Source: Minisyncoccia bacterium (lineage in GTDB: Bacteria; Patescibacteriota; Minisyncoccia; 2-02-FULL-40-12; IGHO2-01-FULL-4-A). Taken from it: 64,000 nucleotides of DNA. Positions within the stretch are counted from its first letter, which is position 1. Each line of letters opens with the position of its first letter. The notes under the pieces were generated by a model that saw only the letters and a program-made list of their open reading frames with translations, had not been told where the DNA came from and did no database searches. The DNA lies in assembly GCA_050015375.1 (NCBI GenBank), contig JBEKBN010000005.1:1858-65857 (forward strand). The letters run 5' to 3'. The position numbers and the translations under genes are program-made. This document shows, piece after piece, positions 1 through 64,000 of this stretch.

Positions 1-305
1 TGCGCGATGAGGTCGGGAAGATAATTCTCCGGGAAAATATCGCGCCCGAAGGCGTTTTAATAACCGTTTTGAGGGCAGTAATTTCGGTCACGCTGGAACA
101 CGCCACGATTTACATTTCGGTTTTGCCCGAAGACAGATCAAAAGAGATGCTGAAAAAATTAAAATTCAAAATTTACGACATCCAGCAGCAACTGAATAAA
201 AAACTCAAGATCCGCACCGTGCCGAAGATCCGTTTCGAAATTGACACCGCCGAACTCCGGGCCCAACACATTGAAGAGCTTCTTCAAAAAGTCGGGGAGA
301 AGTGA
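1..305 (+). CDS. rbfA: Ribosome-binding factor A, 5'-truncated at window edge
   Basis: Frame is open from base 3. Translation ...AVISVTLEHATIYISVLPED...KIRFEIDTAELRAQ fits the RbfA KH-fold pattern (T.D..HA.VYVSV; C-terminal P.I.F..D). Confidence 0.6.
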   Translation, partial: RDEVGKIILRENIAPEGVLITVLRAVISVTLEHATIYISVLPEDRSKEMLKKLKFKIYDIQQQLNKKLKIRTVPKIRFEIDTAELRAQHIEELLQKVGEK

Positions 306-328
306 TAGGATGGAAGCGAGATTAGGAC

Positions 329-400
329 GACGGCGTAGCCAAGTGGCAAGGCGGTTCTCTGCAAAAGAACTATACGGGAGTTCGATTCTCCCCGCCGTCT
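329..400 (+). tRNA. tRNA-Cys (anticodon GCA)
   Basis: Cloverleaf folded by eye: acceptor gacggcg/cgccgtc, anticodon stem gttct/agaac with loop cuGCAaa, T arm gggag-ttcgatt-ctccc, discriminator U73. CCA not encoded. Confidence 0.75.
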
Positions 401-414
401 CAAAATAAATCATC

Positions 415-501
415 GCCCGGGTGGTGAAATTGGTTAGACACAAAGGACTTAAAATCCTTCGAGGGCAACACCTCATGTCGGTTCGACTCCGACCCCGGGC
501 A
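415..501 (+). tRNA. tRNA-Leu (anticodon TAA)
   Basis: Acceptor gcccggg/cccgggc, anticodon stem aagga/tcctt with loop cuUAAaa, long variable arm, T arm gtcgg-ttcgact-ccgac, discriminator A73. Confidence 0.8.
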
Positions 502-631
502 CATTAGCAAAGCGCCTGCGCGCTTTGCGTGTCGGACGAGAACGCCGGAGTGATATTCGGCGAGCAAATGGCGAGCCGAATCACGAGGCGGTGGTCAGGC
601 CGAGTCGGCGGAAGTCGCCGAGAGCCGCGAC

Positions 632-650
632 CGACTCCGACCCCGGGCAC
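632..650. repeat. 19-nt direct repeat of the tRNA-Leu 3' end (copy of 484..502, cgactccgaccccgggcac)
   Basis: Exact duplicate 130 bp downstream of the tRNA, resembling an attL/attR-type scar. Confidence 0.8.
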
Positions 651-1013
651 TTTTTGTTAATGTTTCTCCTTGCAATTATTTTTGAATTTGCGTATTATTA
701 AAGGTAGCTGTTTCATGCATGTTAATCAGATCGTCGGCCCGGTCCTCGCATGGCCCGTTTTGGGGACCGGAGAAAGAAAGGAGCTTGCGATGATCCAATA
801 TCGGATATATCCGGTTTTTGCGACAGCAAGGTCCGGTCCTTGACTTGATTCGTTGCTCCTTGATTTAGCAGTTTCACTTTTCCCGAGAGCGGTCGGACTC
901 CGTTCAGTCCGGCCGCCAGCCATCATATCCCCCAATCATCGGGGGATTTAATTTTATCAGATTTCTGGGTAATTTTGTCAAAGCCCGAAAAATAGGATAT
1001 GATTCAGTTGTTT

Positions 1014-1096
1014 GGAAGGGTCGGATAATGGCTATTCCACCGGTTTCGAAAACCGGCGTCCGCAAGGACTTGTGGGTTCGAGTCCCACCCCTTCCG
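1014..1096 (+). tRNA. tRNA-Ser (anticodon CGA)
   Basis: Acceptor ggaaggg/cccttcc, anticodon stem ccggt/accgg with loop uuCGAaa, long variable arm, T arm gtggg-ttcgagt-cccac, discriminator G73. Confidence 0.8.
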
Positions 1097-1270
1097 CTAA
1101 TTGAATTGAAACAACCATTTGGCTGTTTCAATTCAATAGACGAGGGAGCGAGTCGCCTGCGCGACTCGCGTTGGGATGAGAAGGCCGAAGCGATATTTCG
1201 TCAGCTGACGAAATCGCGAGGCCGTGCCCAACCCGAGGAGCGCGACGGCGCGACGAGAGGTGCGGGCGAA

Positions 1271-1285
1271 TCCCACCCCTTCCGC
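1271..1285. repeat. Direct repeat of the tRNA-Ser 3' end (tcccaccccttccgc; copy of 1083..1097)
   Basis: 18 of 19 nt identical to the tRNA T-loop/acceptor 3' strand, about 175 bp downstream. Confidence 0.8.
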
Positions 1286-1325
1286 CGGTGCATAAATTGC
1301 TCGTTAGGTGTGATATAATAAAAGG

Positions 1326-1718
1326 GTGGAAGAAAGAAAGAAAATTTTAATTGTTGATGATGACGCCGAGGTCAGGCAGATATTAGCCGACAAGCTAATT
1401 GCCGAAGGTTTTGATGTTATTCAGGCCGTAGACGGCGAAACTGGATTGCAGTCGGCGGACGCCGCGCGGCCGGATCTGATATTGCTTGATCTGATAATGC
1501 CGAAAATTGACGGTGTCGGCGTGATGACCAAATTGAGGGAAAACGAGTGGGGCAAAAACGAACCAATAATAATCATCACCAACATCGATCCTGACGAGAA
1601 CACGGTGCGGGCGATGGCCAAATGCAAACCGTATTATTTTTTTTCCAAAGGCATGTTCGATCTGGACGATCTGGTCAATAAAATAAAAGAAATATTGCCA
1701 CCGCTGATAATCCACTAA
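1326..1718 (+). CDS. Single-domain response regulator (CheY-like receiver)
   Basis: 130 aa, GTG start. KKILIVDDD...DLILLDLIMPKIDG receiver signature with phospho-acceptor Asp context. Confidence 0.85.
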   Translation: MEERKKILIVDDDAEVRQILADKLIAEGFDVIQAVDGETGLQSADAARPDLILLDLIMPKIDGVGVMTKLRENEWGKNEPIIIITNIDPDENTVRAMAKCKPYYFFSKGMFDLDDLVNKIKEILPPLIIH

Positions 1719-1731
1719 GATATTTTTATTA

Positions 1732-2514
1732 CTATCTGTTTCGGGCAAAGACAAATCCGATGACTTCTTTCGCGCCGGCCCCGACGGAGTCGGGGCCGGC
1801 GCTTTTTAATACTCGGGCGCAGTCATTCAATGTCGAACCGGTAGTCGAGACATCGTCAACCAAAATTATGGTTTTTCCGGAGAGGTCGGCGGCACCGGCC
1901 GCGAGCGCGGCCGGTGCCGCCGACCCAGCCGACGCCAATTCAAAAACCCCCTTCATATTATCCACCCGCGTCTGTCGGTCTTTGATCTCAGCTTGCGGCG
2001 GATTGTTGCGACCGCGAACTAAAAGTTCTTGATATGGCCAATTGAAATGTTTCCCGATTTCCCGCGCCGCCAATTCTGACTGATTATAACCCCGGTCATT
2101 AAGCCGGCGCCGGTGAAGCGGAACCGCTGTTATCACGATTGAACCCGGCTCAAGAGGTAAATTCGGAGAAACCTTTTTCTCGAAAAAATTAGCCATGAAT
2201 TTTCCGATGTCGCTACCCAACGACCGCAAATATCGGTATTTGACGGCTTTGATCATTTTTTCGACAAGTGGGTAATCGTAGTCGGAAGCGACAATGAGCC
2301 GATCCAAATAATTATCTTTTCGACAAAACGGGCATGTTTTTCCGAGAATCACCTGCGAGCTGCAAAAAGCGCAGATGAAATTTGTTTTGAAGGGAATTTG
2401 GGCATAGCAGGACGGGCAAACGTGGGATTCGTCGAGTTTGTTTATCAATTCCGAACAGCCAAGACAATATCTGGGAAAAATGAGATCGAGAAGAAAAGTC
2501 CGGGCGGTGTTCAT
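1732..2514 (-). CDS. comF: ComF-family competence protein (double zinc ribbon plus phosphoribosyltransferase domain)
   Basis: N-terminal CxxC...CxxC pairs and C-terminal PRTase motif TIILVDDVSTTGSTL. Confidence 0.8.
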   Translation of the reverse strand: MNTARTFLLDLIFPRYCLGCSELINKLDESHVCPSCYAQIPFKTNFICAFCSSQVILGKTCPFCRKDNYLDRLIVASDYDYPLVEKMIKAVKYRYLRSLGSDIGKFMANFFEKKVSPNLPLEPGSIVITAVPLHRRRLNDRGYNQSELAAREIGKHFNWPYQELLVRGRNNPPQAEIKDRQTRVDNMKGVFELASAGSAAPAALAAGAADLSGKTIILVDDVSTTGSTLNDCARVLKSAGPDSVGAGAKEVIGFVFARNR

Positions 2515-2550
2515 GTTAATAACTTGCGCCTTTGATATGGTATAATTTAT
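2515..2550. promoter_or_regulatory. Divergent promoter region between comF and pilM
   Basis: ttgcgc-N17-tataat (tataat at 2541..2546), 5 nt before the pilM ATG region. Confidence 0.4.
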
Positions 2551-3660
2551 TTGTCTGAAATTATGTTTAAATTTGCCTCAAAAAGCAAATTAGGTATTGA
2601 TATCGGCACCGCTTCGATCAAGATCGTCGAGCTTTCCAAATCGGCTGGCCGTTACAAACTGGAGAACTATGGTCTTTTTGAATTGGAATCCGTCGAAGCG
2701 TCGGTCGGCGGTTCGGATGAAATTGTGGAAGCTCACCCGCCGAAATTGTTGGAAGAAGACCTGGCTTGGGGGATAAAGGAAACAATGAAACGCTGCAAGA
2801 TCACGGCACGCGACGTCGTGGCTTCGATCCCGTCGTTCAACACTTTCTCCACCATTATAACCATGCCCTATCTCTCGGAGCAAGATATCGCCAAGACCAT
2901 TCCCTACGAAGCCCGCAAATATATTCCCATTCCTTTGAGCGAAGTCATCATGGACTGGACGATCATCAATGTCGCTCCGCCGAACCAAAACCAAATTTTG
3001 CCGAACAAACAGTCCGAAGCCAAATCGCCGATCGTCGAGGTTTTTATTGCCGCCGTACCCAAGGAAGAAACCGCCAGATACCAAAAGATCATGTCGAACG
3101 CCGGCGTAAACCTGCGGGCCCTGGAACTTGAGAACTCGGCGTTGATCAGAGCGCTGGTCGGAAACGATCTGAGTCCCATTGCCATCATCAATATCGGCGG
3201 CCGGAGCACATCCATTTTGATAGTTGACAACGGCTACGAAAGGATCAGCCACAATTATGAGGTTGGCGGCTTTGAGATCACAAAAGCCATTGCCCGCTCA
3301 CTGAACATCAGTTTGAAAAGAGCCGAAGAATTAAAACGGAGCATGGGTTTGAAGAACGCTAACACGGACATGATCACCAGCGCCATGTCGTCGCTGGTGG
3401 ATCTGATCGCTTTTGAGACCAGAAAAACCATTCACAATTATGAGGACCTGAAAAAAACCCAAATTGCCAAAGTCCTTTTGGTCGGGGGATTAGCGAACAT
3501 GCCGATGTTCATGGAATATTTCGCCGACAAACTGGGCATGGCGGTATCAGCCGGAAATCCTTTGGCCCGGATCATCTACCCACCTCCTCTTGACGCCATC
3601 AAGGACGAATTAAACTCAACATTCACTATTGCTTTGGGACTTGGCATGAGGGAGATCTGA
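2551..3660 (+). CDS. pilM: Type IV pilus assembly ATPase-like protein PilM
   Basis: 369 aa. LGIDIGTASIKIVEL actin-like N-terminus and overall PilM architecture. Confidence 0.9.
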   Translation: MSEIMFKFASKSKLGIDIGTASIKIVELSKSAGRYKLENYGLFELESVEASVGGSDEIVEAHPPKLLEEDLAWGIKETMKRCKITARDVVASIPSFNTFSTIITMPYLSEQDIAKTIPYEARKYIPIPLSEVIMDWTIINVAPPNQNQILPNKQSEAKSPIVEVFIAAVPKEETARYQKIMSNAGVNLRALELENSALIRALVGNDLSPIAIINIGGRSTSILIVDNGYERISHNYEVGGFEITKAIARSLNISLKRAEELKRSMGLKNANTDMITSAMSSLVDLIAFETRKTIHNYEDLKKTQIAKVLLVGGLANMPMFMEYFADKLGMAVSAGNPLARIIYPPPLDAIKDELNSTFTIALGLGMREI

Positions 3661-3714
3661 ACGTAACGCCGGGTGTGCATAACAACCCAAGCTAAATAAG
3701 TTAAAATATAACTA

Positions 3715-4266
3715 GTGGCCGACGCAGGCGGGTTACAACTTCTTCCGGAAACCCGGAAGAAAATAGAATATCACGCACCGGGGCATAATCGGCTCTTGAT
3801 TTTTTCTGTTGTTTTCTTGGCATTTATTTTCGCCGTATACGGCGGGTTGGTCTATTATCAAAAATCTGTTCAGGGCCAGCTTGATACTATCAACAGCGCC
3901 TTGGTCAAGAACGAGCAAGCCCGGAGCAAGACCGACGAAGATATGCTTTTGAATCTGAAAGACAATCTGGCCGTCGCTTCGAATATGCTGACCCAGCACC
4001 TGCCGTGGTCGCAAGCCCTGACCCATATCCAAGCCCTGATCGTTCCCCAAGTTCAGTTCGAAAACCTGACGGTCAAGTTCGATCAGAAACAATATTCATT
4101 CAAAGCCCTGGCCGTCAGTTACGCGGCGGTGGCGAAACAGGTCGCCGCTTTTTATTCCGACGGCGCCATCACCAATATCGTGATGGGAAACATTACTGCC
4201 CAGCCAGACGGCACTGTTGAGTTTTCAGTCCAATTGGGGTTTGACCCGACCAAAGCAACCAAATGA
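3715..4266 (+). CDS. pilN: PilN-like pilus assembly protein
   Basis: Single N-terminal TM helix plus coiled coil; located immediately after pilM. Confidence 0.55.
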   Translation: MADAGGLQLLPETRKKIEYHAPGHNRLLIFSVVFLAFIFAVYGGLVYYQKSVQGQLDTINSALVKNEQARSKTDEDMLLNLKDNLAVASNMLTQHLPWSQALTHIQALIVPQVQFENLTVKFDQKQYSFKALAVSYAAVAKQVAAFYSDGAITNIVMGNITAQPDGTVEFSVQLGFDPTKATK

Positions 4267-4294
4267 TAATTCCGGAAAATCATATTCAATGAAT

Positions 4295-4412
4295 CCCGTT
4301 AGAAGTAGCTAAAACTAAATACTATAAGCAATTTACGATTAATAATTATGGCTATTTCTAACGGATATCTAAATAAAGTACGGAAATGTAAACATTTCCT
4401 ACTTCTAACGGG
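4295..4412. mobile_element. MITE-like palindromic element (CCCGTTAGAAG termini), 118 bp, TSD ATGAA
   Basis: Terminal inverted repeats cccgttagaagtag / ctacttctaacggg. Flanks atgaaT and ATGAAc. The right TSD copy supplies the start codon of the next gene. Confidence 0.7.
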
Positions 4413-4943
4413 ATGAACAAAGATATCATCGCATCAATCATATTCGGAGCCAGTTGTTTCATCTTTTTTTGGTTGGCCGTTCCGGTCTATGACAATATTT
4501 TAGATATCAAATCGGCCACCGCCGATATGCAATCATTGCTGTCAGAAAGGACGACCTTGCGCCAAAATGTCTCCAACCTGATGCAACAATACGAATCCAG
4601 AAGCGCCGAGATCGCCAAACTGATGATGTTTTTGCCGAACCAAAGCCGTTTGGACCAAATAATCGAAACCCTTCAATCAACGGCGGGTTCGACCGGCATT
4701 CAGATGAAAGACATGAGTCTTGCGTCACAGCCCAGCACCAATAATAGTCCCTACGTGGTAACGAATATCAAGATCGAGGTTTCGGGAAATTACGATTTGA
4801 TGGTCAATTATATGAAACAACTTGAGCAAAGTTTACGGATCTATGATGTCACCGAGATCAGCATCGCCCGGAATCAGCAGGCTCCTCTGGCGGCTAACCT
4901 GTTCAATATCGAGATCAAAGCCAATACTTATAGTTTAAATTAA
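4413..4943 (+). CDS. pilO: PilO-like pilus assembly protein
   Basis: N-terminal TM helix plus coiled coil; position between the pilN-like gene and pilB. Confidence 0.55.
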   Translation: MNKDIIASIIFGASCFIFFWLAVPVYDNILDIKSATADMQSLLSERTTLRQNVSNLMQQYESRSAEIAKLMMFLPNQSRLDQIIETLQSTAGSTGIQMKDMSLASQPSTNNSPYVVTNIKIEVSGNYDLMVNYMKQLEQSLRIYDVTEISIARNQQAPLAANLFNIEIKANTYSLN

Positions 4944-4944
4944 A

Positions 4945-5253
4945 ATGGACGGCACACCGGTAAAAAATAAAAAAGGGAATTCGAGTTTGTTCATTCAGAT
5001 CGCCATCATCTTTTTGGGCCTCGTCGGCGGCTATATTTATTATTCCCAGATCATCAAACCGGCGAAGACGGCCGTTACTTTGCCTGATATCCCCAGGTCC
5101 GACACCTTGAACAAGTTTCAGGATTTCAGTTCCTATAACTTTGGGATTTTGAACGACCCGACCTTCAAATCCCTCAAAATTCTCGGCAATATTCCGATCC
5201 AGCCCGGCGTTACCGGAAGAACCGATCTTTTCGCCCCGCTAATTAGCGAATAG
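4945..5253 (+). CDS. Small membrane-anchored protein (possible PilP-like)
   Basis: 102 aa, one TM helix, operon position only. Confidence 0.35.
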   Translation: MDGTPVKNKKGNSSLFIQIAIIFLGLVGGYIYYSQIIKPAKTAVTLPDIPRSDTLNKFQDFSSYNFGILNDPTFKSLKILGNIPIQPGVTGRTDLFAPLISE

Positions 5254-5340
5254 TGATCAGCCAATAGCGAATAGCAATTCGTGAATTGGAAATAGCAGCT
5301 AATAACTATCGGCTAATGACTGTCCGCTATTTGCTACCCC

Positions 5341-7140
5341 ATGGCTTTCAAAACCCCATCAATTTTAGTTGATGAACTCATCAAAAGCGGCCTTTTGACC
5401 GAAGAATCATCGGTTGCCCTTGAACAAGAAGCGGCCGACGGCAATAAGGATTTCGGCGAAGTTCTCATCGACCGCGGCGTCATCACAGACGAAGATCTTC
5501 TGAAGATCAAGTCGAGGATCTATCAATTGCCGATCATTGATATCGTCAATGTCGAGATCAACCGCGAACTTTCCAAAGAGATCTCCGACGAGGTCATCAA
5601 TTTTTACAAGATCATTCCTTTTGCCAAGAGCAACGGCGTTCTTAAGGTGGCCATGATCAACCCCGAAAACATCAACGCCCTTGAGGCCCTGAAATTTCTG
5701 GCGTCCGATCGTGGCCTGATCCCCGAGAAATACCTGATAACTTACAAGGACTTTGGCGCTTTGAGCCGGAGTTATCAAACGTTGGGTACCGAGGTCGGCA
5801 AAGAACTTGAAAATCTATCGGAAGAAAATACTCAAAAAAATCTACAGATCACCGACAAGACCGGCGGTCTGGAACAGATCACGGCTGAAGCGCCGGTCAC
5901 CCGGATCGTGGCCGTCATCGTCAAGCATGCCGTTGAAACGCGGGCTTCCGACATTCACCTCGAACCGTTCGAAGACAAGATCCGGCTGCGGTTCCGGGTT
6001 GACGGCTTACTCCATACAACCTTGACCCTGCCCATTAATTTGCAATCGGCCATCGTTACCCGCATAAAAATTCTTGCCGATATGAAGATTGACGAGACCC
6101 GTCTGGCTCAAGACGGCCGGTTCTCAACGAAGATCGGCGACAGGCGGATTGATTTCCGGGTTTCAACCTTTCCGACAAGAAATGGCGAGAAAGTCGTGAT
6201 GAGGATCTTGGACCCGTTGGTTGGCAATGTCGAGTTAACCGACCTGGGGCTTGAAGGCAGATCGCTGGAACTCGTCATCGAAAATATCGGCAAGCCGTTT
6301 GGCGCCGTTCTGATCACCGGTCCGACCGGTTCGGGCAAATCCACGACCTTAGCCGCCATTTTGAGAAAGATCAACGACGACGAGATCAATGTCGTTACCC
6401 TTGAAGACCCTATCGAATATTATGTCGAGGGTGTCAATCAATCCCAGATCCACGAAGAGATCGGTTACACTTTCGCCAGCGGTTTGCGCCACATTTTACG
6501 CCAAGACCCCGATGTCATCATGGTCGGCGAAATTCGCGACGGCGAGACGGCGCAATTAGCGGTCCAGGCCGCTTTGACCGGCCATGTCGTCCTGTCAACT
6601 TTGCATACCAACGACACCATCGGCGTCATCCCTCGGCTCATTGACATGGGCGTTGAGAAATATTTGATCGCGCCGACGATGAACTTAGCTTTGGCCCAGA
6701 GATTACCTCGTAAACTTTGCAACGCCTGCAAGGTGAAGGTCAAGGCCTTGGACTCCGAGGCCGAAATGATCAGGCGGGCGATCGCCGATATGCCGACCGA
6801 TGCCCGGAGGGATCTGCCCAAAAATGATTTTGAATTGTTCAAACCCAGCCCCAGCGGTTGCCGCGAATGCAACAACCGGGCTTACAAAGGCCGGATCGGG
6901 ATTTTTGAGACATTGGCCATGACCGATGAACTGGAAAATATCGTCTTGACCGATATTTCCGAAGCCAGGTTGAGAGAGGAAGCGAAACGACAGGGGATGA
7001 TTACCATGTTCCAAGATGGTATAATAAAAGTTCTGCGGGGCGTCACGTCGCTCGAGGAGCTTTTGACCGTGGCTCAAGAAGCGGCGGATGATGAGTTGGA
7101 TGCGCCGGTGAAAACACCAGCGGGAAATTCGAAGAAATGA
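5341..7140 (+). CDS. pilB: Type IV pilus assembly ATPase PilB (GspE family)
   Basis: 599 aa. N-terminal GSPII domain, Walker A LITGPTGSGKSTTLAAIL, tetracysteine motif CNACK...CRECN. Confidence 0.9.
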   Translation: MAFKTPSILVDELIKSGLLTEESSVALEQEAADGNKDFGEVLIDRGVITDEDLLKIKSRIYQLPIIDIVNVEINRELSKEISDEVINFYKIIPFAKSNGVLKVAMINPENINALEALKFLASDRGLIPEKYLITYKDFGALSRSYQTLGTEVGKELENLSEENTQKNLQITDKTGGLEQITAEAPVTRIVAVIVKHAVETRASDIHLEPFEDKIRLRFRVDGLLHTTLTLPINLQSAIVTRIKILADMKIDETRLAQDGRFSTKIGDRRIDFRVSTFPTRNGEKVVMRILDPLVGNVELTDLGLEGRSLELVIENIGKPFGAVLITGPTGSGKSTTLAAILRKINDDEINVVTLEDPIEYYVEGVNQSQIHEEIGYTFASGLRHILRQDPDVIMVGEIRDGETAQLAVQAALTGHVVLSTLHTNDTIGVIPRLIDMGVEKYLIAPTMNLALAQRLPRKLCNACKVKVKALDSEAEMIRRAIADMPTDARRDLPKNDFELFKPSPSGCRECNNRAYKGRIGIFETLAMTDELENIVLTDISEARLREEAKRQGMITMFQDGIIKVLRGVTSLEELLTVAQEAADDELDAPVKTPAGNSKK

Positions 7141-7225
7141 GGATGGTTAGTAGTGAGTAGTGAGTAGTGAGTAGAAAATAAAACAGAAACTACCAACTAC
7201 TAACTACCAACTACAAACTAGTTCC

Positions 7226-8302
7226 ATGGAGGACTATAAAAAAATTGTTGATGAACTTTTGGAGATCGCGGCCGAAAAAGGCGGTTCCGACCTTCACTTA
7301 TCCACCGGTTATTATCCGACCGTCCGTGTTGACGGCCGATTGATCCCGATGGATGACCATAGGGTTCTTGATAAGCGCCTCGTCGAAGGCATCGCTTTTT
7401 CGATCCTTGACGATGAGCACAAAGAAAGATTTCTCAAAGAAAGAGAGATCGATTTTGCTTATGAGTTGAATCAAAAGGTCAGATGCCGGGTGAATATTTA
7501 CACCGCCCGCGGAAATTATTCGGTGGTTTTCCGTTTTATTCCCGAGCGTATCATGACCATCGAGGAATTGAATCTGCCCGAGAGCATCAAGTTATTCACG
7601 AAAATTTCACAGGGCTTCGTGCTGGTTGTCGGCCCCAACGGCCACGGCAAATCCACGACTTTGGCCGCTATGATAGATCTGATAAACAAAGAAAGGGCCG
7701 AAAAGATCGTCACCATTGAAGACCCCATCGAATACATTTTCAGCCCCGAGCGAAGCATTATTGACCAGCGCGAAGTTTATTTTGACACTCATTCTTTCGA
7801 CAACGCCCTCCGTTCTACTTTCCGGGAAAATGTCAACGTCATCATGGTCGGCGAAATGCGCGACTTTGCGACCATGAGCGCGGCGGTGTCGGCGGCCGAA
7901 ACCGGCCATTTGGTTTTCGCTTCCATCCACACCAACAATGCCGCCCAAACCATTGAAAGGATCGTTGATTCGTTTCCGCCCGACCAGCAAGCCCAGATCA
8001 TCAGCCAGCTGGCCAATACCATTTCGGGCGTCATTTCCCAGCGTTTGATCCCTCGGCTGAAGGGAGGACTTATCCCGGCGGTGGAAGTCATGATCGCCAA
8101 TGCCGCCGTCCGCAATTTGATAAGAGAAAGAAAAACCCAGCAATTGAACATGGCCATTGATACCGGCGGCGATATCGGCATGATCTCGCTGAATAAATCA
8201 TTGGCCGACCTGGTCAGGCGGGGAGAGGTTGGCATCGAACAAGCGGAATTTTTCTCCCTGAATCCGGTCGAGCTGAGATCATTGCTTCGCGAACAAAATT
8301 GA
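7226..8302 (+). CDS. pilT: Twitching-motility / pilus retraction ATPase PilT
   Basis: 358 aa. Walker A GPNGHGKSTTLAAMI followed by IEDPIEY. Confidence 0.9.
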   Translation: MEDYKKIVDELLEIAAEKGGSDLHLSTGYYPTVRVDGRLIPMDDHRVLDKRLVEGIAFSILDDEHKERFLKEREIDFAYELNQKVRCRVNIYTARGNYSVVFRFIPERIMTIEELNLPESIKLFTKISQGFVLVVGPNGHGKSTTLAAMIDLINKERAEKIVTIEDPIEYIFSPERSIIDQREVYFDTHSFDNALRSTFRENVNVIMVGEMRDFATMSAAVSAAETGHLVFASIHTNNAAQTIERIVDSFPPDQQAQIISQLANTISGVISQRLIPRLKGGLIPAVEVMIANAAVRNLIRERKTQQLNMAIDTGGDIGMISLNKSLADLVRRGEVGIEQAEFFSLNPVELRSLLREQN

Positions 8303-8322
8303 TTTTCTAAAATAATTTTTCC

Positions 8323-9534
8323 GTGGAATTCGATTATCAAGCGAAAAATCAGGAAGGAACGTTGGTTGAAGGCAGAGTCGAGGCGCCATCGGAAGATCAG
8401 GCGGTCTCGATCCTTCACCGCAAAGGACTGATCATCCTTTCTTTGGGGTCTTCGGTCAAACCGCTTTTCTCGATGGACCTGATGGCAATATTTAATCGGC
8501 CGAACCGGAAGGACATTGTCATGTTCACCCGACAACTGGCAACCCTGGTGGATGCCGATGTGCCGGTGGTTGAGGGTCTCCACGCTTTGGCCGAGCAGAT
8601 AGAAAAACCGCCGTTCAAAAAGATCGTTTCGACCATTGCCAACTCGATCGAAGGAGGAGCGTCGCTGTCCTTGTCCTTGGCCGAACACGAGAAGATCTTC
8701 GGTTCGTTCTACATAAGTTTGATAAGATCGGGGGAAGTGTCGGGCAAACTCCATGCCACCCTTCTTTATCTCGCCGATTATCTGGAACAGAGCGCGGCCC
8801 TGAACTCGAAGATAAAAGGCGCCATGACTTACCCGATATTCGTGGTCTGCGCCATTGTTCTTGTCAGTATCATCATGATGACCACGGTCTTGCCGAACCT
8901 CTTGGTAATTCTCAAGGACTCAGGCGCCACCGATCTGCCGCTGACCACCAGAATTCTGATGGCCGCCACTGATTTTGTGAATAATTATCTTTGGTACCTT
9001 GTGGTCGGCCTTTTGGCTTTGGCCATCGGCATCACTTACTATGTTAGAAGCGTGACCGGTCGGGCTATGTGGGACAAATTCAAGCTCCGGATACCCCAGT
9101 TCGGCAAGATCATCAGGAATTTTTATATCGCCCGACTAGGCGAAGCGCTTTCCACCCTGATCAAATCCGGCGTGCCGATCCTCGACGGCTTGGGCATCAC
9201 CTCCGAGGTCGTCAACAATGATACTTATAAGGGCATAATTCTCGAAGCTCGGACCAATGTCCAAAACGGCGGCACCATCTCCGAGGTTTTCCAGAAATAC
9301 AAAGAATTTCCGCCTCTGGTCACTTCGATGTTGTCTATCGGCGAGAGAACCGGCCGGACCGATACCATGCTTGACAATGTCACCAAATTCTATAAATCGG
9401 AGACCGAGAACTCCGTCCAGAATCTCACCACCCTGATCGAACCGGTTTTGATCCTATTCCTGGGCCTGGCGGTGGGTATTTTGGTGGCGGCGATCTTATT
9501 GCCGATATACAACACGATAAGCACATCGGGCTAG
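8323..9534 (+). CDS. pilC: Type IV pilus inner-membrane platform protein PilC (GspF family)
   Basis: 403 aa, duplicated GspF domains with TM helices. Confidence 0.9.
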   Translation: MEFDYQAKNQEGTLVEGRVEAPSEDQAVSILHRKGLIILSLGSSVKPLFSMDLMAIFNRPNRKDIVMFTRQLATLVDADVPVVEGLHALAEQIEKPPFKKIVSTIANSIEGGASLSLSLAEHEKIFGSFYISLIRSGEVSGKLHATLLYLADYLEQSAALNSKIKGAMTYPIFVVCAIVLVSIIMMTTVLPNLLVILKDSGATDLPLTTRILMAATDFVNNYLWYLVVGLLALAIGITYYVRSVTGRAMWDKFKLRIPQFGKIIRNFYIARLGEALSTLIKSGVPILDGLGITSEVVNNDTYKGIILEARTNVQNGGTISEVFQKYKEFPPLVTSMLSIGERTGRTDTMLDNVTKFYKSETENSVQNLTTLIEPVLILFLGLAVGILVAAILLPIYNTISTSG

Positions 9535-9700
9535 CCCCCACACCCAACAAGCATAAGTTCTGCATTCCACAAGTCCCAACAAACCAGTCCCATTTGCAAA
9601 CATAATGCTATGCGAACAATAATATGGACAGTTAAGCAGAACAGAATGACTTGCAAATGCTCATTGGGTGCGGGGGTGAAGCTGTTGATATCTTATTTTG

Positions 9701-9726
9701 TTGACGTGCACCAAAGATTGTATAAT
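9701..9726 (+). promoter_or_regulatory. Sigma70-like promoter of the major pilin gene (extended -10)
   Basis: ttgacg...tgTATAAT with perfect -10 at 9721..9726, about 85 nt upstream of the pilin start. Confidence 0.5.
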
Positions 9727-9810
9727 TAAGTTAGTTAATAAAGCGTAGCGATCGTTTGCGTTGAGCAAAAAGCTAAACGCCAATGTTATCCGCCTACCGC
9801 TGATTTCAAA

Positions 9811-10371
9811 GTGACGATTCCATTTAGGAAATCTTTGAAAGATTTCCGCGGGTTCACATTGGTCGAGTTGCTGGTGGTTATTGCCATCATTGGTATTTTG
9901 GCCACCTTGCTTTTGTTGCAATTGGGAGTAGCGCGCGCCAAGGCACGCGATGCCAAACGTATCGCGGATGTTAACCAGGTCCGGACAGCTATCGAACTGT
10001 ATTTTGATGACAATAGCGGAAATTACCCGTCAGCCGATATCTACACCGACGTCGCAACGAATACAAAAATGATCAAATACATGTCCTCCTTAAAGTTACC
10101 GGTTGATCCCCTAGACGCAGCAGTTAATTATCCGTATGCGTGGAATGTAAGTGGAACCAAGATATTACAGTTTCAGATTTGGACAAATTTAGAGCAAAGT
10201 AACGCTTCGGCGTTTTCCGGCGATACCAAGATTGACTCAACGGGTTGGTCCAATGGTGTAAAAGTTAATAGTAATGCCGCACATGAACTTTGTTCCACAG
10301 CGGCCACGACAGGTCCCGGAGCTATCGCTGCTGGAACCGCCGATTGTGTCTATGATTCTGGCCAGAGGTAA
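9811..10371 (+). CDS. pilA: Type IV major pilin (prepilin)
   Basis: Leader ...KDFRG | FTLVELLVVIAIIGILA with Glu+5. True start may be TTG at 9835 (MKDFRG leader, SD aggaaa). Confidence 0.85.
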   Translation: MTIPFRKSLKDFRGFTLVELLVVIAIIGILATLLLLQLGVARAKARDAKRIADVNQVRTAIELYFDDNSGNYPSADIYTDVATNTKMIKYMSSLKLPVDPLDAAVNYPYAWNVSGTKILQFQIWTNLEQSNASAFSGDTKIDSTGWSNGVKVNSNAAHELCSTAATTGPGAIAAGTADCVYDSGQR

Positions 10372-10387
10372 ATCCTAAACTTCAAAA

Positions 10388-10418
10388 CAAAATCCGCCTC
10401 ACCGGCGGATTTTGTTTT
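10388..10418 (+). terminator. Rho-independent terminator after the pilin gene
   Basis: aaaatccgcc-tcacc-ggcggatttt followed by a T-run. Confidence 0.7.
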
Positions 10419-10445
10419 GCATCCGCCGACTTTGTTCTATAATGA

Positions 10446-11228
10446 TTGAAGATGACCATGACATATTTGTTAACATTCATCTTCGGTTTGGTCTTTGGCA
10501 GTTTTGTCAATGTTTTGATATATCGGATCCCGCGGGGCGAGAACTTCGTGACCGATCGTTCCAAGTGTCCTCATTGCCACGCTTTCATCGAGTGGTATGA
10601 TCTCATTCCGCTTTTAAGTTTTTTGGTCCTGAACGGCAAGTGCCGGAACTGCGGCGCGAAGATCAGCTGGTCATATTTCTGGGTTGAGTTCTATTCCGGT
10701 TTGATCTTTCTTTTATCGTTCATGGTTTTCGGCAATTTCGGTGTCGGTCTCTGGCTGGCCAATGTCGCCATCCTCGAGATCTTTCTGATCCTGTTCATGA
10801 CCGATATCAAAGAGTTAATCTTACCCGACTCCGTGATTCTTGCTGGTATTGTCATCGCTCTCGCCGGATTCAAAACATTCAATTCAATTTCCGTTGAACA
10901 TCTTTTGACGGCTTTGATCTACTTGTTGTTTTTTTCGGCTGTCTGGTTTTTGTCGAAAGGGAAGTGGCTCGGCTTTGGCGACGGCAAGTTGATGTTTCTC
11001 GTCGGCTTGGTTTTCGGCGCGGTGGCGAGTGTTGTCGTTTTGTATATGGCGGTTATTTTGGGAACCATCATCGGCCTCGGACTTTTACTGTTCAAGAAAG
11101 CCAATCTCAAAACCCGCTTGCCCTTGGGCGCTTTTATCTGTTTCTCGGCCAGTGTGTATATCTTTTTTGGAAATGTTATAATAAGTAAGTTGGGGTCGAT
11201 ATATTTGATCTTAAACATTTTTAAGTAA
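10446..11228 (+). CDS. pilD: Prepilin peptidase PilD (A24 family)
   Basis: CPHC...CRNC zinc motif plus multi-TM core. Confidence 0.9.
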   Translation: MKMTMTYLLTFIFGLVFGSFVNVLIYRIPRGENFVTDRSKCPHCHAFIEWYDLIPLLSFLVLNGKCRNCGAKISWSYFWVEFYSGLIFLLSFMVFGNFGVGLWLANVAILEIFLILFMTDIKELILPDSVILAGIVIALAGFKTFNSISVEHLLTALIYLLFFSAVWFLSKGKWLGFGDGKLMFLVGLVFGAVASVVVLYMAVILGTIIGLGLLLFKKANLKTRLPLGAFICFSASVYIFFGNVIISKLGSIYLILNIFK

Positions 11229-11239
11229 AAACAATGAAT

Positions 11240-11434
11240 CCCGTTAGAAGTCACCCTAATCCCGTTAGAGAGCGTAAACCAATCAAAAGTTTTAAACAAA
11301 ATGGTTTATGCCACCTATTCGGGACTCTCTAACGGGACTAACGGGTTCGCGAATTAAAATTATATGTAAAAAGTTAACTGTTAGCAGGTTGTATAACTTA
11401 TGTAATTAACTATGCAACAGTGACTTCTAACGGG
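11240..11434. mobile_element. Nested MITE-like elements: outer 195 bp (CCCGTTAGAAG termini, TSD ATGAA) containing an inner GAGAG-subfamily copy at 11261..11336
   Basis: Outer TIR cccgttagaagtcac / gtgacttctaacggg flanked by atgaaT and ATGAAa. Inner cccgttagagagcg / ctctctaacggg. Confidence 0.7.
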
Positions 11435-11845
11435 ATGAAAACGGAGATTTCGCCAAAACAAGTCATATTGGCAGCCGTGGCAGTGATCATTATTGGGGTT
11501 GGTTTTAGTTTGATAAAGACCAGTTTTAACAAGGGCCAGGTTCAGAACCAGCAAGCCGCCCTCGTCCTTTATTTCGACCAGACCCAAAAACGGATATTTG
11601 AAGGCGATGTTACTGACAACATGTCGGTTTTGCAGGCGCTCTACGCTTCTTCTTTGGCCGGAAATTTTGATTTCCGCTATTCCGTCGAAAAGTCCGGCAA
11701 GATCCAGCTTTACAAGATCGGCGACAAGATCAATGATCTTGGCGGCCAATGGTATTTTTACCTCAACGGCAATCCCATAAATATCGGAGACATTGACCTG
11801 CAAAAAATAAACAAAGGCGACTTAATTGAGGCAAAATATCAATAA
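11435..11845 (+). CDS. Hypothetical membrane-anchored protein
   Basis: The ORF track starts at 11420 inside the MITE. The ATG at 11435 is the duplicated target ATGAA. One TM helix. Confidence 0.5.
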   Translation: MKTEISPKQVILAAVAVIIIGVGFSLIKTSFNKGQVQNQQAALVLYFDQTQKRIFEGDVTDNMSVLQALYASSLAGNFDFRYSVEKSGKIQLYKIGDKINDLGGQWYFYLNGNPINIGDIDLQKINKGDLIEAKYQ

Positions 11846-11860
11846 TAATTCGGGGCTTGC

Positions 11861-11938
11861 CCTGTTAGAGAGTGCAAAATTATTCGGGCGTTTTTTTTGT
11901 TCACAATTTTTCAATTATCAAAAGGACTCTCTAACAGG
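11861..11938. mobile_element. MITE-like element, GAGAG subfamily, 78 bp, TSD GCTTGC
   Basis: cctgttagagagtgc / ggactctctaacagg flanked by gcttgc on both sides. Confidence 0.7.
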
Positions 11939-11951
11939 GCTTGCCCCTCAC

Positions 11952-12563
11952 TTGAAAGCGATTTTAAAAAAAACGCCGCTTTTCGGCTGGTCGTTTTCAA
12001 GCGAGGGGTTCTCATTAGTTGAAATACTCGTTGTCACGACTATTATAGTCATCCTCTCGACGTTGATGGTTTTTAATTTCCGGTCATCGTCCACCAATAC
12101 CACCAGCCGCCATCAGGTGGCTTCGGTCATTGTCGCCGACATCAGAGAACTCCAGGCCCGGGCTTTAGCCGGAATTTCAGCGACCGGGACGATCGTTTGC
12201 GGCTACGGCATTCATTTTGTCAATTCCCAGAGCTATCTGACCTTTACGCGCCAACCGGATCCGGTGTTATGTTCAAAAACCGACGACCGGAAATTTGGCG
12301 CCGGCAACGACCAGGTTCTGGATACCAAGATCGTCGGTAATCCGAATTTTGCCATCCAAACGACCTCCGGTTGGGACAACAGCGACATTTATTTCGAACC
12401 GCCCGACCCGACGACATACATAAACAACGAGAAAACCGTCGCCGGCAATATTGAGCCCTCCGAGACCATATTGATAGTTCGCTCCAACGATCCAAGCGAT
12501 CTGTCTTCGAGCACCATAACCGTTTATGCGTCTGGAAAAATAGACATAACCGATTCGCAATGA
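11952..12563 (+). CDS. Minor pilin / pseudopilin
   Basis: ...SSEG | FSLVEILVVTTIIVIL prepilin N-terminus. The ORF track extends to 11826 through the MITE; TTG 11952 is proposed as the start (uncertain). Confidence 0.6.
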   Translation: MKAILKKTPLFGWSFSSEGFSLVEILVVTTIIVILSTLMVFNFRSSSTNTTSRHQVASVIVADIRELQARALAGISATGTIVCGYGIHFVNSQSYLTFTRQPDPVLCSKTDDRKFGAGNDQVLDTKIVGNPNFAIQTTSGWDNSDIYFEPPDPTTYINNEKTVAGNIEPSETILIVRSNDPSDLSSSTITVYASGKIDITDSQ

Positions 12564-13165
12564 CCCAGATGGAAAGATCAAAAGAAAAGGGGTTCACCCC
12601 GTTAGAGAGTGCAAAATCATTAGGACAATATTTTAGCGTGCGGTTTCGCAATTTCAAAAAGGACTCTCTAACGGGGTTCACCATGGTTGAGATCATCGTC
12701 ACCATTTTTATTTTGGGTTTGGCCCTGGCCGCTATTTATGGAATTTTGTCCGTTGACATGGCCAGCGCCACCGCCTCAAAAAACAATTACACCGCCAGCA
12801 TGCTGGCTCAGGAAGGAGTGGAATTGGTGAGAAATTTCAGGGATAGCGATTGGCTTGCCGGACGGGAATTTGGTTCGCTGGGAGGTTTAGGCGGACCAGT
12901 AGGCGATGGTACCTTTGCCGTTGAGTGGGATGGAACCACGCTTTTGCCGGCGGAGTTTGCCGATGAATATCTGGAGAAAGATTCGAACGGCGTCTTCTCA
13001 TATGATGGTGGCGGTGACACTCTTTTCAAAAGGGCGATTACTATTGATGAAACCACAGATCCGGGAGTTGAGATTATTGTAAGAGTTGATGTCACCTGGA
13101 CCGAAAGGGGACTGGATAAAAAATTATCCGCCGAAGATCATTTATTCAACTGGTACCAAAAATGA
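12560..13165 (+). CDS. Minor pilin with a MITE-encoded 28-aa insertion in the leader peptide
   Basis: MTQMERSKEKGFT[PLESAKSLGQYFSVRFRNFKKDSLTGFT]MVEIIV. The GFT...E cleavage site is regenerated after the insert. Confidence 0.7.
   Translation: MTQMERSKEKGFTPLESAKSLGQYFSVRFRNFKKDSLTGFTMVEIIVTIFILGLALAAIYGILSVDMASATASKNNYTASMLAQEGVELVRNFRDSDWLAGREFGSLGGLGGPVGDGTFAVEWDGTTLLPAEFADEYLEKDSNGVFSYDGGGDTLFKRAITIDETTDPGVEIIVRVDVTWTERGLDKKLSAEDHLFNWYQK
12598..12675. mobile_element. MITE-like element, GAGAG subfamily, 78 bp, TSD GTTCAC, in-frame in CDS
   Basis: cccgttagagagtgc...cactctctaacggg with 6-bp TSD; insert plus TSD is 84 nt (28 codons). Confidence 0.8.
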
Positions 13166-13788
13166 AAAAACCATTTCAAAAGGGCTTTACCCCGTTAGAG
13201 AGTGCAAGCTCAATCAAGAAATTTTTTAACGGACGATTTTGTAATTTTAAAAAGGACTCTCTAACGGGGTTTACATTGATCGAGGCCATAGTTTCCACAC
13301 TTATTTTCTCGATAATCTTGACTATCATCGGCGGCGCTTTCAGTTTGTTCCTGAACTCCCAAAGAAGAGCCATGAACATCCAGCAGGCGATCGAGAACTC
13401 CAACTTTATCTTCGAGTCCATGGCCAAAGAGATCAGGATGAGCACAATCCTCGATGTCGGCAACGACAATTGCCCGGGAACGTATTCGACGACTTTGAAC
13501 ATCGAGCATCCGATCAACGGCTTGGTTACTTACCAATGGGATAACGGCAATCTTTACCGGACCGTGAAAAATCAGACAACCAACGCAACGACCACGACGA
13601 TGCTGAATTCCGATTCGGTTCAATTGACCGGCTTCAAATTTTGCAAAATGGGCGTTGAAGTCGGCGACCAGATCCAGCAGAGGGTAACTATAATTTCGTC
13701 CGTTTCAACCAAGAACTCCAGTGACCAGCAAGCGGTCGTTGATGTTCAAACCACGATTTCCACGAGAAATCTGGAAACAAATCCATGA
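13162..13788 (+). CDS. Minor pilin with a MITE-encoded leader insertion
   Basis: MKKPFQKGFT[PLESASSIKKFFNGRFCNFKKDSLTGFT]LIEAIV. Confidence 0.7.
   Translation: MKKPFQKGFTPLESASSIKKFFNGRFCNFKKDSLTGFTLIEAIVSTLIFSIILTIIGGAFSLFLNSQRRAMNIQQAIENSNFIFESMAKEIRMSTILDVGNDNCPGTYSTTLNIEHPINGLVTYQWDNGNLYRTVKNQTTNATTTTMLNSDSVQLTGFKFCKMGVEVGDQIQQRVTIISSVSTKNSSDQQAVVDVQTTISTRNLETNP
13191..13268. mobile_element. MITE-like element, GAGAG subfamily, 78 bp, TSD (c/g)TTTAC, in-frame in CDS
   Basis: Same termini as 12598..12675; identical 78-bp length. Confidence 0.8.
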
Positions 13789-14132
13789 GCATAAATAACC
13801 CATCCAAAAAAAGATCGGACTCCGGCGTCGCCCTTTTGTTCACGATATTAATGATCGGCATTTTGCTCTCGATCATTTTGGTTTTGTCGAATATTTTTGC
13901 CATCAAGCTCAAACTGTCGGCTGAAACGAGGTACTCGGTCAGCGCCTATTACGCCGCCGAGAGCGGTGTTGAATACTGCCTGTACCTGAGAACATCGCCG
14001 ACTCCGGTTCCGGACCCGCCGGTTCTGGATAACGGCGCGACCTTTGATACCGGCGATACTTGCGCTTCCGGCAACATTAGATCGGTAGGTTCTTTCCGGA
14101 ATGTTTCCCGAGCCATCGAGATCTCATACTAG
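13785..14132 (+). CDS. PilX-N-like pilus-associated protein
   Basis: SDSGVALLFTILMIGILLSIILVL, the PilX N-terminal hydrophobic pattern. Four genes are linked by ATGA overlaps. Confidence 0.45.
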   Translation: MSINNPSKKRSDSGVALLFTILMIGILLSIILVLSNIFAIKLKLSAETRYSVSAYYAAESGVEYCLYLRTSPTPVPDPPVLDNGATFDTGDTCASGNIRSVGSFRNVSRAIEISY

Positions 14133-14133
14133 C

Positions 14134-14199
14134 CCCGTTAGAAGTCCGGTTCACAGATTTGAGCCGGCAGAAGCCCGTGCGCTTCTTGCTTCTAACGGG
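14134..14199. mobile_element. MITE-like element (CCCGTTAGAAG termini), 66 bp, immediately after a stop codon
   Basis: cccgttagaagtcc...gcttctaacggg starting 2 nt after TAG at 14130..14132. Confidence 0.6.
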
Positions 14200-14276
14200 G
14201 GGAGTTATGAACACCTAGCAATGCCAAAAACTGCGGGTGTGATAAAATATAACTACCAGGAAATGAAAAATTAAAC

Positions 14277-14822
14277 ATGGAAACTAACGAAAATCATCCA
14301 AAAAATTGGGCGGTGAAGGAAGTTGAAGAAAACTGGAGAAATATTTTAACGGTGATTTTAGCCGCGGTCATTTTGATTGTTGGATTAATTGTAATTTGGC
14401 GCAATCCGAAAGGACTGGTTACCATACCAACGCCAACGCCGACAGCGACGGCCAGACCGACAGTCAACATTATTCATGAGGGTTTGAAAACCGTTCTGAC
14501 CGGATTCCCGACCGATATTACATTCCCGGCCAGCGCCATTTTGACGGACAATCTCAAATACACCAGTCCCACCGGCCAAGTCCAGCTGACCAAGATGTTT
14601 ACGAGCACAAAAGCGGTCAGCGACAATTACACTTTTTTCTATAATCAATTCCAGAAATCCACGGCTTGGAAAATCGTTTCCAAACTTGATTCGGGCGCAC
14701 CTGCCGGTCTGATGGCTCTAGTTGCCACCGGCCACGGCGGAGTGTTGAGCGTTAACATCCGCAACGACAACTCCATCAAAAAAACCGTCATCGAAATCGA
14801 TTTCGTTCCGTCAACGAAATAG
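14277..14822 (+). CDS. Hypothetical membrane protein
   Basis: N-terminal TM helix, Thr/Pro-rich linker. Its 3' end is duplicated at 15876..15923. Confidence 0.5.
   Translation: METNENHPKNWAVKEVEENWRNILTVILAAVILIVGLIVIWRNPKGLVTIPTPTPTATARPTVNIIHEGLKTVLTGFPTDITFPASAILTDNLKYTSPTGQVQLTKMFTSTKAVSDNYTFFYNQFQKSTAWKIVSKLDSGAPAGLMALVATGHGGVLSVNIRNDNSIKKTVIEIDFVPSTK
14763..14810. repeat. 48-bp direct repeat, left copy (partner 15876..15923)
   Basis: aacgacaactccatcaaaaaaaccgtcatcgaaatcgatttcgt(t/c)ccg present twice, 1.1 kb apart. Confidence 0.85.
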
Positions 14823-14972
14823 AGACATCCCTGTTTATAAATTATAAAGTGGATTTAGGCCACTTTTTTCATTGAGTAAAAAAGCAAAAGCGGCAAATTC
14901 TTTATCAAACTGCCGAGGAGTTTGGCAAATTAATTAAGACAACCTTCCATCCATTTTGCGGTTGGATTCTAT

Positions 14973-15302
14973 TTGTTTTTGTGCTATAATAGAAATAGAA
15001 ATATGAAAATACCCGATTTCCTAAAAAAATACTTTTGGGATGTTGATTTTAACGGTCTCGATGCCAACACACATTCGCTTTTTATCGTTGAAAGAATATT
15101 AGAATACGGAGACGAAACCGCAACGAGTTGGATGCTGGATAATTTCAGCAAAGAGCAAATAAAGCAAACATTGCTGGAAAGAAAGGGTTTTTCGAAAAAA
15201 AGCGCTAACTATTGGTCTTTGATTTTAAATATACCTAAAGATAAAATTTCATGTTTGAACAGGTCTTACCAGCAGATGCAAAAAAGTCATTGGCCATATT
15301 AG
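14973..15302 (+). CDS. Hypothetical protein, upstream partner of the AbiEii-like gene
   Basis: 109 aa, low GC. Overlaps the next ORF by 52 nt in another frame. Confidence 0.4.
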   Translation: MFLCYNRNRNMKIPDFLKKYFWDVDFNGLDANTHSLFIVERILEYGDETATSWMLDNFSKEQIKQTLLERKGFSKKSANYWSLILNIPKDKISCLNRSYQQMQKSHWPY

Positions 15303-15874
15303 GCAAGAGCGGATTACTGAATGGCGCTTATCTGGCCGGCGGCACAGCTCTAGCCCTACAAATAGGACACAGGATTTCTGTTGATTTTGATTTTTTCACT
15401 CCGGAAGAATTTGACGAAAATATTCTAGTTCAACGGATGCAAAAAACAATTCCTGATTTTAAATTGGATAGGATGGAATGGGGAACCATTTTGGGATATA
15501 TTGGAGAAACCCGTTTCAGTTTGTTTTTTTACAATTATCCTCTTCTTTTCAAAACTCACGATTTCATGGGAGTTAAAATCGCAGACATAAAAGATATCGC
15601 CCCCATGAAAATAGCGGCCATATCGGACAGGGGGACGAAAAGAGATTTTATTGACTTATTTTTTTTAATAGAAGAGGAGAAAACATTGACGCTGGAAGAA
15701 GCGCTTGAGTTATATGATAAAAAATTCGGGTTACTTAAACAAAATAGAATTCATATACTGAAAAGCTTGGTCTATTTTGACGATGCCGAAAAAGGGGGAG
15801 AGCCCAAAATGATAAAAGACATATCTTGGGATAAAATAAAAAAAAGAATCGCAGAATTGGCGTTGGCTCAATAA
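15251..15874 (+). CDS. Nucleotidyltransferase, AbiEii/AbiGii toxin-like family
   Basis: AYLAGGTALALQIGHRISVDFDFFT, the characteristic GG(T/S)AL...D.DF NTase motif of this family. Confidence 0.65.
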   Translation: MFEQVLPADAKKSLAILGKSGLLNGAYLAGGTALALQIGHRISVDFDFFTPEEFDENILVQRMQKTIPDFKLDRMEWGTILGYIGETRFSLFFYNYPLLFKTHDFMGVKIADIKDIAPMKIAAISDRGTKRDFIDLFFLIEEEKTLTLEEALELYDKKFGLLKQNRIHILKSLVYFDDAEKGGEPKMIKDISWDKIKKRIAELALAQ

Positions 15875-15875
15875 T

Positions 15876-15923
15876 CAACGACAACTCCATCAAAAAAACC
15901 GTCATCGAAATCGATTTCGTCCC
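15876..15923. repeat. 48-bp direct repeat, right copy
   Basis: See 14763..14810. Confidence 0.85.
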
Positions 15924-15944
15924 CGGAAAATAATAAGTTGCTCT

Positions 15945-16003
15945 TCCGAGCCTTGTAGTTGACACTAAACTGTATATAGTTGTAAAATCCAGAAAGTACT
16001 TCC
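15945..16003 (+). promoter_or_regulatory. Promoter of the RiPP precursor gene
   Basis: TTGACA ... tgTAAAAT extended -10-like, then SD ggaggtg 7 nt before the ATG at 16018. Confidence 0.45.
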
Positions 16004-16017
16004 ATGGAGGTGTTTTT

Positions 16018-16194
16018 ATGTCTTTTATGTCTGGTTTTCTGACCTTGGACATTAGAGAGCCAGAGCAGGGCACACTTTCCGGCATCGAAATGCAACCGAC
16101 TTGTGATTGCGATGATATCGCCTGCGATACCAATTGCGATTGCCAAGATTGCGATTACAACTGTGAGGAATGCGACTGCGACAAAAGCGACTGA
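16018..16194 (+). CDS. Candidate RiPP precursor peptide A (58 aa), Cys/Asp-rich core
   Basis: Not in the ORF track because it is under 60 aa. MSFMSGFLTLDIREPEQGTLSGIEMQ-PTCDCDDIACDTNCDCQDCDYNCEECDCDKSD. Good SD, own promoter and terminator. Confidence 0.55.
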   Translation: MSFMSGFLTLDIREPEQGTLSGIEMQPTCDCDDIACDTNCDCQDCDYNCEECDCDKSD

Positions 16195-16224
16195 CAGTTT
16201 GCCCCGTTTGTAGCCAATGTCCCC

Positions 16225-16257
16225 GAGACGCCACTTCTTGGCGCCTCTTCTTTTTTA
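16225..16257. terminator. Bidirectional terminator after precursor A, convergent with the HExxH gene
   Basis: gagacgcc-acttctt-ggcgcctc followed by ttcttttttatt. Confidence 0.6.
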
Positions 16258-17124
16258 TTCAATGACGATGGGTTGTCTAAATTTTTTTAGAAGCTCCTGA
16301 TCTCTTAATGTTTTGTAGCCAAATTTATGCCACATCTCGATTTTTTTGCTTATTTGGTCGCCGATAGAAGCAAATAGTTTTATTAATTTATTAATAATCT
16401 GATTCATATCATTGTTATTATTTTTGTTAAAAATAATATTTTTGTCTACAAAATCAACCAGGGTCATATTATTATCTCCCTCCGATATGTGTATCTCTAC
16501 AATCTCTGGATTGCCTCGGGGAGATTTAGGCATATTAAAAAGGCTTAATAACTCTGGATTTTTAAACATACTTGAGGTGATTGATTCCTGTAAAACATAA
16601 ACCACATCCTTTGAAACATTTTGCCCAATTTTCCAGCCCATTTTCTCGATATATTCTAAAAAAATAATATGAGAAATTTCATGAATTGCAGTCGAAAGAA
16701 CCGACTTGTTTTCTGGATTTTTATTATTTAATTCTGCCAATACAGAATAAAAAAAATAATCTTTCTTGAATGGTGAAAACGGCAGGAGAGACAGATACGC
16801 GTTATATGCTATAGGATCAGACCATGAATAGTTCATAAATCCGCTCAAGAATTTAAAAGCCGCATTATTTTTTTTATTAATTATTTCTTGATTGTACTTG
16901 ATTATCTCTTCTAATTGATTACCCTTGCTTTGATGAAGTGAAACAACAAAATCACGCACTTTTTTTTCCGCATCAGAACTGTTTATTATGTCCGTAAGTT
17001 CCGGGTATGTTTTAAGGATCTTCTCTCGATTTTGAATAAAATATTTATGCCAAATAAAAGAAACGAAGGCGTCAGCATCTTTAATTGGGTCGTTAATAAT
17101 TTTGATTGTTGGGGATACGCCCAT
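16255..17124 (-). CDS. HExxH-motif protein, putative zinc metallopeptidase
   Basis: 289 aa, very low GC. TAIHEISHIIF. Homologous to 20241..20888 (T.IHEI.H.........W). Confidence 0.55.
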   Translation of the reverse strand: MGVSPTIKIINDPIKDADAFVSFIWHKYFIQNREKILKTYPELTDIINSSDAEKKVRDFVVSLHQSKGNQLEEIIKYNQEIINKKNNAAFKFLSGFMNYSWSDPIAYNAYLSLLPFSPFKKDYFFYSVLAELNNKNPENKSVLSTAIHEISHIIFLEYIEKMGWKIGQNVSKDVVYVLQESITSSMFKNPELLSLFNMPKSPRGNPEIVEIHISEGDNNMTLVDFVDKNIIFNKNNNNDMNQIINKLIKLFASIGDQISKKIEMWHKFGYKTLRDQELLKKFRQPIVIE

Positions 17125-17222
17125 TTCTTTAATATTTACAAATCTTTATTATAATTGTATAGTAAATTATAGCATAGCAACTGCACTTTAACAACGAAAT
17201 CCTAGCCAGAAAGAGGTTTTGT

Positions 17223-18563
17223 ATGTACAGGACTTTAAGCGCTCCGCTCATCACACAGGTTGAGTTGACTGAAAAATGTCCCAATAAATGTAGACATTGC
17301 TACAATTATTGGCGGACATTTAATACTGGCAAGTTCAATAATTTTCCAGCCAAAATGGTTGACCAGACGCTGGATAAATTAGCAGAAGCAAAAATATTTC
17401 ACTTAGTCATAACCGGTGGCGAACCACTTGCCAATAAACCAGTTCTTTTTAGTTTCCTCAAAGGCGTGGAAGCCCGAAAATTGACTTGCGGCATCAATTC
17501 GACATTATCAGGACTCACAAAATCAGATGCCGAATATTTTCAGGAAAGTGGCGTTATGAATGTCCTGATTTCGATATTGGGGTCAGACGAGAAAAAACAT
17601 GACGCTATTACCCAAAGCAGGGGTTCTTTTTCCCGCACAATTGATGGGATAAAAATATTGAAAAACACAAACATCCCCATTAGCGCAAATATGGTTGTCT
17701 CCGCCTTGAATATTGACGACATAATCCCGACTTCGATACTTGTTAAATCGCTCGGTTTTAAGAAATTCTTCATTACTAGGGCGGCTTGTCCCAGTAACTG
17801 TATTGATTTCAACGAGCTACGCTTAACAAGAGAACAGTTTACAGGTTACTTAAAAGAACTCCACGCTATTCAAGAACGGATGGGTTTGCGTACGGGTTTT
17901 TTGGAGTGCTACCCGCTTTGTGGCATGAAAGAATTACTACGATACAGTTCTTTTCTGGGTCGCAAATGTTTGGCCGGAATAACTAGCATGACCATAGGTC
18001 CGACCGGAGAAGCCAGACCCTGTTCCCATTTGGATAAGGTTTATGGAAATATATTCAAGGAAAATATCCGTGAAGTTTGGTCCAGAATGACGGAATGGCG
18101 TCATCAATCGTTGCTACCAGACATATGCAAGTCATGCAGAATCGTTAACTATTGTGGTGGCGGGTGCAGGATGGAAGCAAAAACGCTCGGGGGAGGTATA
18201 AATGAAATCGATCCCTTTGCTGAACCGGCAAATGTCGAATATGCGACAGAACAACTTGCCATTTTACACAGAAGAAAACTTGCGAAAAAAGATGAGCTAC
18301 CAAAATTCTGCAGGATAAACCCAAGCTTACGGGTGCGGAATGAATCCTTTGGAGGAGTGTTTTTTGTGGGGGATAAGTCATCTGGTTTAGTGGAATCTCC
18401 AGTGATGGATTTCGTTGGTAGGCTAGATAAAAGGCAAATTTATGAAGTTGATTTTTTGACCGCAGAGATAAATCGTTCTTTATCTTCCGTAAACATCACC
18501 AAGTTTCTCAACCGTATGTTCAAGGAAAAGATTTTCGTTGCTATTTCCGGGGATCATGTTTGA
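17223..18563 (+). CDS. Radical SAM / SPASM-domain peptide-modifying enzyme
   Basis: CPNKCRHCYN (CxxxCxxC) plus C-terminal SPASM cysteines CKSCRIVNYCGGGCR. Confidence 0.85.
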   Translation: MYRTLSAPLITQVELTEKCPNKCRHCYNYWRTFNTGKFNNFPAKMVDQTLDKLAEAKIFHLVITGGEPLANKPVLFSFLKGVEARKLTCGINSTLSGLTKSDAEYFQESGVMNVLISILGSDEKKHDAITQSRGSFSRTIDGIKILKNTNIPISANMVVSALNIDDIIPTSILVKSLGFKKFFITRAACPSNCIDFNELRLTREQFTGYLKELHAIQERMGLRTGFLECYPLCGMKELLRYSSFLGRKCLAGITSMTIGPTGEARPCSHLDKVYGNIFKENIREVWSRMTEWRHQSLLPDICKSCRIVNYCGGGCRMEAKTLGGGINEIDPFAEPANVEYATEQLAILHRRKLAKKDELPKFCRINPSLRVRNESFGGVFFVGDKSSGLVESPVMDFVGRLDKRQIYEVDFLTAEINRSLSSVNITKFLNRMFKEKIFVAISGDHV

Positions 18564-18745
18564 TCCCTTTTTTATTTGATAAATTTAATTATGCACTTAT
18601 CTTTCATATCTTCTTGACTTCTTCATTTAGGAGTAGTATATTGACAGAGTAGTGAAAGTGGGGTTTTTGGTTAGTTACCAGAACCTTAACAACGCAATAT
18701 TTATTTGACATCAGACGGGTTCAAGATTCGTCGGAAGGAGGGGCT

Positions 18746-19636
18746 ATGAAAGGCCTAAGATTATTTTTGATGATTTTGGCGGGGCTGGCGCTTATTACCC
18801 TGTTTCCGCAGGCCGTTTTCGGCCAGAAAGACGGGGATACCCGGCAGATCTATGTGTATCTTCCTACTCAAGTTGTAGGATTAGATGGACCGGCCGGGAA
18901 TCCAAATACTTACGAATATTTAACAGTTATGACATTTACCGTGCGACCCGGTGTTCCTGGTAGTTTTTATGCCTGGCATTTCGATTCGTCCGGGAAGAAA
19001 ATGCAACTGAGGATTTCAGGCGTCAACGGTAGCAGTTTTGAGGCTACTGAGTCGGGGGGCAGTATTGTACCCGGGGGGAGTATTACTCTGACATATTCCT
19101 ATTGCCAAGATAATCAATTTGGCGGATGCCCAAATACTAACATACGTAGCGGCTGGACGCGTTTTCAGGTGGGACAAACTTTTTCAGTGGCGTCTGGGTG
19201 GCAATACGACACCCTGATTTCCGTTGTCTTTCAGCGACGAGACAATCTCGGGTTTCCAAAAATCGTTGCTGATGCTCCCGTTGTTGAGCTTGACACTTCT
19301 TTTATCATTCCGGCATCAGTGACAACCGGCGGAATTGATTCGGGTATTGCCATAGTTAATCCTTCTGACCAACTAGCCAACTTGTCATTCCAGATTTTTA
19401 ATGATGTTGGCCAACTGAAAGGGTCAAAGCAACTGACACTTAATGCCGCCTATCAGTTGAGTGAGTTTGTATCCCAGCTTTTTCCAAATTTACCATTGGA
19501 TGGACTGGGCAATATGCTGACATCCGGCCAGTTAAGGATTTCTTCTGACACACCAATTGCCGTTCTTTCGCTGAAGTCCTACACCGCTCCCGGTTTTTTC
19601 AATATGGGCGGCGGAGCGGCTTTCGTTGTCAAATAA
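18746..19636 (+). CDS. Secreted hypothetical protein
   Basis: Signal peptide MKGLRLFLMILAGLALITLFPQAVFGQ. Confidence 0.5.
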   Translation: MKGLRLFLMILAGLALITLFPQAVFGQKDGDTRQIYVYLPTQVVGLDGPAGNPNTYEYLTVMTFTVRPGVPGSFYAWHFDSSGKKMQLRISGVNGSSFEATESGGSIVPGGSITLTYSYCQDNQFGGCPNTNIRSGWTRFQVGQTFSVASGWQYDTLISVVFQRRDNLGFPKIVADAPVVELDTSFIIPASVTTGGIDSGIAIVNPSDQLANLSFQIFNDVGQLKGSKQLTLNAAYQLSEFVSQLFPNLPLDGLGNMLTSGQLRISSDTPIAVLSLKSYTAPGFFNMGGGAAFVVK

Positions 19637-19643
19637 CCTTTCC

Positions 19644-19693
19644 AATCCCGATTGGTGAGCTCACACCGAACTCTCAGTCGGGGATTTTTTTTG
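19644..19693 (+). terminator. Putative terminator
   Basis: Imperfect hairpin atcccgattg...cagtcggggat plus T8. Confidence 0.45.
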
Positions 19694-19763
19694 GAATTTT
19701 TAACTAAATGAAACATTGACATTCCTATGTTAATGACCTATTATACCAACGACATCATCTAGG

Positions 19764-20111
19764 TTGTTTTTTGACAACCAAAGACAAAAGAAAAGAGGAA
19801 AAATGACTAAGAAATTCCAGCGAACAATAGAAGAATTTACCCGTGGAAAGTGTGTTTTTACTGTGCTTGGAAACGGCTACACTAATCACTGCCCGCAATG
19901 CCTATGGAGTAAGCATGTTGATATAAATCCTAGCGACCGCCAGGCAATATGCCAAGGGTTTATGGAACCCGTGGGCATTGAGCTCAAGAGTGGGGAATAT
20001 ACTATCCTCCATCGCTGTGTTTCGTGCGGTTTTGAGAAACGGAATAAGACGTCAAAAGATGATAATTTTGATGTAATTCTCCGACTCTCGAGTCGTCCAA
20101 CCAAACATTAA
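19764..20111 (+). CDS. RNHCP-domain zinc-ribbon protein
   Basis: NHCPQC...CVSCG. Likely start is ATG 19802 (MTKKFQ). Confidence 0.5.
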   Translation: MFFDNQRQKKRGKMTKKFQRTIEEFTRGKCVFTVLGNGYTNHCPQCLWSKHVDINPSDRQAICQGFMEPVGIELKSGEYTILHRCVSCGFEKRNKTSKDDNFDVILRLSSRPTKH

Positions 20112-20240
20112 TTATAGATTTATCTAATTTTTTAAGATATAATAAAAACGACAAATATCTTCGCCGTCTCGGGGGCAATTTGGAAATATCTTATCGGGAA
20201 ACACCAGTTTCCTTTTTGCCATAAATTCCCTTGATTTTTT

Positions 20241-20888
20241 CTAAGATTTGGAGGTTTTTTTGAGTATTTCCTCTAGATTTGGAAAGTTTGAGTTGAAGAT
20301 CTCGTCAATTTTTTCGATATTAAACCCTTGGGGAAGTTTCTGCATTTTACTTATTTCCGGCATGATTTTCGAGAATATTAGGTCAACAATCCTTTCTTTT
20401 TCCCAGTGACCAATATGATATTTAACTATTAAAGATTCGATATTTAGGTGTAAAATTTCGTGAATAATGGTTCTGCAAATTTCGTTTGGTTGTCTATTAT
20501 TGACATTGATAATTATTGTGCTGGGAGGATCGTAACTCCCGCCGACTCCATATTTTGTAAGAATAATTTTATATAATCCAAATCCTGTCGTTAGACCGTT
20601 TTTTTCTATATTGTTTTCAAGAATATCTGAGATCTTGCCCCATTCTGCATAAATCGAATTAGTCAATTTTTGGTATTCGTTTCGATCAAATTCGTCTTCC
20701 AATTTGTCAGTGATGGTGTCCAAATTAACATCTTCATAACCATCCATGACTATCTCAGAAATTCTGGCAGGTAGACTAATGTTATACCCTCTCTCTCGAT
20801 ACCATTTTAACTTTTTTAATGTATCTAAAACTCTCTCCACTTCAAACTTGAGAGAGAATTTGATTTTGATTTCAATCTGTTTGTTCAT
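20241..20888 (-). CDS. HExxH-motif protein, paralog of 16255..17124
   Basis: TIIHEILHLNIESLIVKYHIGHW; low GC. Confidence 0.55.
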   Translation of the reverse strand: MNKQIEIKIKFSLKFEVERVLDTLKKLKWYRERGYNISLPARISEIVMDGYEDVNLDTITDKLEDEFDRNEYQKLTNSIYAEWGKISDILENNIEKNGLTTGFGLYKIILTKYGVGGSYDPPSTIIINVNNRQPNEICRTIIHEILHLNIESLIVKYHIGHWEKERIVDLIFSKIMPEISKMQKLPQGFNIEKIDEIFNSNFPNLEEILKKTSKS

Positions 20889-20930
20889 AAAAAATTAGGG
20901 GTTAGCATAAGCTATGCTTATACTAACCCC
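20888..20930 (-). terminator. Hairpin terminator/attenuator between precursor B and the HExxH gene
   Basis: ggggttagcataagc / gcttatactaacccc stem with a T-run on the minus strand. Confidence 0.6.
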
Positions 20931-20960
20931 TTTTGGAGAGAACAGCGCAACCGCGTCTGG

Positions 20961-21146
20961 TTAAACGCATTGCCCGGTAGTGCAGTCGCCAGTCACGACA
21001 TCACAACAGTTAATGCCGAACCGGTTTTGCAGGACAGAAGACGGCTGGGTGCTATCTTTCGAATCTTTCTTCAGATGATCCCCGGCCAAATTTACGAAGA
21101 GCAACTTCAATTCCTGCATACCACGATTACCCCTGTTTTTGACCAT
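20961..21146 (-). CDS. Candidate RiPP precursor peptide B (61 aa), Cys-rich C-terminus
   Basis: MVKNRGNRGMQELKLLFVNLAGDHLKKDSKDSTQPSSVLQNRF-GINCCDVVTGDCTTGQCV. SD ggaaggag. Starts 2 nt after the rSAM stop. Confidence 0.5.
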   Translation of the reverse strand: MVKNRGNRGMQELKLLFVNLAGDHLKKDSKDSTQPSSVLQNRFGINCCDVVTGDCTTGQCV

Positions 21147-21148
21147 AA

Positions 21149-22198
21149 CTAAGGATCTCCTTCCTTATTCGAGATCATACCAGAAAAGTCAAAACTATTC
21201 CACCACAGTGGACAACCTCCACGACACCACCACCTATAATCACAATTTGTGCACTTTCGATGACGAAAAACATCAATCGTTCTTCTAAGACGGCTCATTT
21301 CAGAGCCACTCCAAAAATCAATGAATGATTGTGAGCTGGAAATCACAGAATCAATTTCGGATGGACAAACAAGCTCAAATCCCGTCGTGTGAGTGCACAA
21401 AGAAATCGCACGGTTCTCCTTAATTGTTACCGCGTTGCCCGTAAAAACCGGGCAGTTAAACATCAATGACTTTTCCGCCATTATTTCTCTCAATGTCATT
21501 TCCTCTATAAGGCACCACGGTAAGCTAATGACGAAACAGCATTTCTGCTCCAATTTTTTACAAAGTCGAAAAATGTCTGGGATCGCATCAGCAATCAAGA
21601 CCGGATCGGTTTTATATTGCCTGGTATCATCCAAGGAAGGAAGACCGAAAGTGAAGCAAAGCGATTTTGCTTCGAACTTTTTTGCCAAAGCGATGCAATC
21701 TCCAACATTGCCCAGATTTTCCGGACATAGAACGACATTGACCGAAAAACCAATATTTCGATCACGCAGATTTTTCAATCCCTGGCACATTTCATCAAAT
21801 CCTTCCGATGCGCCCGTGTTTGCAAAATAGTGCTCCCGATTGGTTCCGTGCATAGAAACAGAAATACTGAGATGAGGGATGTTTTTTATTACTGACAAGG
21901 GAATGCCATTTGAAAACGATCTCCCGTTGGTAATTAAATTACAGAACTGAAAAAAACTACACAAGTCATCTGCAATTGAAGAAAATTCTGGATGAAGAGT
22001 CGGTTCGCCGCCCGTAATTACGCAGGATTTCGTCCCGCATTCGGACAAGGTTTTTGCAACCCTGACAATAAAATCGCGATTCAAAAAAGTTGCTATTTCC
22101 GACCCCTTACGCAAACACCACAAACAATCGTTGTCGCAAATCCCAGTTAGTGACAACCATACTCGATTTGGTACGACGTTTTGCAACTTTTCAGCCAT
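21149..22198 (-). CDS. Radical SAM / SPASM-domain peptide-modifying enzyme
   Basis: CDNDCLWC (CxxxCxxC) plus SPASM CTNCDYRWWCRGGCP. The ORF track extends to 22285, but ATG 22198 has SD ggagg and is preferred. Confidence 0.85.
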   Translation of the reverse strand: MAEKLQNVVPNRVWLSLTGICDNDCLWCLRKGSEIATFLNRDFIVRVAKTLSECGTKSCVITGGEPTLHPEFSSIADDLCSFFQFCNLITNGRSFSNGIPLSVIKNIPHLSISVSMHGTNREHYFANTGASEGFDEMCQGLKNLRDRNIGFSVNVVLCPENLGNVGDCIALAKKFEAKSLCFTFGLPSLDDTRQYKTDPVLIADAIPDIFRLCKKLEQKCCFVISLPWCLIEEMTLREIMAEKSLMFNCPVFTGNAVTIKENRAISLCTHTTGFELVCPSEIDSVISSSQSFIDFWSGSEMSRLRRTIDVFRHRKCTNCDYRWWCRGGCPLWWNSFDFSGMISNKEGDP

Positions 22199-22441
22199 AA
22201 ATACCTCCGAATAATAGCAAAAATGTTTTTTATTGTGTTGTAAACGAACAATTATAAAGATACTAGAATATTGCATTTTTGTCAAAATATATTAGAATAT
22301 TTAGAATAATAAAAAACATTACCACTTCAACTGCCACTATGGGTTTCCGAAGTTTTTCCATGTATAATTAAGGCAATAAACATCTTCACCGCCTCGGGGA
22401 ATAATTTAGAGAAGCCCTGGTTATTTTCAAAAAGTTGATAA

Positions 22442-25400
22442 ATGATGTTGTTCACAATTTCCGGGATTGGTATAATTGAGACAATGAGAAGCGGGGCAAT
22501 TTCTTATAGAAGACAAGGAGTAGTTTTGATTTCGGTTTTGGTTTTGTCTTTTGTTGTCATCTTTTTATCTTTTTCCGATGCTCAAGCTAGGACCTGCTCG
22601 ATAAATAACGTTCATCCAACCTTTTTATATGGTGACGGCACCCAAACCGCGCCTTTTGCGGCTGACGGTTACCGAGCGAAAATTGGCTCTGTTGATTATT
22701 CGTATCAACCACCGTTGTGTGGAAACTCGGGGATTATTTCGATAACACCTTCGGATCGAACCTATGTCCCGGGTGTCAATATTAATGTTACGCACAGCCT
22801 AAAGGGCTCTGTTGATTCCCCGGATTGGATTTATATCTCGGTTCAAAGAGATGTCCCGCCCGGAAATTATCCCGTCTCATTTGATAGCGTCGTTAATGTT
22901 GGCGGAGGAATGTGTCAGATTGATACATATAACGGTCCGTGCGACGGTTTTGGCTTTACCATAATGGGCAACTCACTTGTCGTAGCAATCAGTCCGGCGG
23001 GAGGCGGGACTGTAACCGGAGGCCACGATATACATTGTCCGAGTAATTGTACAGATGAAGATTCCGAACTTATTAGTGGCTGGGGTAATGGCACCGGCTA
23101 CTCAACTGCCGAAAGTGTTACTTTAACCGCTACCCCTAATACCGGATATGCTTTTGACCATTGGAGCGGAGTTCCTAATACTGGTGATTGTAACGGCTCG
23201 ACAACCACAACATGTAATATGCCCATGTCGATATCAAGAAGTGTAACAGCGGTTTTTCGCGCCACTTCTAATCCGAAACCGAAGGTGGATCTTAGCTCAA
23301 TTATGTCTTATTTCAGTTATCCGACTAAGGATTTAGGAAATAATTCCGTTTCGGTAACAAATGATGGAGATGCTGGAAGCTTGTTAAATTATAGTTATGG
23401 AAAATACGGTCACTTAGCTTCAAGATTTGAATTTAAAGATGCTTCAGATCAAAATAATAATTACAGTTGGCTTGATAAAATTAAAAATATTCTGATTAAT
23501 ATTGCTGACGCCACGGTAAATTTACACGATGGTCTATTAGGTGATGGCGGTGTGCCCCTAGCTAAAGATGTATGGAGAGCCGGGTGGTATGATGGGAGTT
23601 TCAGCGATAACGACATTGCTGGTTTGCATCGCGGAGATAATCCTGTTGCTGTGATTACTGAAACTTGTGAAACTGTGGGTGGCTGCCTTGGTTCCCAAAC
23701 CGCTTCTCACTCGATTATCTACAACATCCCCGATCCATACATTAAGATAAACGGCAAACTTTACGAAACAATTTCGGCAACTTCCGGCCAGCAACTTAAT
23801 ATCGTAATCTCTAGCGGAAACCTTAATACTACGACTCCTACCGTTGTTCCCTCAACAACCGGTTATACCGACCTTTCCGGTATTTGTTATGGCTTGAATG
23901 GCCATTGCATTTTCAACGCTCCCGCCTCTACCACGATTTACGAGATTCGAGTCAAGGGTGTTTCCAATGACGACTACGCAACCGATTCAGGCAATTTCGT
24001 TTCCGCTTTCTTGACTGTGAACATCGGCCAGCCGCCATCTGGCTGTCTCCCCGGCGCGGTTTCACTTTCGGGCTATTCCATTCCCGTTGGTGATTCTGTT
24101 ACTGCTTCAATCCCATCCGGCTGGAGCGGTAGTGGCGCTTTCATTTCTAGTGATGCCACTGTCGCTTCCGTTGGTCCAACAAGCGGCGTAGTTACTGGCA
24201 ACAAAGTCGGTAGCGCCAGTATCAGCGGCACCGGCTGGACCGATCCCAGCGGCAAAACAAATTGTCCTTTGGACAATTCAAATGTCTTATCTATCGGGCC
24301 GCCGCCTTCTAGCCCGCCGCCGCCTTCTGGCGCAGTTTCTGTTTCTCTGACCGCAGACCCCGATACTGTTGACTACGGCCACTCTTCTACTCTGACCTGG
24401 GTTCCGACCAATGCTACCTCTTGCACCTCAACTAATCTGCCAGCCGGCAATTGGTCAACCGGCGACTCCGGGAGCGTTTTCACCGGTTCCCTGACTGGCA
24501 CTACAACTTATTACATAACCTGCACCGGCTCAGATGGCACAGCTAACGCCACCGCCACGGTTGATGTTAGGTTGCCATCAAGCGTCCTAGCCGCCAATCT
24601 TACCATCAAAGACGATGACCAAAACGTCATCAATGTCGCCATTGTTAACAGCTATGTTAATCTCTACGTCGATGCGTCTGCCGACACAGGGCAACATATT
24701 ACTAATGTGAAATTTTGTTCCGATGACACGCCGGGCGACCATTCTTGCGACAGTTCATGGACGAATGTCTATGATTGGACGATCAGTAACAACGGCTTCG
24801 GCATTCCGTGGAACGCTGTCTATAAAAGAATGAAGTGGTCTTTCGCTACACCCGGCATTAAGGGCGTCTATGTTCGAGTTCAGGAGAATGGTGGAACCTG
24901 GTCAAGTATTGCCGAAGCCGACATCACGATTAACGATACTTTTTGGAAACTTCATGTTTATAAAAACGGCTCTGGCGATGGCACTGTCCAGCTCAATTGG
25001 GATGATAGCATATTTGATACCTTAACTTGTGGGTCTGATACATCATGGTCGGACTGTAACGCTGGCACTAGGCAGGTCAATAGATCTAGCGTCTATGTCC
25101 TAGCAGCAGATGTCACAACTCAGCTTCATGCCTCTCCCGCCACCGGCTCTACTTTTGCCGGCTGGTCTGGCAGCGGTTGTTCGGGCACCGGCGGTTGCGC
25201 TGTTACCCCGGCTGGCGATGCCAATGGTTATTTGTATCCCGGCTCGCCGGACAATAGTGTCACTGCCACATTCAATACTCTGGCAACCCCGACTCCTCCT
25301 CCGGGCAACAGCAATCCCAACACTCCTTCAAGTGTCGCCGCGCCGGGCAGTGTTGATTATTGCGCCGGTCTGGCGGCGAGTGTGAACTGGACATATTCTG

Positions 25401-25981
25401 ACACGGACAATAATCCAGTTGGGACTGATCCCCAAAGCGCCTATGATGTAAACATATTAGCTTCTGGTTTTTCTTTCGACACTGGCAAAGTTATGAGTAG
25501 CGGCAACTCATATTCCATTGATCCATCTAAATTAGCCCCGGCAACTACATACAGCGCCAAGGTTAAGGTCTGGGATTCACATAACGCCGCCAGTCCTTGG
25601 TCGTCGGTTGTCTCGTGGACAACGCCGCCCTATCACTATCCGGGTCCGGCTGATTTCACTCCGACGCCGGCAAATATTACCCACGCCAATACCTCGACCC
25701 AGTTCACAGATAAAACAAATTATTATTCCGGCGGCACGCCCTCCCAGCTCTGGACTTTCGCGAATCTTTCCACCGGAGCTCCGGCGACGACTTTCACTTC
25801 CGCTACTCCGACATTCTCATTCCCGACAGCCGGACTTTGGTCCGTGTCGTTAGTTGCCAGTAAAGGGACCTACGCCTGCAGCTCGGGTACTTGCAACGCC
25901 GTTTGCACGCCCAAAGACATCTTTGTCAATGTCGGCAATGTTCCCGTTCCTTCCTGGATAGAAGTTCCGCCTGCGAAGTAG
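22442..25981 (+). CDS. Large secreted/surface protein with Ig-like / InlB-B-repeat-like and Fn3/PKD-like modules
   Basis: 1179 aa, N-terminal TM/signal. C-terminal roughly 230 aa paralogous to 42403..43818. Confidence 0.6.
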   Translation: MMLFTISGIGIIETMRSGAISYRRQGVVLISVLVLSFVVIFLSFSDAQARTCSINNVHPTFLYGDGTQTAPFAADGYRAKIGSVDYSYQPPLCGNSGIISITPSDRTYVPGVNINVTHSLKGSVDSPDWIYISVQRDVPPGNYPVSFDSVVNVGGGMCQIDTYNGPCDGFGFTIMGNSLVVAISPAGGGTVTGGHDIHCPSNCTDEDSELISGWGNGTGYSTAESVTLTATPNTGYAFDHWSGVPNTGDCNGSTTTTCNMPMSISRSVTAVFRATSNPKPKVDLSSIMSYFSYPTKDLGNNSVSVTNDGDAGSLLNYSYGKYGHLASRFEFKDASDQNNNYSWLDKIKNILINIADATVNLHDGLLGDGGVPLAKDVWRAGWYDGSFSDNDIAGLHRGDNPVAVITETCETVGGCLGSQTASHSIIYNIPDPYIKINGKLYETISATSGQQLNIVISSGNLNTTTPTVVPSTTGYTDLSGICYGLNGHCIFNAPASTTIYEIRVKGVSNDDYATDSGNFVSAFLTVNIGQPPSGCLPGAVSLSGYSIPVGDSVTASIPSGWSGSGAFISSDATVASVGPTSGVVTGNKVGSASISGTGWTDPSGKTNCPLDNSNVLSIGPPPSSPPPPSGAVSVSLTADPDTVDYGHSSTLTWVPTNATSCTSTNLPAGNWSTGDSGSVFTGSLTGTTTYYITCTGSDGTANATATVDVRLPSSVLAANLTIKDDDQNVINVAIVNSYVNLYVDASADTGQHITNVKFCSDDTPGDHSCDSSWTNVYDWTISNNGFGIPWNAVYKRMKWSFATPGIKGVYVRVQENGGTWSSIAEADITINDTFWKLHVYKNGSGDGTVQLNWDDSIFDTLTCGSDTSWSDCNAGTRQVNRSSVYVLAADVTTQLHASPATGSTFAGWSGSGCSGTGGCAVTPAGDANGYLYPGSPDNSVTATFNTLATPTPPPGNSNPNTPSSVAAPGSVDYCAGLAASVNWTYSDTDNNPVGTDPQSAYDVNILASGFSFDTGKVMSSGNSYSIDPSKLAPATTYSAKVKVWDSHNAASPWSSVVSWTTPPYHYPGPADFTPTPANITHANTSTQFTDKTNYYSGGTPSQLWTFANLSTGAPATTFTSATPTFSFPTAGLWSVSLVASKGTYACSSGTCNAVCTPKDIFVNVGNVPVPSWIEVPPAK

Positions 25982-26011
25982 CCGGTTGCCGCGACAAATA
26001 TATTTTCAAAA

Positions 26012-26037
26012 AGAAGTCCCAAGGGGCTTCTTTTTTG
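26012..26037 (+). terminator. Rho-independent terminator
   Basis: agaagtccc-aa-ggggcttct plus T6. Confidence 0.6.
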
Positions 26038-26068
26038 CCGCTGAATGTGATAGATTTGGCATATATCC

Positions 26069-28072
26069 ATGACCAAATCTGAAGCCAAAACCAGGATCGA
26101 AAAATTGAAAGTCCTCATCAACAAATACCGCTACAGCCGGTTGGTCTTGAATAAAGAATTGGTTGAAGAATCGGTCGAGGACTCGCTTAAAAAAGAACTT
26201 TTCGATCTGGAGCAGGAATTTCCCGATCTGGTCACGCCGGATTCGCCGACCCAGCGCGTCGGCGGAAAACCGCTGGAAAAATTTGAGAAATTCGCCCATC
26301 CGGCGAGGATGCTTTCATTCAACGACGCTTTCAGCCGTGAGGACATGGAGGAATGGCTCGAAAGATTGAAAAGGATCGACTCACGCGCCGTTGACGGCGG
26401 ATTTTATTGCGAACTCAAACTCGACGGGCTGGCGATTGAAATGATATATAAAGACGGAATTTTTACGACCGGAGCAACACGGGGTGATGGGACGATCGGT
26501 GAAAACGTGACCCAAAATCTGAGAACGATCGAAGCCGTTCCGCTTTCACTACAAACTACAAACTACTCACTACCAACTACTCTCGTCGTCCGCGGCGAAG
26601 CTCTGGTCACGAAAAAAGAATTCGCTCGGATAAATAAAGAACAGAAAAAATTGGATTTGCCGGTCTATGCCAATCCGCGCAATCTTGCCGCCGGTTCCAT
26701 CCGCCAGCTCGATCCCGCCGTCATGGCCGGCCGGAAACTTGATTCCAATGCCTATTCTCTTATCACCGATCTCGGCCAAAAGGTTCACGAGGACGAGCAC
26801 AAAATTCTCCACCAACTCGGATTCAAAACCAATCCTCATTGCAAATTTTGCAAAAACATGGACGAAGTCCAAAAATTCCGCGATCACTGGGAGAAACATC
26901 GTGTTGACCTAGATTACGAAATTGACGGCATTGTGGTCATCGTCAACAACAACCAAATGTTCCGAAAACTCGGTGTCGTCGGCAAAGCGCCCCGCGGCGG
27001 CATCGCCTATAAATTCTCGCCCAAAGAATCCACGACAAAATTGAAGGACATCATTGTCAGCGTTGGCCGGACGGGAATTTTGACGCCGGTGGCGGTGCTT
27101 GAACCGGTTGAGATCGGCGGCACGACGGTCTCGCGGGCGACGCTTCACAATGAAGATGAGATCAAACGCCTGAATGTGAAAATAGGGGACACGGTAGTGG
27201 TCGGCCGGGCCGGCGATGTCATTCCCGATATCAAAAAATCACTTGTCGAACTTCGAACCGGCAAGGAGAAAAATTTTCATTTTCCGGCAAAATGCCCGGT
27301 TTGTCGTGAGCCTGTCGAACGATCCGAGGGTGAAGCCGCCTACAAATGCGTCAACAAAAACTGCCCCGCCATCAAGCGCGAGGCGATCTATCATTTTGTC
27401 TCCAGAGCGGCCGTGGATATTGACCGCGTCGGCCCGAAGATCATTGACCAGCTGATGGACACGGGTCTTATCAAAGACGCCGCCGATCTGTATGTCTTGA
27501 AAAAAGACGACTTGCTGAATCTGGAACGTTTTGCCGACAAATCCGCCGACAATGTCATTTCGTCGATCCAATCCAGAAAAGAAATTCCGCTTGACCGATT
27601 CATTTTCGCTCTTGGCATTCCCCATGTCGGTTCGGAAACGGCGGTGGACTTGGCGCGGCGGTTCGGAACGCTGGAAAAAGTAGGCCAAGCCGAACTTGAA
27701 GAGTTGAATATTATCCGAGATATCGGCGAAATTGTCGCCAAAAGCATTTATGATTGGTTCCGGCAAAATTACAATCAGAAACTTTTGGAAAAATTCAAAA
27801 ATGTCAGCGTTCACATTTTGAAACAGGAATCCACCCAAAAATCAAAAAAACTCGAAGGCCTGACATTCGTTTTTACCGGTTCGCTGGAAACCATGAGCCG
27901 CGAACAGGCGGAAGAAATGACCCGCGAAAACGGCGGCGACGCTTCGTCATCGGTTTCGAAAGAAACCAGCTATGTCGTCGCCGGAAATGAACCCGGCTCG
28001 AAATACGACAAAGCAAAGAAACTCGGAGTGAAAGTCATCTCCGAACCCGATTTCTTGAAAATGATAAAATAG
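26069..28072 (+). CDS. ligA: NAD-dependent DNA ligase
   Basis: Adenylation motif ELKLDGLA, Zn finger CPVC...C, HhH and BRCT regions. In-frame ACTAC-repeat insert at 26548..26582. Confidence 0.9.
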   Translation: MTKSEAKTRIEKLKVLINKYRYSRLVLNKELVEESVEDSLKKELFDLEQEFPDLVTPDSPTQRVGGKPLEKFEKFAHPARMLSFNDAFSREDMEEWLERLKRIDSRAVDGGFYCELKLDGLAIEMIYKDGIFTTGATRGDGTIGENVTQNLRTIEAVPLSLQTTNYSLPTTLVVRGEALVTKKEFARINKEQKKLDLPVYANPRNLAAGSIRQLDPAVMAGRKLDSNAYSLITDLGQKVHEDEHKILHQLGFKTNPHCKFCKNMDEVQKFRDHWEKHRVDLDYEIDGIVVIVNNNQMFRKLGVVGKAPRGGIAYKFSPKESTTKLKDIIVSVGRTGILTPVAVLEPVEIGGTTVSRATLHNEDEIKRLNVKIGDTVVVGRAGDVIPDIKKSLVELRTGKEKNFHFPAKCPVCREPVERSEGEAAYKCVNKNCPAIKREAIYHFVSRAAVDIDRVGPKIIDQLMDTGLIKDAADLYVLKKDDLLNLERFADKSADNVISSIQSRKEIPLDRFIFALGIPHVGSETAVDLARRFGTLEKVGQAELEELNIIRDIGEIVAKSIYDWFRQNYNQKLLEKFKNVSVHILKQESTQKSKKLEGLTFVFTGSLETMSREQAEEMTRENGGDASSSVSKETSYVVAGNEPGSKYDKAKKLGVKVISEPDFLKMIK

Positions 28073-28077
28073 TTTTC

Positions 28078-28112
28078 GTTCCATTATGAACATATGTTCG
28101 TAATGGAACGAA
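28078..28112. repeat. 34-bp near-perfect palindrome (cgttccattatgaacatatgttcgtaatggaacg)
   Basis: Partner palindrome at 28712..28746. The pair brackets the PaaX-like gene. Confidence 0.8.
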
Positions 28113-28218
28113 CCGAATCATTAATAGGTTTAAGAAAAACTCATTCGCCACGAAATTATTATCCACGCTCAAAGTTACCGGTATTGTTTTATTATGCGCT
28201 ACGAGTCCAAATTTTGGT

Positions 28219-28695
28219 TTGCGTTTGGTAGAAGGTGCGATAAAAGAATTGTCCGGCAAGAATAAAAGAAAAGAATGGAACAAGATCAATCAAACCTTAC
28301 GGTATCTTAAGAAAAAGCGACAAGTTCAGATAATAACCCGCGATATTAATAGTGTTGGTTTAAAGATTACTGACGAGGGTCGGAAAATTGCGGATTTTGT
28401 CGATGTCACGAATCTAAAACTTCGAAAAAATTCCATTTGGGATGGGAAATGGAGGATTGTTATATTTGACGTCCCCAACGACAAAAGCAAGAATCGCTTA
28501 GCTTTTATTAGAGAGTTAAAGGACCTTGGTTTTATAATGGTTCAACGAAGTGTCTGGGCTTATCCTTATGAGTGCCGAAAAGAAGTTGAGATAATTAGGA
28601 ATTATTTTGAAATAGGCAAATTTGTAACATATATTGAATCTTCGGAAATCGAAGATGGCCACCTTTGGTTAAAACGATTCAAGGAAACAGTTTAG
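28219..28695 (+). CDS. PaaX-family-like small regulator (Cas2-like fold motif)
   Basis: WDGKWRIVIFDVPNDKSKNRLAFIRELKDLGFIMVQRSVWAYP matches the PaaX C-terminal pattern. TTG start. Confidence 0.5.
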   Translation: MRLVEGAIKELSGKNKRKEWNKINQTLRYLKKKRQVQIITRDINSVGLKITDEGRKIADFVDVTNLKLRKNSIWDGKWRIVIFDVPNDKSKNRLAFIRELKDLGFIMVQRSVWAYPYECRKEVEIIRNYFEIGKFVTYIESSEIEDGHLWLKRFKETV

Positions 28696-28711
28696 GTAAA
28701 AACCACATTCA

Positions 28712-28746
28712 TTCCATAATGAACATATGTTCATTATGGAATGAAG
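28712..28746. repeat. 34-bp perfect palindrome (cattccataatgaacatatgttcattatggaatg)
   Basis: Same core as 28078..28112. Confidence 0.8.
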
Positions 28747-28795
28747 ATATTAGTTGGTATTGTTTCGCAAGGTATTTTCGTGATATTTTTAAGAT

Positions 28796-29101
28796 ATGAT
28801 TTTAAACATTAAAGATGTTGAGCATATCGCCGAATTGGCGAGGATAAAGCTGACGGGGGAGGAGAAAGAAAAAATGGCCGAGGACCTGGGCCAGATTTTG
28901 GATTATATAAATAAATTGAAAGAAATTAAAACTGATGGAGTGGAACCGACAGCGCAAGTGACAGGTTTGGAAAATGCTTTCAGAAAAGATGAAACAACTC
29001 CGGCCGATCCCGAACAGCGGCAGAAAATAATTGATGAATTTCCGCACAAAAAAGACGATTTCCTAAAAGTGAGAGCGGTGTTTGGTGAAAAAGAATCATG
29101 A
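28796..29101 (+). CDS. gatC: Asp/Glu-tRNA amidotransferase subunit C
   Basis: LTGEEKEKMAEDLGQILDYINKLKEI pattern. Confidence 0.85.
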   Translation: MILNIKDVEHIAELARIKLTGEEKEKMAEDLGQILDYINKLKEIKTDGVEPTAQVTGLENAFRKDETTPADPEQRQKIIDEFPHKKDDFLKVRAVFGEKES

Positions 29102-29111
29102 ATCAAGAATC

Positions 29112-30590
29112 ATGGATTTGAAAAATCTGACAATCAAATCATTGCGCGACGGCTACGCCAAAAAAGAATTCACACCCGAAGAGATCCAGAAGGAGTTTTT
29201 GAAATTGATAGAGAAAGAAAATCCGAAACTCAACGTTTTCTTGTCTGTTTCCGAGAATCTCACCCATGATTCAAAATTCATGATTCATGATTCAATTCTT
29301 ACCGGTGTTCCATGCGCGATCAAGGATAATATTATGACCAAGGATTCGATCACCACCGCCGGCTCAAAAATTCTGAAGCATTACAAAGCGCCATACGATG
29401 CTACGGTGATCAAACTTTTGAAAAAACACGGAGCGATTTTTTTGGGCAAAACAAATATGGACGAATTTGCCATGGGTTCGACCACCGAAAATTCCGCTTT
29501 CGGGCCGACGAGAAATCCTCATGACCATGATCGCGTTACCGGCGGTTCATCAGGCGGTTCGGCGGCGGCTGTGGCTTCGGGGATGGCCGTCTTTGCTCTT
29601 GGTTCGGATACCGGCGGTTCGATCCGGGCGCCGGCATCTTGGTGCGGAGTTGTGGGTTTGAAGCCGACTTACGGAAGAGTTTCGCGCTACGGTCTCATTG
29701 CTATGGCTTCCAGTTTGGACCAGATAGGACCCATTACCAAAAATGTAGAAGACGCGGCCATTGTCATGAACGCCATTGCCGGCCACGATTCGATGGATTC
29801 AACGAGTTCACCCCCACACTCAAAATTTGAGTGTGGGGGCGAGCCAAAAGACACCCCCGATTTCACGAAAAATCTTGGCAAATCCATCAAAGGATTAAAA
29901 ATCGCCATCGCCAAAGAATTTTTCGGTTCACCTCCACACTCAGCGACTGAGTGTGGGGGCAAGGGTTTGAATTCAGAAGTGGCCGATGCCATCGAGAAAG
30001 CGATTTCAAAACTCCAATCCCAGGGCGCTCATATTGACTATGCCAGTTTGCCGTTGACGGACTATTCCATTGCTGTCTATTATATAATCGTGCCGGCGGA
30101 AATTTCAGCGAACCTGGCAAGGTTCGATGGCATCCGTTACGGCCATTCGTCGGTGAAAGGTAAAAATCTGCTTGACACCTATCTTGATTCCCGCGAGGAA
30201 GGTTTTGGCGCCGAGGTCAAACGCCGGATAATGCTCGGCACTTATACTTTGTCAGCCGGTTATTATGATGCTTATTATTTGAAAGCCCAAAAAGTCCGGA
30301 CTCTTATCAGACAAAGTTTTGACAAAATTTTTGAACATTATGACGCCATTATCGGTCCGACCATGCCTACGATCGCGCCTAAGATCGGGGAATACAACGA
30401 CCCATTGACTTTTTACATGGCTGATATTTACACCTGCCAGGCGAATCTGGCCGGACTGCCGGCGATTTCCGTGCCTTGCGGGTTCATTGAAACCGGTGGC
30501 AAAAAACTTCCGGTCGGTTTGCAGATCATCGGCAAACATTTTGACGAAGAAACGATTTTACGAATAGCCAATGCTTACTCGAATTCATAA
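29112..30590 (+). CDS. gatA: Asp/Glu-tRNA amidotransferase subunit A (amidase signature)
   Basis: GGSSGGSAAAVA amidase signature. Start taken at MDLKNLTIK. Contains two in-frame palindrome inserts. Confidence 0.9.
   Translation: MDLKNLTIKSLRDGYAKKEFTPEEIQKEFLKLIEKENPKLNVFLSVSENLTHDSKFMIHDSILTGVPCAIKDNIMTKDSITTAGSKILKHYKAPYDATVIKLLKKHGAIFLGKTNMDEFAMGSTTENSAFGPTRNPHDHDRVTGGSSGGSAAAVASGMAVFALGSDTGGSIRAPASWCGVVGLKPTYGRVSRYGLIAMASSLDQIGPITKNVEDAAIVMNAIAGHDSMDSTSSPPHSKFECGGEPKDTPDFTKNLGKSIKGLKIAIAKEFFGSPPHSATECGGKGLNSEVADAIEKAISKLQSQGAHIDYASLPLTDYSIAVYYIIVPAEISANLARFDGIRYGHSSVKGKNLLDTYLDSREEGFGAEVKRRIMLGTYTLSAGYYDAYYLKAQKVRTLIRQSFDKIFEHYDAIIGPTMPTIAPKIGEYNDPLTFYMADIYTCQANLAGLPAISVPCGFIETGGKKLPVGLQIIGKHFDEETILRIANAYSNS
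29811..29839. repeat. 29-bp perfect palindrome cccccacactcaaaatttgagtgtggggg, in-frame in gatA
   Basis: Encodes SPPHSKFECGGEP. Confidence 0.85.
29931..29959. repeat. Palindrome cctccacactcagcgactgagtgtggggg (same family), in-frame in gatA
   Basis: Encodes SPPHSATECGGKG, 120 bp from the first copy. Confidence 0.8.
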
Positions 30591-30599
30591 TTTTTTACC

Positions 30600-31142
30600 A
30601 TGAGTTGGATGATCTTATTCCATAATATCACCGCTTCCATTTCAAGTTTTATTTCCGGACTGGATCTGGCGGTTTGGCTTTCATATTTTAAAGATGTAAT
30701 GATATTCATCTCAATAATTTTTGGGATTTTGTTTGTGGTCTTGATCTTTAAACTTCGGTCGTTGATAAAAAGCAGAGTCGAGGAGATCGAGACCGAACTA
30801 AAATCGCCAGCTGAAGCCATAACGACCTATGATATTCGTTGGGACGAGATCAAAAAACATGTCCAGTCATTCAACGAAGCTGAATGGAAAATGGCCGTCA
30901 TCGAAGGCGACAAATTCACAGATGACGCGCTTAAGGCCGGCGGCTACGCCGGAGAATCCATGGGCGAACGGCTGATGCTGATCGAACCGGGCCAGCTTTT
31001 GTCTTTGCAAAATCTGTGGGACGCCCACAAATTAAGGAATCTTCTGGTTCACGACGCCAACTACCAGCTCGATCATCGCCAAGCGGTCATGGCCATCGAG
31101 GCCTTCGAACAAGCGTTGAGAGAATTGGGGGCGCTGTCATAA
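30600..31142 (+). CDS. Hypothetical membrane protein
   Basis: Two N-terminal TM helices. Confidence 0.4.
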   Translation: MSWMILFHNITASISSFISGLDLAVWLSYFKDVMIFISIIFGILFVVLIFKLRSLIKSRVEEIETELKSPAEAITTYDIRWDEIKKHVQSFNEAEWKMAVIEGDKFTDDALKAGGYAGESMGERLMLIEPGQLLSLQNLWDAHKLRNLLVHDANYQLDHRQAVMAIEAFEQALRELGALS

Positions 31143-32806
31143 TGCTACACCGTTCTCAAGTTTTTTTGCTGATCATGCTGGCCTTCATCAGCGGTATTTT
31201 TTTGGGCTCGTTCGTTTCGGTTGATCAAAAATATGTTTGGATCGCCATAGCGATCTGCGCGGCCGCGGTCGCTGTTTTTTTTCGGCGCGACTCCAAGCTT
31301 CTTCGTCCGAAGGTCGCTTTTTACGCTTTTTTGGCCCTGATCTTCCTGTTCGGTTTTTCCCGCATCAACACCACGAACTCTGAAAAACATTTGCTCCAAG
31401 AATTCGCCAAAGCCGCCGCCAACATCAAAGATCCTTCAGGTAAACACAAAGTTAAGATTGACCTCATCGGCTATATCAACAACGAACCATCCCGCGGCGC
31501 CAAAATGCAATCATTTGTTTTTAAATCGAAGGAATTGATCTCTGGCAATTACTCCGCCGATACCGATGAAAGCGTTTTGGTCAACACCGATTTTTTTCCG
31601 GAGTACAAATATGGCCAAAAACTCGAGATCTACGGAGAATTGCAATTGCCGTCGAGCACGGCCAGCCCCCACACTCAAAATTTGAGTGTGGGGGCCAGTT
31701 CCTCGATGGACCCCGTTAGAGGCAAGACACCGTCCCAGGTGTCTGCCGACACGCCTTCGGCGGGGCGGGCCTCTAACGGGGTGGATTACGCCGCTTATCT
31801 CGCCAAAGATGATATTTTCACGACGATGTATCAGCCGATGATAAGACAGGTTGATTTCAATTTTTCTTTTTTTGAAAAATATAAAGTTGCGATTTTGCAA
31901 AAAATATTCACTTTCAAATCGGCTTTTGAAACAGCCGTAAGCAAAGCCATTCCCGAACCCAACGCCGCTTTCGTCAACGGAATTTTGCTTGGCAGTCGAG
32001 CCCAAATTCCGGATGCTCTCAAAAATGATTTTGCCATCACCAGCACAACCCACATTCTGGCCATCTCCGGTTTCAATATTACCATCGTCGCCGGAATTCT
32101 CGCTTCATTTTTTCTTTTCTTTTTCAAACGCCGGACGGCATTCTGGTTCGCCATCGCCGGCATCGCACTTTTCACGATCCTGACTGGCGCCCAGGCCTCG
32201 GTCATTCGGGCGGCGATCATGGGCTGTTTGTTCTTGCTGGCAACGCGAGTTGGTAGGCCTTACACTGCCCGAAACGCCGTAATATTCGCCGGCGCCTTGA
32301 TGGTTTTGCTAAGCCCGGAAATTTTACGATACGATGTAGGTTTTCAGCTTTCTTTCATGGCAACTTTGGGTCTGATATATCTCTGTCCGTTTTTCACCGA
32401 CAAATTCAAAAAGATCACAAATTTTTTCGGTCTGCGAGAGAATCTAGCCATGACATTATCGGCGCAAATTGCCGTTCTTCCTCTTCTGATATTTTATTTC
32501 AACCGATTGTCAATTGTTTCTCTGCCAACAAATCTTCTGGTCTTGCCGATGGTGCCCCTGGCGATGCTCTTGGGTTTCGTCGCCGGATTGGCCGGGATGA
32601 TCTTGCCATTTTTGGGCGTCATTATCGGATATTTCGCCTGGTTTTTGACTGCGATACAGCTCTGGTTGGTGGAATTTTTTGCCAAGCCGTCATGGGCGGC
32701 GCCGGCGGTTGCTTTTCCGTGGTATGCTTTGGCGATAACTTATGTGGTCATGATTTTTGTGATCTACAAATGGATTTATGCTCGGCCCAAACCAAAACAA
32801 AAATGA
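31142..32806 (+). CDS. comEC: ComEC/Rec2 competence protein, membrane channel part (DUF4131 plus competence domain)
   Basis: Multi-TM. ATG 31142 (MLHRSQVFLL) is preferred over the track start at 31016. Contains one palindrome and one MITE in-frame. Confidence 0.75.
   Translation: MLHRSQVFLLIMLAFISGIFLGSFVSVDQKYVWIAIAICAAAVAVFFRRDSKLLRPKVAFYAFLALIFLFGFSRINTTNSEKHLLQEFAKAAANIKDPSGKHKVKIDLIGYINNEPSRGAKMQSFVFKSKELISGNYSADTDESVLVNTDFFPEYKYGQKLEIYGELQLPSSTASPHTQNLSVGASSSMDPVRGKTPSQVSADTPSAGRASNGVDYAAYLAKDDIFTTMYQPMIRQVDFNFSFFEKYKVAILQKIFTFKSAFETAVSKAIPEPNAAFVNGILLGSRAQIPDALKNDFAITSTTHILAISGFNITIVAGILASFFLFFFKRRTAFWFAIAGIALFTILTGAQASVIRAAIMGCLFLLATRVGRPYTARNAVIFAGALMVLLSPEILRYDVGFQLSFMATLGLIYLCPFFTDKFKKITNFFGLRENLAMTLSAQIAVLPLLIFYFNRLSIVSLPTNLLVLPMVPLAMLLGFVAGLAGMILPFLGVIIGYFAWFLTAIQLWLVEFFAKPSWAAPAVAFPWYALAITYVVMIFVIYKWIYARPKPKQK
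31666..31694. repeat. Palindrome cccccacactcaaaatttgagtgtggggg, in-frame in comEC
   Basis: Flanked by (g)ccag on both sides. Confidence 0.85.
31711..31781. mobile_element. MITE-like element (CCCCGTTAGAGGC termini), in-frame in comEC, TSD TGGA
   Basis: ccccgttagaggc...gcctctaacgggg. Confidence 0.7.
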
Positions 32807-33686
32807 TCTGACGAATGGTCACAAAGCGATCTCCCGACTCGAATGGTATGTTTTTTCGGTGATTTTGGTCGCGGCAATTCTAAGTTTCATTGCCGTCAAT
32901 GCCCAGGCCATCGGCGACGGATATTTGCGGATATATTTTCTCGATGTCGGCCAGGGCGATTCCGAATTCATCCAAAATTTCAACGGCAACCAGGTTTTGA
33001 TAGACGGCGGACCAGACGACAAGGTCTTGTCCGATTTGGCCAAGGTCATGCCCATCAATGACCGCTCTATCGACATGGTCATCCTGACCCATCCGCATTC
33101 CGACCACGTCACCGGCCTCATCGATGTTTTGAAAAGATACCAGGTCGGACAAATTTTGGAAAATAATTATCCCTACCAGGCGCCCGTTTACGACGAATGG
33201 AATAAAATAAAAACCAATTCTGTCGTCACTCAAGCAGTGGCCGGGCAAGTCGTTGACCTTGGCGGGGGAGTGAAGATGACCGTGGTGTTTCCGGGTGTTT
33301 CCGAGGCCGGCAAGTTCAACAGCAATCCCAATAATACTTCCGTCGTCACTCGGCTGACGTATGGCGATGAGTCAGTTTTGTTCACCGGCGACATTGAAGC
33401 GCCGGTGGAGAAAAAATTGACGCTCAATGGCAGTATCCTTGATTCTGATTTTTTGAAAATCGGCCATCACGGTTCGCGGACTTCGACAACGGAGGATTTC
33501 TTGAACGCCGTGACGCCAAAAGTCGCTTTTATCGAAGTCGGAGCCGGCAATACTTTCGGCCATCCGAATCAGGAAGTCCTCGACCGGCTTGCAAATCACG
33601 GGATAAAATATTATCGTACAGATAAGGACGGCACGATAGAACTGATTCTTGACGGTCAGTCCTTTTCAACCAAGGAGAACATATGA
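32778..33686 (+). CDS. ComEC C-terminal metallo-beta-lactamase domain protein, separately encoded
   Basis: ILTHPHSDHVTGL MBL motif. Overlaps the upstream comEC ORF by 29 nt in another frame. Confidence 0.7.
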   Translation: MLGPNQNKNDLTNGHKAISRLEWYVFSVILVAAILSFIAVNAQAIGDGYLRIYFLDVGQGDSEFIQNFNGNQVLIDGGPDDKVLSDLAKVMPINDRSIDMVILTHPHSDHVTGLIDVLKRYQVGQILENNYPYQAPVYDEWNKIKTNSVVTQAVAGQVVDLGGGVKMTVVFPGVSEAGKFNSNPNNTSVVTRLTYGDESVLFTGDIEAPVEKKLTLNGSILDSDFLKIGHHGSRTSTTEDFLNAVTPKVAFIEVGAGNTFGHPNQEVLDRLANHGIKYYRTDKDGTIELILDGQSFSTKENI

Positions 33687-34198
33687 GCAAAGATAAACTC
33701 GAAAGAACATTGGTCTTGTTAAAACCCGATGCCATCCATCGGGGAATTACCGGCGAGATAATCACCCGGTTCGAGAGGATCGGGGCAAAGTTGGTCGGTC
33801 TGAAATTGTTGGTTTCGGAGCGTGACACGGCCGAGAAACACTATACCGAGGATTTGGCAAAACGACGGGGCGAACGGGTTCGCCAGCTTATGATAAAAAT
33901 GCTGACTGCGAGCCCGATTGTAGCCATGGTTTGGGAAGGCGTTGAAATTGTTGAAGTCACCCGCAAAATTGTCGGAGAAACCGAGCCCCAAAAAGCCCTT
34001 CCGGGAACAATTCGAGGCGACTATTCCCATGTTTCATATGCTTATTCAGACGCGAAGAAAATCGGCGTTTTTAATCTGATACACGCTTCGGCTTCACCGG
34101 AAGAAGCGGAGGTTGAAATCGGAGTTTGGTTCAAACCCGAAGAATTAGTGAACCACAAACCCTATTATACTCGACTGACCTTGCGTGAAGACGAATAA
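33683..34198 (+). CDS. ndk: Nucleoside diphosphate kinase
   Basis: TLVLLKPDAIHRGITGEIITRFE... Confidence 0.9.
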   Translation: MSKDKLERTLVLLKPDAIHRGITGEIITRFERIGAKLVGLKLLVSERDTAEKHYTEDLAKRRGERVRQLMIKMLTASPIVAMVWEGVEIVEVTRKIVGETEPQKALPGTIRGDYSHVSYAYSDAKKIGVFNLIHASASPEEAEVEIGVWFKPEELVNHKPYYTRLTLREDE

Positions 34199-34226
34199 CT
34201 AGCTGACTTTCGGGTCAGCTTTTTTC

Positions 34227-34733
34227 TTGATGGGAAACAAAAACGAAAATAAACTAGATCCCAGATTGCATTTCGTGGTTGCGACAGCTATAATCCACCG
34301 AAAGAGAAAAGACAAGACCCGCGAGTATTTAATATTGAAGCGGGCGGCGCATGAAAAAGCATTTCCCAACCGCTGGACCGTGCCCGGCGGAAAACTGGTC
34401 CTTCACGAATACGAGAAACTGCCCAAGACAACTATTTCACAATGGTACAACGTCGTTGACTGGGTCTTGAAAAAAGAGGTCAAAGAGGAGGCCAATCTTG
34501 AGATCCACCAGCCGGAATATCTCTGCGACCTGACTTTCGTCAGGCCGGACGGCTATCCGGTGGTAACCCTTTCATATTTCGCCAAATACAAAAAAGGCAT
34601 TGCCAAACCCGGAAAAGATTTAACAGACCACGCCTGGGTCACCCTCAAAGAAGCCAAAAAATACGACCTCATCGAAGGCATTTGGAACGAAATCAAAGAA
34701 GTCGAAAAGATACTCAAATCAAAATCCCGCTGA
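34227..34733 (+). CDS. Nudix hydrolase
   Basis: Nudix-box-like GGKLV...KKEVKEEANLEI. Confidence 0.6.
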   Translation: MMGNKNENKLDPRLHFVVATAIIHRKRKDKTREYLILKRAAHEKAFPNRWTVPGGKLVLHEYEKLPKTTISQWYNVVDWVLKKEVKEEANLEIHQPEYLCDLTFVRPDGYPVVTLSYFAKYKKGIAKPGKDLTDHAWVTLKEAKKYDLIEGIWNEIKEVEKILKSKSR

Positions 34734-34795
34734 TTGCGGGATTTTGATTTAGTCGGGCTGCGGGGAATCGGCTTCGATCTCATTCCGTTTTGTTG

Positions 34796-35071
34796 TTATT
34801 TGAATGGTTTTCCGTACTTGATTAAATATTCTTTCTTTTCACGACGCCATTTCTTAATTTGTGTTTCTCTTTTTCTAGCATTGAGCAGGTCTGGATGTTC
34901 TTCTTTGTAAACCAGTTGAAATGTTTTGTTTCTTTTTGTAAATTCAGCTCCTTCTCCTTTTTGATGCCTTTGAATCCTAGCTTCAATATTGGAAGTTGTT
35001 CCAATATAAATATGGTCTCGCGGTCCTCGGAGAATATAAACGAAGTAACTAGAATTGTTGGTCGAAGACAT
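34796..35071 (-). CDS. GIY-YIG nuclease-domain protein
   Basis: YFVYILRG...IYIGTTSNIEARIQRH. The track ORF extends over the tRNA; ATG 35071 is chosen as the start. Confidence 0.6.
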   Translation of the reverse strand: MSSTNNSSYFVYILRGPRDHIYIGTTSNIEARIQRHQKGEGAEFTKRNKTFQLVYKEEHPDLLNARKRETQIKKWRREKKEYLIKYGKPFK

Positions 35072-35147
35072 TGAGCAGCAAAGCGAAAGAAATGAGCAGA
35101 GCTTCGACAAGCTCAGCTCATTTCGCCACGCTTTGCGTGTCGAAATG

Positions 35148-35218
35148 TCGGGCCGTGGGGAATCGAACCCCAGCTGCAAGACCCCCAGCCTCGCGTACTA
35201 CCATTATACGACGACCCG
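35148..35218 (-). tRNA. tRNA-Pro (anticodon GGG)
   Basis: Minus-strand fold: acceptor cgggtcg/cggcccg (C1:G72), anticodon stem cgagg/tcttg, loop cuGGGgg, T arm tgggg-ttcgatt-cccca, discriminator A73. Confidence 0.75.
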
Positions 35219-35235
35219 AAATTATTGTTTTGTTC

Positions 35236-35931
35236 TCACAAACCTTCCGGAAATTTCCCTCCCCTAAACACGAAACGCGTTTCTTCGGTTTCATTTTCTC
35301 CCAAATATTCTTCCGGAAATACCGATTTAGGCATTCTTAAAATTAAATATTTTATTTGTTGAGGCAGCAAATCTCCGCTCACGTGCCGGCAAAAATTTTC
35401 TCTGAAAGCGGTATCTCTTATATCTGTATCGCCGGCTTTAGCTTTTCCAACTTCTATTGGTTCAACTTGAAGATTTCCCGGTTCAAACCCGATCAAGGAT
35501 CGGATATCAAAAGCAATTAATAATTTTATTGGCCCGGGCGCTCGGGCTTCAGCAAAGGCGATTTTTACGCCTTCCAGCTCAGGGATCACCGCATTAGCGT
35601 AATGATCTTTTCTGTCACCAACATGAATGGGCCGGTGGTCAATTATTGATTCAAAGATTTTGCTCATACTCTCGCATCGCAACATTAACCCCTCTTTTTT
35701 CATTGAATCATAAATTTTGGCGACATCGCCCGTGAGTTCCATCTTTATAATACTTTCAAGAAAGAAAAAAACCCTCTTCAATATCTCTCTAGCTTCCTCG
35801 GGAGTTTTTGAGTTTTCTAATTGTCTAGCCAGAGTTGTTATTATAGACCGATCAACGTCCTCTAATTTTTTCACCGGTGTGTTCGGTTCCTGCGTGGTTT
35901 TTTCAAAACTGTTCATTTTGAATTTATTCAA
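35236..35931 (-). CDS. Hypothetical protein
   Basis: 231 aa, no recognised motif. Confidence 0.4.
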   Translation of the reverse strand: MNKFKMNSFEKTTQEPNTPVKKLEDVDRSIITTLARQLENSKTPEEAREILKRVFFFLESIIKMELTGDVAKIYDSMKKEGLMLRCESMSKIFESIIDHRPIHVGDRKDHYANAVIPELEGVKIAFAEARAPGPIKLLIAFDIRSLIGFEPGNLQVEPIEVGKAKAGDTDIRDTAFRENFCRHVSGDLLPQQIKYLILRMPKSVFPEEYLGENETEETRFVFRGGKFPEGL

Positions 35932-35956
35932 TTTTTTTGAGGAGATTTACGAACCG

Positions 35957-36145
35957 CTAGGTCTTGGCGACTTTAGCTTGGGCTTTGAGGCAGGAAGTGC
36001 AGATCTTGATTCGCTTGCCGTCAACTCGTGCCCATTGCAAATTCGGATATTTTTTGTACCGATTCACGATATTATAATTTCCGCGCAGTAGCTTGCGCTT
36101 GTTGGCCATCACCGGTTTTTTTCCGCAAATAGGACACTTAGTCAT
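35957..36145 (-). CDS. rpmB: 50S ribosomal protein L28
   Basis: MTKCPICGKKPVMANKRK...PNLQ...CTSCL, the L28 Cys pattern. Confidence 0.8.
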   Translation of the reverse strand: MTKCPICGKKPVMANKRKLLRGNYNIVNRYKKYPNLQWARVDGKRIKICTSCLKAQAKVAKT

Positions 36146-36182
36146 GATTTACATCATATCCTAAAGATGCTAAATTAGCAAT

Positions 36183-36791
36183 ATGTCCCCGCTGGAAATC
36201 ATATTTTTAATCGTCGTTTTCCTGTATTCCGTGGTTTTGCACGAAGTATCCCACGGTTTCGTGGCTTACAGCATGGGCGACAACACGGCCAGGGATCTCG
36301 GCCGATTGACCCTTAATCCGCTCAAACATCTGGACTTTTTCGGTTCGATAATTTTGCCGTTGTTTCTTTTTCTGGTGGGCTCGCCGTTCTTGTTCGGCTA
36401 CGCCAAGCCGGTGCCTTACAATCCGCTGAATCTCAATGACCGAAAATACGGCCCGGCCAAAGTTGCCATCGCCGGCCCGATAGTCAACTTCATCCTTGCG
36501 GTCATGTTCGGGCTGGTTTTGAGGTTTTTGCCGAGTTCCACCGGTCCAGCTTTGCCGATCCTTCTGGGTTATATCGTCCAGATCAATTTGTTGCTGGCGA
36601 TATTCAATTTAGTGCCGATTCCGCCGCTTGACGGCCATTGGATATTGTTCACTTTTTTGCCGGCCAGATTCGACCATGTCAGGCAAACCCTTAGCCGCTA
36701 CGGCATTTTTATATTACTGATCTTCCTGTTCTTTATTTTCCCGTTCATCCTGCCCTTGATTAATTTTCTTTATAGAGTTATAGTTAATTAG
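36183..36791 (+). CDS. Site-2 protease family zinc metalloprotease (M50-like)
   Basis: HEVSHGFVA HExxH inside a multi-TM protein. Confidence 0.75.
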   Translation: MSPLEIIFLIVVFLYSVVLHEVSHGFVAYSMGDNTARDLGRLTLNPLKHLDFFGSIILPLFLFLVGSPFLFGYAKPVPYNPLNLNDRKYGPAKVAIAGPIVNFILAVMFGLVLRFLPSSTGPALPILLGYIVQINLLLAIFNLVPIPPLDGHWILFTFLPARFDHVRQTLSRYGIFILLIFLFFIFPFILPLINFLYRVIVN

Positions 36792-36810
36792 CGTCTGAGC
36801 ACAGGCGAAT

Positions 36811-36939
36811 GAAATGAGCCGAGCACAGAAACGATAATTAACCCAGCACATATTTTACCATAAGAGGCGAGACCAGTTTGGCAATGGAGGTTATTGGTAA
36901 TTGCCCTCGCTATTGAGGGTTTTGTTTGCGGTAAAATAT
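36811..36939. other. Long imperfect inverted repeat / structured leader upstream of rpsL
   Basis: aacccagcacatattttacc (36840..36859) pairs with ggtaaaatatgtgctgggtg (36920..36939). Pairing extends further (aaatgagc / gctcattt). Confidence 0.5.
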
Positions 36940-36991
36940 GTGCTGGGTGCTCATTTTATTACCCAATCGCTTTGCTCTTGGATAAAATGGC

Positions 36992-37402
36992 ATGCCGACA
37001 TTCAACCAATTGCTGAAAAAACCCAGAACCAAAGCCAAGGCGAAGACCAAATCGCCGGCTTTGTCGTTCGGCTTCAATACCAAAAAGAACCGTCCGATGA
37101 AATATAACTCGCCGTTCAAAAGGGGAGTGGCTACCAAAGTCACGACCATCACTCCAAAAAAACCGAATTCCGCTTTGCGGAAGATCGCCCGGGTCCGCTT
37201 AACCAACGGCATGGAAGTCACCGCCTATATTCCTGGCGTCGGCCATAATTTGCAGGAACACTCGGTTGTCACCCTTCGAGGCGGCAGAGTCAAAGATCTG
37301 CCCGGCGTCCAGTATCATATCATCCGGGGCCGGCTGGATGCCACCGGTGTTGAAAACCGCAAACAAGGCCGGAGTAAATATGGGGCCAAAGCTCCCAAAT
37401 AA
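36992..37402 (+). CDS. rpsL: 30S ribosomal protein S12
   Basis: [12 protein letters not shown]... Confidence 0.95.
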
Positions 37403-37404
37403 AT

Positions 37405-37872
37405 ATGCGCAGAGCCACCAAACGTCGACAACCGCTTGAACCCGACAGAAAATACAACTCCATTCTCGTGGCCGGTTTTATCAATAAAATTATGCAAAAT
37501 GGCAAGAAAAATATTGCCGAGAAAATCGTCTACGGCGCCCTTGAAAATGCCGAGAAAAAGATCGGCAAACCGGCGATGGAGGTTTTGGACTTGGTCATTG
37601 AAAATGCCGGTCCGCAATTGGAATTGAAATCGCGGCGCATCGGCGGCGCCAATTATCAGGTTCCTTACGAGATAAAAGGCAATCGCCGGATGACCCTGGC
37701 TTTCCGCTGGATCATTGAGGCCGCCCGGAACGGCAAAGGCAAACCGATGGAACAAAAATTGACCGAAGAATTGATAAACGCTTTCAACAACACCGGTGTG
37801 GCCGTCAAAAAGAAACAGGACACTCATCGCATGGCTGACGCCAACAAAGCGTTTGCGCATTTCGCCTGGTGA
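37405..37872 (+). CDS. rpsG: 30S ribosomal protein S7
   Basis: Typical S7 sequence. Confidence 0.95.
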   Translation: MRRATKRRQPLEPDRKYNSILVAGFINKIMQNGKKNIAEKIVYGALENAEKKIGKPAMEVLDLVIENAGPQLELKSRRIGGANYQVPYEIKGNRRMTLAFRWIIEAARNGKGKPMEQKLTEELINAFNNTGVAVKKKQDTHRMADANKAFAHFAW

Positions 37873-38335
37873 GTTACTACGAAATTACGAATCTTTACGA
37901 ATATACGAATGGAATTGAAGAGAAAAGATCTTATACTTCCAGAACTAAGCTATAAAATTATAGGAGTATTGTTCGATGTTTTCAATTACTTAGGTTACGA
38001 ATATAGAGAAAAGTATTATCAAAGAGCGATTGCGAAAGCATTCAAAGAAATAAGAGTAAATTTTAAAGAGCAGGTATACTCGCCAATTGAATACAAAGGA
38101 GAAAATATTGGTGGTTATTTTTTCGACTTTTTAGTAGAAAACAAAATTATTCTTGAAATTAAAAGAGGAGACAATTTTTCTTCAAACGATATATCACAAA
38201 TTCTTTCTTACTTGAAAAAATCAAAATTACAGCTTGGTATCCTCGCACGTTTTTCAAGTAAAGGTTTGAAGTATAGGAGGATTGTTAATATAAATTGATT
38301 CGTATATTCGTAGCAATTCGTAATTTCGTAGTAAC
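37873..38335. mobile_element. 463-bp low-GC cassette with about 38-bp terminal inverted repeats carrying a GxxExxY gene, inserted between rpsG and fusA
   Basis: Left gttactacgaaattacgaatctttacgaatatacgaat; right attcgtatattcgtagcaattcgtaatttcgtagtaac, its reverse complement. Confidence 0.7.
37909..38298 (+). CDS. GxxExxY-family protein (PD-(D/E)XK-like)
   Basis: LGYEYREKYYQRAI motif, AT-rich. Confidence 0.7.
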   Translation: MELKRKDLILPELSYKIIGVLFDVFNYLGYEYREKYYQRAIAKAFKEIRVNFKEQVYSPIEYKGENIGGYFFDFLVENKIILEIKRGDNFSSNDISQILSYLKKSKLQLGILARFSSKGLKYRRIVNIN

Positions 38336-40444
38336 ATGTCAGATTACCCAATAGAAAAGATAAGAAATATAGGCATTGTCGCCCACATAGACGCCGGAAA
38401 AACCACAACAACCGAGCGGGTTTTGTTTTACACCGGTTTGACCCACAAGATTGGCGAGGTCCACGAAGGCGAAGCAGTCATGGATTGGATGGAACAGGAA
38501 CGCGAGCGGGGCATCACCATCACCGCCGCCGCCGTTACTTGTTATTGGTATCCGGTGGGCCTGCCCAGAGACAAAGAGAACGAGAGCCGTTTCAACATCA
38601 TTGACACCCCGGGGCATATTGATTTCACGGTTGAAGTCAAAAGATCACTCCGTGTTTTAGACGGCGCAGTCGTCGTTTTTGACGGCGTGGCCGGCGTTGA
38701 GCCTCAATCGGAAACCAACTGGCGCTACGCCGATGAATACAAAGTTCCCCGGATCTGTTTCATAAATAAGCTCGACCGACTGGGCGCGTCTTTTGAACGC
38801 TCCTACAAATCAATTTTGGAAAGATTAACGCCCAATGCCGTCCGGATGCAATTGCCCGACGGCGAGGAAGACAAATTCCACGGCGTTTTGGATTTGCTGG
38901 AAATGAAATATTATATTTTTGAAGGCGAGCATGGCGAGAAAGTCATCGAGAAACCGATCCCGTTCGAGGATCTGAGGGAACGAGCCGAAGCCGCCCGAGC
39001 AGAACTCGTCGAAAAAATTGTCGAGAACGATGATGTTGCCATGCAGAATTACCTGGAAGGAAAAGAAGTGCCCATTGCCGAACTTAAAAGGATCCTCCGC
39101 AAAGCGACCATCGAGAACAAATTAGTGCCGGTCTACGCTGGTTCGGCGTTGAAGAACAAGGGCGTCCAATTCATTTTGGACGGCGTGGTGGATTATTTGC
39201 CTTCGCCGATCGACCGGGCGGTAGTAAAGGGAATTGACCCAAAAACCGGCGGCGAGATATCCAGAAAATTAATTGATACCCAACCTTTCGCCAGTTTGGC
39301 ATTTAAAGTCGCCACCGATCCTTTTGTCGGCCAATTAACTTTCATCAGGGTTTATTCGGGCGTTCTCAATGCTGGTTCTTATACTTTGAACAGCACCAGC
39401 GGACAAACGGAACGTATCGGCCGGCTTTTACGAATGCGCGCCAATGACAGGGAAGAAATAAAAGAAATCTACGCCGGCGGAATTGCCGCCATTGTCGGCC
39501 TGAAGGGAACCAAAACCGGAGATACGCTTTGCGATCCGGAGGATCCGATCGTTCTTGAGAAAATTTCATTCCCCGAGCCGGTCATTCACATGCGAATTGA
39601 ACCCAAGACCAAGGCCGACCAGGAAAAAATGGGCTTGGCCTTGAAGAAACTTTCCGACGAGGACCCGACTTTCAAGATCAGGACCGACCAAGAAACCGGC
39701 GAAACCATCATCGGCGGGATGGGCGAGTTGCATTTGGATATCATCGTTGACCGGATGAAACGCGAGTTCAGCGTCGGCGCCAATGTCGGCCGGCCACAAG
39801 TCGCCTACAAAGAAACCATCCGCCAAAACGCTCAAGCCGAAGGCAAATATATCCGCCAATCCGGCGGCCGCGGCCAGTACGGACACGTTTGGTTGCGCAT
39901 CGAACCCCAGAAAAGGGGAGCGGGTTTTGAATTTCTTGATGAGATCAAATCCGGCGTCATTCCTAATGAATTTATTCCGGCTGTTGAAAAAGGCGTCCGC
40001 GAGGCGCTCGACAAAGGCATCGTTGCCGGTTTTCCGATTGTTGACCTGAAAGTCGCCCTTTATGATGGTTCGTATCATGAAGTTGACTCGTCGGAGATCG
40101 CCTTCAAGATAGCCGGCGCCATGGCCCTCCAGGAAGCCGCCAGACGCGCAAAACCGGTCCTGCTTGAGCCGATAATGAAGGTTGAGGTCATTGTGCCGGA
40201 GAAGTTTTTAGGCGAAGTCGTGGGTGATCTGAACTCACGGCGGGGAAAGATCGAACAGGTTTCGGATCGCTCGCCGTTGAATCTCAAAGTCATTGATTCC
40301 AAAATTCCGCTCTCGGAAATGTTCGGTTACGCGACCACGATCCGTTCGCTTTCCGAAGGCCGGGGAAATTATAATATGGAGTTCTCGAATTACGAGGAAG
40401 TACCGAACAACATCGCGGAACTGATCAAAGAAGGAAAAAAGTAA
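38336..40444 (+). CDS. fusA: Elongation factor G
   Basis: [20 protein letters not shown]. Confidence 0.95.
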
Positions 40445-40459
40445 CTCGCCTCCGTTTTG

Positions 40460-40650
40460 AAAATCCCGGACCAGGCTCACCGGATTGCTTTCCGGGGACT
40501 TAGGAAATCCCAGCGAGATTTCCGTCATCCGGTTGTCAGTTGCCGTCACTGATTGACGGCTTTTTGATTTCACAAAAAGCCGTCAATCAGACCCTGCCGA
40601 CGGCACCGACAACGGCCCCTGAAAGCAATCCGGTTCGCAGGGATTTTCAA
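40460..40650. repeat. 191-bp palindromic repeat element, copy 1 (about 98% identical to 53025..53215)
   Basis: Arms aaaatcccggaccaggctcaccggattgctttccgggga...cccctgaaagcaatccggttcgcagggatttt. Centre carries a bidirectional terminator-like hairpin gattgacggctttttgatttcacaaaaagccgtcaatc. Confidence 0.85.
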
Positions 40651-40744
40651 AACGGTAGCTCGCTGGGGGCTGTTGCATTATTTTCTGTTTTTTGGTATAA
40701 GTCAATTGCGATAATTGGGTCGTAATTATTAAGGAGATTGAATA

Positions 40745-41197
40745 ATGGGACGCTCTTTGAAAAACAAAAGATTCGATCCATTTAAGTTGTCGGTGCGATA
40801 TTTGGAACGAAAAATCCGGTCACTAAAAGAAGCCCTGAAATATCTCGAAAATGTGCTAATCGTGAAAAAAATGGGGAAAAAGCCGCCCTTTCTTCCTGGT
40901 GATAAAGTTGATCCGGGACGGGCAGAGTGGGGAGCATTAGAGGTTTTAGCTCGCAAAGGATTTCGCGGTCAGTCGATTGCGGTGACGATGTCCCACCCAA
41001 ATTATATCGTCGAAGAAGTTCATTATTACCCGGCTTCAAATTTCAGCCCGTGGTCTTTGGTTTTAAAAGGAATTCCGAAACATGATGGCGAGGATCTTCT
41101 GTTTGATGCTTCTGATTTCCACAATGTAACCGAAGGGATGAAATTACTCGAACGAAAATCCAGAAAAGTTCTCCGTGGTAAAAATCCTAGCCGCTGA
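40745..41197 (+). CDS. Hypothetical protein
   Basis: 150 aa. Confidence 0.4.
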   Translation: MGRSLKNKRFDPFKLSVRYLERKIRSLKEALKYLENVLIVKKMGKKPPFLPGDKVDPGRAEWGALEVLARKGFRGQSIAVTMSHPNYIVEEVHYYPASNFSPWSLVLKGIPKHDGEDLLFDASDFHNVTEGMKLLERKSRKVLRGKNPSR

Positions 41198-41276
41198 AAA
41201 ATGCGGCTTTTTGTTGCAAATTTTGGACGGTTATTGTATAAATCAGTTGCGATAATTTTCGGAATTTGGAGGGGAT

Positions 41277-41783
41277 ATGGAAATCGAAAATTATGATCCG
41301 AGCAATTCGACTGACGAAAAGCTCATTGATGAATTTGTCCGGATAGCCGGAATTGTCTATCAGATAGAGCACGGCAATAATCCGGTATCATCTGACGGTC
41401 ATGACAGCGAAAGATTGGCGGTCTTGAAGAAGATCGTTTTGGGACGCATGATCAAAGATGAAGTTTCTTCACTGGAACCGGTTGATGGAAAACCGGCACA
41501 TGAAATAGTACTTTCCAAACTCAAAACAATCTTGCCGGATTTGCGAGCATACCTGGAATTTAAAACGGAATCTCCCGGGTCAGCCAATTTCTTTTGCGAA
41601 ACATCGAATGGGGCAAGGGTTCTTATTGATGTGCTTTCCGAGATGATCGTATTCGAGAGGGACAAGCTGGATGCCGCGAAACAAATCCACGAGCTCCGCT
41701 CATTCGGGATCTTATTGCCAGAGTTGCAAATATTAGAGGACAAATTTTCGAAGAAACCGCCGGCTCCGGCAGAAACTCTCTGA
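41277..41783 (+). CDS. Hypothetical protein
   Basis: 168 aa. Confidence 0.4.
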   Translation: MEIENYDPSNSTDEKLIDEFVRIAGIVYQIEHGNNPVSSDGHDSERLAVLKKIVLGRMIKDEVSSLEPVDGKPAHEIVLSKLKTILPDLRAYLEFKTESPGSANFFCETSNGARVLIDVLSEMIVFERDKLDAAKQIHELRSFGILLPELQILEDKFSKKPPAPAETL

Positions 41784-41886
41784 CCGCCAAGACACGGCGG
41801 TTTTTGATTCCCAAGCGCCTGACCTGTGGATAATTATTACATTTCATTTTGCAGATGTAGTAAAATGGTAGAGTAGGTCAAAAATC

Positions 41887-42378
41887 GTGAAACCACTCGA
41901 AAACAAGAAATTATTGATCAAGATCGCCGTTGCGGCGGTTTGCGTTGTCGTTGTTATTGTCGTGGTCCTGACAATTGTGAGCATTTACACCAAGCCGGTT
42001 CCGGAGATCGGCAGTGGACTTGTCGTTGTTCCATCAAGGACGGGAGAGACCGAGGTTTCAATAAACAAATTGCCGGTGGGTTTTCCGACCAATATCCCGC
42101 TCGAAAAAAATGCCAAGGTCGTCCAGAATTATAACGCGACGGGAACCGACGGCAGGAGCCAGGCCACCCGTGTTTTTGAGTCAAAACTGACCCTGGACCA
42201 GAATTACAAGATCTATACGAATTTCTTTCAGGCCAATAGCTGGAAGATTGATAACAAATACCAATCGGCATCTTTGGACTCGATTTTCGCATCGAACGGA
42301 CAAGGTCAGCTTGCCGTCAATATTTCCAAAAACAGCGTGTCAGGCGTGGTGACGGTGAATTTAAGTTATGTTTATTAA
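41887..42378 (+). CDS. Hypothetical membrane-anchored protein
   Basis: N-terminal TM helix. Confidence 0.4.
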   Translation: MKPLENKKLLIKIAVAAVCVVVVIVVVLTIVSIYTKPVPEIGSGLVVVPSRTGETEVSINKLPVGFPTNIPLEKNAKVVQNYNATGTDGRSQATRVFESKLTLDQNYKIYTNFFQANSWKIDNKYQSASLDSIFASNGQGQLAVNISKNSVSGVVTVNLSYVY

Positions 42379-42402
42379 ATGGATACGGGAAATTAAAATT
42401 GT

Positions 42403-43818
42403 ATGAGAAATTTTAAATTATTATTCTTTCTTTCTTTTTGTTTTGTAGTGTTTCTTGATTTTGTCTCATTGCCCAAAGTTGCCATGGCAGCCGGTAATTT
42501 TAGATTATTCGCTTCGCCTATTTCACAACATATTGTTCCGGGAGGTGCGACGTCATATACAATTACAGTTATTTGCACGGATGTTTCAGGACCGATTCAA
42601 CTTTATCAGGTTTCCGTGTCTCCATATGATAGCGAAACTCCCACCGACCAGGTTACTACAAGTTTATCTTCTACCTCCTTAAGTTGTAATGGATCCGTTG
42701 TTCTTACCGCACAGGCAAAAGCGTCGGCTACCCCATATAGTTATTCTATAATTGTATACGGGCAATTCAGTAGCGCTGTGCCGTCCACGAGTTATGTCAA
42801 GATGAGTTTATATATTGATGGCGTACCCCCCGCTCCCACCAATTTGACTCTGGACAATTCCGTATGCGGTCAAATAACCCTGAACTGGTCTTTCACCAGT
42901 TACAATCCGTGGACGGCCCAAACGGGTTTTAATATCTATATGACGGCAGACCTCGCTTTTCCGGTTAGTCTAATCGGCCAAGCCGGTCCGACCGACAGGA
43001 GTTTTACTTATACCCCATCCACAAACGATTTATTGTACTATGCGATTACGGCTTATAATGATGCTGGTGAATCCTCAAAAGTCACAACCTCGGGCGCGAT
43101 GACATCCTGTCCAACCCCCACCCCCACTCAACCGCCGAGTGGAAGCAACACCCCCACCCCCACTCCTACACCAACCAATCAACCGCCAACCGCGAGCAAT
43201 GTCACAGCCACCGAACTTGATTATTGTTTTGGAGTCCCGATAAATATAAGTTGGAATTATAACCATCCTGGGGCAAGCGCGCAGGGCGCTTATCAGGTTC
43301 AAATTGACACATTTGGATCTTTGTTCGGTTCGCCAGATTTTGATACCGGCAAAGTTCTGTCAACAAGCACTTCTGCCGCCCTCACCGGCTTGGCATTTAA
43401 CACGACCTATCAGGCAAGGGTCAAGGTTTGGGACGCGAATGACAATGAATCAGATTGGTCTGTGCAATCGGCTTGCGCGGGTTCAGGTTGCCTTCCCAGC
43501 CAGTTAGCTTGGAAAACACCCATTCACGCTTATCCGAATGTTAATTTCAGCTGGACACCGGATGTGCCCCTGGATAAACAATCGGTCCAATTTACCGATC
43601 TGACCACTTTTGCTTCAGGCGGGGGATCGTGGAATTGGAATTTTGGCGATAATGGTTCGTCGCTTTTGCAAAATCCGACCCACATTTATTCAACTGAAAA
43701 TATTTATAATGTCACCCTGACGGCGACAGATGAGGTTGGTCAAAGCTGTTCGTTGTCGAAAATGATAACCGTGAGTCCAAACAACAAGATTCCCGTCTGG
43801 AAGGAAGTCGAACAGTAG
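42403..43818 (+). CDS. Secreted surface protein with Fn3-like and PKD domains
   Basis: Signal peptide; PKD signature WNWNFGDNG...TATDEVGQ; Pro/Thr linker. Paralog of the 22442..25981 C-terminus. Confidence 0.55.
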   Translation: MRNFKLLFFLSFCFVVFLDFVSLPKVAMAAGNFRLFASPISQHIVPGGATSYTITVICTDVSGPIQLYQVSVSPYDSETPTDQVTTSLSSTSLSCNGSVVLTAQAKASATPYSYSIIVYGQFSSAVPSTSYVKMSLYIDGVPPAPTNLTLDNSVCGQITLNWSFTSYNPWTAQTGFNIYMTADLAFPVSLIGQAGPTDRSFTYTPSTNDLLYYAITAYNDAGESSKVTTSGAMTSCPTPTPTQPPSGSNTPTPTPTPTNQPPTASNVTATELDYCFGVPINISWNYNHPGASAQGAYQVQIDTFGSLFGSPDFDTGKVLSTSTSAALTGLAFNTTYQARVKVWDANDNESDWSVQSACAGSGCLPSQLAWKTPIHAYPNVNFSWTPDVPLDKQSVQFTDLTTFASGGGSWNWNFGDNGSSLLQNPTHIYSTENIYNVTLTATDEVGQSCSLSKMITVSPNNKIPVWKEVEQ

Positions 43819-43842
43819 AAATCTGGCTTCTGTTGTGTTGTC

Positions 43843-43885
43843 GCCGCCGCTTATTGGCGGCTTTTTGTTTACAAAAAGCCGCCGA
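43843..43885. terminator. Bidirectional terminator hairpins
   Basis: ggcggctttttgtttacaaaaagccgcc; centre motif related to the 191-bp element centre. Confidence 0.6.
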
Positions 43886-43991
43886 CACCCATTCTTCTGC
43901 CCGATTGACAGTATTAATCTGATTTGGTATAAGGATTACGCAGTTCGTTGACATATTCACAATATAACAACCATTTCCGAAAGGAGAAGTC

Positions 43992-44789
43992 ATGCCAGGC
44001 AAAGTGCTATTATGTGGAAATACATTTGATTTTTTGGCACCCGACATCACACTTTGTCTTCGTTTCGGCGAGGAACTTAGGCCTGAAATGATGCGCTGGG
44101 GCATGCCGGTAATATTGAGAAATGTCCTTTACGCCTTGTTATCTCTTGACGGTTTCGTTTCCGCCATATCGGCGAATGTCGGTATTAACTGGATTCATGA
44201 GACCAGACATCCTGATAGAATGTTTTGTCGGATTTTTCTCGGCGACATTTGCGTTGCTGGTTTTATTCATGTAGCAGGCAAGCCATATTCCGATAGCCAA
44301 TGCAGAGAAATCGCCGAGTGGCTTTGGCCGGAAACCGACAAAAAAACTACCGAGACCTGGACGGCGGACCAATGGCGGGAATTCTTCTTGGGACAAATTC
44401 AGGAAAATGCCGAGGCCACCCTAAAAAATGCCGAAGCTAAAATCGCCGAAGGTAATGTGGAAAAAATTGTTCCCGAATCCATCCTCCGCCACATCGGGAA
44501 ATTGCCGGCGAAAAAGAGGAAACCTCCCTATCTTTTTGCCGTTGAATGTATAGAGGCCGTCTACGGAACTTCGATGCGGGATATCACTTGGCCGCCGTTG
44601 AGAGAAATCGGCATGGCCGCCCTAGATATTCTCAAACAATCATTTGTTCAGGGTAAAATTCCAGAAGATGGATTGTCCGATGTGATTAAGCGTTTGGAAA
44701 AAATCCTTTACGATCCTGAAGCTTTCGACGCGTTGGGCCTTTTAATCAAAGACTTTATAAAGGTGATGAAACAACCCCCAAAAATCTAA
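43992..44789 (+). CDS. Hypothetical protein
   Basis: 265 aa; true start uncertain. Confidence 0.35.
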   Translation: MPGKVLLCGNTFDFLAPDITLCLRFGEELRPEMMRWGMPVILRNVLYALLSLDGFVSAISANVGINWIHETRHPDRMFCRIFLGDICVAGFIHVAGKPYSDSQCREIAEWLWPETDKKTTETWTADQWREFFLGQIQENAEATLKNAEAKIAEGNVEKIVPESILRHIGKLPAKKRKPPYLFAVECIEAVYGTSMRDITWPPLREIGMAALDILKQSFVQGKIPEDGLSDVIKRLEKILYDPEAFDALGLLIKDFIKVMKQPPKI

Positions 44790-45249
44790 CCGCTGAAATA
44801 CGCGGTTTTTATATTTTGTAATAATCCCAATGCCCGCCCTCGAAATCTTCCATAATTCCTCCCGAACAACAGCTCGCCAATATGGTTCTGGCGGCCGTTG
44901 TCGGTGCCGTTGGCACGGTTCGGTTTTTGTAATCAAAAAACGACAACGGCATCCGACAACCGGATGAGCAAATCGCTCGCTGGGCGATGCGAAGTCCGCA
45001 AGAGCCATATTGGCGAGCTATGGGAGAAATTGATAGAGAGATTTCGAGGCGAGCGTCATGTTGACAAACTAAAAATAAAGGAGTAAGCTGGTTCTATTGT
45101 AGGTTGTGTTCTAAGAGCCCTTGGTACTGTAGGTTTATCCTCAAAGGCCTAGGCGATTGGACAGGTCTTTCCTACAGGAAAAACGGGATATCTAGCGGTT
45201 GCGAGAATCTAGCTTCTAGATTCTAACTTCCGATGTTTATCCCCGAAAA

Positions 45250-45579
45250 ATGGGTAAAAAATTATATGTCGGCAGCTTGCCTTACAGCACGACCGATCAA
45301 CAGCTGAAAGAACACTTTTCCGCAGCTGGAACAGTGGAAACAGCGACGGTCATTTCCGACAAGTTCTCCGGCCGGTCCAAGGGCTTCGGTTTCGTCGAAA
45401 TGTCGACGGACGAGGAAGCTCAGAAAGCCATTGAGATGTTCAATGGAGCGGACATGGGCGGCAGGAACATTGTCGTGAACGAGGCGAGACCGTTGGAACC
45501 CCGCGCTCCTCGCGCCGGCGGTTTCAACAGAGGCGGCGGAAGCCGCGACCGCGGCTTTGGCGGCGGCAGGGACTACTAA
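45250..45579 (+). CDS. RRM-type RNA-binding protein with Gly/Arg-rich tail
   Basis: RNP-1 KGFGFVEM and RNP-2 LYVGSL. Confidence 0.85.
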   Translation: MGKKLYVGSLPYSTTDQQLKEHFSAAGTVETATVISDKFSGRSKGFGFVEMSTDEEAQKAIEMFNGADMGGRNIVVNEARPLEPRAPRAGGFNRGGGSRDRGFGGGRDY

Positions 45580-45587
45580 CCTTTCAT

Positions 45588-45613
45588 CCCCACGCTCACG
45601 CGTGAGTGTGGGG
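45588..45613. repeat. Palindrome ccccacgctcacgcgtgagtgtgggg (variant of the CCCCCACACTC family), intergenic
   Basis: One mismatch between arms. Confidence 0.6.
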
Positions 45614-45630
45614 ACAAGCCAAAACTCAAG

Positions 45631-45657
45631 AGGCGCTCGAAAGGGCGCCTTTTGGTT
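45631..45657 (+). terminator. Rho-independent terminator after the RRM gene
   Basis: aggcgc-tcgaaag-ggcgcct plus tttt. Confidence 0.65.
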
Positions 45658-45694
45658 TCTTGCTAATAATTTCATGTTCGAGGTATAATGTATG

Positions 45695-45783
45695 GCATGG
45701 GCCCAACTTGCGAGGGGTTCATTCTCATTTGGCAGTTAGGGAAGAGTCGGGAATGAAGTCGCGAGTTGGGCCCTCTTTTTTCC
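45695..45783 (+). ncRNA. Candidate small RNA or attenuator: promoter-proximal 75-nt hairpin ending in a T-run, upstream of the glutaredoxin gene
   Basis: tataat at 45684..45689; stem gggcccaacttgcgag / ctcgcgagttgggccc; then ctcttttttt. Confidence 0.35.
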
Positions 45784-45811
45784 TATAGATAATTTTGTTA
45801 TCATTAAATCC

Positions 45812-46054
45812 ATGACAAAAAACAAAAAAGTCGAGATCTATTCCACGCCATTTTGCGCTTATTGCAATTTGGCCAAAGAATATTTCAAGAAAAACAATAT
45901 CATCTATCACGAATACGATGTCGCCGCCGATATTAAAAAGCGGCAGGAGATGCTGGATAGAACCCGTCAGTTCGGCGTGCCGGTCATCGTCATTGATGGC
46001 CAGATAGTCATCGGCTTTGATAAGCCGAAGATAAACGAGCTGTTGGGGATTTAA
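45812..46054 (+). CDS. Glutaredoxin-like protein (NrdH/Grx family)
   Basis: CAYC redox motif in a thioredoxin-fold-sized 80-aa protein. Confidence 0.75.
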   Translation: MTKNKKVEIYSTPFCAYCNLAKEYFKKNNIIYHEYDVAADIKKRQEMLDRTRQFGVPVIVIDGQIVIGFDKPKINELLGI

Positions 46055-46057
46055 TTT

Positions 46058-46663
46058 ATGGAAATCAAACCATTGTCATTCACAAAAGATCTCGATGGAA
46101 TTTCAAAAAAAACCATTGAGATCCATCACGACAAACTTTACGCCGGCTATGTGAAAAAAGCCGGTGAGATTGCTGAGAAGTTGGTTGCTTTGCGGAAATC
46201 GGGAACGTTCGAAGGCAGTGCCACTTTCAGTGATTTGCGCGCGCTCAAAAGCGAAGAAACTTTTGCCGTCAACGGCGCCTATCTCCACGAATATTATTTC
46301 GACAACCTTGGCGGAGACGGCGACGCGAAATTAGCGCCGGAATTGTCGAAGGCATTTGTGGAAAAATGGGGGAGTGTGGAAAACGGGCTGAAATATTTTA
46401 GTGAGTGCGCTATGGCGGCACGCGGCTGGGCGGTGCTTGCGTGGGATATTAAGAAGCAGAAAATAATGCAATACAACGGTGATGCCCATAATCAGGGCGG
46501 GGTTTGGGGCTGTATTCCGATAATCGCACTGGATGTTTATGAGCACGCCTATTTTATTGACTTTGGTTCCGACCGCAAGGCCTACATCGAAGCGTTTTGG
46601 AAGAATTTTGATTGGCAAAAAGCCGAGGAATTATTCAAAAAAGTCAGAGAGATAAAAATTTAA
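46058..46663 (+). CDS. sodA: Fe/Mn superoxide dismutase
   Basis: IEIHHDKLYAGYV ... DVYEHAYFIDFGSDRKAYIEAFW. Confidence 0.85.
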   Translation: MEIKPLSFTKDLDGISKKTIEIHHDKLYAGYVKKAGEIAEKLVALRKSGTFEGSATFSDLRALKSEETFAVNGAYLHEYYFDNLGGDGDAKLAPELSKAFVEKWGSVENGLKYFSECAMAARGWAVLAWDIKKQKIMQYNGDAHNQGGVWGCIPIIALDVYEHAYFIDFGSDRKAYIEAFWKNFDWQKAEELFKKVREIKI

Positions 46664-46681
46664 CAGGCATATTAAAAGCAA

Positions 46682-46706
46682 AGGCCGCTCGAATGAGCGG
46701 CTTTGT
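46682..46706. terminator. Bidirectional terminator
   Basis: aaggccgctc-gaat-gagcggcttt. Confidence 0.65.
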
Positions 46707-46728
46707 CTACTGCGTTTACCACACAACT

Positions 46729-47004
46729 TCAGCTCAGCGGTTCGACAAGAACCTCATATGACCCGCACCTCAAACAATTCCTCGCGAAATTCTCCAGGGT
46801 CGGAGCACGAAGGGTAATGCTCTCGGGATCCCGGCCCTTAATCGGTTTGACGTGAATAAGCGCTTGACCCTGGACTGGAGTTTCAGCGTCTTTTGGAATT
46901 CTGGGGATAAGTTCTAGCCCGGCTTCCTGTACCATGTCTTCGATGTTTGCAAGGGCGTGATCAAGCGATCTATTCGCCGGACCAGTTATCAGCATATTGA
47001 ACAT
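46729..47004 (-). CDS. Hypothetical protein
   Basis: 91 aa. Confidence 0.3.
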   Translation of the reverse strand: MFNMLITGPANRSLDHALANIEDMVQEAGLELIPRIPKDAETPVQGQALIHVKPIKGRDPESITLRAPTLENFARNCLRCGSYEVLVEPLS

Positions 47005-47105
47005 CTATCTTTCTCCTTCTCTAGTGTTCCGTGTGTGGTTGACAAAATGAACTATTGAGTATATTACTCTTTTTGAAAAAAGATGTCAATTGTGAATAAG
47101 TGCCA

Positions 47106-48476
47106 CTACTCCCAAGACGAGAACCAGACGCGGGCGTTGTACGCTTTCGTGGTCAACGGCAGACCATAGATAATAGGCGCGAAGAAAAGAAACACGATCG
47201 CCGAGAGAACGATTATGGTTGTCAGGATGGCTTTGTTGAATTTGAACCGGTCAATAATGAATACCAGGGCCAAAATGGCGAAGATGAGCGCCGACATGTA
47301 ATGATACAAGAACATTGCCCGGGTGATGCCGATGAAAGGAAGGAGATTGAACAAATAACCGCCGGCGATGAGAAGCGGAAAAGGCGACCCAATGAATTTT
47401 TTGAAGAGTCCGAGGATGAGCTTCCAGCCCCACATCAGCAAACCGTAAAAGATCGCCACCGAGGAAAGCCACCAGATCAGCGGATTGCCGATCAGATATA
47501 TCCGCGAAGCCATGCCGTTAAAATTGTCGTGGAACCAATAATATATCGGCCGGGTCATGAACGGCCAGGTGTACCAGGCGCTCTGGTACGGATGGGTGGC
47601 GGTGAGGGTGGCGTTGGCGCGGTACATTTCAATGTTCAACTCCACGAATTCGCCGATGAGCCCGATCGGTTTCACATTCGGATTTTGGGCGTAGACACTG
47701 CCGACCAAATTTTTTTGGAATGACGGAGTCATAAAAGCATCGCCCGGACCGCTCTTGGTCAGAAGTTTCAAATGAACGGCGAAGATCGAGAAATAAATGA
47801 CGACCGGAACAACAACTACCGCCGCCAGAATATTGCCGATGGAGACAAGGAGTTTCCGTTCTTTCAGTGTTCTGATGATATTGATCGCCTCAAGGATGAA
47901 GATCAGCCCCAAAAAAGACGCGCCAGTCCACTTGACCGACATTGAAAGCGCGCCCAAGATGCCGGCAAGATAAAGATAATTTATTTTTTTCTCCTGGTGA
48001 TATTTGAAATACGCGAGCAATGCCGAAAAGCCGAACAAAAGCAGAAACGAATCTAAAAGGATGAATCGTGACTGGACCAAAAGCGAACTTTCAAGAGTAA
48101 CGAACATACCGGCGGCGAAGGAACCGAATTTGGAAATTCCCAGTCGCAAAGCCAGAAAGAAAATAATTATCGGCAGAAGCACGCCGGCCAACGTCGGCAG
48201 GAGTCGGAGCCAAAGATATGAATTGTCGGGGAATTTCTGGCCGATTTCGGCGTAGCTGAAACCGGGCTTGAATCCGGTCAGATAACCGACGCCGGAAATG
48301 AGCAGTTTACCTAGCGGCGGGTGGATATCGAAAAAATATTGATGGGTAAAATAGCCGGAAATGAACTTGCCGAAATGAACCTCGTCGAAAACGGTCTCGT
48401 TGGGATGGCCGTAATAGGCGAAATGGACGACCAGGGTCGCGACGATGAGAATTATCAGCAGAAGATGTTTTTTCAT
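47106..48476 (-). CDS. Membrane glycosyltransferase, GT39/PMT (ArnT-like) family
   Basis: Multi-TM; HFAYYGHPNETVFDEVHFGKF...DIHPPLGKLL matches the PMT N-terminal loop. Confidence 0.75.
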   Translation of the reverse strand: MKKHLLLIILIVATLVVHFAYYGHPNETVFDEVHFGKFISGYFTHQYFFDIHPPLGKLLISGVGYLTGFKPGFSYAEIGQKFPDNSYLWLRLLPTLAGVLLPIIIFFLALRLGISKFGSFAAGMFVTLESSLLVQSRFILLDSFLLLFGFSALLAYFKYHQEKKINYLYLAGILGALSMSVKWTGASFLGLIFILEAINIIRTLKERKLLVSIGNILAAVVVVPVVIYFSIFAVHLKLLTKSGPGDAFMTPSFQKNLVGSVYAQNPNVKPIGLIGEFVELNIEMYRANATLTATHPYQSAWYTWPFMTRPIYYWFHDNFNGMASRIYLIGNPLIWWLSSVAIFYGLLMWGWKLILGLFKKFIGSPFPLLIAGGYLFNLLPFIGITRAMFLYHYMSALIFAILALVFIIDRFKFNKAILTTIIVLSAIVFLFFAPIIYGLPLTTKAYNARVWFSSWE

Positions 48477-48507
48477 ATATAATTATGATATAATAATCCC
48501 ATATTTT

Positions 48508-49482
48508 ATGAAAGTTTATGATTTGATCATTATCGGAGGATCTGCCGCCGCTACCAGCGCCGGCATCTATGCCGCCAGACGCGGCTTGGATTTTTTGATC
48601 CTGACCAAAGAATTCGGCGGGGAAGTCGCGACATCGGGCGAGATCGGCAACTGGCCCGGCGTCAACAAAACCGACGGCATCACATTATCGCGGCAATTCA
48701 AAGAACACCTCAAGTCGTATAAAGTCGAACCCCGGGAAGGCGTCGAAGTGGCGAAGATCACCAAACAAGAAGACGATCTGTTTTGCGTGACCGTTAAGAC
48801 CGATGGCGAGAAAATGGTTTCCGATAAAATGCTTGTCGAGGCCGATGCTGTTCCCAAATGCGATTATGTTTCGAGAACCGTCATTGTAGCCACGGGCGTT
48901 CATCCCCGAACTTTAGGTATTCCCGGCGAAAAAGAATTCCGCAACAAAGGTTTGAGCTATTGCACCGTTTGTGACGGTCCGCTTTTCGCTGGTTTGACGG
49001 CGGCGACCATCGGCGGCGGCAATTCGGCGCTGGAATCGGCCCTGATGCTTTCGGATATTTGCAAAAATGTCATCGTCATCAATAAAAACCATATTTTTAA
49101 AGGCGAAGAGGTGCTGATCAATAACCTCAAAACCAAGAAAAATGTCGAGATCATTTATGACGCGTTAACCACAGAAATCATTGGCAATGAATTCGTTTCT
49201 GGGTTAAAATATATCAAGGACGGTAAGTCGGAAGAGGCAGCGGTCAATGGCGTTTTCGTCCACATTGGCATGACGCCAAACAATAAGCTCGTTCCCGATA
49301 ACGTTGTCAAAAATCAAGTCGGCGAGATCGTAGTCAATCGAAATTGTGAGACCAACATCCCCGGGCTTTACGCCGCCGGCGACGTCACCGATACGCCTTT
49401 CAAGCAAATCATCATTGCCGCCGGTCAGGGGACGATCGCAACATTATCAGCGGTGCAATATTTGAATAAAATAAAAATTTGA
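48508..49482 (+). CDS. trxB: Thioredoxin-disulfide reductase
   Basis: FAD motif IIGGSAAATSAG, redox CTVCDG, NAD GGGNSALE. ATG 48508 (MKVYDL) chosen. Confidence 0.8.
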   Translation: MKVYDLIIIGGSAAATSAGIYAARRGLDFLILTKEFGGEVATSGEIGNWPGVNKTDGITLSRQFKEHLKSYKVEPREGVEVAKITKQEDDLFCVTVKTDGEKMVSDKMLVEADAVPKCDYVSRTVIVATGVHPRTLGIPGEKEFRNKGLSYCTVCDGPLFAGLTAATIGGGNSALESALMLSDICKNVIVINKNHIFKGEEVLINNLKTKKNVEIIYDALTTEIIGNEFVSGLKYIKDGKSEEAAVNGVFVHIGMTPNNKLVPDNVVKNQVGEIVVNRNCETNIPGLYAAGDVTDTPFKQIIIAAGQGTIATLSAVQYLNKIKI

Positions 49483-49486
49483 AATT

Positions 49487-49966
49487 ATGACGATCTATAT
49501 CGGTACCGATCATAAAGGTTTCAGAATAAAGGAAAAGGTCAAAGCGTGGCTGACCGACTGGGGTTATGACATCGAGGATGTGGGCGCCCACAGTTTGGAT
49601 CCGGACGACGACTATCCGGATTACGCTTCCCAAGTGGCTGCCAAGGTCTCCGCCGATCCTGGAGAAACCAAGGGCATAATATTGGGCGCTACCGGCGAAG
49701 GCGAAGCCATTGTGGCCAACAAATATAACGGCGTCAGGTGTAGTGTTTATTATGGCGGGCCGGAAGAGATTGTCGCTTTGTCCCGCGACCACAGCGACGC
49801 CAATATCTTTTCCATCGGAGTTCTGTTCTTAGACGAAGAAACTTTGAAAAAAATGATAAAATTGTGGCTTGAGAAACCGTTCAGCGGAATGGAAAGACAC
49901 ATCCGGAGATTGGCGAAGATCAAAGAGATCGAAGCCGAGTTTGGCGAACAACACAAGAAAGCTTAA
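49487..49966 (+). CDS. rpiB: Ribose-5-phosphate isomerase B
   Basis: MTIYIGTDHKGF... Confidence 0.85.
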   Translation: MTIYIGTDHKGFRIKEKVKAWLTDWGYDIEDVGAHSLDPDDDYPDYASQVAAKVSADPGETKGIILGATGEGEAIVANKYNGVRCSVYYGGPEEIVALSRDHSDANIFSIGVLFLDEETLKKMIKLWLEKPFSGMERHIRRLAKIKEIEAEFGEQHKKA

Positions 49967-49968
49967 TA

Positions 49969-50417
49969 TGAAAATCTATATCGGAGCGGATCATCGAGGA
50001 TTCGCCCTGAAAGAAAAAATAAAAGTTTGGCTGGCGAATTGGAACTACCAATCAGAAGATGTCGGCGCTTTTGAGCACAATGAAAGCGACGACTACCCGG
50101 ATTTTGCCGAACTGGTCGCTAAAAAAGTCGCCGCCGATGCCGGGAGCAAGGGAATTTTGCTTTGCGGCTCCGATATCGGCGTAACCATTGCCGCCAACAA
50201 AATAAAAGGCATCCGTGCCGGCGGCGCGACCATCGCCGAGCAGATCCAAGCGGCGGTCTATGATGACGATATAAATGTCTTAACGATCGGCGCCGACTAT
50301 CTGAACGAAGAACAGGCCAAAGAAATCGTCAAAATTTTCTTGGAGGCCAAATTTTCCAACGGCCGGAGGTTCGTCAGACGAATTGAAAAGATCAATAATT
50401 TAGAAAAAAATAATTAA
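49969..50417 (+). CDS. rpiB: Ribose-5-phosphate isomerase B, tandem paralog
   Basis: MKIYIGADHRGFALKEK. The track ORF starts earlier at 49869. Confidence 0.8.
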
Positions 50418-50428
50418 CTTTTCATAAT

Positions 50429-51400
50429 ATGGCAAAAGTATTTGTGACAAGACCCATTCCCGAAGCCGGAATAAATTTGCTGAAAAGCAAAGGATTTGAG
50501 ATCGTCGTCAACGAAGCGGCGGCTGACCGGGTAGCGACAAAGGAAGAACTGATTGCCGGTGCCGCTGGCGCCGATGCAATACTCTCGGTCCTAACTGATA
50601 ATATTGATGCTGATGTCATAGCGGCGGGATTACCGGCATTGAAGATCGTGGCCAATTTCGCCGTCGGCTATGATAATGTTGATGTCAAAACCGCCAAAGA
50701 AAAAAATATTTTTGTGACCAACACGCCCGGCGTTCTGACCGAAACGGTGGCCGAACATACCTTCGGTCTTTTAATGGCCATCAGCCGGCGGATCCCGGAA
50801 GGGGACAAGTTTGCCCGCGCCGGCAAATATACCGCTTGGGGACCGAAACTGCTTTTGGGCACTGACATGGCCGGGAAAACCCTCGGCATTATCGGTCTTG
50901 GCAGGATCGGCTCGCGGGTCGCCCATTTTGCCATCAGGGCTTTGGAGATGAAGGTCATTTACACCGATACCAAACCCAATCCTGAATTTGAAAAAGAATA
51001 CGGAGCAGTTTTCGCGCCGACAGTTGATGCGCTTTTACCTCAAGCCGACTTTGTTTCCATTCATGTCCCTATGCTTGAATCAACAAGGCACCTGATGAAC
51101 GAAGCCAGATTTAAACTAATGAAAAAGTCGGCTTATCTAATCAATACCGCCCGCGGACCGATCGTGGACGAACTTGCTTTGGCGGCCGCTCTGAAAAATG
51201 GCACCATCAAAGGCGCGGCGATCGATGTTTTCGAATTCGAACCGAAAATTTCGCCCGAATTGATCGCTTTGGATAATATCGTCATGACTCCCCACACGGC
51301 CTCGGCCTCGGAAGAAACCAGAGATAAAATGGCGATCATGGCCGCGACAAATATAATAGAAGTTTTGGAGGGCCGAAACCCGCCAAATCCAGTTCAATGA
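50429..51400 (+). CDS. D-isomer-specific 2-hydroxyacid dehydrogenase (glyoxylate/hydroxypyruvate reductase-like)
   Basis: GIIGLGRIGSRVA NAD-binding motif and family architecture. Confidence 0.85.
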   Translation: MAKVFVTRPIPEAGINLLKSKGFEIVVNEAAADRVATKEELIAGAAGADAILSVLTDNIDADVIAAGLPALKIVANFAVGYDNVDVKTAKEKNIFVTNTPGVLTETVAEHTFGLLMAISRRIPEGDKFARAGKYTAWGPKLLLGTDMAGKTLGIIGLGRIGSRVAHFAIRALEMKVIYTDTKPNPEFEKEYGAVFAPTVDALLPQADFVSIHVPMLESTRHLMNEARFKLMKKSAYLINTARGPIVDELALAAALKNGTIKGAAIDVFEFEPKISPELIALDNIVMTPHTASASEETRDKMAIMAATNIIEVLEGRNPPNPVQ

Positions 51401-52032
51401 GCGTTGAAATAATTCCGTCAATTTTGGTCAAAACCAAAGAAGAGTTCCTGGACAAAGTTATCACGATTGAACCTTACGCCGATCAGGCGCACATTGACGT
51501 TGCCGACGGGATATTCGTGCCCAACATGACCATTGACGGGGTTGAAGAGCTGGAAGAAGTCGAATCAAGTTTGCGATTTGGCGTCCATTTGATGGTTTCC
51601 AAACCGGAAAATCACATCCATCGCTGGCTCCAAACCCAAGTTGAGAGAATAGTTTTTCATATCGAGGCCACTAAAAAATCCCGAGAGATAATTGACGCCG
51701 CCAAGGAAGGCGAAAAATTGATCGGTATCGCTTTGAATCCCAAAACGCCGGTTTCCGAGATCGAACCTTTTGTTGATTCGGTTGATTTCGTTCATTTCAT
51801 GACCGTTGAGCCGGGTTTCAACGGCGGCGCGTTCGTGGACAGCGTCATTGATAAAATTTCCGATTTTCATTATTTCTATCCCGACAAGGAAATTGAAGTT
51901 GATGGCGGGGTGACGCCTGAGACCGCGCCGCGACTCATCGCCGTCGGCGCGACGCTTTTAGTCGTCGGAAGTTATATTTGGCAAAATCACGATGCCGGAA
52001 AAGCGATTGAAAATTTAAAAAATTTGATTTGA
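51397..52032 (+). CDS. rpe: Ribulose-phosphate 3-epimerase
   Basis: HIDVADGIFVPNMTID. Confidence 0.85.
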   Translation: MSVEIIPSILVKTKEEFLDKVITIEPYADQAHIDVADGIFVPNMTIDGVEELEEVESSLRFGVHLMVSKPENHIHRWLQTQVERIVFHIEATKKSREIIDAAKEGEKLIGIALNPKTPVSEIEPFVDSVDFVHFMTVEPGFNGGAFVDSVIDKISDFHYFYPDKEIEVDGGVTPETAPRLIAVGATLLVVGSYIWQNHDAGKAIENLKNLI

Positions 52033-53018
52033 TCATGCCCCATAAATTTGATGTCATCTCCCTCGGTTCCTCGACTCGCGATGTCCTCTTGAAAAGCGGT
52101 TACTTTGAGACGCGCAAACATGGCGATTCACCGACGGGAGTGGAGCAGTGTTTTCCTTTGGGTACGAAACTGGAGATCAAAGAGATATATTTTACCACTG
52201 GCGGCGGCGGACACAACGCGGCGGTGACATTTGCCCGGCAAGGTTTCAAAACGGCTTGCGTTGGCGTCATCGGCGACGATATCACCGGTCAGGAAATAAT
52301 CTGGGAATTGAAAAAAGAAGGCGTCAACGCCGACATGTTCCAGAAACATGCCGAAGGCCATTCGGCCTACTCGATAATCATGGTTCATCCGAACGGCGAG
52401 CGGACAATTTTGAGTTACAAAGGCGAGGGCCAGCATTTCGATGTCAAAAAAATTCCTTTGGAAAAAATGGATTCGGAATGGCTGTATCTGGATTCAATGG
52501 GCGGCCATTACGACTTGATGTGGTCGGTGGTCAATCACGCCGTCAAGAACGGGATCAAGATCGCTTTCAATCCCGGCGGCAAAGAACTCGAGCACGGACT
52601 GGAAAGATTGAAACCAATTTTGCGCCACATTGATGTTTATCTCACAAACAAAGAAGAAGGCGCTGAGTTACTGAAAGTCAAATCCCAGAATTGGGGGATC
52701 GTTTTGGAAAAATTGTCGAAACTCGTGAAAGGCGTAGCCATCGTTTCGGACGGCCACAACGGAGTTCGGGTATCGGACAAAAGAAATATTTACAGCGCCG
52801 GCGTGCCCGATTCGCCGGTCATTGAGAGAACCGGCGCCGGAGATGCGTTCGGTTCGGGATTCGTCAGTGAGTTCATGCGGGTGGGAAATATTACCAAGGC
52901 CATTCAATTCGCGACGGCCAACGCTTCATCGGTAGTGACGAAATTCGGGGCCAAGGCGGGGATTCTCAAAAAAGGGGATTGGGGACCGTGGAAGCTGGTT
53001 GAGGTCAGCAAAAAGTAG
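52029..53018 (+). CDS. PfkB-family carbohydrate kinase (ribokinase-like)
   Basis: GGGGHNAAV ... TGAGDAFGSGFV. Confidence 0.8.
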   Translation: MIMPHKFDVISLGSSTRDVLLKSGYFETRKHGDSPTGVEQCFPLGTKLEIKEIYFTTGGGGHNAAVTFARQGFKTACVGVIGDDITGQEIIWELKKEGVNADMFQKHAEGHSAYSIIMVHPNGERTILSYKGEGQHFDVKKIPLEKMDSEWLYLDSMGGHYDLMWSVVNHAVKNGIKIAFNPGGKELEHGLERLKPILRHIDVYLTNKEEGAELLKVKSQNWGIVLEKLSKLVKGVAIVSDGHNGVRVSDKRNIYSAGVPDSPVIERTGAGDAFGSGFVSEFMRVGNITKAIQFATANASSVVTKFGAKAGILKKGDWGPWKLVEVSKK

Positions 53019-53024
53019 TTAATT

Positions 53025-53215
53025 AAAATCCCGGACCAGGCTCACCGGATTGCTTTCCGGGGACTTAGGAAATCCCAGCGAGATTTCCGTCATCCGGTTG
53101 TCGGTTGCCGTCGCTGATTGACGGCTTTTTGATTTCACAAAAAGCCGTCAATCAGACCCTGCCGACGGCACCGACAACGACCCCTGAAAGCAATCCGGTT
53201 CGCAGGGATTTTCAA
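53025..53215. repeat. 191-bp palindromic repeat element, copy 2
   Basis: Inserted at the centre of a pre-existing palindrome gcaaaaagtagttaatt | aattaactactttttgc that includes the kinase stop codon. Confidence 0.85.
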
Positions 53216-53229
53216 TTAACTACTTTTTG

Positions 53230-54100
53230 CTGTTGTATTCGGTTGGTTAAAACAAAAGACCCCTGTCCAAATGGATCAGAGGCCGGAACCCTACAGAAGC
53301 CGTTCGGTTATTTCAGCTTCTTTGCCTTTTGTTTGTCGGCAGGTTCGGATTATGTATGATGTGAGTCCCATTTTACTCCACGGGTTTCTCACGATGTCTG
53401 CCAACCGAAAGGTCAGGCACCTGAAGGATTTTCACCTTCTAAAGATCTATGATTGCGGGCCCGCCTGCCGCAGATCGGGAAACCCGACAAAAACTGCGGC
53501 AGGACAGGTAAATGGGAACATTTGTTCGCATTGGGAGGCGAACCTTCCGGAGTTCCCGACCCGGAAATGACACGAACAATGATGAACCAGTGGGCGACCG
53601 CTCCAAAAAATGGGTGGCCCGTCATCATCTGATGTTCGTGCCGGTGGTGCGAGTTACACCAGATTGTGGGTGACCCGATTGAACGGGAACCCTATGTCCA
53701 AGCGTAACTCGCGCCGGTGTACGGGAGCTACCGATACATTGAGTGGCTACTTCGTGCCTTTTTTTACGAAGTGCCTGCACTGATAACTCTCGCACAAGTC
53801 GGTCTTGCCGTGGAGAAGGCCAGGGCGCCGGTCGTCAGGAACTCTTCATTTTCAAAGAAATGGAAAGGGTCAAAACCTTCATAGGCGTATTCCTCGCTAT
53901 GCTAGCGGAAAAAGGGGTGGGCACGGCTGTGCGCCACCACGGTTTCAGAGAAAAACACTGATGTGATAAGTTGGGTCTGGCATTTATGCGGGTGGGAAGC
54001 GCGCCAGACCCTATTTGCGGGGTAGTCCCGGCCCACCACATCTCCCAAAACATATTTAATTGTTAATGTATCCAGTATAGCACAACCATATATCCTGTCA
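53230..54100. other. ORF-free GC-rich structured region of about 870 bp; candidate large ncRNA(s)
   Basis: No ORF over about 75 aa on either strand. Segment 53780..54045 resembles the RNase P RNA P4-P5 region (aaguc...ggccagggcgcc) but lacks full consensus. Confidence 0.25.
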
Positions 54101-54101
54101 A

Positions 54102-54129
54102 CCCCCACACTCAAATTTGAGTGTGGGGG
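54102..54129. repeat. Palindrome cccccacactcaaatttgagtgtggggg, intergenic
   Basis: Family member; see 29811..29839. Confidence 0.85.
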
Positions 54130-54269
54130 TTAAGTCCTGAAAGGTAGATTGTGTCAATATCATCAAAAAACCGTGAAAAATAAGGGTTTTTGAGGAGTGA
54201 CTAGCGGTGCGGCGGCATCGCCGCCGCGCCGCTGGCTTGTTTATTCTTTTTTTGATAAAATTACGTCAT

Positions 54270-55499
54270 ATGTCGCAATCACATGAGAAATTAGCCAAAA
54301 TCTTGCGGGTTGAGCCGCAGGTTTTAGTTGATTTGGAGAAAAAAATGATTGAGATTTGCGGCCACGACAGTGTTGTCGAGCGGATTATGGGCCAGAACGA
54401 AGCTCGCATTGATCAGACATTGTTGAAGTTCGGTTTGGATAGAAAATCCAGCGCCGAGGACGTTTATGCCACACTTGTGGGCAACCTAAAAGAGCTTGAC
54501 GCAAAACTTTATGACTATCTTGACCAGCCGAAACTCGGGGGTATGAGCGAGAACATCGGCAAACTCGGCGAAGTGGCTTTGCGCTTGAGCCATCCCTCGA
54601 CCGGATTTTTCATCAAAAGAGAAAAAGCCGTTGAAATGCTCGAAAAATTCCCGCCGGAGAATATTTTGAAATTCTTTGGCTATCAGACCGTGGCCGAACT
54701 TGTTAAAAAAGAAGGTTTCTCATCCGTTTTCAGCGCTTTGCGTTTTGCCCAGGACCAGAAATGGATGCACAAGTTTTTTGACGAGGCATATTCCGATCTG
54801 AAAGCCGATGATTTCGAAGAAAGAAACGTCGAGATAAAAGTTCTCGACACCAAATGGCTTAAAGTTGCCGAAAAATTTCTTGAGAAAAAATATCACAACC
54901 TCAGCCACCTCAAAGAATTCGGCGTCATCTTCATAATTCCGCTTGAGATCGATACTGACGGGGAAATGATGCGAGTTTTCACCCTGCTTTTGCACTATTT
55001 GAACGAAGTTCCGTTCTATTCCAAACTTTTCCGCAAATATTCTCATGACGCGGATTTTCCCGACAAACTAAAATCGCTTTTGCGCGGCGATGTGCCGGAA
55101 GATAAAAACGACGACATCGGCGCCAAATGGCGGATCGTCCAGCGCTATCTCGCCAAAGACGACGTTGATGATTTCCGATTGCTTGAACCTCATGTCAATC
55201 CCGAAGCCGAGCATTGGTTCAAAGCCGCTGGAAATCTGTCAGGTTTGGATTTTTTGGGCAACTGGCAGGACTTAGATTTCGTCGGCGACTTTTTCCCATC
55301 AAAAGGCGGCGGCGATTTGCTTGTAAGTTTTGATTTGATCGATCTGGTGATGTCATTGGTCAAAAAGGGTGAGATAAAATATTTATATCATCAGGAAGAG
55401 GCGCTGTGGAACAAAATATTTCTAGAATATGTCGGCCGCGACCGGATGAATGAGTTGATCGAGGAAAATCTCATCAGTGGATATATAAATTTAAAATGA
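54270..55499 (+). CDS. Hypothetical protein upstream of fba
   Basis: Track ORF starts at 54207; MSQSHEK at 54270 is the more plausible start. Confidence 0.4.
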   Translation: MSQSHEKLAKILRVEPQVLVDLEKKMIEICGHDSVVERIMGQNEARIDQTLLKFGLDRKSSAEDVYATLVGNLKELDAKLYDYLDQPKLGGMSENIGKLGEVALRLSHPSTGFFIKREKAVEMLEKFPPENILKFFGYQTVAELVKKEGFSSVFSALRFAQDQKWMHKFFDEAYSDLKADDFEERNVEIKVLDTKWLKVAEKFLEKKYHNLSHLKEFGVIFIIPLEIDTDGEMMRVFTLLLHYLNEVPFYSKLFRKYSHDADFPDKLKSLLRGDVPEDKNDDIGAKWRIVQRYLAKDDVDDFRLLEPHVNPEAEHWFKAAGNLSGLDFLGNWQDLDFVGDFFPSKGGGDLLVSFDLIDLVMSLVKKGEIKYLYHQEEALWNKIFLEYVGRDRMNELIEENLISGYINLK

Positions 55500-56356
55500 A
55501 AAAATTAAACGAATATTTTCAAAAGGCAAAGGCGGAAAAGTGGGCAATCGGTCATTTTAATTTTTCGACCGAGGACCAATTGAAAGCATTCGTCGAGGCG
55601 GCGGCGGAATTAAAATCTCCAATCATGGTGGCGGTTTCGGAAGGCGAGGCCAAGTATTTCGGACGGCCGCAAGCGGCGGCGCTGGTGAAATCATTTCAGG
55701 AAACCGGCAATCCCGTCTATCTCAACGCCGATCATCACAAGTCATGGGAGACGATCAAAGATGCCATTGATGCCGGGTTTGACACGGTTTTGTTCGACGG
55801 GTCAAAATTGCCATATGAAGAAAATATCGCTTTGACCAAAAAGGTCGTCACCTACGCCAAGAAAAAAGATTCGGACATGATGGTGGAAGGGGAGCTGGGT
55901 TATCTTCGGGGCGATTCTCAAATTCAGGAAAATGTCGAGATAAGCCCGGCGGATTACACTCAACCGGAACAAGCTACGGACTTCGTTAAAAAAACCGGCG
56001 TTGACCGGCTGGCGATTGTTTTTGGCAACATCCATGGCATTGTTACCAAACAAGAAGAACATCTCGATATCGGTTTATTAAAAAAAATCGTGACAGCGGT
56101 ACCGGATGTCTATCTGGTTTTGCATGGCGCGTCAGGTTTGCCGCCGGTGGAAATCAAAGAAGCCATCGCCAACGGCATTACCAATGTCCACATCAATACC
56201 GAACTTCGGGTGGCATATATTGACGCGTTGAAAGAAGCCATTCAAAAAGATCCGAAACAAACCACGCCCTACAAAGTTTTCGGCGATTCTTACGAAGCCA
56301 CAAAAAAAGCCATCAGAGAAAAACTGGAACTCTTCGGGTCAGTCGCAGGGATCTGA
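55496..56356 (+). CDS. fba: Class II fructose-bisphosphate aldolase
   Basis: AIGHFNFST...LNADHHKS...LVLHGASGL. Confidence 0.9.
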   Translation: MKKLNEYFQKAKAEKWAIGHFNFSTEDQLKAFVEAAAELKSPIMVAVSEGEAKYFGRPQAAALVKSFQETGNPVYLNADHHKSWETIKDAIDAGFDTVLFDGSKLPYEENIALTKKVVTYAKKKDSDMMVEGELGYLRGDSQIQENVEISPADYTQPEQATDFVKKTGVDRLAIVFGNIHGIVTKQEEHLDIGLLKKIVTAVPDVYLVLHGASGLPPVEIKEAIANGITNVHINTELRVAYIDALKEAIQKDPKQTTPYKVFGDSYEATKKAIREKLELFGSVAGI

Positions 56357-56563
56357 CGCGAACCCCTTTTGATATTTCCGAACCTCCATCTCTATTTTCC
56401 GGCTAGCTTCGGCGATTGCCTCTCTGATCACCACTCCATTTCCCAGCGAGAAATGTCGTTCGCTCAAAAGCGTGGATTTTGCTCGCAGTGGCTCACGCCG
56501 ATATTATACTGCTCGCAAACCGTGCAATCCACCCTTTTGAGCGTGCTCCGAGAGGCAATCACC
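56354..56563 (+). ncRNA. Structured repeat element copy A, beginning at the fba stop codon
   Basis: Outer stem gattgcctctctga / tcagagaggcaatc enclosing a conserved core. About 90% identical (reverse-complemented) to 62682..62828, with compensatory outer-stem changes. Confidence 0.4.
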
Positions 56564-56690
56564 TCGCCTGATCGCTGGAATATTATTGAAGTCCGGAAAT
56601 GATGCGGGCCTGCCTAAATCTTCTCAACTGACACCGCCGAGTTTGCAGGTGAGCGGCTTAGACACAAAAAAGCCACCCATTCGGATGGCG

Positions 56691-56969
56691 TTACGACCGG
56701 GATTCAAGATCGCCCAATAATCTAGAAATCTCATCGTCTAATCCAAAGCCTATGTAAGGTTCTTTGACCCTTATTTTAGCTAGCCGAATAATTACCCCCT
56801 GTAAATCATTTTCGGGTATTGTCATTTCTCGCATCACATGAATGAGGGTTCGGGTCGTATGCTGAATAGTGATGTGATTGATACGATTACTGGTTAGGGA
56901 CAGGTTATGCATTATTCTTGAAACAATAACCTCGTGAGGCGATTTTTTCTCATATATTATATTCGGCAT
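56691..56969 (-). CDS. Hypothetical protein
   Basis: 92 aa, low GC. Confidence 0.3.
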   Translation of the reverse strand: MPNIIYEKKSPHEVIVSRIMHNLSLTSNRINHITIQHTTRTLIHVMREMTIPENDLQGVIIRLAKIRVKEPYIGFGLDDEISRLLGDLESRS

Positions 56970-57299
56970 GATTTCCTCATTTAGATTAAAGAACTGGCGA
57001 CATCATCGTCGCAAATACTTTATATGCCAAACCCGAAAAAAATACAAGAAGGCGATACGGATGTTTAGGAATGCGGATGAACGAAGCCGATTAATCCCTG
57101 CGAACCCTGGTTCCTTTGGAGGGCACTGCCAGTCCCGTCGAGCAAGGTTTTTCTTGAGCTGTAATCAGCAAAAGAAAATCGACGGGATCTGGCAATGAGC
57201 GGAGATTTCGAAAGACAAAGACCTCGCAGGGGTCATAGAGTCGAAGCGTCCCGACAAAGGGACTAGGGTGAGCCCAGGTCGGGGATTGATCGGCTCGCG

Positions 57300-58265
57300 C
57301 TAGATCTTGATTTCCACCACATCCCCGTCCTGGATGAGATAATCCTTGCCGACGGTGTGGATTTTGCCGTGGGTTTTGGCGGCAGACCAGGAGCTGGCGG
57401 CCAGAAGTTCGCGCCAATTGATTACATCGGCGCGGATGAATTTTTGCTCAAAATCAGTGTGAATGGCCCGGGCGGCACGGGGGATGAAGTCGCCGCGCTT
57501 CGCCGTCCAGGCTCGGGTCTCGTCTTCGCCGGTGGTCAGGAAAGTAACGAGATCCAATGTCTCATAGGATTTTTTTATCAACGAGTCAAGTCCGCTTTGA
57601 CTAATTTCCAATTCCTCCATGAATAACGCTTGCTCATCGGGCGCGGATTCCGAAAGCGTCAGTTCGAATGTTCCGCACAGAATGACGAACTCGTCTTTTC
57701 CAACCGCTCCCAATATTTTTTCATCCGGCCGCCACTTATTTTTTATCTGTTCTTCGGAAGCGTTGAAAACATAAATGATCTTTTTATCGGTCAAAAGGTC
57801 AAGTTTCGGCAGTTCCTCTTTGCCTTTCTTTTTCGCGTCTCGTTTTTCTTTTGTCTCCAGATCGGCGAGCGCCAACTCGGTATTGATAACTCCGATATCA
57901 TTGGCTGGATCTATTTTCTTATGAACATGGAGTATTTTTTCATTTTCAAAAACTCGGACGACTTCGGCAATGGCATCCACTTCGCGGATGTTGGCCAGAA
58001 ATTTATTACCTAGACCTTCGCCTTGAGCCGCGCCTTTGACCAGGCCGGCAATGTCAATGAATTCTATCGCCGTCGGAATTATCTTCGCCGAATGAGACAT
58101 CTTGGCCAATAAATCCAACCGTTCGTCTGGGACGGCAACAACGCCCACATTCGGATCAATGGTTGTGAAAGGATAGTTCTGGATATCAACTTGTTTTTTC
58201 GTCAGGGCCTTGAAAAGCGTTGACTTTCCCACATTTGGTAGGCCCACGATGCCGATAGAGAGCAT
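57300..58265 (-). CDS. ychF: Ribosome-binding ATPase YchF (Obg family)
   Basis: [19 protein letters not shown] plus C-terminal TGS domain. Confidence 0.9.
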
Positions 58266-58317
58266 GTTTATAAGTGGTTATTGATTATGTTTTCAATGGA
58301 TGATATCATGAAAATAT

Positions 58318-58645
58318 GAGTGGCGTGGGTGTTAACCTGTGCCATTCCGGAGTAGGTAGTACCTTTTCTTGAGTGGACAGTTCTGACGGCGAAAGGTAGG
58401 GTAGCTTATGAATGTACGCACTTTGCTAAACACTCTATTTCACAGTGGTTTAGCTTCGAATACGGTGGAGACGATCGCCTAAGCATATAACGAGCGGCCT
58501 CGAGCCCTTTAGGTGATTTGCTCTCATTGTCCGCACGCCGGCCCTTCAATATTCGGTGTGCGGCCCGCTATCATTTGTTCTTTTTTACAAGTTTTTCACG
58601 GTTCGATCCCGTAGCCCGGCATACCATAGCCGGGCTTCCTTTTTA
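58318..58645 (+). ncRNA. Tandem structured element 1 (about 330 nt) with its own terminator and a 24-codon mini-ORF (58408..58482)
   Basis: Conserved boxes agtggcgt, ccggagtagg, hairpin tccgcacgccggcc..caatattcggtgtgcggcccgc, terminator gcccggc-ataccatag-ccgggc plus T5. Confidence 0.35.
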
Positions 58646-58723
58646 ATCATATCTTCTTTTGCCGGAGAGCATATTTATAACTGGTTATTGCTCTGATTCA
58701 TATAGTTTGATATTATTGAAATG

Positions 58724-58987
58724 CAGTGGCGTTAGTGTTAGATTGACGCCGTTGCGGAGTAGGCGTTACCCGCGAGAACTGGGAGAAAAAAGGGAGAATT
58801 GCCTATGAATGCGTTTAACAGCTTTACGGTGGAGTTCATCGCCTAGGATCGCTATCCAGTAAGGATGATGAAATTTCCAAGTCCGCACGCCGGCCTACAA
58901 TATTCGGTGTGCGGCCCGCCATCATCGCTCTTTCATATATTTTCTTTCTTATTAAGGCCGAGACCAGTTCTCGGCTTTGCCTTTTTT
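58724..58987 (+). ncRNA. Tandem structured element 2, paralog of 58318..58645, with a 13-codon mini-ORF (58805..58846) and terminator
   Basis: Same conserved boxes; terminator gccgaga-ccagt-tctcggc plus T6. Confidence 0.35.
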
Positions 58988-59016
58988 ATAATCTCATATT
59001 CTGATAAAATATCAAT

Positions 59017-60405
59017 ATGATATACAACTCGGAAATTTTCAGGGCATACGATATCAGGGGAATTTATGACAGGGATTTTGATGATGAATTCGCGGTCGCA
59101 TTGGGCAAGGCGGCGGTAGAATATTTCAAAGCCGGGAAAATTCTGGTTGGCCATGATAGCCGGGCATCATCGCTGGCTTTGGCCGGAAAATTATCCGAAA
59201 GTTTAACCGGTTTTGGCTGTGATGTGGCGAGTATCGGTCTGGTCACCACGCCGTTTTTCAATTTTGTCCTTTCCAGCATTAAGCCCGACGCCGGCATCAT
59301 GGTTACCGCTTCGCACAACCCGACCGAATACGGCGGTTTCAAGATCTACGACGGTTCGGGAACAATAATTGGCCTGACAGCGGGGCTTGGCGAGATAAAA
59401 AAGATAATTGATCCCGTTAGAGACCTCGCCCGCGCTGGCGCGCCCGGAGGGCCTATGGGGCGGGCTGTCTCTAACGGGGTTGATTCCGGAAATTTTAAAA
59501 CCGCCGACAAAAAGGGCGAATATTTAAAAGTTCCCGTGGCAGAACTCCTGCAAAAATACACAAACCGTATCGTTACCGGTTCAAAGTTGAGGAAAGGTGA
59601 GCTCAGCAATCTCAAATTTAATATCACCGGCCGGAAAAGTGTTATGGCCGAAGTCGAGTTGATACTGAAGAAATTGGATTTGCGATTGACACCCAACGGC
59701 TTTGACATCGCTTTTTCTTTTGACGAGGATTCGGACCGTTTGATAGTCATGGATTCCGCCGGCAACAAGATAGGCACCGATTTCGTCGTCGGTTTGTTGG
59801 CGAAAAATTCGGTCAGGTTCTTGTCAAAACCGAAAGTCGTCTACGATGTCCATTTTTCCAAAGGCGTCATCGGCAAATTCAAAGAGTGGGGGATAAAGTC
59901 ATACAGATCAAAAGTCGGCCGGTTCTATCTTCGCGATGCCATGGTAAAACACCGCGCCGATATCGGCGGCGAGATCTCCGGCCATATCTATTTCAAAGAA
60001 AATAACCGCAATGAATTGCCGCTTCTGGCTTTGTTGCGGCTTTTGAGAATTTTAGCCGCCAGTAAAATGAGCATCAACGAAATGATTAAGCCATTCCAGA
60101 CATGGTTCAGTTCCGGCCGGCTGGATTTCAGGGTCAACAATCTGCAGACCGCCAGAGAATTAATAAAAAAAATCGCGGGCAAATATCCCGACGGCCAAAA
60201 GGACGAATTAGACGGCATTACCATCGAATACACCGACCCGGAAAAAATAGACAACCTGACGCCGGACAAATTTTGGTGGTTCAATCTCCGTGCTTCCAAC
60301 ACCGAACCGGTTCTCCGTCTCATCGTTGAGGCGAAAAACGCCGACTTATTGAAAGAAAAGGTCGGCGAGATCTCGCAAATTATTGAAGAAAAAAATGCCG
60401 CGTAG
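59017..60405 (+). CDS. Phosphomannomutase/phosphoglucomutase (alpha-D-phosphohexomutase)
   Basis: Active-site TASHNPTEYGGFK. Confidence 0.85.
   Translation: MIYNSEIFRAYDIRGIYDRDFDDEFAVALGKAAVEYFKAGKILVGHDSRASSLALAGKLSESLTGFGCDVASIGLVTTPFFNFVLSSIKPDAGIMVTASHNPTEYGGFKIYDGSGTIIGLTAGLGEIKKIIDPVRDLARAGAPGGPMGRAVSNGVDSGNFKTADKKGEYLKVPVAELLQKYTNRIVTGSKLRKGELSNLKFNITGRKSVMAEVELILKKLDLRLTPNGFDIAFSFDEDSDRLIVMDSAGNKIGTDFVVGLLAKNSVRFLSKPKVVYDVHFSKGVIGKFKEWGIKSYRSKVGRFYLRDAMVKHRADIGGEISGHIYFKENNRNELPLLALLRLLRILAASKMSINEMIKPFQTWFSSGRLDFRVNNLQTARELIKKIAGKYPDGQKDELDGITIEYTDPEKIDNLTPDKFWWFNLRASNTEPVLRLIVEAKNADLLKEKVGEISQIIEEKNAA
59413..59479. mobile_element. MITE-like element (CCCGTTAGAGAC termini), in-frame in the phosphohexomutase gene, TSD TTGAT
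   Basis: cccgttagagacc...gtctctaacgggg flanked by ttgat on both sides. Confidence 0.7.
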
Positions 60406-60618
60406 ATCACACGGCACGAGGGAGTTCAATTCCCCAATCATGAGCTATTTTATCTAATATGATTCTATCGTCAGGATCGGGATGTTCAAAATGTTTGAGA
60501 ATTGATTCCTCATCGTCAACTTCATCGAACAGAAAGCAAGATTCGTCGAAAATGAACGAAAAGAGAAACGCAATAACTCCACCACCCAAAAAAATTTTAA
60601 GAAAGAGCATAGTCCCTC

Positions 60619-61596
60619 CTACAGCCCCATTTTGGCCTTAATTTCAGCCATATTTGAAGTAGCTATTTCCTTGGCCTTATTTTCACTCTTGGTGAGGATT
60701 TTGTCAACTTCAGGCAAGTCATCTTCAAATTTTTTCCGTCTTTTCTGAAACGGTGTCAAAAAATCGACTACCATTTCCGCCAGGTCATTTTTGAAATCAA
60801 CATATGTTTTTCCGGCGAACTCATCCTCAAGTTTTTTCACGGGCTTTCCAGCAAGAAGGGAATAGATGGTTAATAAATTTGAAATCGCCGGTTTTTTCTC
60901 TTCATCGAAAATTATTTCTTTCCCCGAATCAGTTACGGCTTTTTTTATTTTGGCGCGGATGACATCGGGCTCATCGGTCAGAGCAATGCCTTCATCATTG
61001 GTTTTTGACATTTTCTTTGTCGGTTCCTGAAGCGACATGATCCTGGCGCCGGTATTGACATGGGCTTTCACATTCGGAAATACATCGCCGAACATTGAGT
61101 TGAATTTATGGCCAATTTCGTTTGTTAGATCAATGTGAGGCAGTTGGTCTTCACCAACCGGTACCATATTCGATTTATAGATTAAAATATCTGCCGCCAT
61201 CAAAACCGGATAATCAAGCAAACCCATGTGATTATATTTTCCCGCTTGCTCAAGTTTTTCCCGATAAGTTGGCAATCTGTCCAGCCAGCTGACTGGTGTG
61301 ATTGTATTGAAAAGCCAAGCAAGCTCGGTGTGCTCGGGGATTTTTGACTGGCGGATGAGAAGCGATTTCTCCGGATTGATTCCGGCGGCTAGATAATCTA
61401 AAACCACATCCATGACTTGCTGATGGTATGTTTTTGGGTCGTAAGGCGTGGTAATGCCATGCAAATCAACCACGCCATAAATCGCCCGTTCGGTCTCTGG
61501 GTCGTCCTGCAATGCTATCCAGTTCTTTATCGCCCCCAAATAATTGCCCAGATGCAATTTCCCCGACGGCCGGATGCCACTGAATATGCGGTTCAT
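60619..61596 (-). CDS. trpS: Tryptophan--tRNA ligase
   Basis: SGIRPSGKLHLGNYLG (HIGH-type) and KMSKT. Confidence 0.9.
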   Translation of the reverse strand: MNRIFSGIRPSGKLHLGNYLGAIKNWIALQDDPETERAIYGVVDLHGITTPYDPKTYHQQVMDVVLDYLAAGINPEKSLLIRQSKIPEHTELAWLFNTITPVSWLDRLPTYREKLEQAGKYNHMGLLDYPVLMAADILIYKSNMVPVGEDQLPHIDLTNEIGHKFNSMFGDVFPNVKAHVNTGARIMSLQEPTKKMSKTNDEGIALTDEPDVIRAKIKKAVTDSGKEIIFDEEKKPAISNLLTIYSLLAGKPVKKLEDEFAGKTYVDFKNDLAEMVVDFLTPFQKRRKKFEDDLPEVDKILTKSENKAKEIATSNMAEIKAKMGL

Positions 61597-61685
61597 ATAT
61601 CAAGAATACAATAATTTGTTCAAAATATAAACTATTGACAAGTAATTGCTAATGATATACTATTCTCTGAAAGGAGAGATAACCC

Positions 61686-62102
61686 ATGAGAACCTTAAAA
61701 ACAGTCGTGTTTTTAGTGGTTTTGCTTTTAACTTTTTCGGCGTGTTCCGGGTCGGTCAGTGTTTCAAGCGTTCCATCTGACAAAGACCAGGAAGTCGAAA
61801 AAACGGTAGGGGAATTTGTCGCATACGGCTATGTCCGGTCGGTTTGGACGCTGGACCACAAGATAGGTAGTATCACGAATTATCGGCACATGGTTGTTGC
61901 ATTCGAAGGCGACGACCACCGATTATTTCAAATTACATTTTTTTCACTGGAGCCAGTTCTTTGGCAAGGTTTGCATGCCAAAATCAGATACAAATTATCC
62001 GGAAAAAACGAGCCGAACGCTTATGTTTCTAATAAAGTGGGATATTGCGTATCCTATGGAACCGATCTTTATGACTTGATTTCAGTAGAGCGAATCCGTT
62101 AA
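61686..62102 (+). CDS. Putative lipoprotein
   Basis: Signal peptide with lipobox LTFSAC. Confidence 0.45.
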   Translation: MRTLKTVVFLVVLLLTFSACSGSVSVSSVPSDKDQEVEKTVGEFVAYGYVRSVWTLDHKIGSITNYRHMVVAFEGDDHRLFQITFFSLEPVLWQGLHAKIRYKLSGKNEPNAYVSNKVGYCVSYGTDLYDLISVERIR

Positions 62103-62207
62103 TATCTCATCCATTTTTCACCGAGTTTGCACCGAGGCGCCCCCCGCGCCTCTTTTTTTTGCAAATATTTTGCGGTCGTGATATCCTTTTGATGACAAAA
62201 TTGTTCT

Positions 62208-62567
62208 TTGGAGGTGAATATGGCAGGGGAGAGGTATTGCACGTATGACGGCGGAGAGCTTCTATTTCGCCAATTTCTCGGTAGTATTCGCGTATTTATT
62301 TGCAGAAAATGTAGGCAGGTTTTTTTTGCGGAAACAGCAGAACATAGAGCAAAAATGGGCGTGGCCGATTCGAGCGAATGCGAGAAAGCCAAACGGGAAA
62401 AGCTGGAAAAAGATTTGGAGCAATCAATCGGAAAAACCCAGACCATGGCTCGGGAACACGAACTTTTAAAAAAACGGGTTAACGAATTGGAAGAAAAGTT
62501 GGGCGACGAAGATTTCAGAAGAATGGGTGGAGTGTCTTTTCCTCCCCCTGAAAATCAAGGTACCTAA
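62208..62567 (+). CDS. Hypothetical zinc-ribbon / coiled-coil protein
   Basis: CTYDGG...CRKCRQ; likely start MAGERY at 62220. Confidence 0.4.
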   Translation: MEVNMAGERYCTYDGGELLFRQFLGSIRVFICRKCRQVFFAETAEHRAKMGVADSSECEKAKREKLEKDLEQSIGKTQTMAREHELLKKRVNELEEKLGDEDFRRMGGVSFPPPENQGT

Positions 62568-62591
62568 CAAGACAATTATCGCAAACATCAC

Positions 62592-62614
62592 GAGGCGGAA
62601 ACGCCTCTTTTTTA
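62592..62614 (+). terminator. Rho-independent terminator
   Basis: gaggcg-gaaa-cgcctc plus tttttt. Confidence 0.7.
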
Positions 62615-62650
62615 ATACTACGAAATTACGAATTAGTACGAATATACGAA
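62614..62650. repeat. Solo copy of the GxxExxY-cassette terminal repeat
   Basis: aatactacgaaattacgaattagtacgaatatacgaatcc, compared with 37873..37910. Confidence 0.75.
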
Positions 62651-62681
62651 TCCCTGAGCGAGCCCCTCAATCCATGCGAGT

Positions 62682-62862
62682 CCCGGTCTCTCTGGGCACG
62701 CTCAAAAGAGTGGATTGCACGGTTTGCGAGCAGTATAATGTCGGCGTGAGCCACTGCGAGCAAAATCCACGCTTTTAAGTGAACGGTAAAACTCGCTGGG
62801 TTTTGGAGTGGTGACCAGAGAGACCGGGACGAGCCCAGGTTGAGGATTAAGGGCTCGCGCTA
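62682..62862 (-). ncRNA. Structured repeat element copy B, beginning at the RNase J stop codon
   Basis: Outer stem cccggtctctctgg / ccagagagaccggg. Core is the reverse complement of copy A (56414..56563). Shares the stop-adjacent motif cgcgagcc..acctgggctc with the ychF 3' end. Confidence 0.4.
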
Positions 62863-64000
62863 GACTTCAATGACCACCGGCAGAACCATCGGACGCCGTT
62901 CTGTCTTTTGGAACAGGAACAGTCCGATTTCGTCGCGGAGAATGTCTTTCAGGTCAACCCAGTTTATCGGATGGGTGGCTTTTTTCTCGACGATGAATTT
63001 AATTTTCTTGCGGACCGTAGCCAGAAGTTCCTTGTTCTCTTTCAAATAAACGAACCCGCGGGAAATGATATCCGGACTGCCGCGGACCTTGCCGGTTTTG
63101 CCATCAATGAGCGTGATAAGAACGAACATGCCATCTTCAGCCAAAACTTGCCGGTCGCGCAAAACCACATTGCCGATATCGCCAATGCCAAGGCCGTCAA
63201 CCATGATATTATCCGACGGCGCGGTTCTTTTGTCGAAAAACCAACTTCCCGAATTCCGGACCTCCGGTTTCGGATCGTCAATGTGGATTATCGAACCGTT
63301 GTCGGCGATTATCATGCTTGAATCGGGCATGCCTTCTTTGAGCCCCAGATAACTGTGGTTGACCATCATTGAGTAGTAGCCGTGGATCGGCATCAAAAAT
63401 TTCGGCCGTATCAAGGTAATTATTTTCCGCAAGTCCTCCTGCTGGGCGTGGCCCGACGCGTGAATATCCATCAAACCCGAGTGGTAGACCTTCGCACCCA
63501 TCCGATAGAGTAAATCCTTCAGCCGCTGGACGGTTCTTTCGTTGCCGGGAATGACCGATGACGAGAACACGACCGAATCGGTTTTTTTCAATCGGATATA
63601 TTTGTGTTCACCCGATGCGATGCGCATCAGAACGGCCCGGTCTTCGCCTTGGGCGCCGGTGCCGATGACGGTCACATTCTGGTCGGGATAATTGTCTATC
63701 TGGTCAATGGGTATTTGAGTATTTTTTGAAATGTGTAATTGTCCGGATTCTTTGGCGAATTCAACATTACTTTTCAAACTGAATCCGTCAAATGCCACTT
63801 TGCGGTTATATTTTTCCGACAAAGTGATAAGTTGTTGGACGCGGTTCAAAAGGGAAGAGAAGGTAGCGGTGATGATCCGGCCTTTGGCTTCTTTGAAAAT
63901 TATTTCCAAATTATCTTGGATCAACCTTTCGGAAATGGTTGAGCCCTCTTTTTCGGCGCCGGTCGAATCCGACATCAAGACGCTGACGCCGCGATCGCCG
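62860..64000 (-). CDS. rnj: Ribonuclease J, 5' end beyond the window
   Basis: Beta-CASP and C-terminal region, HASGHAQQEDLRKI...PKFLMPIHG. Frame stays open past 63978 to the window edge. Confidence 0.85.
   Translation of the reverse strand, partial: GDRGVSVLMSDSTGAEKEGSTISERLIQDNLEIIFKEAKGRIITATFSSLLNRVQQLITLSEKYNRKVAFDGFSLKSNVEFAKESGQLHISKNTQIPIDQIDNYPDQNVTVIGTGAQGEDRAVLMRIASGEHKYIRLKKTDSVVFSSSVIPGNERTVQRLKDLLYRMGAKVYHSGLMDIHASGHAQQEDLRKIITLIRPKFLMPIHGYYSMMVNHSYLGLKEGMPDSSMIIADNGSIIHIDDPKPEVRNSGSWFFDKRTAPSDNIMVDGLGIGDIGNVVLRDRQVLAEDGMFVLITLIDGKTGKVRGSPDIISRGFVYLKENKELLATVRKKIKFIVEKKATHPINWVDLKDILRDEIGLFLFQKTERRPMVLPVVIEV

What the first reader, a model, noticed from the sequence alone, without database searches (positions are those of the whole stretch)
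15931..22300. Duplicated RiPP-like module: Cys/Asp-rich precursor peptide, radical-SAM/SPASM enzyme and HExxH protein, present twice
Two independent copies of the same three-part arrangement lie within 6.4 kb.
(A) Precursor 16018..16194 with its own promoter and terminator, a convergent low-GC HExxH protein 16255..17124, and rSAM-SPASM 17223..18563.
(B) On the minus strand, rSAM-SPASM 21149..22198, then a precursor 20961..21146 two nt after it, then a strong hairpin terminator/attenuator, then the HExxH paralog 20241..20888.

A precursor with a dedicated terminator followed by modification and processing genes is the standard RiPP operon layout. rSAM-SPASM enzymes with Cys-rich cores are known for sacti- and ranthipeptides, whose thioether links are Cys-to-Asp or other residues.

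Core A (PTCDCDDIACDTNCDCQDCDYNCEECDCDKSD) has 10 Cys interleaved with Asp/Glu and no obvious homolog class that I can name. The HExxH partners are about 30% GC, unlike the host, suggesting horizontal acquisition. A secreted protein (18746..19636) and an RNHCP zinc-ribbon protein lie between the copies. Whether the HExxH proteins are leader peptidases, immunity proteins or a new accessory class is open.
Basis: partly seen in the sequence, partly recalled or inferred. Interest (0 to 1): 0.85.

Follow-up and report, generated by a model that had tools for sequence, protein, structure and literature searches.

The report
Two radical-SAM peptide-maturation cassettes with zincin partners
This stretch of a tiny-celled (CPR/Minisyncoccia) bacterium carries two neighbouring three-gene sets (an iron-sulfur radical enzyme, a short cysteine-rich peptide and a small zinc-protease-like protein) that belong to two widespread, so far undescribed families of peptide-modifying systems.

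Summary
All ORFs, the 2-nt rSAM-B/precursor-B spacing and the 16-bp hairpin exist as described. The core has 9 Cys, not 10. The two modules are not a duplication. The precursors are unrelated, the rSAMs are 19% identical, and the HExxH proteins are only remote superfamily relatives.

Each module is instead a member of its own widespread cassette family.
- rSAM-A relatives occur in 230 species genomes, mostly Patescibacteria. A Cys-rich small ORF follows them in 56/75 loci, against about 13% at control positions. An HExxH-family gene lies within 1.2 kb in 58/76.
- In the closest rSAM-B relatives, conserved precursors (core [I/F][D/N]CCD[V/I]) and HExxH-B homologs follow the rSAM.

Both rSAMs carry CxxxCxxC plus the SPASM motif but reach no curated family cut-off. 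The HExxH models most resemble gluzincin catalytic domains, weakly.

The low GC of the HExxH genes is a family-wide trait (65/65 pairs), so it is not evidence of horizontal transfer. The secreted protein and the RNHCP protein are not conserved parts.

Best reading: two RiPP-type cassettes. The rSAM cross-links the Cys-rich core (thioether chemistry is inferred) and the zincin removes the leader (inferred). An αKG-HExxH-type oxygenase role is the main rival. I rate it a new variant of a known kind.

The parts
15959..15988 (+). Promoter-like site for precursor A (TTGACA-18-TAAAAT)
   Evidence: 11/12 consensus match. A GGAGG ribosome-binding site lies 7-8 nt before the ATG. This is a consensus match only.
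16018..16194 (+). Precursor A, 58 aa: leader with GFLTLD motif, and a C-terminal core with 9 Cys and 12 Asp/Glu ending in NCDCQDCDYNCEECDCDKSD
   Evidence: It is conserved and convergent with HExxH-A homologs in L007 and L009. In relatives it lies after the rSAM-A homolog. The shared clade motif is C[DY]DC[DN][YFV]NCEECD.
16229..16243 (.). Short GC-rich hairpin between the convergent precA and HExxH-A genes (possible bidirectional terminator)
   Evidence: 5-bp stem; weak. L007 has a GC-rich hairpin at the same place.
16255..17124 (-). HExxH-A, a 289-aa cytoplasmic zincin-like protein (HEISH at 148-152, invariant E180)
17125..17222 (.). Divergent promoter region between HExxH-A and rSAM-A
   Evidence: + strand 17135-17163 (TTTACA-17-TATAGT) and - strand 17194-17166 (TTGTTA-17-TATAAT with TG). 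These are consensus matches only.
17223..18563 (+). rSAM-A, a 446-aa radical SAM/SPASM enzyme with a roughly 100-aa C-terminal extension (possible leader-binding domain)
   Evidence: Invariant C19/C23/C26 plus 8 further invariant Cys, including CX2CX5CX3C. 309 homologs at E < 1e-20 and 230 species genomes. A terminator-like hairpin sits at 18549-18568.
20241..20888 (-). HExxH-B, a 215-aa zincin-like protein (HEILH at 143-147, invariant E165 and D169 = ExxxD)
20897..20931 (-). 16-bp hairpin plus T-run between precB and HExxH-B (terminator or attenuator)
   Evidence: L010 has a long hairpin of different sequence plus ATTTTT at the same position.
20961..21146 (-). Precursor B, 61 aa: leader LKLLFVNLAGDHLKK, core GINCCDVVTGDCTTGQCV
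   Evidence: Homologs follow rSAM-B relatives in L010 (57% identity), L100, L101/L102 and L105. They share the leader L..FF..LKG.HI.K and the core [IF][DN]CCD[VI].
21149..22198 (-). rSAM-B, a 349-aa radical SAM/SPASM enzyme
   Evidence: SPASM 30.7 bits against a cut-off of 27. Invariant CxxxCxxC plus 7 Cys, including CX2CX5CX3C. 7,434 representatives at E <= 1e-3, but only 25 at E <= 1e-30. A promoter-like site lies at 22285-22257.

Best explanation
The region holds two adjacent but distinct three-gene RiPP-type maturation cassettes. Each is a member of its own widespread, uncurated family found mainly in Patescibacteria (CPR).

In each cassette a short precursor has two parts: an N-terminal leader carrying a small conserved hydrophobic motif, and a hypervariable Cys-rich, acidic C-terminal core.
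- Type A leader motif: GF-x-[ST]-[LI]-[LIF].
- Type B leader motif: L-x-x-F-F-x-x-L-K-G-x-H-I.

Proposed mechanism:
1. The radical SAM/SPASM enzyme binds the leader.
2. It uses 5'-deoxyadenosyl radical chemistry and its auxiliary Fe-S clusters to cross-link core cysteines. The most likely products are intramolecular thioethers from Cys sulfur to a carbon of Asp/Glu/Asn or another residue, as in ranthi- and sactipeptides.
3. The small cytoplasmic HExxH gluzincin-fold protein then removes the leader.

Dedicated signals raise precursor output relative to the enzymes: a promoter for precA, and a hairpin terminator/attenuator after precB.

Shown here:
- The genes exist, and the precursors are conserved.
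- rSAM, peptide and HExxH genes are tightly linked across many genomes.
- The CxxxCxxC and SPASM motifs are present.
- The HExxH proteins have a zincin-like fold with a conserved downstream Glu.

Inferred:
- That the rSAM acts on the peptide.
- The thioether chemistry.
- The proteolytic role of the HExxH protein.
- The biological role of the product.
For: rSAM enzymes:
- Both pass Radical_SAM and the SPASM domain model.
- Their families keep CxxxCxxC and CX2CX5CX3C invariant.

Type A cassette:
- 56/75 related loci have a Cys-rich ORF of 95 aa or less right after the rSAM, against 12.5-14% at controls.
- All 16 loci of the closest clade have an HExxH partner, and 15 of them show a precursor ending in a motif like ...C.DC..NCEECD. 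Fourteen partners are HA by ORF-HMM, L023 by tblastn only, and L024 carries HB instead.
- 58/76 loci carry an HExxH-family gene within 1.2 kb, typically 200-300 bp from the rSAM stop with the peptide gene in the gap.

Type B cassette:
- L010 and L098-L106 conserve rSAM-B, then precB, then HExxH-B.
- In the wider family, 45/56 loci have an HExxH gene and/or a Cys-rich ORF next to the rSAM.

HExxH proteins:
- The AF2 models are confident (pLDDT 94 and 90) and share the same order of secondary-structure elements.
- A Glu one helix after HExxH is invariant: E180 in HA, and E165-x3-D169 (thermolysin-type) in HB.
- The third partner family (HC) has HExxH...EGxAxF and hits Peptidase_MA_2 at E = 2e-5.

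Precedents and signals:
- Cys-Asp/Glu thioethers made by a SPASM rSAM at CX3D/E motifs are known for PapB (PMC9413430). Core A has 5 CX3[DE] motifs.
- M1-type zinc peptidases are known RiPP leader peptidases (PMC10885120).
- The hairpin after precB is conserved in position in L010.
Against: - No curated maturase family is reached: PapB 66.6 bits against 340, AlbA 55.8 against 850, SkfB 41.6 against 300.
- rSAM-A's best partial matches are AhbD, NirJ2 and PqqE, which are cofactor enzymes.
- No RRE/PqqD domain is detectable by sequence in either rSAM.
- No transporter or immunity gene is conserved in the neighbourhoods.
- HExxH-B family members also occur away from any rSAM (L012-L017).
- There is no experimental or expression evidence.
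Confidence: 0.55

Rival explanations
1. The HExxH proteins are not peptidases. They are non-hydrolytic tailoring metalloenzymes of the zincin fold, for example Fe(II)/alpha-ketoglutarate-dependent HExxH oxygenases. These would hydroxylate Asp or other residues, or oxidatively cleave the precursor after the rSAM step.
For: - alphaKG-HExxH enzymes were long mis-annotated as metalloproteases. They occur fused or adjacent to rSAM RiPP maturases and hydroxylate Asp, His, Gln and Pro (PMC12636437, PMC13060819, citing Morishita et al. 2024).
- The cores are very Asp-rich.
Against: - No hit to any NCBIfam model at E <= 0.1. By my recollection that library includes the alphaKG-HExxH model TIGR04267/IPR026337.
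- The proteins are 215-289 aa, against 342 aa for the ChlH domain.
- A thermolysin-type ExxxD motif is invariant in the HB family.
- By general knowledge, the hosts are mostly anaerobic fermenters lacking a TCA cycle, which sits poorly with O2/alphaKG chemistry.
Confidence: 0.15
2. The modified peptides are not secreted bioactive RiPPs. They are intracellular metal-binding or redox-cofactor-like molecules, in the manner of PQQ, mycofactocin or bufferins. The rSAM would build a chelating or redox-active scaffold from the Cys/Asp core.
For: - rSAM-A's best partial family matches are AhbD, NirJ2, PqqE and the mycofactocin maturase, and PqqE is its best PDB match.
- No exporter, immunity gene or C39 peptidase is conserved near the cassettes.
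- The cores resemble metallothionein-like Cys/Asp ligand arrays.
- All parts look cytoplasmic: by eye, the HExxH proteins have no signal peptide.
Against: - Core sequences vary greatly between lineages, unlike cofactor precursors such as PqqA or MftA.
- Several genomes carry multiple different cassettes side by side (window, L024, L028, L029, L038). That is more typical of diversifying peptide natural products.
Confidence: 0.15
3. For module B, the adjacency of the HExxH gene is incidental. HExxH-B would be a general housekeeping zincin of CPR bacteria that merely sits downstream of an rSAM-precursor pair and is insulated from it by a terminator.
For: - HExxH-B homologs at 40-43% identity (P0032, P0023) sit in neighbourhoods with no rSAM. 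These contain SpoU methylase, ASCH and AAA_18, or arrays of other HExxH proteins.
- A strong terminator-like hairpin separates precB from HExxH-B.
Against: - All 7 close rSAM-B relatives with enough downstream sequence are followed by an HB gene, as is L010.
- HB-type genes also pair with rSAM-A-type cassettes. In L024 one is convergent with the precursor.
- HExxH genes of three families lie within 700 bp in 33/56 B-type loci.
Confidence: 0.07
4. One reading: a recent duplication of one RiPP module, whose HExxH genes were acquired horizontally as shown by their low GC.
For: The same three-part architecture occurs twice within 6.4 kb. HExxH-A and -B have 31-33% GC, against 46% for the whole window.
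Against: - The precursors are unrelated, the rSAMs are 19% identical, and the HExxH proteins give BLASTP E = 4.8.
- Each module's closest relatives lie in other genomes, not in its neighbour.
- HExxH genes are lower in GC than the adjacent rSAM in 65/65 pairs elsewhere, with a mean difference of 0.10.
Confidence: 0.03

Closest known systems
Ranthipeptides (PapB/freyrasin; SCIFF/CteB thermocellin)
   Same: A SPASM-type radical SAM maturase is encoded next to a short precursor of about 45-60 aa with a Cys-rich C-terminal core. PapB links Cys sulfur to Asp/Glu carbons at CX3D/E motifs (PMC9413430), and core A has five such motifs. By my recollection, SCIFF-type systems are also minimal, widely distributed cassettes without a dedicated exporter.
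   Different: The PapB model scores 66.6 bits against a cut-off of 340. No N-terminal RRE is detectable. The core motifs (C.DC..NCEECD and [ID]CCDV) and the leader motifs differ. A small HExxH zincin is a near-constant third gene. The chemistry is untested.
Sactipeptides (AlbA/subtilosin, SkfB, StsB)
   Same: An rSAM/SPASM (or twitch) enzyme makes Cys thioethers in a leader-dependent manner. SkfB is the best solved-structure match of rSAM-B (E = 3e-9) and the second-best of rSAM-A.
   Different: AlbA scores 55.8 bits against 850, StsB 55.3 against 625 and SkfB 41.6 against 300. By my recollection, sactipeptide clusters use M16-type or other proteases plus ABC exporters. Neither is conserved here.
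alphaKG-HExxH peptide hydroxylases (ChlH domain of ChlB, BpmH, PflC/PosC, PesO)
   Different: There is no sequence match to that family. The proteins here are smaller. Peptidase domains rank higher for HA. The ExxxD/gluzincin third-ligand pattern is conserved.
M1-family RiPP leader peptidases (AplP-like, class III/IV lanthipeptides)
   Same: These are gluzincin HExxH...E zinc peptidases that remove RiPP leaders (PMC10885120). M1 catalytic domains are the top or near-top structural matches of both models.
   Different: AplP-like enzymes are large multi-domain M1 aminopeptidases, often encoded outside the cluster. The proteins here are 215-289-aa stand-alone minimal domains with no Pfam or NCBIfam membership.
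Haft-type uncharacterised rSAM/SPASM peptide systems (ACGX-repeat, GeoRSP, SynChlorMet cassettes)
   Same: These are bioinformatically defined cassettes of an rSAM/SPASM enzyme with a Cys-containing repeat peptide. They are among the partial matches of rSAM-A.
   Different: All score 75-93 bits against cut-offs of 400. The precursor families differ.

Membership tests
Radical SAM superfamily | CxxxCxxC cluster motif and a PF04055 match above the gathering score | tested here: met
   rSAM-A 67.4 bits and rSAM-B 55.7 bits, against 29.5. C19/C23/C26 and C21/C25/C28 are invariant in the family alignments.
SPASM-domain rSAM enzymes | C-terminal auxiliary-cluster domain: TIGR04085 at or above 27 bits, and the CX2CX5CX3C motif | tested here: met
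   46.8 bits (A) and 30.7 bits (B). C302-x2-C305-x5-C311-x3-C315 (A) and C316-x2-C319-x5-C325-x3-C329 (B) are invariant.
Ranthipeptide maturases (PapB family, NF047865) | Score at or above the curated equivalog cut-off (340 bits) | tested here: not met
   rSAM-A scores 66.6 bits. rSAM-B is not among its top 25 hits.
Ranthipeptide / sactipeptide (product class) | Cys S-to-carbon thioether cross-links in the mature peptide | not testable with these tools
   This needs MS/NMR of the co-expressed precursor and rSAM.
Sactipeptide maturases (AlbA NF012164, StsB NF045574, SkfB TIGR04403) | Score at or above the curated cut-offs (850, 625 and 300 bits) | tested here: not met
   Scores are 55.8, 55.3 and 41.6 bits.
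Cofactor rSAM enzymes (PqqE, AhbD, NirJ, MftC, MoaA) and anSME | Score at or above the curated equivalog cut-offs | tested here: not met
   The best matches are AhbD at 103 bits against 500, PqqE at 94 against 381, and MoaA (archaeal) at 55 against 325.
RRE (PqqD-like) leader-recognition domain | A PF05402 match, or profile similarity to a PqqD domain | tested here: inconclusive
   There is no Pfam hit for the whole proteins or for nine C-terminal extensions at E <= 10. hhalign against the PqqD-like N-terminus of the L001 rSAM gives E = 0.038 and probability 1%.
Gluzincin (clan MA(E)) metallopeptidases | HExxH on a helix, a Glu third ligand on the following helix, and the zincin fold | tested here: met
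Pfam Peptidase_MA_2 (PF13485) / SprT-like (PF10263) | Score at or above the gathering threshold | tested here: not met
   Only sub-threshold hits: SprT-like in 13/48 HB members (best E = 0.012) and Peptidase_MA_2 in 5/48. An HC-type partner scores 24.9 bits against 32.4.
alphaKG-HExxH beta-hydroxylases (IPR026337 / TIGR04267) | Sequence membership in the family model | tested here: not met
alphaKG-HExxH beta-hydroxylases | Fe(II)/alphaKG-dependent hydroxylation activity | not testable with these tools
   This needs an enzyme assay.

The most novel reading that the evidence does not exclude
The rSAM/SPASM, Cys-rich acidic peptide and minimal HExxH zincin trio is a distinct, previously unrecognised RiPP class. 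It is centred on ultra-small episymbiotic or predatory lineages (CPR, DPANN, Bdellovibrionota, Omnitrophota). In this reading the zincin-fold partner is an obligatory new kind of peptide-processing or tailoring enzyme. The densely cross-linked Cys/Asp product would be a metal-binding or host-directed effector. This would be one of the few dedicated secondary-metabolite systems of CPR bacteria.
Probability: 0.2. Interest if true: 0.85.

Novelty: new variant of a known kind. Interest (0 to 1): 0.62.

Why it matters
CPR/Patescibacteria are usually reported to have almost no biosynthetic gene clusters. One long-read MAG study found none in its Patescibacteria MAGs (PMC11613949).

Here a compact three-gene peptide-maturation cassette turns out to be common. 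Relatives of rSAM-A occur in 230 species-level genomes, and several genomes carry two or more cassettes side by side. No Pfam or NCBIfam family covers the maturases at equivalog level, the precursors or the HExxH partners.

The constant pairing of a SPASM rSAM with a minimal zincin-fold protein raises a concrete, testable question. Is this a new small leader peptidase, or another non-proteolytic HExxH enzyme like the recently discovered alphaKG-HExxH hydroxylases?

The Cys/Asp-dense cores could yield very heavily cross-linked or metal-chelating peptides. The systems are small enough (about 2.5 kb) for direct heterologous reconstitution.

Tried and rejected
- **Direct paralogy of the two modules.** BLASTP of the HExxH, rSAM and precursor pairs gave no meaningful similarity. 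hhalign of the narrow HExxH-A and HExxH-B profiles gave only 28% probability. A broader HA-like profile reached 95% against HB, so they are remote homologs, not duplicates.
- **RRE/PqqD domain in the rSAM-A C-terminal extension.** Pfam gave no hit at E <= 10 on nine sequences. hhalign against a PqqD-like N-terminus was not significant.
- **Sequence search of the HExxH profiles against PDB.** Nothing relevant was found.
- **Foldseek of the HB model against PDB.** No significant hit (best E = 0.57), although M1 aminopeptidases fill the top ranks.
- **afdb50 fold library.** It was unavailable.
- **First metagenome scan with the single rSAM-B protein.** It found no relative. The repeat with an alignment worked.
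- **Secreted protein 18746-19636 and the RNHCP protein as cassette parts.** There were no tblastn hits in the 97 loci held at that point, L001-L097, so both were rejected.
- **L001-L005 (HExxH-A homologs at 30% identity).** Their neighbour is a different, PqqD-fused rSAM plus a transglutaminase-like gene. No convincing Cys/Asp precursor was found there.
- **Literature searches.** Searches for CPR/Patescibacteria/Parcubacteria combined with radical SAM, RiPP or ranthipeptide found no description of this cassette.
- **Rfam scan of the window.** It returned only tRNAs.

Full report
**Source and observation**

The window comes from a Minisyncoccia (CPR/Patescibacteria) MAG. The exact HExxH-A and HExxH-B proteins are deposited as hypothetical proteins of 'Minisyncoccia bacterium'.

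- precA (16018-16194, +) has a GGAGG ribosome-binding site. An 11/12 sigma-70-like promoter match lies at 15959-15988.
- precA is convergent with HExxH-A (16255-17124, -).
- HExxH-A is divergent from rSAM-A (17223-18563, +).
- On the minus strand, rSAM-B (21149-22198) is followed after 2 nt by precB (20961-21146).
- A 16-bp hairpin with a T-run follows at 20931-20897, and then HExxH-B (20241-20888).
- Core A has 9 cysteines and 12 acidic residues, not 10 cysteines.

**The two modules are analogous, not duplicated**

- BLASTP finds nothing between the two HExxH proteins beyond the motif (E = 4.8).
- The rSAMs are 19% identical (E = 2e-5).
- The precursors are unrelated.
- Each gene's closest relatives lie in other genomes.
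- At profile level the narrow HExxH-A family aligns to HExxH-B with only 28% probability. A broader HA-like profile, built from neighbours of rSAM-A homologs, reaches 95% probability (E = 2e-8) over 151 columns.
- The two AlphaFold models (pLDDT 90 and 94) share the same order of secondary-structure elements up to the helix after HExxH.

The HExxH proteins therefore belong to one remote superfamily, but they are not recent paralogs.

**Enzymes**

- Both rSAMs pass Pfam Radical_SAM and the NCBIfam SPASM domain model.
- Their family alignments keep CxxxCxxC and the CX2CX5CX3C SPASM motif invariant.
- Neither approaches the curated cut-off of any named family. This holds for peptide maturases (PapB, AlbA, SkfB, StsB, ScmE, ACGX, GeoRSP) and for cofactor enzymes (PqqE, AhbD, NirJ, MftC, MoaA).
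- rSAM-A carries a conserved C-terminal extension of about 100 aa, with R-x-R-x-E-x-F-G invariant. I suspect it is a leader-binding domain, but Pfam PqqD does not detect it and hhalign is not significant.

**Module A is one member of a large cassette family**

- HExxH-A has only four word-indexed homolog clusters. In two of them, on short contigs (L007, L009), a convergent small ORF encodes a clear precA homolog ending in ...NCDC.DCDYNCQECDNT[ED].
- rSAM-A has 309 homologs at E < 1e-20.
- Relatives occur in 230 species-representative genomes. Most are Patescibacteria, with some DPANN archaea, Bdellovibrionota, Omnitrophota and Desulfobacterota.
- In the 76 analysable loci, 58 have a Cys-rich ORF of 38-90 aa starting next to the rSAM stop.
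- On the control test this is 56/75, against 14% at random positions and 12.5% after other genes.
- Leaders share a short motif such as GFETIL, GFVSLV, GIVSLL or ILSIV. Cores are hypervariable but always Cys-rich and mostly acidic.
- Clustering all neighbouring ORFs gives only three recurrent families besides the rSAM, and all three are HExxH proteins:
  - HA-like (28 loci)
  - HB (6 loci)
  - an HC family (31 loci) with HExxH...EGxAxF, which hits Peptidase_MA_2 below threshold
- In 58/76 loci such a gene lies within 1.2 kb. It is usually 200-300 bp past the rSAM stop, with the peptide gene in the gap.
- All 16 loci of the closest clade have an HExxH partner.
- The usual order is rSAM, precursor, then a convergent HExxH gene. 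The window, L018 and L035 show a cyclic permutation: precursor, convergent HExxH, then rSAM. This explains why precA needs its own promoter.

**Module B likewise**

- The exhaustive search finds 7,434 relatives of rSAM-B, but only 25 at E <= 1e-30.
- The close relatives are L010 (69% identity) and L098-L106 (41-49% identity). All seven of L098-L106 with enough downstream sequence, and L010, are followed by an HB gene.
- L010, L100, L101/L102 and L105 show precB homologs with a conserved leader (L..FF..LKG.HI.K) and core ([IF][DN]CCD[VI]).
- L010 also has a long hairpin of different sequence plus a T-run at the position of the window's hairpin.
- In the wider family, 33 of 56 loci have an HExxH gene (HB or HA-like) within 700 bp. 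22 have a Cys-rich small ORF, and 45 have one or both.
- HB-type genes can also serve type-A cassettes. In L024 one is convergent with the peptide gene.
- Type A and type B cassettes sit side by side again in L024, L028, L029 and L038. The pairing seen in the window therefore recurs, but it is not obligatory.
- HB homologs also occur with no rSAM nearby (L012-L017).

**What the HExxH proteins are**

- There are no Pfam or NCBIfam families above threshold.
- Foldseek finds no significant match, but M1 aminopeptidases fill its top ranks.
- A Glu on the next helix is invariant: E180 in HA, and E165 with D169 in HB, which is the thermolysin-type ExxxD pattern.
- This fits a minimal gluzincin peptidase. 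M1-type zinc peptidases are established RiPP leader peptidases (PMC10885120).
- The serious rival comes from recent work. HExxH proteins fused or adjacent to rSAM RiPP maturases can be Fe/alphaKG-dependent hydroxylases of Asp, His, Gln and Pro, or oxidative cleavers (PMC12636437, PMC13060819).
- I favour the peptidase role at about 0.5, against about 0.15 for a non-hydrolytic enzyme.

- The low GC of the HExxH genes is not evidence for horizontal transfer. In 65 of 65 rSAM/HExxH pairs from other genomes the HExxH gene is lower in GC (mean 0.32 against 0.42).
- The secreted protein (18746-19636) and the RNHCP protein (19764-20111) have no homolog in any related locus. They are not parts of the system.

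**Mechanism, with what is shown and what is inferred**

Shown:
- two conserved three-gene cassettes
- SPASM rSAMs
- conserved leader motifs with hypervariable Cys-rich cores
- zincin-fold partners
- signals consistent with excess precursor expression

Inferred:
- The rSAM binds the leader and cross-links core Cys residues. Thioethers to Asp/Glu/Asn carbons are the most likely chemistry. This is by analogy with PapB CX3D/E chemistry (PMC9413430), and core A has five CX3[DE] motifs.
- The HExxH protein then removes the leader.

The biological role is unknown. The cassettes may make diversifying secreted effectors or intracellular metal-binding peptides. No exporter or immunity gene is conserved.

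**Novelty**

The kind of system is known: an rSAM/SPASM RiPP with a Cys-rich precursor. However, these two maturase families, their precursor families and the near-constant minimal zincin partner are not covered by Pfam or NCBIfam. I also could not find them in the literature held here. I rate this a new variant of a known kind, with moderate to high interest. CPR bacteria are generally reported as nearly devoid of biosynthetic clusters (for example PMC11613949), and the cassette is small and directly testable.

Noticed in passing
L018-L097 and window 16255-17124 / 20241-20888: HExxH partner genes are lower in GC than the adjacent rSAM gene in 65 of 65 pairs (mean 0.32 against 0.42). This is a family-wide compositional trait with no explanation yet.
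   Followed up: partly
window 14973-15874: A DUF6922 plus AbiEii (type IV toxin-antitoxin nucleotidyltransferase) gene pair lies directly upstream of precA in the same low-GC stretch. AbiEii-like ORFs recur near rSAM-A homologs in three other loci, including L050 and L069.
   Followed up: partly
window 12560-14132: There are three consecutive small genes. Two show prepilin-type N-terminal methylation motifs (PF07963, just below threshold). This is probably a pseudopilin/type IV pilin operon.
   Followed up: partly
window 22442-25981: A 1179-aa protein with an N-terminal hydrophobic segment, an InlB B-repeat-like domain and an Ig-like domain lies divergent from rSAM-B. It is probably a surface protein.
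   Followed up: partly
L010 835-1060 and 2069-2503: The rSAM-B homolog has an apparent frameshift before its last SPASM cysteines, on a contig of 2.8x coverage. A further HExxH gene (HELTH...AEGVSTF, HC-like) follows HExxH-B.
   Followed up: no
L041, L045, L048, L054, L069: In these rSAM-A relatives the HC-type HExxH gene overlaps the rSAM stop. In at least L054, a Cys/Pro-rich peptide with an FVSIL-type leader follows the HExxH gene instead of preceding it (cluster 6).
   Followed up: no
L028 1907-7386; L055; L059: Some loci stack several HExxH genes and two rSAMs. L028 has two rSAMs and three HExxH genes but only one obvious precursor. L055 has three HC genes and L059 has two.
   Followed up: no
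P0249, P0256, P0265, P0310: Relatives of rSAM-B include proteins of 600-1300 aa with two to four matched stretches. These appear to be tandem fusions of rSAM domains.
   Followed up: no
L001-L005: The HExxH-A homologs at 30% identity sit between a 361-aa secreted protein and a transglutaminase-core protein. A PqqD-fused rSAM/SPASM (26% identical to rSAM-A) lies about 1.2 kb away, and a C39-like peptidase lies further on in L001. No Cys/Asp precursor was recognised.
   Followed up: partly
L060, L063 (archaeal MAGs); L056, L061, L080, L088 (Bdellovibrionota/Bdellovibrionales MAGs); L058 (Omnitrophica): The type-A cassette, with Cys/Asp-rich peptides, also occurs in DPANN archaea and in predatory or ultra-small bacterial lineages. 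This suggests exchange between, or a shared niche of, small-celled episymbionts.
   Followed up: no

Follow-up and report, generated by a model that had tools for sequence, protein, structure and literature searches.

The 58-aa open reading frame (ORF) on the plus strand at 16018..16194 of the window, that is, of the whole stretch of 64,000 nucleotides of Minisyncoccia DNA analyzed here, very probably encodes a RiPP precursor peptide. Taken as a whole, the assignment of this peptide as the substrate of a three-gene RiPP cassette, formed by the peptide gene, a radical SAM/SPASM maturase and a HExxH zincin-like protein, is likely, and a specific Cys-to-Asp/Asn/Glu thioether chemistry is proposed tentatively, by analogy, at slightly less than an even chance. 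The features on which these assignments are built are the following:

15959..15988, plus strand: promoter-like site of the peptide gene, with -35 TTGACA (15959-15964), an 18-nt spacer and -10 TAAAAT (15983-15988)
16006..16012, plus strand: Shine-Dalgarno sequence GGAGGTG, separated by 5 nt from the ATG at 16018
16014..16031, plus strand: perfect 9-bp tandem duplication (TTTTATGTC twice), with two in-frame ATGs at 16018 and 16027
16018..16194, plus strand: putative precursor peptide gene, ATG start, 58 aa and stop; the alternative start at 16027 gives 55 aa
16033..16053, plus strand: proposed leader recognition motif G6-F-L-T-L-D-I12; family consensus G-[FIY]-x-[ST]-[LIF]-[LIV]-[DE]
16102..16191, plus strand: core region, residues C29-D58, with 9 Cys, 10 Asp, 2 Glu and 1 Lys
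16135..16176, plus strand: conserved minimal core C40-D53 (CDCQDCDYNCEECD)
16225..16256, plus strand: intrinsic-terminator-like hairpin (16225-16247) and U-tract UUCUUUUUU (16248-16256), between the convergent peptide and HExxH genes
16255..17124, minus strand: 289-aa HExxH protein with zincin-like fold, proposed leader peptidase
16669..16683, minus strand: HEISH motif of the 289-aa protein, residues 148-152
17135..17163, plus strand: promoter-like site of the radical SAM gene, TTTACA, 17-nt spacer, TATAGT; 10/12, a consensus match only
17166..17194, minus strand: promoter-like site of the HExxH gene, TTGTTA, 17-nt spacer, TATAAT; 10/12 with TG present, a consensus match only
17223..18563, plus strand: 446-aa radical SAM/SPASM enzyme, proposed maturase
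17277..17300, plus strand: CxxxCxxC of the radical SAM enzyme, residues 19-26
17967..18203, plus strand: SPASM domain of the radical SAM enzyme, residues 249-327
18306..18542, plus strand: C-terminal RRE-like domain of the radical SAM enzyme, residues 362-440, predicted topology

Sequence and expression signals of the peptide gene

The coordinates, ATG start and length of the ORF are as given in the sequence-only reading from which this work departed, and its product is MSFMSGFLTLDIREPEQGTLSGIEMQPTCDCDDIACDTNCDCQDCDYNCEECDCDKSD, with Cys, Asp and Glu accounting for 70% of the last 30 residues. The closest relative, P0122, has the N-terminus MSGFLTLDI and a start equivalent to the second ATG of the window, at 16027. 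The description of the ORF as unannotated holds for the 60-aa ORF track only, as NCBI lists an identical peptide (ABR875_02055, Minisyncoccia bacterium, hypothetical protein), which the JGI, ENA and Logan gene calls contain as well. Among the four stretches with at least 6 Cys per 30 aa found in the six frames of the 64-kb window, this is the sole one with a Cys/Asp pattern.

The promoter-like site ahead of the gene matches 11/12 consensus positions and is the top site in 15500..17500. The promoter had been read as TTGACA with an extended -10; the TTGACA stands as part of this site, whereas the extension does not, since the promoter scan found no TG ahead of the -10 hexamer. The Shine-Dalgarno sequence was confirmed at the position given above, where the related locus L083 has GGGGGGTG, and the TTGAC and TGTAAAAT blocks are kept in both L083 and L084, relatives with 74% identity. 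Further, the terminator hairpin is kept in L083 with a compensating change from CCA/UGG to CCG/CGG. This element had been described as a bidirectional terminator, which is correct for the hairpin, as it folds on the minus strand too (-15.7 kcal/mol), but not for the U-tract, which is restricted to the plus strand; on the minus strand the hairpin is followed by CGGGGACA, with no U-run.

Evidence for a protein-coding gene

An exhaustive HMMER search of 1.84 billion representatives recovered a single relative of the peptide, P0122, which is also the nearest one (74% identity). It lies on six contigs in the same order as in the window, namely the peptide gene, the HExxH gene on the opposite strand and the radical SAM gene; the outer flanks of this cassette are unlike those of the window on the two longest contigs, which reach that far. 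The nucleotide differences between the window and L083 are distributed 7/7/20 by codon position, the pattern expected of a coding frame, and the codon changes comprise 11 synonymous and 15 non-synonymous ones. The Cys/Asp pattern of the peptide exceeds chance: ATG-initiated ORFs of 30-90 aa number 2594 in 80 related loci, and a filter for 4 or more Cys and 3 or more C[D/E] dipeptides retains only 35 of them, every one on the strand of the radical SAM gene.

Three antisense open frames lie over the ORF in the window (15735..16133, 15868..16146 and 16052..16234), and these are what speaks for a spurious ORF whose true product would be an antisense gene or a non-coding RNA. The length of such frames varies among five relatives, with long frames of 128 and 139 codons in the window, no more than 69 codons in L083, and shorter or fragmented frames in the four others, which bears out the earlier suggestion that they are artefacts. 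Together with the codon-position bias of the sense frame, the conservation of the peptide motif at 35-74% identity, and an Rfam scan of 15700..17300 that returned noise matches only, this variation leaves a spurious ORF with hardly any probability, a reading that the comparative sequence data already contradict. The same comparisons indicate that 16018..16194 (plus strand) is a genuine protein-coding gene under coding constraint, and the proposal of a small gene with a leader and a Cys/Asp-repeat core is thus supported by both its homologs and its codon-position bias. The absence of homologs with a conserved Cys/Asp pattern had been set beforehand as a refutation of that proposal; homologs were found, and the pattern is kept in them.

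Core and leader motifs of the peptide family

When 5.8 billion proteins were searched by word index, with the peptide as query, the peptide itself was the only match. Sequence search alone is too weak here because the peptide is short and compositionally biased, and dozens more relatives were identified by synteny beside homologous radical SAM/SPASM genes. Thirteen further relatives carry the motif C-D-C-x-D-C-x-x-N-C-E-E-C-D, with CDC[YFHQV]DC[DN][YFVI]NC[EQ]EC[DE] as the consensus of the clade core. Residues D41, C42, D44, C45, N48, C49, E51 and C52 are invariant among the 14 peptides of this closest clade, with C40, E50 and D53 near-invariant, so that the acidic and amide residues of the core are conserved as strictly as Cys. 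Five C-x3-D pairs occur in the core of the window peptide; three of its C-x3-[D/N/E] pairs (C40-D44, C42-D46 and C49-D53) are conserved in the clade, and further C-x3-D pairs are C29-D33 and C54-D58.

Across the wider family, 128 of approximately 260 Cys in 37 peptides precede Asp and 29 precede Glu, the number of Cys ranges from 4 to 12, with a likewise very variable core length, and each peptide contains 0-5 C-x3-[D/E] pairs. Distant members of the radical SAM family are accompanied by cores free of acidic residues, ending in ...ACYCHCACACH (L028, L030) or ...CQCVNCQSCNNSCNR (L056, L061, L069). The strict leader motif is present in 31 of the 41 family peptides; the leaders of the window and P0122 carry GFLTLDI, a near variant that departs from the strict consensus. 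At E values up to 10, neither the window peptide nor any of nine relatives has a credible match in Pfam or NCBIfam, the lone NCBIfam listing being soxL2 (E 2.8, 6.9 bits against a cut-off of 582), which is noise. The peptide therefore differs from described families as far as these libraries reach, and the earlier remark to that effect agrees with the lack of a match to SCIFF or any other curated peptide model within the libraries searched.

The proposed radical SAM/SPASM maturase

Pfam matches of the 446-aa enzyme include Radical_SAM (67.4 bits), SPASM (30.9 bits) and Fer4_12, and the enzyme scores 46.8 bits against TIGR04085, for which the cut-off is 27. Eleven Cys are invariant in 31 homologs (C19, C23, C26, C193, C233, C249, C267, C302, C305, C311 and C315). 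Two features expected of the radical SAM/SPASM RiPP class are found together: the CxxxCxxC and SPASM auxiliary-cluster Cys in the enzyme, and a linked small leader-core ORF.

Among the best 25 of 72 NCBIfam matches, no equivalog cut-off is reached by the enzyme (top score 103 bits against 500), the top scores being those of AhbD, NirJ2 and PqqE; these indicate that its sequence holds no specific pointer to thioether formation. Membership in several characterized families was considered and rejected: PapB (NF047865; 66.6 bits against 340), AlbA (55.8 against 850), StsB (55.3 against 625), PqqE (94 against 381) and mycofactocin MftC (69 against 265). The SCIFF maturase model lies outside the best 25 of 72 matches, none of which is near its cut-off. 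Regarding structure, SkfB is the best match in a PDB sequence search (89.7 bits over residues 8-287), and SuiB, anSME, SkfB, PqqE and ChlB are the top Foldseek matches; the nearest solved relatives of the maturase are peptide-modifying SPASM enzymes, namely these five. The AF2 model of the enzyme (pLDDT 91.3) contains a C-terminal part of four strands and three helices, with strands in 362-391 followed by helices in 392-434, which corresponds to the RRE topology. Pfam and PDB profile searches gave nothing that would identify this domain by sequence as PqqD/RRE, and from the predicted model we infer that it is RRE-like.

The HExxH partner

The 289-aa protein has no Pfam, NCBIfam or PDB-sequence match, and a word-indexed search recovered only 4 homologs. 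The HEISH motif is invariant. As in zincins, the conserved HExxH is located on a helix inside a zincin fold. An analogous partner of 232 aa, present at 32 other loci, reaches the cut-off of the Pfam family Peptidase_MA_2 (44.3 against 32.4). Furthermore, clustering of 771 neighboring ORFs from 82 loci placed four mutually unrelated HExxH families among the five commonest clusters after that of the radical SAM gene (32, 18, 11 and 6 loci), and at four loci, including two archaeal bins, there is a transglutaminase-like protein with a cysteine-protease fold and no HExxH partner. This replacement of the partner by unrelated protease folds among loci argues for a peptidase role.

Distribution and gene neighborhood

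Relatives of the radical SAM gene were found on at least 232 stretches in GTDB species genomes, and 80 of these were fetched for analysis. The contig includes the end of the radical SAM gene at 77 loci, and approximately 50 of these have an ORF of 36-75 aa, with 4 or more Cys, that begins -28 to +111 nt from the radical SAM stop codon. These small ORFs are mostly Cys/Asp-rich, notably in the nearer relatives, and their linkage to the radical SAM gene spans Patescibacteria, two DPANN-type archaeal bins and a few other phyla. The peptide/radical SAM/HExxH type of cassette is widespread in ultra-small (CPR) bacteria, and the CPR origin guessed in the sequence-only reading is correct, as the window is from Minisyncoccia. 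In a search for exporters, immunity genes and further tailoring enzymes, no gene other than the radical SAM gene and those of the four HExxH families recurred in more than 6 of the 82 loci. Two further genes of the window, encoding a 296-aa secreted protein (18746..19636) and an RNHCP protein (19764..20111), were rejected as cassette members, having no homolog in the 80 related loci.

The cassette often adjoins a second similar cassette.

Proposed function and alternative explanations

We propose that the peptide would be transcribed from its own strong promoter, ending at its own terminator, and that the maturase would bind the leader motif GFxT/S-L/I, in beta-strand form, through its C-terminal RRE-like domain. 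The SPASM enzyme would then use a 5'-deoxyadenosyl radical to abstract core hydrogen atoms, with Cys sulfurs joining the resulting carbons as thioether rings; Asp, Asn and Glu, which are conserved along with Cys, would be the likeliest acceptors, through their beta or gamma carbons, a proposal that fits the three conserved C-x3-[D/N/E] pairs. Acidic residues are missing from distant cores, which implies that Asp cannot be the acceptor throughout the family. After modification of the core, the HExxH protein would remove the leader, and the product would be a compact peptide with multiple bridges, highly acidic (net charge of the core near -11). Since the cassette includes no exporter or immunity gene, several sites of action are possible, such as the cell interior, metal binding or the host interface.

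The cassette and its substrate could be as described and the chemistry nevertheless different, including sactionine alpha-carbon thioethers, C-C cross-links, epimerisation or Cys conversion, in which case a metal chelator or cofactor-like molecule could arise instead of a beta/gamma-thioether ranthipeptide. Such an outcome is consistent with the varied chemistry of the enzymes to which the maturase is nearest in NCBIfam and PDB (AhbD, NirJ2, PqqE, SkfB, SuiB and anSME), with the Cys-rich cores devoid of Asp or Glu in distant family members, with the PQQ pathway, which has the set of peptide, SPASM enzyme, RRE and metalloprotease proposed here, and with the lack of a conserved exporter. We regard it as unlikely, given that the closest clade conserves Asp, Asn and Glu no less strictly than Cys, along with the three C-x3-[D/N/E] pairs, that core length and the number of Cys (4 to 12) are too variable for the precursor of a fixed small cofactor, and that thioether formation is the known fate of the Cys-rich substrates of SPASM enzymes.

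A change of role for the partner is less probable still: the 289-aa protein would be an Fe(II)/alpha-ketoglutarate oxygenase that hydroxylates core Asp, as ChlH does beside ChlB, rather than a peptidase. Its fold does match the ChlH type, but more weakly than it matches true peptidases. An even smaller probability is assigned to an unmodified, metallothionein-like peptide that binds metal or Fe-S, with the radical SAM enzyme nearby for some other purpose such as cluster supply or regulation. A core that is 70% Cys, Asp and Glu, all good metal ligands, and a cassette without exporter would suit this role; it is set against a leader motif that is conserved at the N-terminus, apart from the Cys-rich part, the location of the peptide ORF directly after the radical SAM stop codon in approximately 50 loci, the recurrence of a protease-like partner in the cassette, and the lack of any Pfam match, metallothionein included. 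A RiPP precursor matured by the three-gene cassette remains our preferred reading.

Significance

CPR bacteria have genomes of approximately 1 Mb and very little biosynthetic capacity. A survey of Patescibacteria metagenome-assembled genomes reported zero biosynthetic clusters (PMC11613949). If the present assignment is correct, a CPR lineage keeps a dedicated peptide-modification cassette despite its small genome, and the persistence of the cassette suggests that its product matters for the episymbiotic lifestyle. Neither the precursor family nor that of the 289-aa HExxH protein has a model in Pfam or NCBIfam, and the matches of the maturase are to generic domain models only, so that standard annotation would label these genes as hypothetical or generic. 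No description of the peptide family was found in the searchable literature, where coverage of subscription journals is thin and an earlier description is possible.

A bolder claim, which we consider possible but doubtful, is that the window holds the founding example of a large RiPP family kept by genome-reduced episymbionts (CPR/Patescibacteria and at least two DPANN-type bins), with a cross-link pattern not described so far. If true, rings could form between adjacent Cys and Asp, or as a lattice of overlapping rings of one to four residues, and the product could be a hyper-acidic caged peptide that needs no exporter, with roles such as metal or Fe-S chelation or host attachment. With three genes and a 58-aa substrate, this is a small and directly testable system. 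New radical chemistry on dense Cys/Asp motifs, thioether-forming or otherwise, could come out of it and would be of interest for peptide stapling, like PapB.

Comparison with known systems

The sequence-only reading had been reminded of SCIFF peptides and ranthipeptides, and the resemblance stands insofar as a Cys-rich precursor is found beside a SPASM radical SAM enzyme, whereas membership in the SCIFF and PapB families does not hold. As in the SCIFF system (CteA/CteB, thermocellin), a short Cys-rich precursor adjoins a SPASM enzyme throughout a lineage; SCIFF loci are usually devoid of an exporter or immunity gene. In contrast, the core in the window is Asp-rich and lacks the SCIFF motif, the SCIFF peptide model is unmatched, and CteB is a weak PDB match of the maturase (35 bits).

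QhpD is a SPASM radical SAM enzyme that makes intrapeptide Cys-to-Asp and Cys-to-Glu thioethers in QhpC. However, QhpC is a subunit of quinohemoprotein amine dehydrogenase and not a stand-alone leader-core peptide, quinohemoprotein genes are absent here, and the top NCBIfam matches of the maturase do not include the QhpD model. The PQQ and mycofactocin systems (PqqA/D/E/F and MftA/B/C/E) consist of a small peptide, a SPASM radical SAM enzyme, an RRE and a peptidase, the same parts list as proposed for the window, and the maturase has PqqE among its best relatives by sequence and by fold. The differences lie in the predicted RRE-like domain, which is fused C-terminally to the radical SAM enzyme in the window, and in the core, which is long, variable and Cys-rich in the window and a fixed Glu/Tyr or Val-Tyr pair in those systems.

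In the ChlA/ChlB-ChlH system, the radical SAM enzyme is fused to an alpha-ketoglutarate HExxH beta-hydroxylase, for which Asp is a known target (PMC12636437). The likeness consists in a radical SAM/SPASM enzyme paired with a zincin-fold HExxH protein for a single RiPP precursor, a putative one in the window, and ChlB and ChlH are among the fold matches of the window proteins; the two proteins of the window are separate genes on opposite strands, the HExxH protein has no sequence match to curated families, and the substrate is Cys-rich, whereas ChlA has a cyclophane motif.

The freyrasin pair PapA/PapB of Paenibacillus polymyxa shares with the window a Cys/Asp-rich core and a radical SAM/SPASM enzyme. 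The RRE of PapB is N-terminal, whereas the leader-binding domain predicted here is C-terminal. Six C-x3-D/E motifs carry the Cys-Asp/Glu thioethers formed by PapB, which tolerates Cys-Xn-Asp at n = 0-6 (PMC9413430, PMC10739248). The core in the window, which contains C-D dipeptides and has Cys spacings of 1-4, is denser than that of PapA, and compared with the PapA/PapB pair, the cassette has a dedicated HExxH partner and its host belongs to the CPR and not to the Firmicutes.

The peptide gene and its signals

The small open reading frame at 16018..16194 is a gene, and the following features accompany it:

15959-15988, +: promoter-like TTGACA-18-TAAAAT, 11/12 positions matched, lacking the TG extension
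5 nt before the peptide ATG, +: Shine-Dalgarno sequence GGAGGTG
16014..16031: perfect 9-bp tandem duplication (TTTTATGTC x2) spanning the start codon, with two in-frame ATGs as a result
16018..16194, +: peptide ORF with an ATG start, encoding MSFMSGFLTLDIREPEQGTLSGIEMQPTCDCDDIACDTNCDCQDCDYNCEECDCDKSD
16225-16247, +: terminator-like hairpin, followed by UUCUUUUUU on the + strand
16255..17124, -: 289-aa ORF, convergent with the peptide gene, with an HEISH motif and without Pfam or NCBIfam match
17223..18563, +: 446-aa radical SAM/SPASM protein (the proposed maturase, rSAM), after the 289-aa gene

The C-terminal 30 residues of the peptide comprise 9 Cys, 10 Asp, 2 Glu and 1 Lys; a six-frame scan of the whole window gave four stretches with at least 6 Cys per 30 aa, the Cys/Asp pattern being present only in that of the peptide. 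The coordinates and Shine-Dalgarno sequence agree with the sequence-only reading, whose observation is confirmed except for minor details. The TTGACA and -10 boxes proposed there constitute the top promoter-like site within the surrounding 2 kb, but the -10 is not of the extended type; likewise, the supposedly bidirectional terminator folds on both strands, but no U-run follows it on the - strand. Nor is the gene unannotated, as the identical peptide is recorded at NCBI as "hypothetical protein ABR875_02055 [Minisyncoccia bacterium]" (Minisyncoccia being a class of Minisyncoccota, i.e., CPR/Patescibacteria), and gene callers predict it on two Logan contigs carrying the same locus. With the duplication, the N-terminus gains Met-Ser-Phe relative to the closest homolog, and two starts are possible.

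A word-indexed protein search with the peptide recovered only itself, and an exhaustive HMMER search over 1.84 billion representatives gave one relative, P0122 (52 aa, 74% identity), which is carried by six contigs. Where these are long enough, the gene order is that of the window (peptide, 292-aa gene on the opposite strand, 446-aa rSAM), with outer flanks unlike those of the window. The -35 and -10 blocks, the Shine-Dalgarno sequence and the hairpin, the latter with one compensating pair change, are conserved in the DNA alignment with the relative. Compared with L083, the locus of a 74%-identity relative, the peptide frame differs at 7 first, 7 second and 20 third codon positions; 11 of the codon changes are synonymous and 15 non-synonymous. 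The antisense frames over the peptide, regarded in the sequence-only reading as probable artefacts, span 128 and 139 codons in the window but at most 69 in L083, and four other relatives have them either shortened or broken up; they arise as by-products of a TGC/GAC-rich sequence poor in stops. No family was matched in an Rfam scan around the peptide. The interpretation as a precursor with a leader and a Cys/Asp core is supported, the pattern being kept in P0122 and in thirteen more peptides aligned on the motif described below.

The proposed precursor family

A pattern-based scan for rSAM relatives across GTDB species genomes gave 232 encoding stretches, and 80 loci were retrieved. Among the 77 loci in which the contig includes the rSAM gene end, about 50 carry a small Cys ORF (36-75 aa, at least 4 Cys) starting -28 to +111 nt from the rSAM stop codon. 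These loci contain 2594 ATG-ORFs with lengths of 30-90 aa, of which 35 combine at least 4 Cys with at least 3 C[D/E] dipeptides, every one of them on the rSAM strand. The window peptide and the thirteen aligned peptides share the motif C-D-C-[YFHQV]-D-C-[DN]-[YFVI]-N-C-[EQ]-E-C-[DE], with D41, C42, D44, C45, N48, C49, E51 and C52 invariant, and C40, E50 and D53 nearly so. Cys is followed by Asp in 128 and by Glu in 29 cases among about 260 Cys of 37 tallied family peptides, and 31 of 41 display an N-proximal leader motif, G-[FIY]-x-[ST]-[LIF]-[LIV]-[DE]; the window peptide and P0122 have a near variant, GFLTLDI.

Distant rSAM relatives adjoin other Cys-rich cores (for example, GDCxCFNCDGNPCVK, CQCVNCQSCNNSCNR and ACYCHCACACH), the last two devoid of acidic residues. 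Precursor subfamilies behind distant rSAMs have cores ending ...LACYCHCACACHV (L028 7330..7458, L030 7330..7461), ...SCQCVNCQSCNNSCNR (L056, L061, L069, L077) or ...GDCxCFNCDGNPCVK (L040, L068, L073, L074, L078, L081). The most extreme member seen is a 62-aa ORF of a WWE3 genome (L043 10729..10917; ...CDCETDCASQCSQQCDRDCDCECGGDCYDCDCECQCQCSDCRN), about 3.4 kb from the rSAM, with 13 Cys and 14 C-D/E or D/E-C dipeptides. Two loci carry 79-94-aa ORFs (L029 8071..8310, L032 8071..8355) about 750 nt 3' of the rSAM stop, past another ORF, whose C-terminal Pro/Cys repeats, PPPPC[VI][GD][RK]PPPPC...CYGG, are unlike the Cys/Asp cores.

The proposed maturase and a second cassette

Relatives of the maturase number in the hundreds (30-52% identity, mostly Patescibacteria); 31 homologs all keep CxxxCxxC (C19, C23, C26) as well as eight additional cysteines. 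NCBIfam equivalogs scored far under their cut-offs (AhbD 103/500, PqqE 94/381, PapB 66.6/340, AlbA 55.8/850), and the closest solved sequences and folds are the peptide-modifying SPASM enzymes SkfB, PqqE, SuiB, anSME and ChlB. In the AF2 model (pLDDT 91.3), a helix follows the SPASM domain; four strands (362-391) and then three helices (392-434) come next, so that residues 362-434, at the C-terminus, appear to be arranged like a RiPP recognition element (RRE). Since neither Pfam nor PDB sequences gave a match in profile searches with this domain, the assignment is a putative, structure-based one only.

A second, similar cassette was also recognized, about 3 kb beyond the first rSAM:

20241..20888, -: HEILH protein, 215 aa
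20961..21146, -: Cys-containing small ORF, 61 aa, directly downstream of the rSAM gene, ending ...GINCCDVVTGDCTTGQCV
21149..22285, -: rSAM/SPASM gene, 378 aa

In six loci (L009, L013, L014, L023, L030, L054), a homolog of the 215-aa protein is found close to a second rSAM and other Cys/Asp-rich peptides (e.g., ...GDCDCIGGNCDGGWGACECNCDCADE), indicating that the two cassettes often travel together. Between them, the window encodes a 296-aa protein (18746..19636) that has a hydrophobic, signal-like stretch at its N-terminus and matches nothing in Pfam, and an RNHCP-domain protein (19764..20111); neither has homologs in the 80 related loci.

The HExxH partner and the neighbourhood

By tblastn, 16 of the closest loci, and also L083, have a homolog of the 289-aa protein adjoining the rSAM and the peptide; no member of this family matched an NCBIfam model. 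When 771 neighbouring ORFs (90 aa or longer, 82 loci) were clustered, the top recurrent neighbours besides the rSAM were four mutually unrelated small protein families, present in 32, 18, 11 and 6 loci; the representative examined from each contains an HExxH motif, and the largest family passes the Pfam Peptidase_MA_2 cut-off. Every other cluster was confined to 5 loci at most, and transporters were not recurrent. Some HExxH proteins of RiPP clusters are Asp/His/Gln/Asn beta-hydroxylases rather than peptidases (PMC12636437). We consider the presence of several unrelated protease-type folds in one slot to be the stronger argument, favouring a leader peptidase.

In four loci (L024, L044, L046, L047), a transglutaminase-like protein is found nearby without an HExxH partner; two are DPANN-type archaeal bins (L044, labelled archaeon, and L047, Nanoarchaeota) with the same rSAM and a Cys/Asp-rich peptide bearing a long, different leader (MxKKLEDIPKEE...). 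Directly 5' of the peptide promoter, a DUF6922 gene (14973..15302) and the gene of an AbiEii-type nucleotidyltransferase toxin (15251..15874) overlap, an arrangement suggestive of a type IV toxin-antitoxin pair; AbiEii homologs also occur near the rSAM in L034 and L053. The N-termini of four or five consecutive ORFs at 11826..14132 (such as GFSLVEILVV, GFTMVEIIV and GFTLIEAIV) resemble the prepilin signals of type IV pilins or pseudopilins.

Proposed maturation and comparison with known systems

The cassette of peptide, rSAM/SPASM and HExxH protein, the leader motif and the Cys/Asp/Asn/Glu core are all conserved. In the proposed pathway, the leader would dock onto the C-terminal domain of the maturase, which would form thioether rings from core cysteines, likely with co-conserved Asp, Asn and Glu as acceptors, and the HExxH protein would cut the leader off. 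The pairs C40-x3-D44, C42-x3-D/N46 and C49-x3-D/E53 are kept in the clade, with C29-D33 and C54-D58 as extra pairs in the window peptide. Besides PapB, QhpD is a second precedent for such thioether chemistry. PapB forms Cys-Asp/Glu thioethers and accepts Cys-Xn-Asp at n = 0-6 (PMC9413430, PMC10739248). Against these acceptors stand the acid-free cores of distant family members, among them those ending ...LACYCHCACACHV and ...SCQCVNCQSCNNSCNR, owing to which modification cannot be Asp/Glu-dependent across the whole superfamily, and the lack of a specific sequence affinity of the maturase to PapB.

The precursor and 289-aa HExxH families are absent from Pfam and NCBIfam, the maturase matching only generic rSAM and SPASM domains, and no published description was found in the literature searched, whose coverage was partial. 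One MAG survey reported Patescibacteria to be entirely without biosynthetic clusters (PMC11613949); the cassette is widespread in organisms thought nearly devoid of specialised metabolism and, while not shocking to a RiPP specialist, offers a compact, directly testable system. In its working it resembles ranthipeptide/sactipeptide systems, but membership tests placed it outside the SCIFF, PapB-type, AlbA/StsB-type, PqqE and MftC groups, which were all rejected; within the Pfam and NCBIfam libraries, the difference from described families claimed by the sequence-only reading holds. We classify it as a putative lineage-wide RiPP cassette of the rSAM/SPASM type, which has a precursor family of its own, an RRE-like domain at the C-terminal end of the maturase, and an HExxH protein as obligatory partner.

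Follow-up and report, generated by a model that had tools for sequence, protein, structure and literature searches.

The question raised by this locus is whether three neighboring genes, encoding a radical SAM (rSAM) protein, a short peptide and a protein with a HExxH motif, act together as a RiPP cassette, and whether a hairpin lying between the last two sets the amounts of their products. The DNA under study (64,000 nucleotides, hereafter the window) belongs to the MAG of an uncultured Minisyncoccia bacterium, a member of the phylum Minisyncoccota within the CPR/Patescibacteria. An earlier note on this sequence proposed that the peptide gene, precursor B, is translationally coupled to its rSAM gene and followed by an attenuator, an arrangement expected for high precursor and low enzyme stoichiometry. 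From the analyses described here, we think it probable that a bicistronic rSAM-B/precursor-B transcript ends at an intrinsic terminator, that HExxH-B is reached by read-through, and that the three genes make up a RiPP cassette. The features concerned are listed in Table 1.

Table 1. Features of the rSAM-B locus, in window coordinates and in order of transcription.
Feature	Coordinates	Strand	Basis
Candidate operon promoter, TTGACA-17-TATCTT	22257..22285	-	Consensus scan, 10/12 matches; pattern match alone
rSAM-B, radical SAM/SPASM peptide maturase (predicted), 349 aa, ATG 22198, SD GGAGGT	21149..22198	-	Pfam, NCBIfam, homologues, AF2
GGAAGGAG, Shine-Dalgarno of precursor B, within rSAM-B 3' end	21157..21164	-	Direct reading
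Precursor B, 61 aa, alternative start Met10 at 21119	20961..21146	-	ORF list, 12-member alignment, HMM
Terminator hairpin, 16-bp stem, 3-nt loop	20897..20931	-	Folding, terminator scans, positional equivalents
Tail AATTTTTT, U-tract	20889..20896	-	Direct reading
HExxH-B, 215 aa, predicted minimal gluzincin-like zinc metallopeptidase, without SD	20241..20888	-	Motif, AF2, Foldseek, linkage

Conservation was assessed on related loci, all of them metagenomic. Nine homologues of rSAM-B with 35-49% identity were identified and their contigs inspected. A scan of JGI metagenomes added two more loci, L095 (rSAM 65% identical) and L096 (rSAM 26% identical, E = 9e-43), for a total of 11 besides the window with rSAM identities ranging from 26 to 65%. 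Two further loci, L001 and L002, match the window with 100% identity and so provide no strain-level variation for selection tests. When GTDB species representatives were scanned with the rSAM alignment, no rSAM-B orthologue was detected, the best match having 26% identity.

The upstream enzyme has the features of an rSAM/SPASM protein. It matches PF04055 (E = 7.5e-15; 55.9 bits against a cut-off of 29.5) and the SPASM model TIGR04085 (30.9 bits against a cut-off of 27), and the N-terminus obtained from the ATG at 22198 agrees with those of its homologues. Its CxxxCxxC motif (C21-x3-C25-x2-C28) is invariant in 10 homologues, and because this motif starts at residue 21 there is no room for an N-terminal RRE. 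The C-terminal part contains seven invariant cysteines (C229, C249, C268, C316, C319, C325 and C329), including a CX2CX5CX3C arrangement that lacks the usual final Cys after CX3C. All curated equivalog models scored far below their cut-offs, with at most 55 bits among the best 25 matches. By sequence, the nearest solved relative is SkfB (4e-18, core only). The AF2 model (pLDDT 84) matches the folds of SkfB (4e-13), SuiB, anSME (TM 0.70), ChlB, PqqE and CteB at E-values from 1e-8 to 4e-13. Since these neighbors span thioether formation, C-C cross-linking and Cys oxidation, the fold does not fix the reaction catalyzed by rSAM-B.

Precursor B translates as MVKNRGNRGMQELKLLFVNLAGDHLKKDSKDSTQPSSVLQNRFGINCCDVVTGDCTTGQCV (61 aa), with the leader motif LKLLFVNLAGDHL and the core GINCCDVVTGDCTTGQCV, encoded at 20964..21017. 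A homology search with this peptide against 5.8 billion proteins returned only the peptide itself; its relatives were located by way of the rSAM gene and by reading uncalled ORFs. A small ORF, often uncalled, was found next to the rSAM gene in all 12 rSAM-B-family loci, the 11 related ones and the window. The family peptides share a leader, LxxLFxxLxG(E/K)H(I/L), followed by a variable linker of ~20 residues and a C-terminal core that reads I(D/N)CCDVVxGDCxxGxCV or is a shorter Cys/Asp-rich version of it; the core of the L096 peptide is CDCEGDCDGDCVD. Conserved positions in the 12-member alignment are L13, L20 and G22 in the leader and C47, C48, D49 and C55 in the core, and the near-invariant core residues are exclusively Cys and Asp. 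In the same alignment, Met10 of precursor B falls at the start position of its homologues, so that the peptide may be 61 or 52 aa long (start at 21146 or 21119).

A profile HMM built from ten of these precursors, with the L095 peptide left out of the build, recovered that peptide with E = 5.5e-19. Across the family loci its E-values lie between 1e-13 and 1e-27, it matches a single ORF in the 64-kb window, and in ~160 control loci with more distant rSAM genes no score fell below 0.3. The nucleotide differences between the window and L095 precursors number 22, 8 and 28 at codon positions 1, 2 and 3, respectively. The minimum at position 2 is expected for a coding sequence read in the frame of precursor B. 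None of the 12 precursors matched an NCBIfam family at E <= 1, and Pfam offered no precursor family for them, a single chance match being the only one obtained. Every one of the 12 loci presents the generic layout of a RiPP precursor, a short ORF beside a maturase gene with a conserved leader and core and a variable linker. Taken together, these comparisons show precursor B to be a real gene, conserved and precursor-like, that belongs with the rSAM-B family.

The small ORF could also be read as a Cys-rich accessory or metal-binding protein, or as a regulatory peptide, with rSAM-B acting on some other substrate. This would fit the lack of a match to known precursor families and the lack of an RRE in rSAM-B, as well as the overall fold of the enzyme, which resembles anSME no less closely than it does RiPP maturases. 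It would also fit that neither a dedicated transporter nor an immunity gene was found near precursor B in the window. However, the peptides display a classic bipartite pattern (N-terminal motif, variable linker, Cys-rich C-terminus), they are linked strictly one-to-one to the rSAM-B family and are absent elsewhere, and the peptide maturases SkfB, SuiB, ChlB and CteB are among the enzymes that rSAM-B matches best in sequence and fold. We therefore regard a non-precursor role as very improbable.

With precursor B taken as the substrate, the composition of the core gives some indication of the chemistry. PapB is a SPASM rSAM enzyme that links the sulfur of Cys to the C-beta of Asp with relaxed spacing (PMC9413430). 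Because Cys and Asp are the nearly invariant core residues and PapB provides a precedent for joining them, our best guess is that the core of precursor B would carry intramolecular Cys thioethers.

Direct reading of the junction between the two genes places the rSAM-B TAG at 21149..21151, followed by TT and then by the precursor B ATG at 21146..21144, with GGAAGGAG situated 10 nt ahead of this ATG. The earlier note had described a 61-aa ORF starting 2 nt past the rSAM stop behind this Shine-Dalgarno (SD) sequence, and all of these elements are present, on the minus strand. The duplex of GGAAGGAG with the anti-SD is calculated at -9.4 kcal/mol. Precursor SDs are strong in all loci (mean -9.5 kcal/mol), which is notable because most genes in this genome have no SD, the median being -1.0 with just 3 of the 21 called genes at -6 kcal/mol or below. 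In 11 of the 12 loci the spacing from rSAM stop to precursor start ranges from -17 to +28 nt, with a strong SD in each (window, 2; L006, 4; L008, 19; L009, -11; L010, 5; L011, 9; L012, 1; L013, 16; L014, 16; L096, -17; L095, 28). In L095, which has the widest of these gaps, an SD-served ATG located 2 nt past the rSAM stop begins a short ORF of 9 codons, and the TGA of this ORF shares bases with the ATG of the precursor (ATGA).

The sole exception to this spacing is L003, where the precursor gene sits after the HExxH gene. A remnant of the precursor 3' end and an identical terminator remain between the rSAM and HExxH genes of this locus, and the intact precursor, at its new position, is accompanied by a copy of the final 22 nt of the rSAM gene. 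These three traces indicate that L003 descends from the same gene order and was rearranged later.

The layout typical of coupling is present in the window, namely a 2-nt stop-start gap and an SD within the 3' end of rSAM-B, and it would fit co-transcription of the two genes and efficient, possibly coupled, translation. Since the precursor B start lies only 2 nt past the rSAM stop, ribosomes can either re-initiate or load afresh, and independent loading at the precursor B SD is equally possible. Of the earlier proposal of translational coupling, then, the tight junction and strong SD are conserved features, and coupling itself is what we infer from their layout. A possible extended -10 element (TGgTATGAT, 21182..21174) was also noted inside rSAM-B, and it could yield a separate precursor B transcript.

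The hairpin downstream of precursor B has the sequence AGGGGTTAGTATAAGC-ATA-GCTTATGCTAACCCCT (20931..20897). Its stem contains 16 pairs, including 7 G-C and one G-U, in place of the 15 given in the earlier note, which had correctly positioned a hairpin and T-run between precursor B and the HExxH gene. It begins 29 nt past the precursor B stop and has a calculated stability of -24.9 kcal/mol. With its tail, AAUUUUUU, it shows the elements of an intrinsic terminator, a GC-containing stem-loop and a U-tract after a stop codon. The U-tract, within AATTTTTT, is separated from the stem by AA and abuts the HExxH-B start codon at 20888. An 86-nt region around the hairpin folds at -32.9 kcal/mol, compared to -15.7 +/- 3.1 for shuffled sequences (z = -5.5; none of the 200 shuffles was as stable). 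The hairpin ranks first among terminator-like sites between 15.5 and 23 kb, and third by stability among the 76 hairpin-plus-T-run candidates on both strands of the whole window, about seven of which reach -18 kcal/mol.

A hairpin with a T-rich tail follows the precursor stop in 11 of the 11 loci with downstream sequence, the positional equivalents being those of L003, L006, L008-L013, L095 and L096. These family hairpins have stems of 12-17 bp, stabilities from -11 to -25 kcal/mol and starts 0-34 nt past the precursor stop, and in 9 of the 11 loci at least 7 of the 10 nt after the hairpin are T. Given the base rate of such structures in the window, this recurrence is not accidental. The conservation on which the earlier note had staked its proposal was thus found on both counts, for the ORF and for the position of the hairpin. 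The stem sequences are unrelated among most loci. A partial likeness was seen between the window and L095, which have the outer GGGG/CCCC and the T-run in common and are identical at 44 of 73 intergenic positions. We rejected the idea that the hairpin is a repeated element or an operator, since the window has no other copy and the stems differ between loci. No Rfam family was found in the hairpin region.

The earlier note called this structure an attenuator. A conserved terminator-like hairpin is in place, but to call it leaky or regulated is to read its behavior from the layout. In the minimum free energy fold of the 143-nt region downstream of the precursor, the hairpin is kept and no competing antiterminator helix forms. 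The precursor B stop, 29 nt from the stem, lies beyond the ribosome footprint, and a terminating ribosome is consequently too distant to interfere with the stem. A gap between stem and U-tract should weaken intrinsic termination, and the AA offset in the window should therefore make this terminator less efficient. On the other hand, the perfect 16-bp stem could act as a near-complete terminator. We would accordingly justify the word attenuator solely in its loose sense of a leaky terminator, and even so the downstream gene may have its own promoter in five relatives, as discussed below.

The stoichiometry proposed in the earlier note needs to be divided between the two enzymes. Because rSAM-B precedes the hairpin within the proposed transcript, the hairpin can lower expression of the HExxH gene only. 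The idea of high precursor and low enzyme is consequently tenable for HExxH-B and fails for rSAM-B, whose ratio to the precursor would have to depend on translation, mRNA processing or the possible internal extended -10.

Another way of reading the hairpin is as a stabilizer or processing signal at the mRNA 3' end that mainly raises precursor yield by shielding the transcript with the precursor, or a short processed precursor mRNA, against 3' exonucleases, effects on HExxH-B being secondary. The hairpin is kept where no co-directional gene follows (the second copy in L003, L009 and L096), and the possible extended -10 lies ~25 nt ahead of the precursor SD. There is also a precedent in btmD, with a documented start site inside the preceding enzyme gene (PMC7113386). 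The putative internal promoter nevertheless falls on conserved codons (FDFSGMI) and has no counterpart in L003, and any terminator protects 3' ends, so that nothing here separates the two roles. As the main function of the hairpin we find stabilization improbable, compatible though it is with termination and read-through.

Whether the hairpin matters for HExxH-B depends on how that gene is linked to the other two. A homologue of HExxH-B is adjacent in 9 of the 10 assessable rSAM-B loci, in three arrangements: co-directional and downstream (window, L095, L006, L008, L010, L012 and L013), upstream of the relocated precursor (L003) and convergent (L096). A convergent HExxH protein in L009 was rejected as a family member, with no HMM match at E <= 1. 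The outer flanks vary among the rSAM-B-family loci, which indicates that the rSAM, precursor and HExxH genes travel together. In the window, 8 nt separate the end of the hairpin from the HExxH ATG, and in L095, L011 and L013 the distance is 9-11 nt. No sigma-70-like site was predicted between hairpin and ATG in the window, and the next in-frame Met of HExxH-B is residue 48. Because the start codon abuts the U-tract and leaves no room for a promoter, no route other than read-through is evident for transcription of HExxH-B in the window. The absence of an SD before HExxH-B was also considered as a special feature for low expression; this was rejected, as most genes here lack an SD.

The opposing interpretation is that the hairpin is an efficient, ordinary terminator at the end of an operon and that HExxH-B is an independent neighbor with its own, possibly leaderless, promoter, attenuation playing no part. 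TATAAT-like boxes are located 5-12 nt ahead of the HExxH ATG in L003, L006, L008, L010 and L012, where a separate, near-leaderless promoter may exist, and a TATAAT just upstream of the ATG is common to many genes in these genomes, most of which also lack an SD. The stem is long, perfect and stable (-24.9 kcal/mol). The terminator simply closes the unit in L009 and L096, where a convergent gene comes next. Beyond these loci, the HExxH-B family comprises at least 644 clusters at 50% identity, its members annotated as hypothetical, and neither of the two other contexts inspected had an rSAM gene within 5 kb. Since it occurs without rSAM genes, this is not a dedicated RiPP enzyme family. Against independence are the 8-11 nt between hairpin and ATG in the window, L095, L011 and L013, with no promoter-like site in them, the AA offset that should weaken termination in the window, and the persistence of the linkage through rearrangements and differing outer flanks. 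With this evidence in mind, we judge an independent HExxH-B unlikely and favor its expression by read-through.

As to the function of HExxH-B, ten residues are invariant among 84 homologues (T111, Y113, G114, G117, Y119, H143, E144, H147, E165 and D169). They include the motif H143-E144-x-x-H147 and a Glu, E165, located 18 positions past the second His, a gluzincin-like spacing in which this Glu would be the third zinc ligand. The corresponding spacing is 20 in thermolysin and 19 in M1 enzymes. The AF2 model has a pLDDT of 94.9. Foldseek matches to the PDB were weak (E >= 0.48, TM 0.26-0.35), and nearly all were to M1 zinc aminopeptidases or anthrax lethal factor. HExxH-B had no sequence match in Pfam, in NCBIfam (0 at E <= 0.1) or in the PDB. 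Based on the motif spacing and the weak fold matches, we predict with moderate confidence that HExxH-B is a minimal zinc metallopeptidase and a candidate leader peptidase.

Under the model that we favor, transcription would most likely start upstream of rSAM-B and produce a bicistronic rSAM-B/precursor-B mRNA, from which precursor B would be translated using its own strong SD embedded in the last rSAM-B codons. The hairpin and U-tract would end most transcripts and give the message a protected 3' end. Read-through would keep the putative zinc leader peptidase HExxH-B low relative to precursor B. In the peptide itself, rSAM-B would modify the Cys/Asp-rich core (IDCCDVVxGDCxxGxCV), most plausibly by forming intramolecular thioether cross-links, and HExxH-B would then remove the leader.

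The window contains a second system of this kind, and the earlier note took the unrelated leaders of precursors A and B to imply two distinct products. Precursor A (16018..16194, plus strand) does not resemble precursor B, rSAM-A and rSAM-B have 19% identity, and HExxH-A was rejected as a member of the HExxH-B family (no HMM match at E <= 1). With the precursors and enzymes unrelated or only remotely related, two distinct products are a reasonable reading.

Comparison with known systems helps to separate what is ordinary in this locus from what is new. Among gluzincins (clan MA, which includes thermolysin and the M1 aminopeptidases), HExxH-B is typical in its invariant HExxH and downstream Glu. 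In contrast to them, it is just 215 aa long, has no family sequence match and gives non-significant fold scores. The M1-type AplP, a leader peptidase for class III lanthipeptides, is likewise widespread and not confined to a gene cluster, as is the HExxH-B family. HExxH enzymes dependent on alpha-KG (TIGR04267-type; PflC/PosC) are also encoded beside rSAM genes in RiPP clusters (PMC12636437). This assignment was rejected for HExxH-B, given 0 NCBIfam matches at E <= 0.1, its much smaller size and its zinc-peptidase-like predicted fold.

Similar to PapA/PapB, SCIFF/CteB and SkfA/SkfB, a SPASM (or Twitch) maturase here adjoins a short Cys-rich precursor, and conservation in the core centers on Cys and Asp, as in PapA. 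In contrast to PapA, the core CCDVVTGDCTTGQC has no CX3D repeats and is built on CCD...GDC, and in contrast to PapB, rSAM-B has no N-terminal RRE. The PapB model NF047865 (cut-off 340 bits) was not among the best 25 matches of rSAM-B, and neither SCIFF nor any other curated HMM for rSAM-target precursors matched the precursor family. By these profile comparisons the precursor/rSAM-B family would belong to neither PapB nor SCIFF. A literature search found nothing specific on this precursor/rSAM family in CPR bacteria.

The CPR/Patescibacteria have tiny genomes with very few recognized biosynthetic clusters, and for this reason the conserved three-gene cassette is a tractable target for heterologous expression and new cross-link chemistry. 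It combines a precursor family that is not yet curated with an rSAM/SPASM enzyme of compact size. We can speculate, with more doubt than expectation, that the IDCCD-core peptides and their RRE-less rSAM/SPASM enzymes represent a new RiPP class with an undescribed cross-link. Such a class would be restricted to ultra-small episymbiotic Minisyncoccia/Patescibacteria, would rely on an unrecognized minimal gluzincin for part of its maturation and might act on hosts. If true, its products would be among the few natural products assignable to CPR bacteria.

With regard to regulation, the RiPP precursor genes nisA and sboA are followed by imperfect terminators. Such terminators, or attenuators, placed after RiPP precursors are a common strategy, and the precursor gene btmD of bottromycin is packed behind an enzyme gene, with an internal start site and a predicted attenuator downstream (PMC7113386). 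Similar to btmD, precursor B is not the first gene of its operon, is set tightly against the preceding enzyme gene and has a stable hairpin some tens of nucleotides downstream, ahead of a biosynthetic gene. In contrast to attenuators of the btmD type, the main modifying enzyme, rSAM-B, lies upstream of the hairpin, so attenuation is possible for the putative peptidase alone, and certain related loci may transcribe the downstream gene from a separate promoter. The conserved terminator is nonetheless a clean natural example of an operon divided into a part for substrate plus modifying enzyme and a part for the peptidase, in a genome where most genes lack a Shine-Dalgarno sequence. As a regulatory layout this is standard in RiPP operons, and specialists would find nothing unexpected in it; what is new is the so far undescribed family of IDCCD-core precursors and rSAM-B enzymes, together with its CPR host.

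Most called genes in the segment 10961..31146 (L001, identical to the window) lack a Shine-Dalgarno (SD) sequence, and the median anti-SD duplex energy is -1.0 kcal/mol. The minority with an SD includes precursor A, precursor B, rSAM-B and the 296-aa secreted protein. In related CPR contigs (L175, L179), TATAAT lies 5-8 nt 5′ of the ATG in many genes. This suggests that leaderless or short-leader mRNAs are widespread.

An extended -10-like motif was found within rSAM-B, and the related locus L095 carries TGaTAATAT at the equivalent position. The window motif could be a dedicated precursor promoter; however, it coincides with conserved rSAM-B codons, which counts against this reading. Behind the SD, the junction in L095 also contains a 9-codon mini-ORF (417..446) that starts 2 nt past the rSAM stop and whose TGA overlaps the precursor ATG (ATGA). 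It is the counterpart of the first nine, non-conserved residues of the window's precursor B ORF. This mini-ORF is either a coupling uORF or the product of a 1-nt assembly indel. In L003, another locus with an rSAM-B homologue, the precursor flanks are duplicated (2710..2829 and 3576..3873). A precursor remnant and an identical terminator lie between rSAM and HExxH. The intact precursor is found 3′ of HExxH; it carries a duplicate of the final 22 nt of rSAM and is accompanied by another terminator.

The HExxH-B family was also observed away from rSAM genes. In L179..L182 (around 3181..8865), a homologue lies within a row of further putative peptidase genes (two Peptidase_MA_2-like, DUF2268 and Peptidase_S51) together with an ABC-F ATPase gene, with no rSAM. 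This context hints at a more general proteolytic role for the family.

Features of cluster A and of the regions near clusters A and B
Feature	Position	Strand	Remarks
DUF6922 + AbiEii-like gene pair	14973..15874	+	toxin-antitoxin or abortive-infection type; adjoins cluster A
Precursor A	16018..16194	+	core CDCDDIACDTNCDCQDCDYNCEECDCD; strong SD
Cluster A HExxH protein, 289 aa	16255..17124	-	
Cluster A rSAM/SPASM, 446 aa	17223..18563	+	
Signal-peptide protein, 296 aa	18746..19636	+	very strong SD; between clusters A and B
RNHCP-domain protein	19764..20111	+	PF12647, E = 1e-26; between clusters A and B
Extended -10-like TGgTATGAT	21174..21182	-	within rSAM-B 3′ end, ~25 nt 5′ of precursor B ATG
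Predicted surface protein, 1179 aa	22442..25981	+	Ser/Thr/Gly-rich; Pfam matches Flg_new_2, Ig-like

The predicted surface protein gene and rSAM-B are divergently transcribed. The DUF6922/AbiEii-like pair recurs in L008, where it precedes the rSAM-B homologue by ~2 kb. Cluster A (16018..18563) is a second RiPP-like cluster in the window, with no relationship to cluster B at the sequence level. The top NCBIfam matches of its rSAM, every one under cut-off, were AhbD, NirJ2, PqqE and PapB-like.
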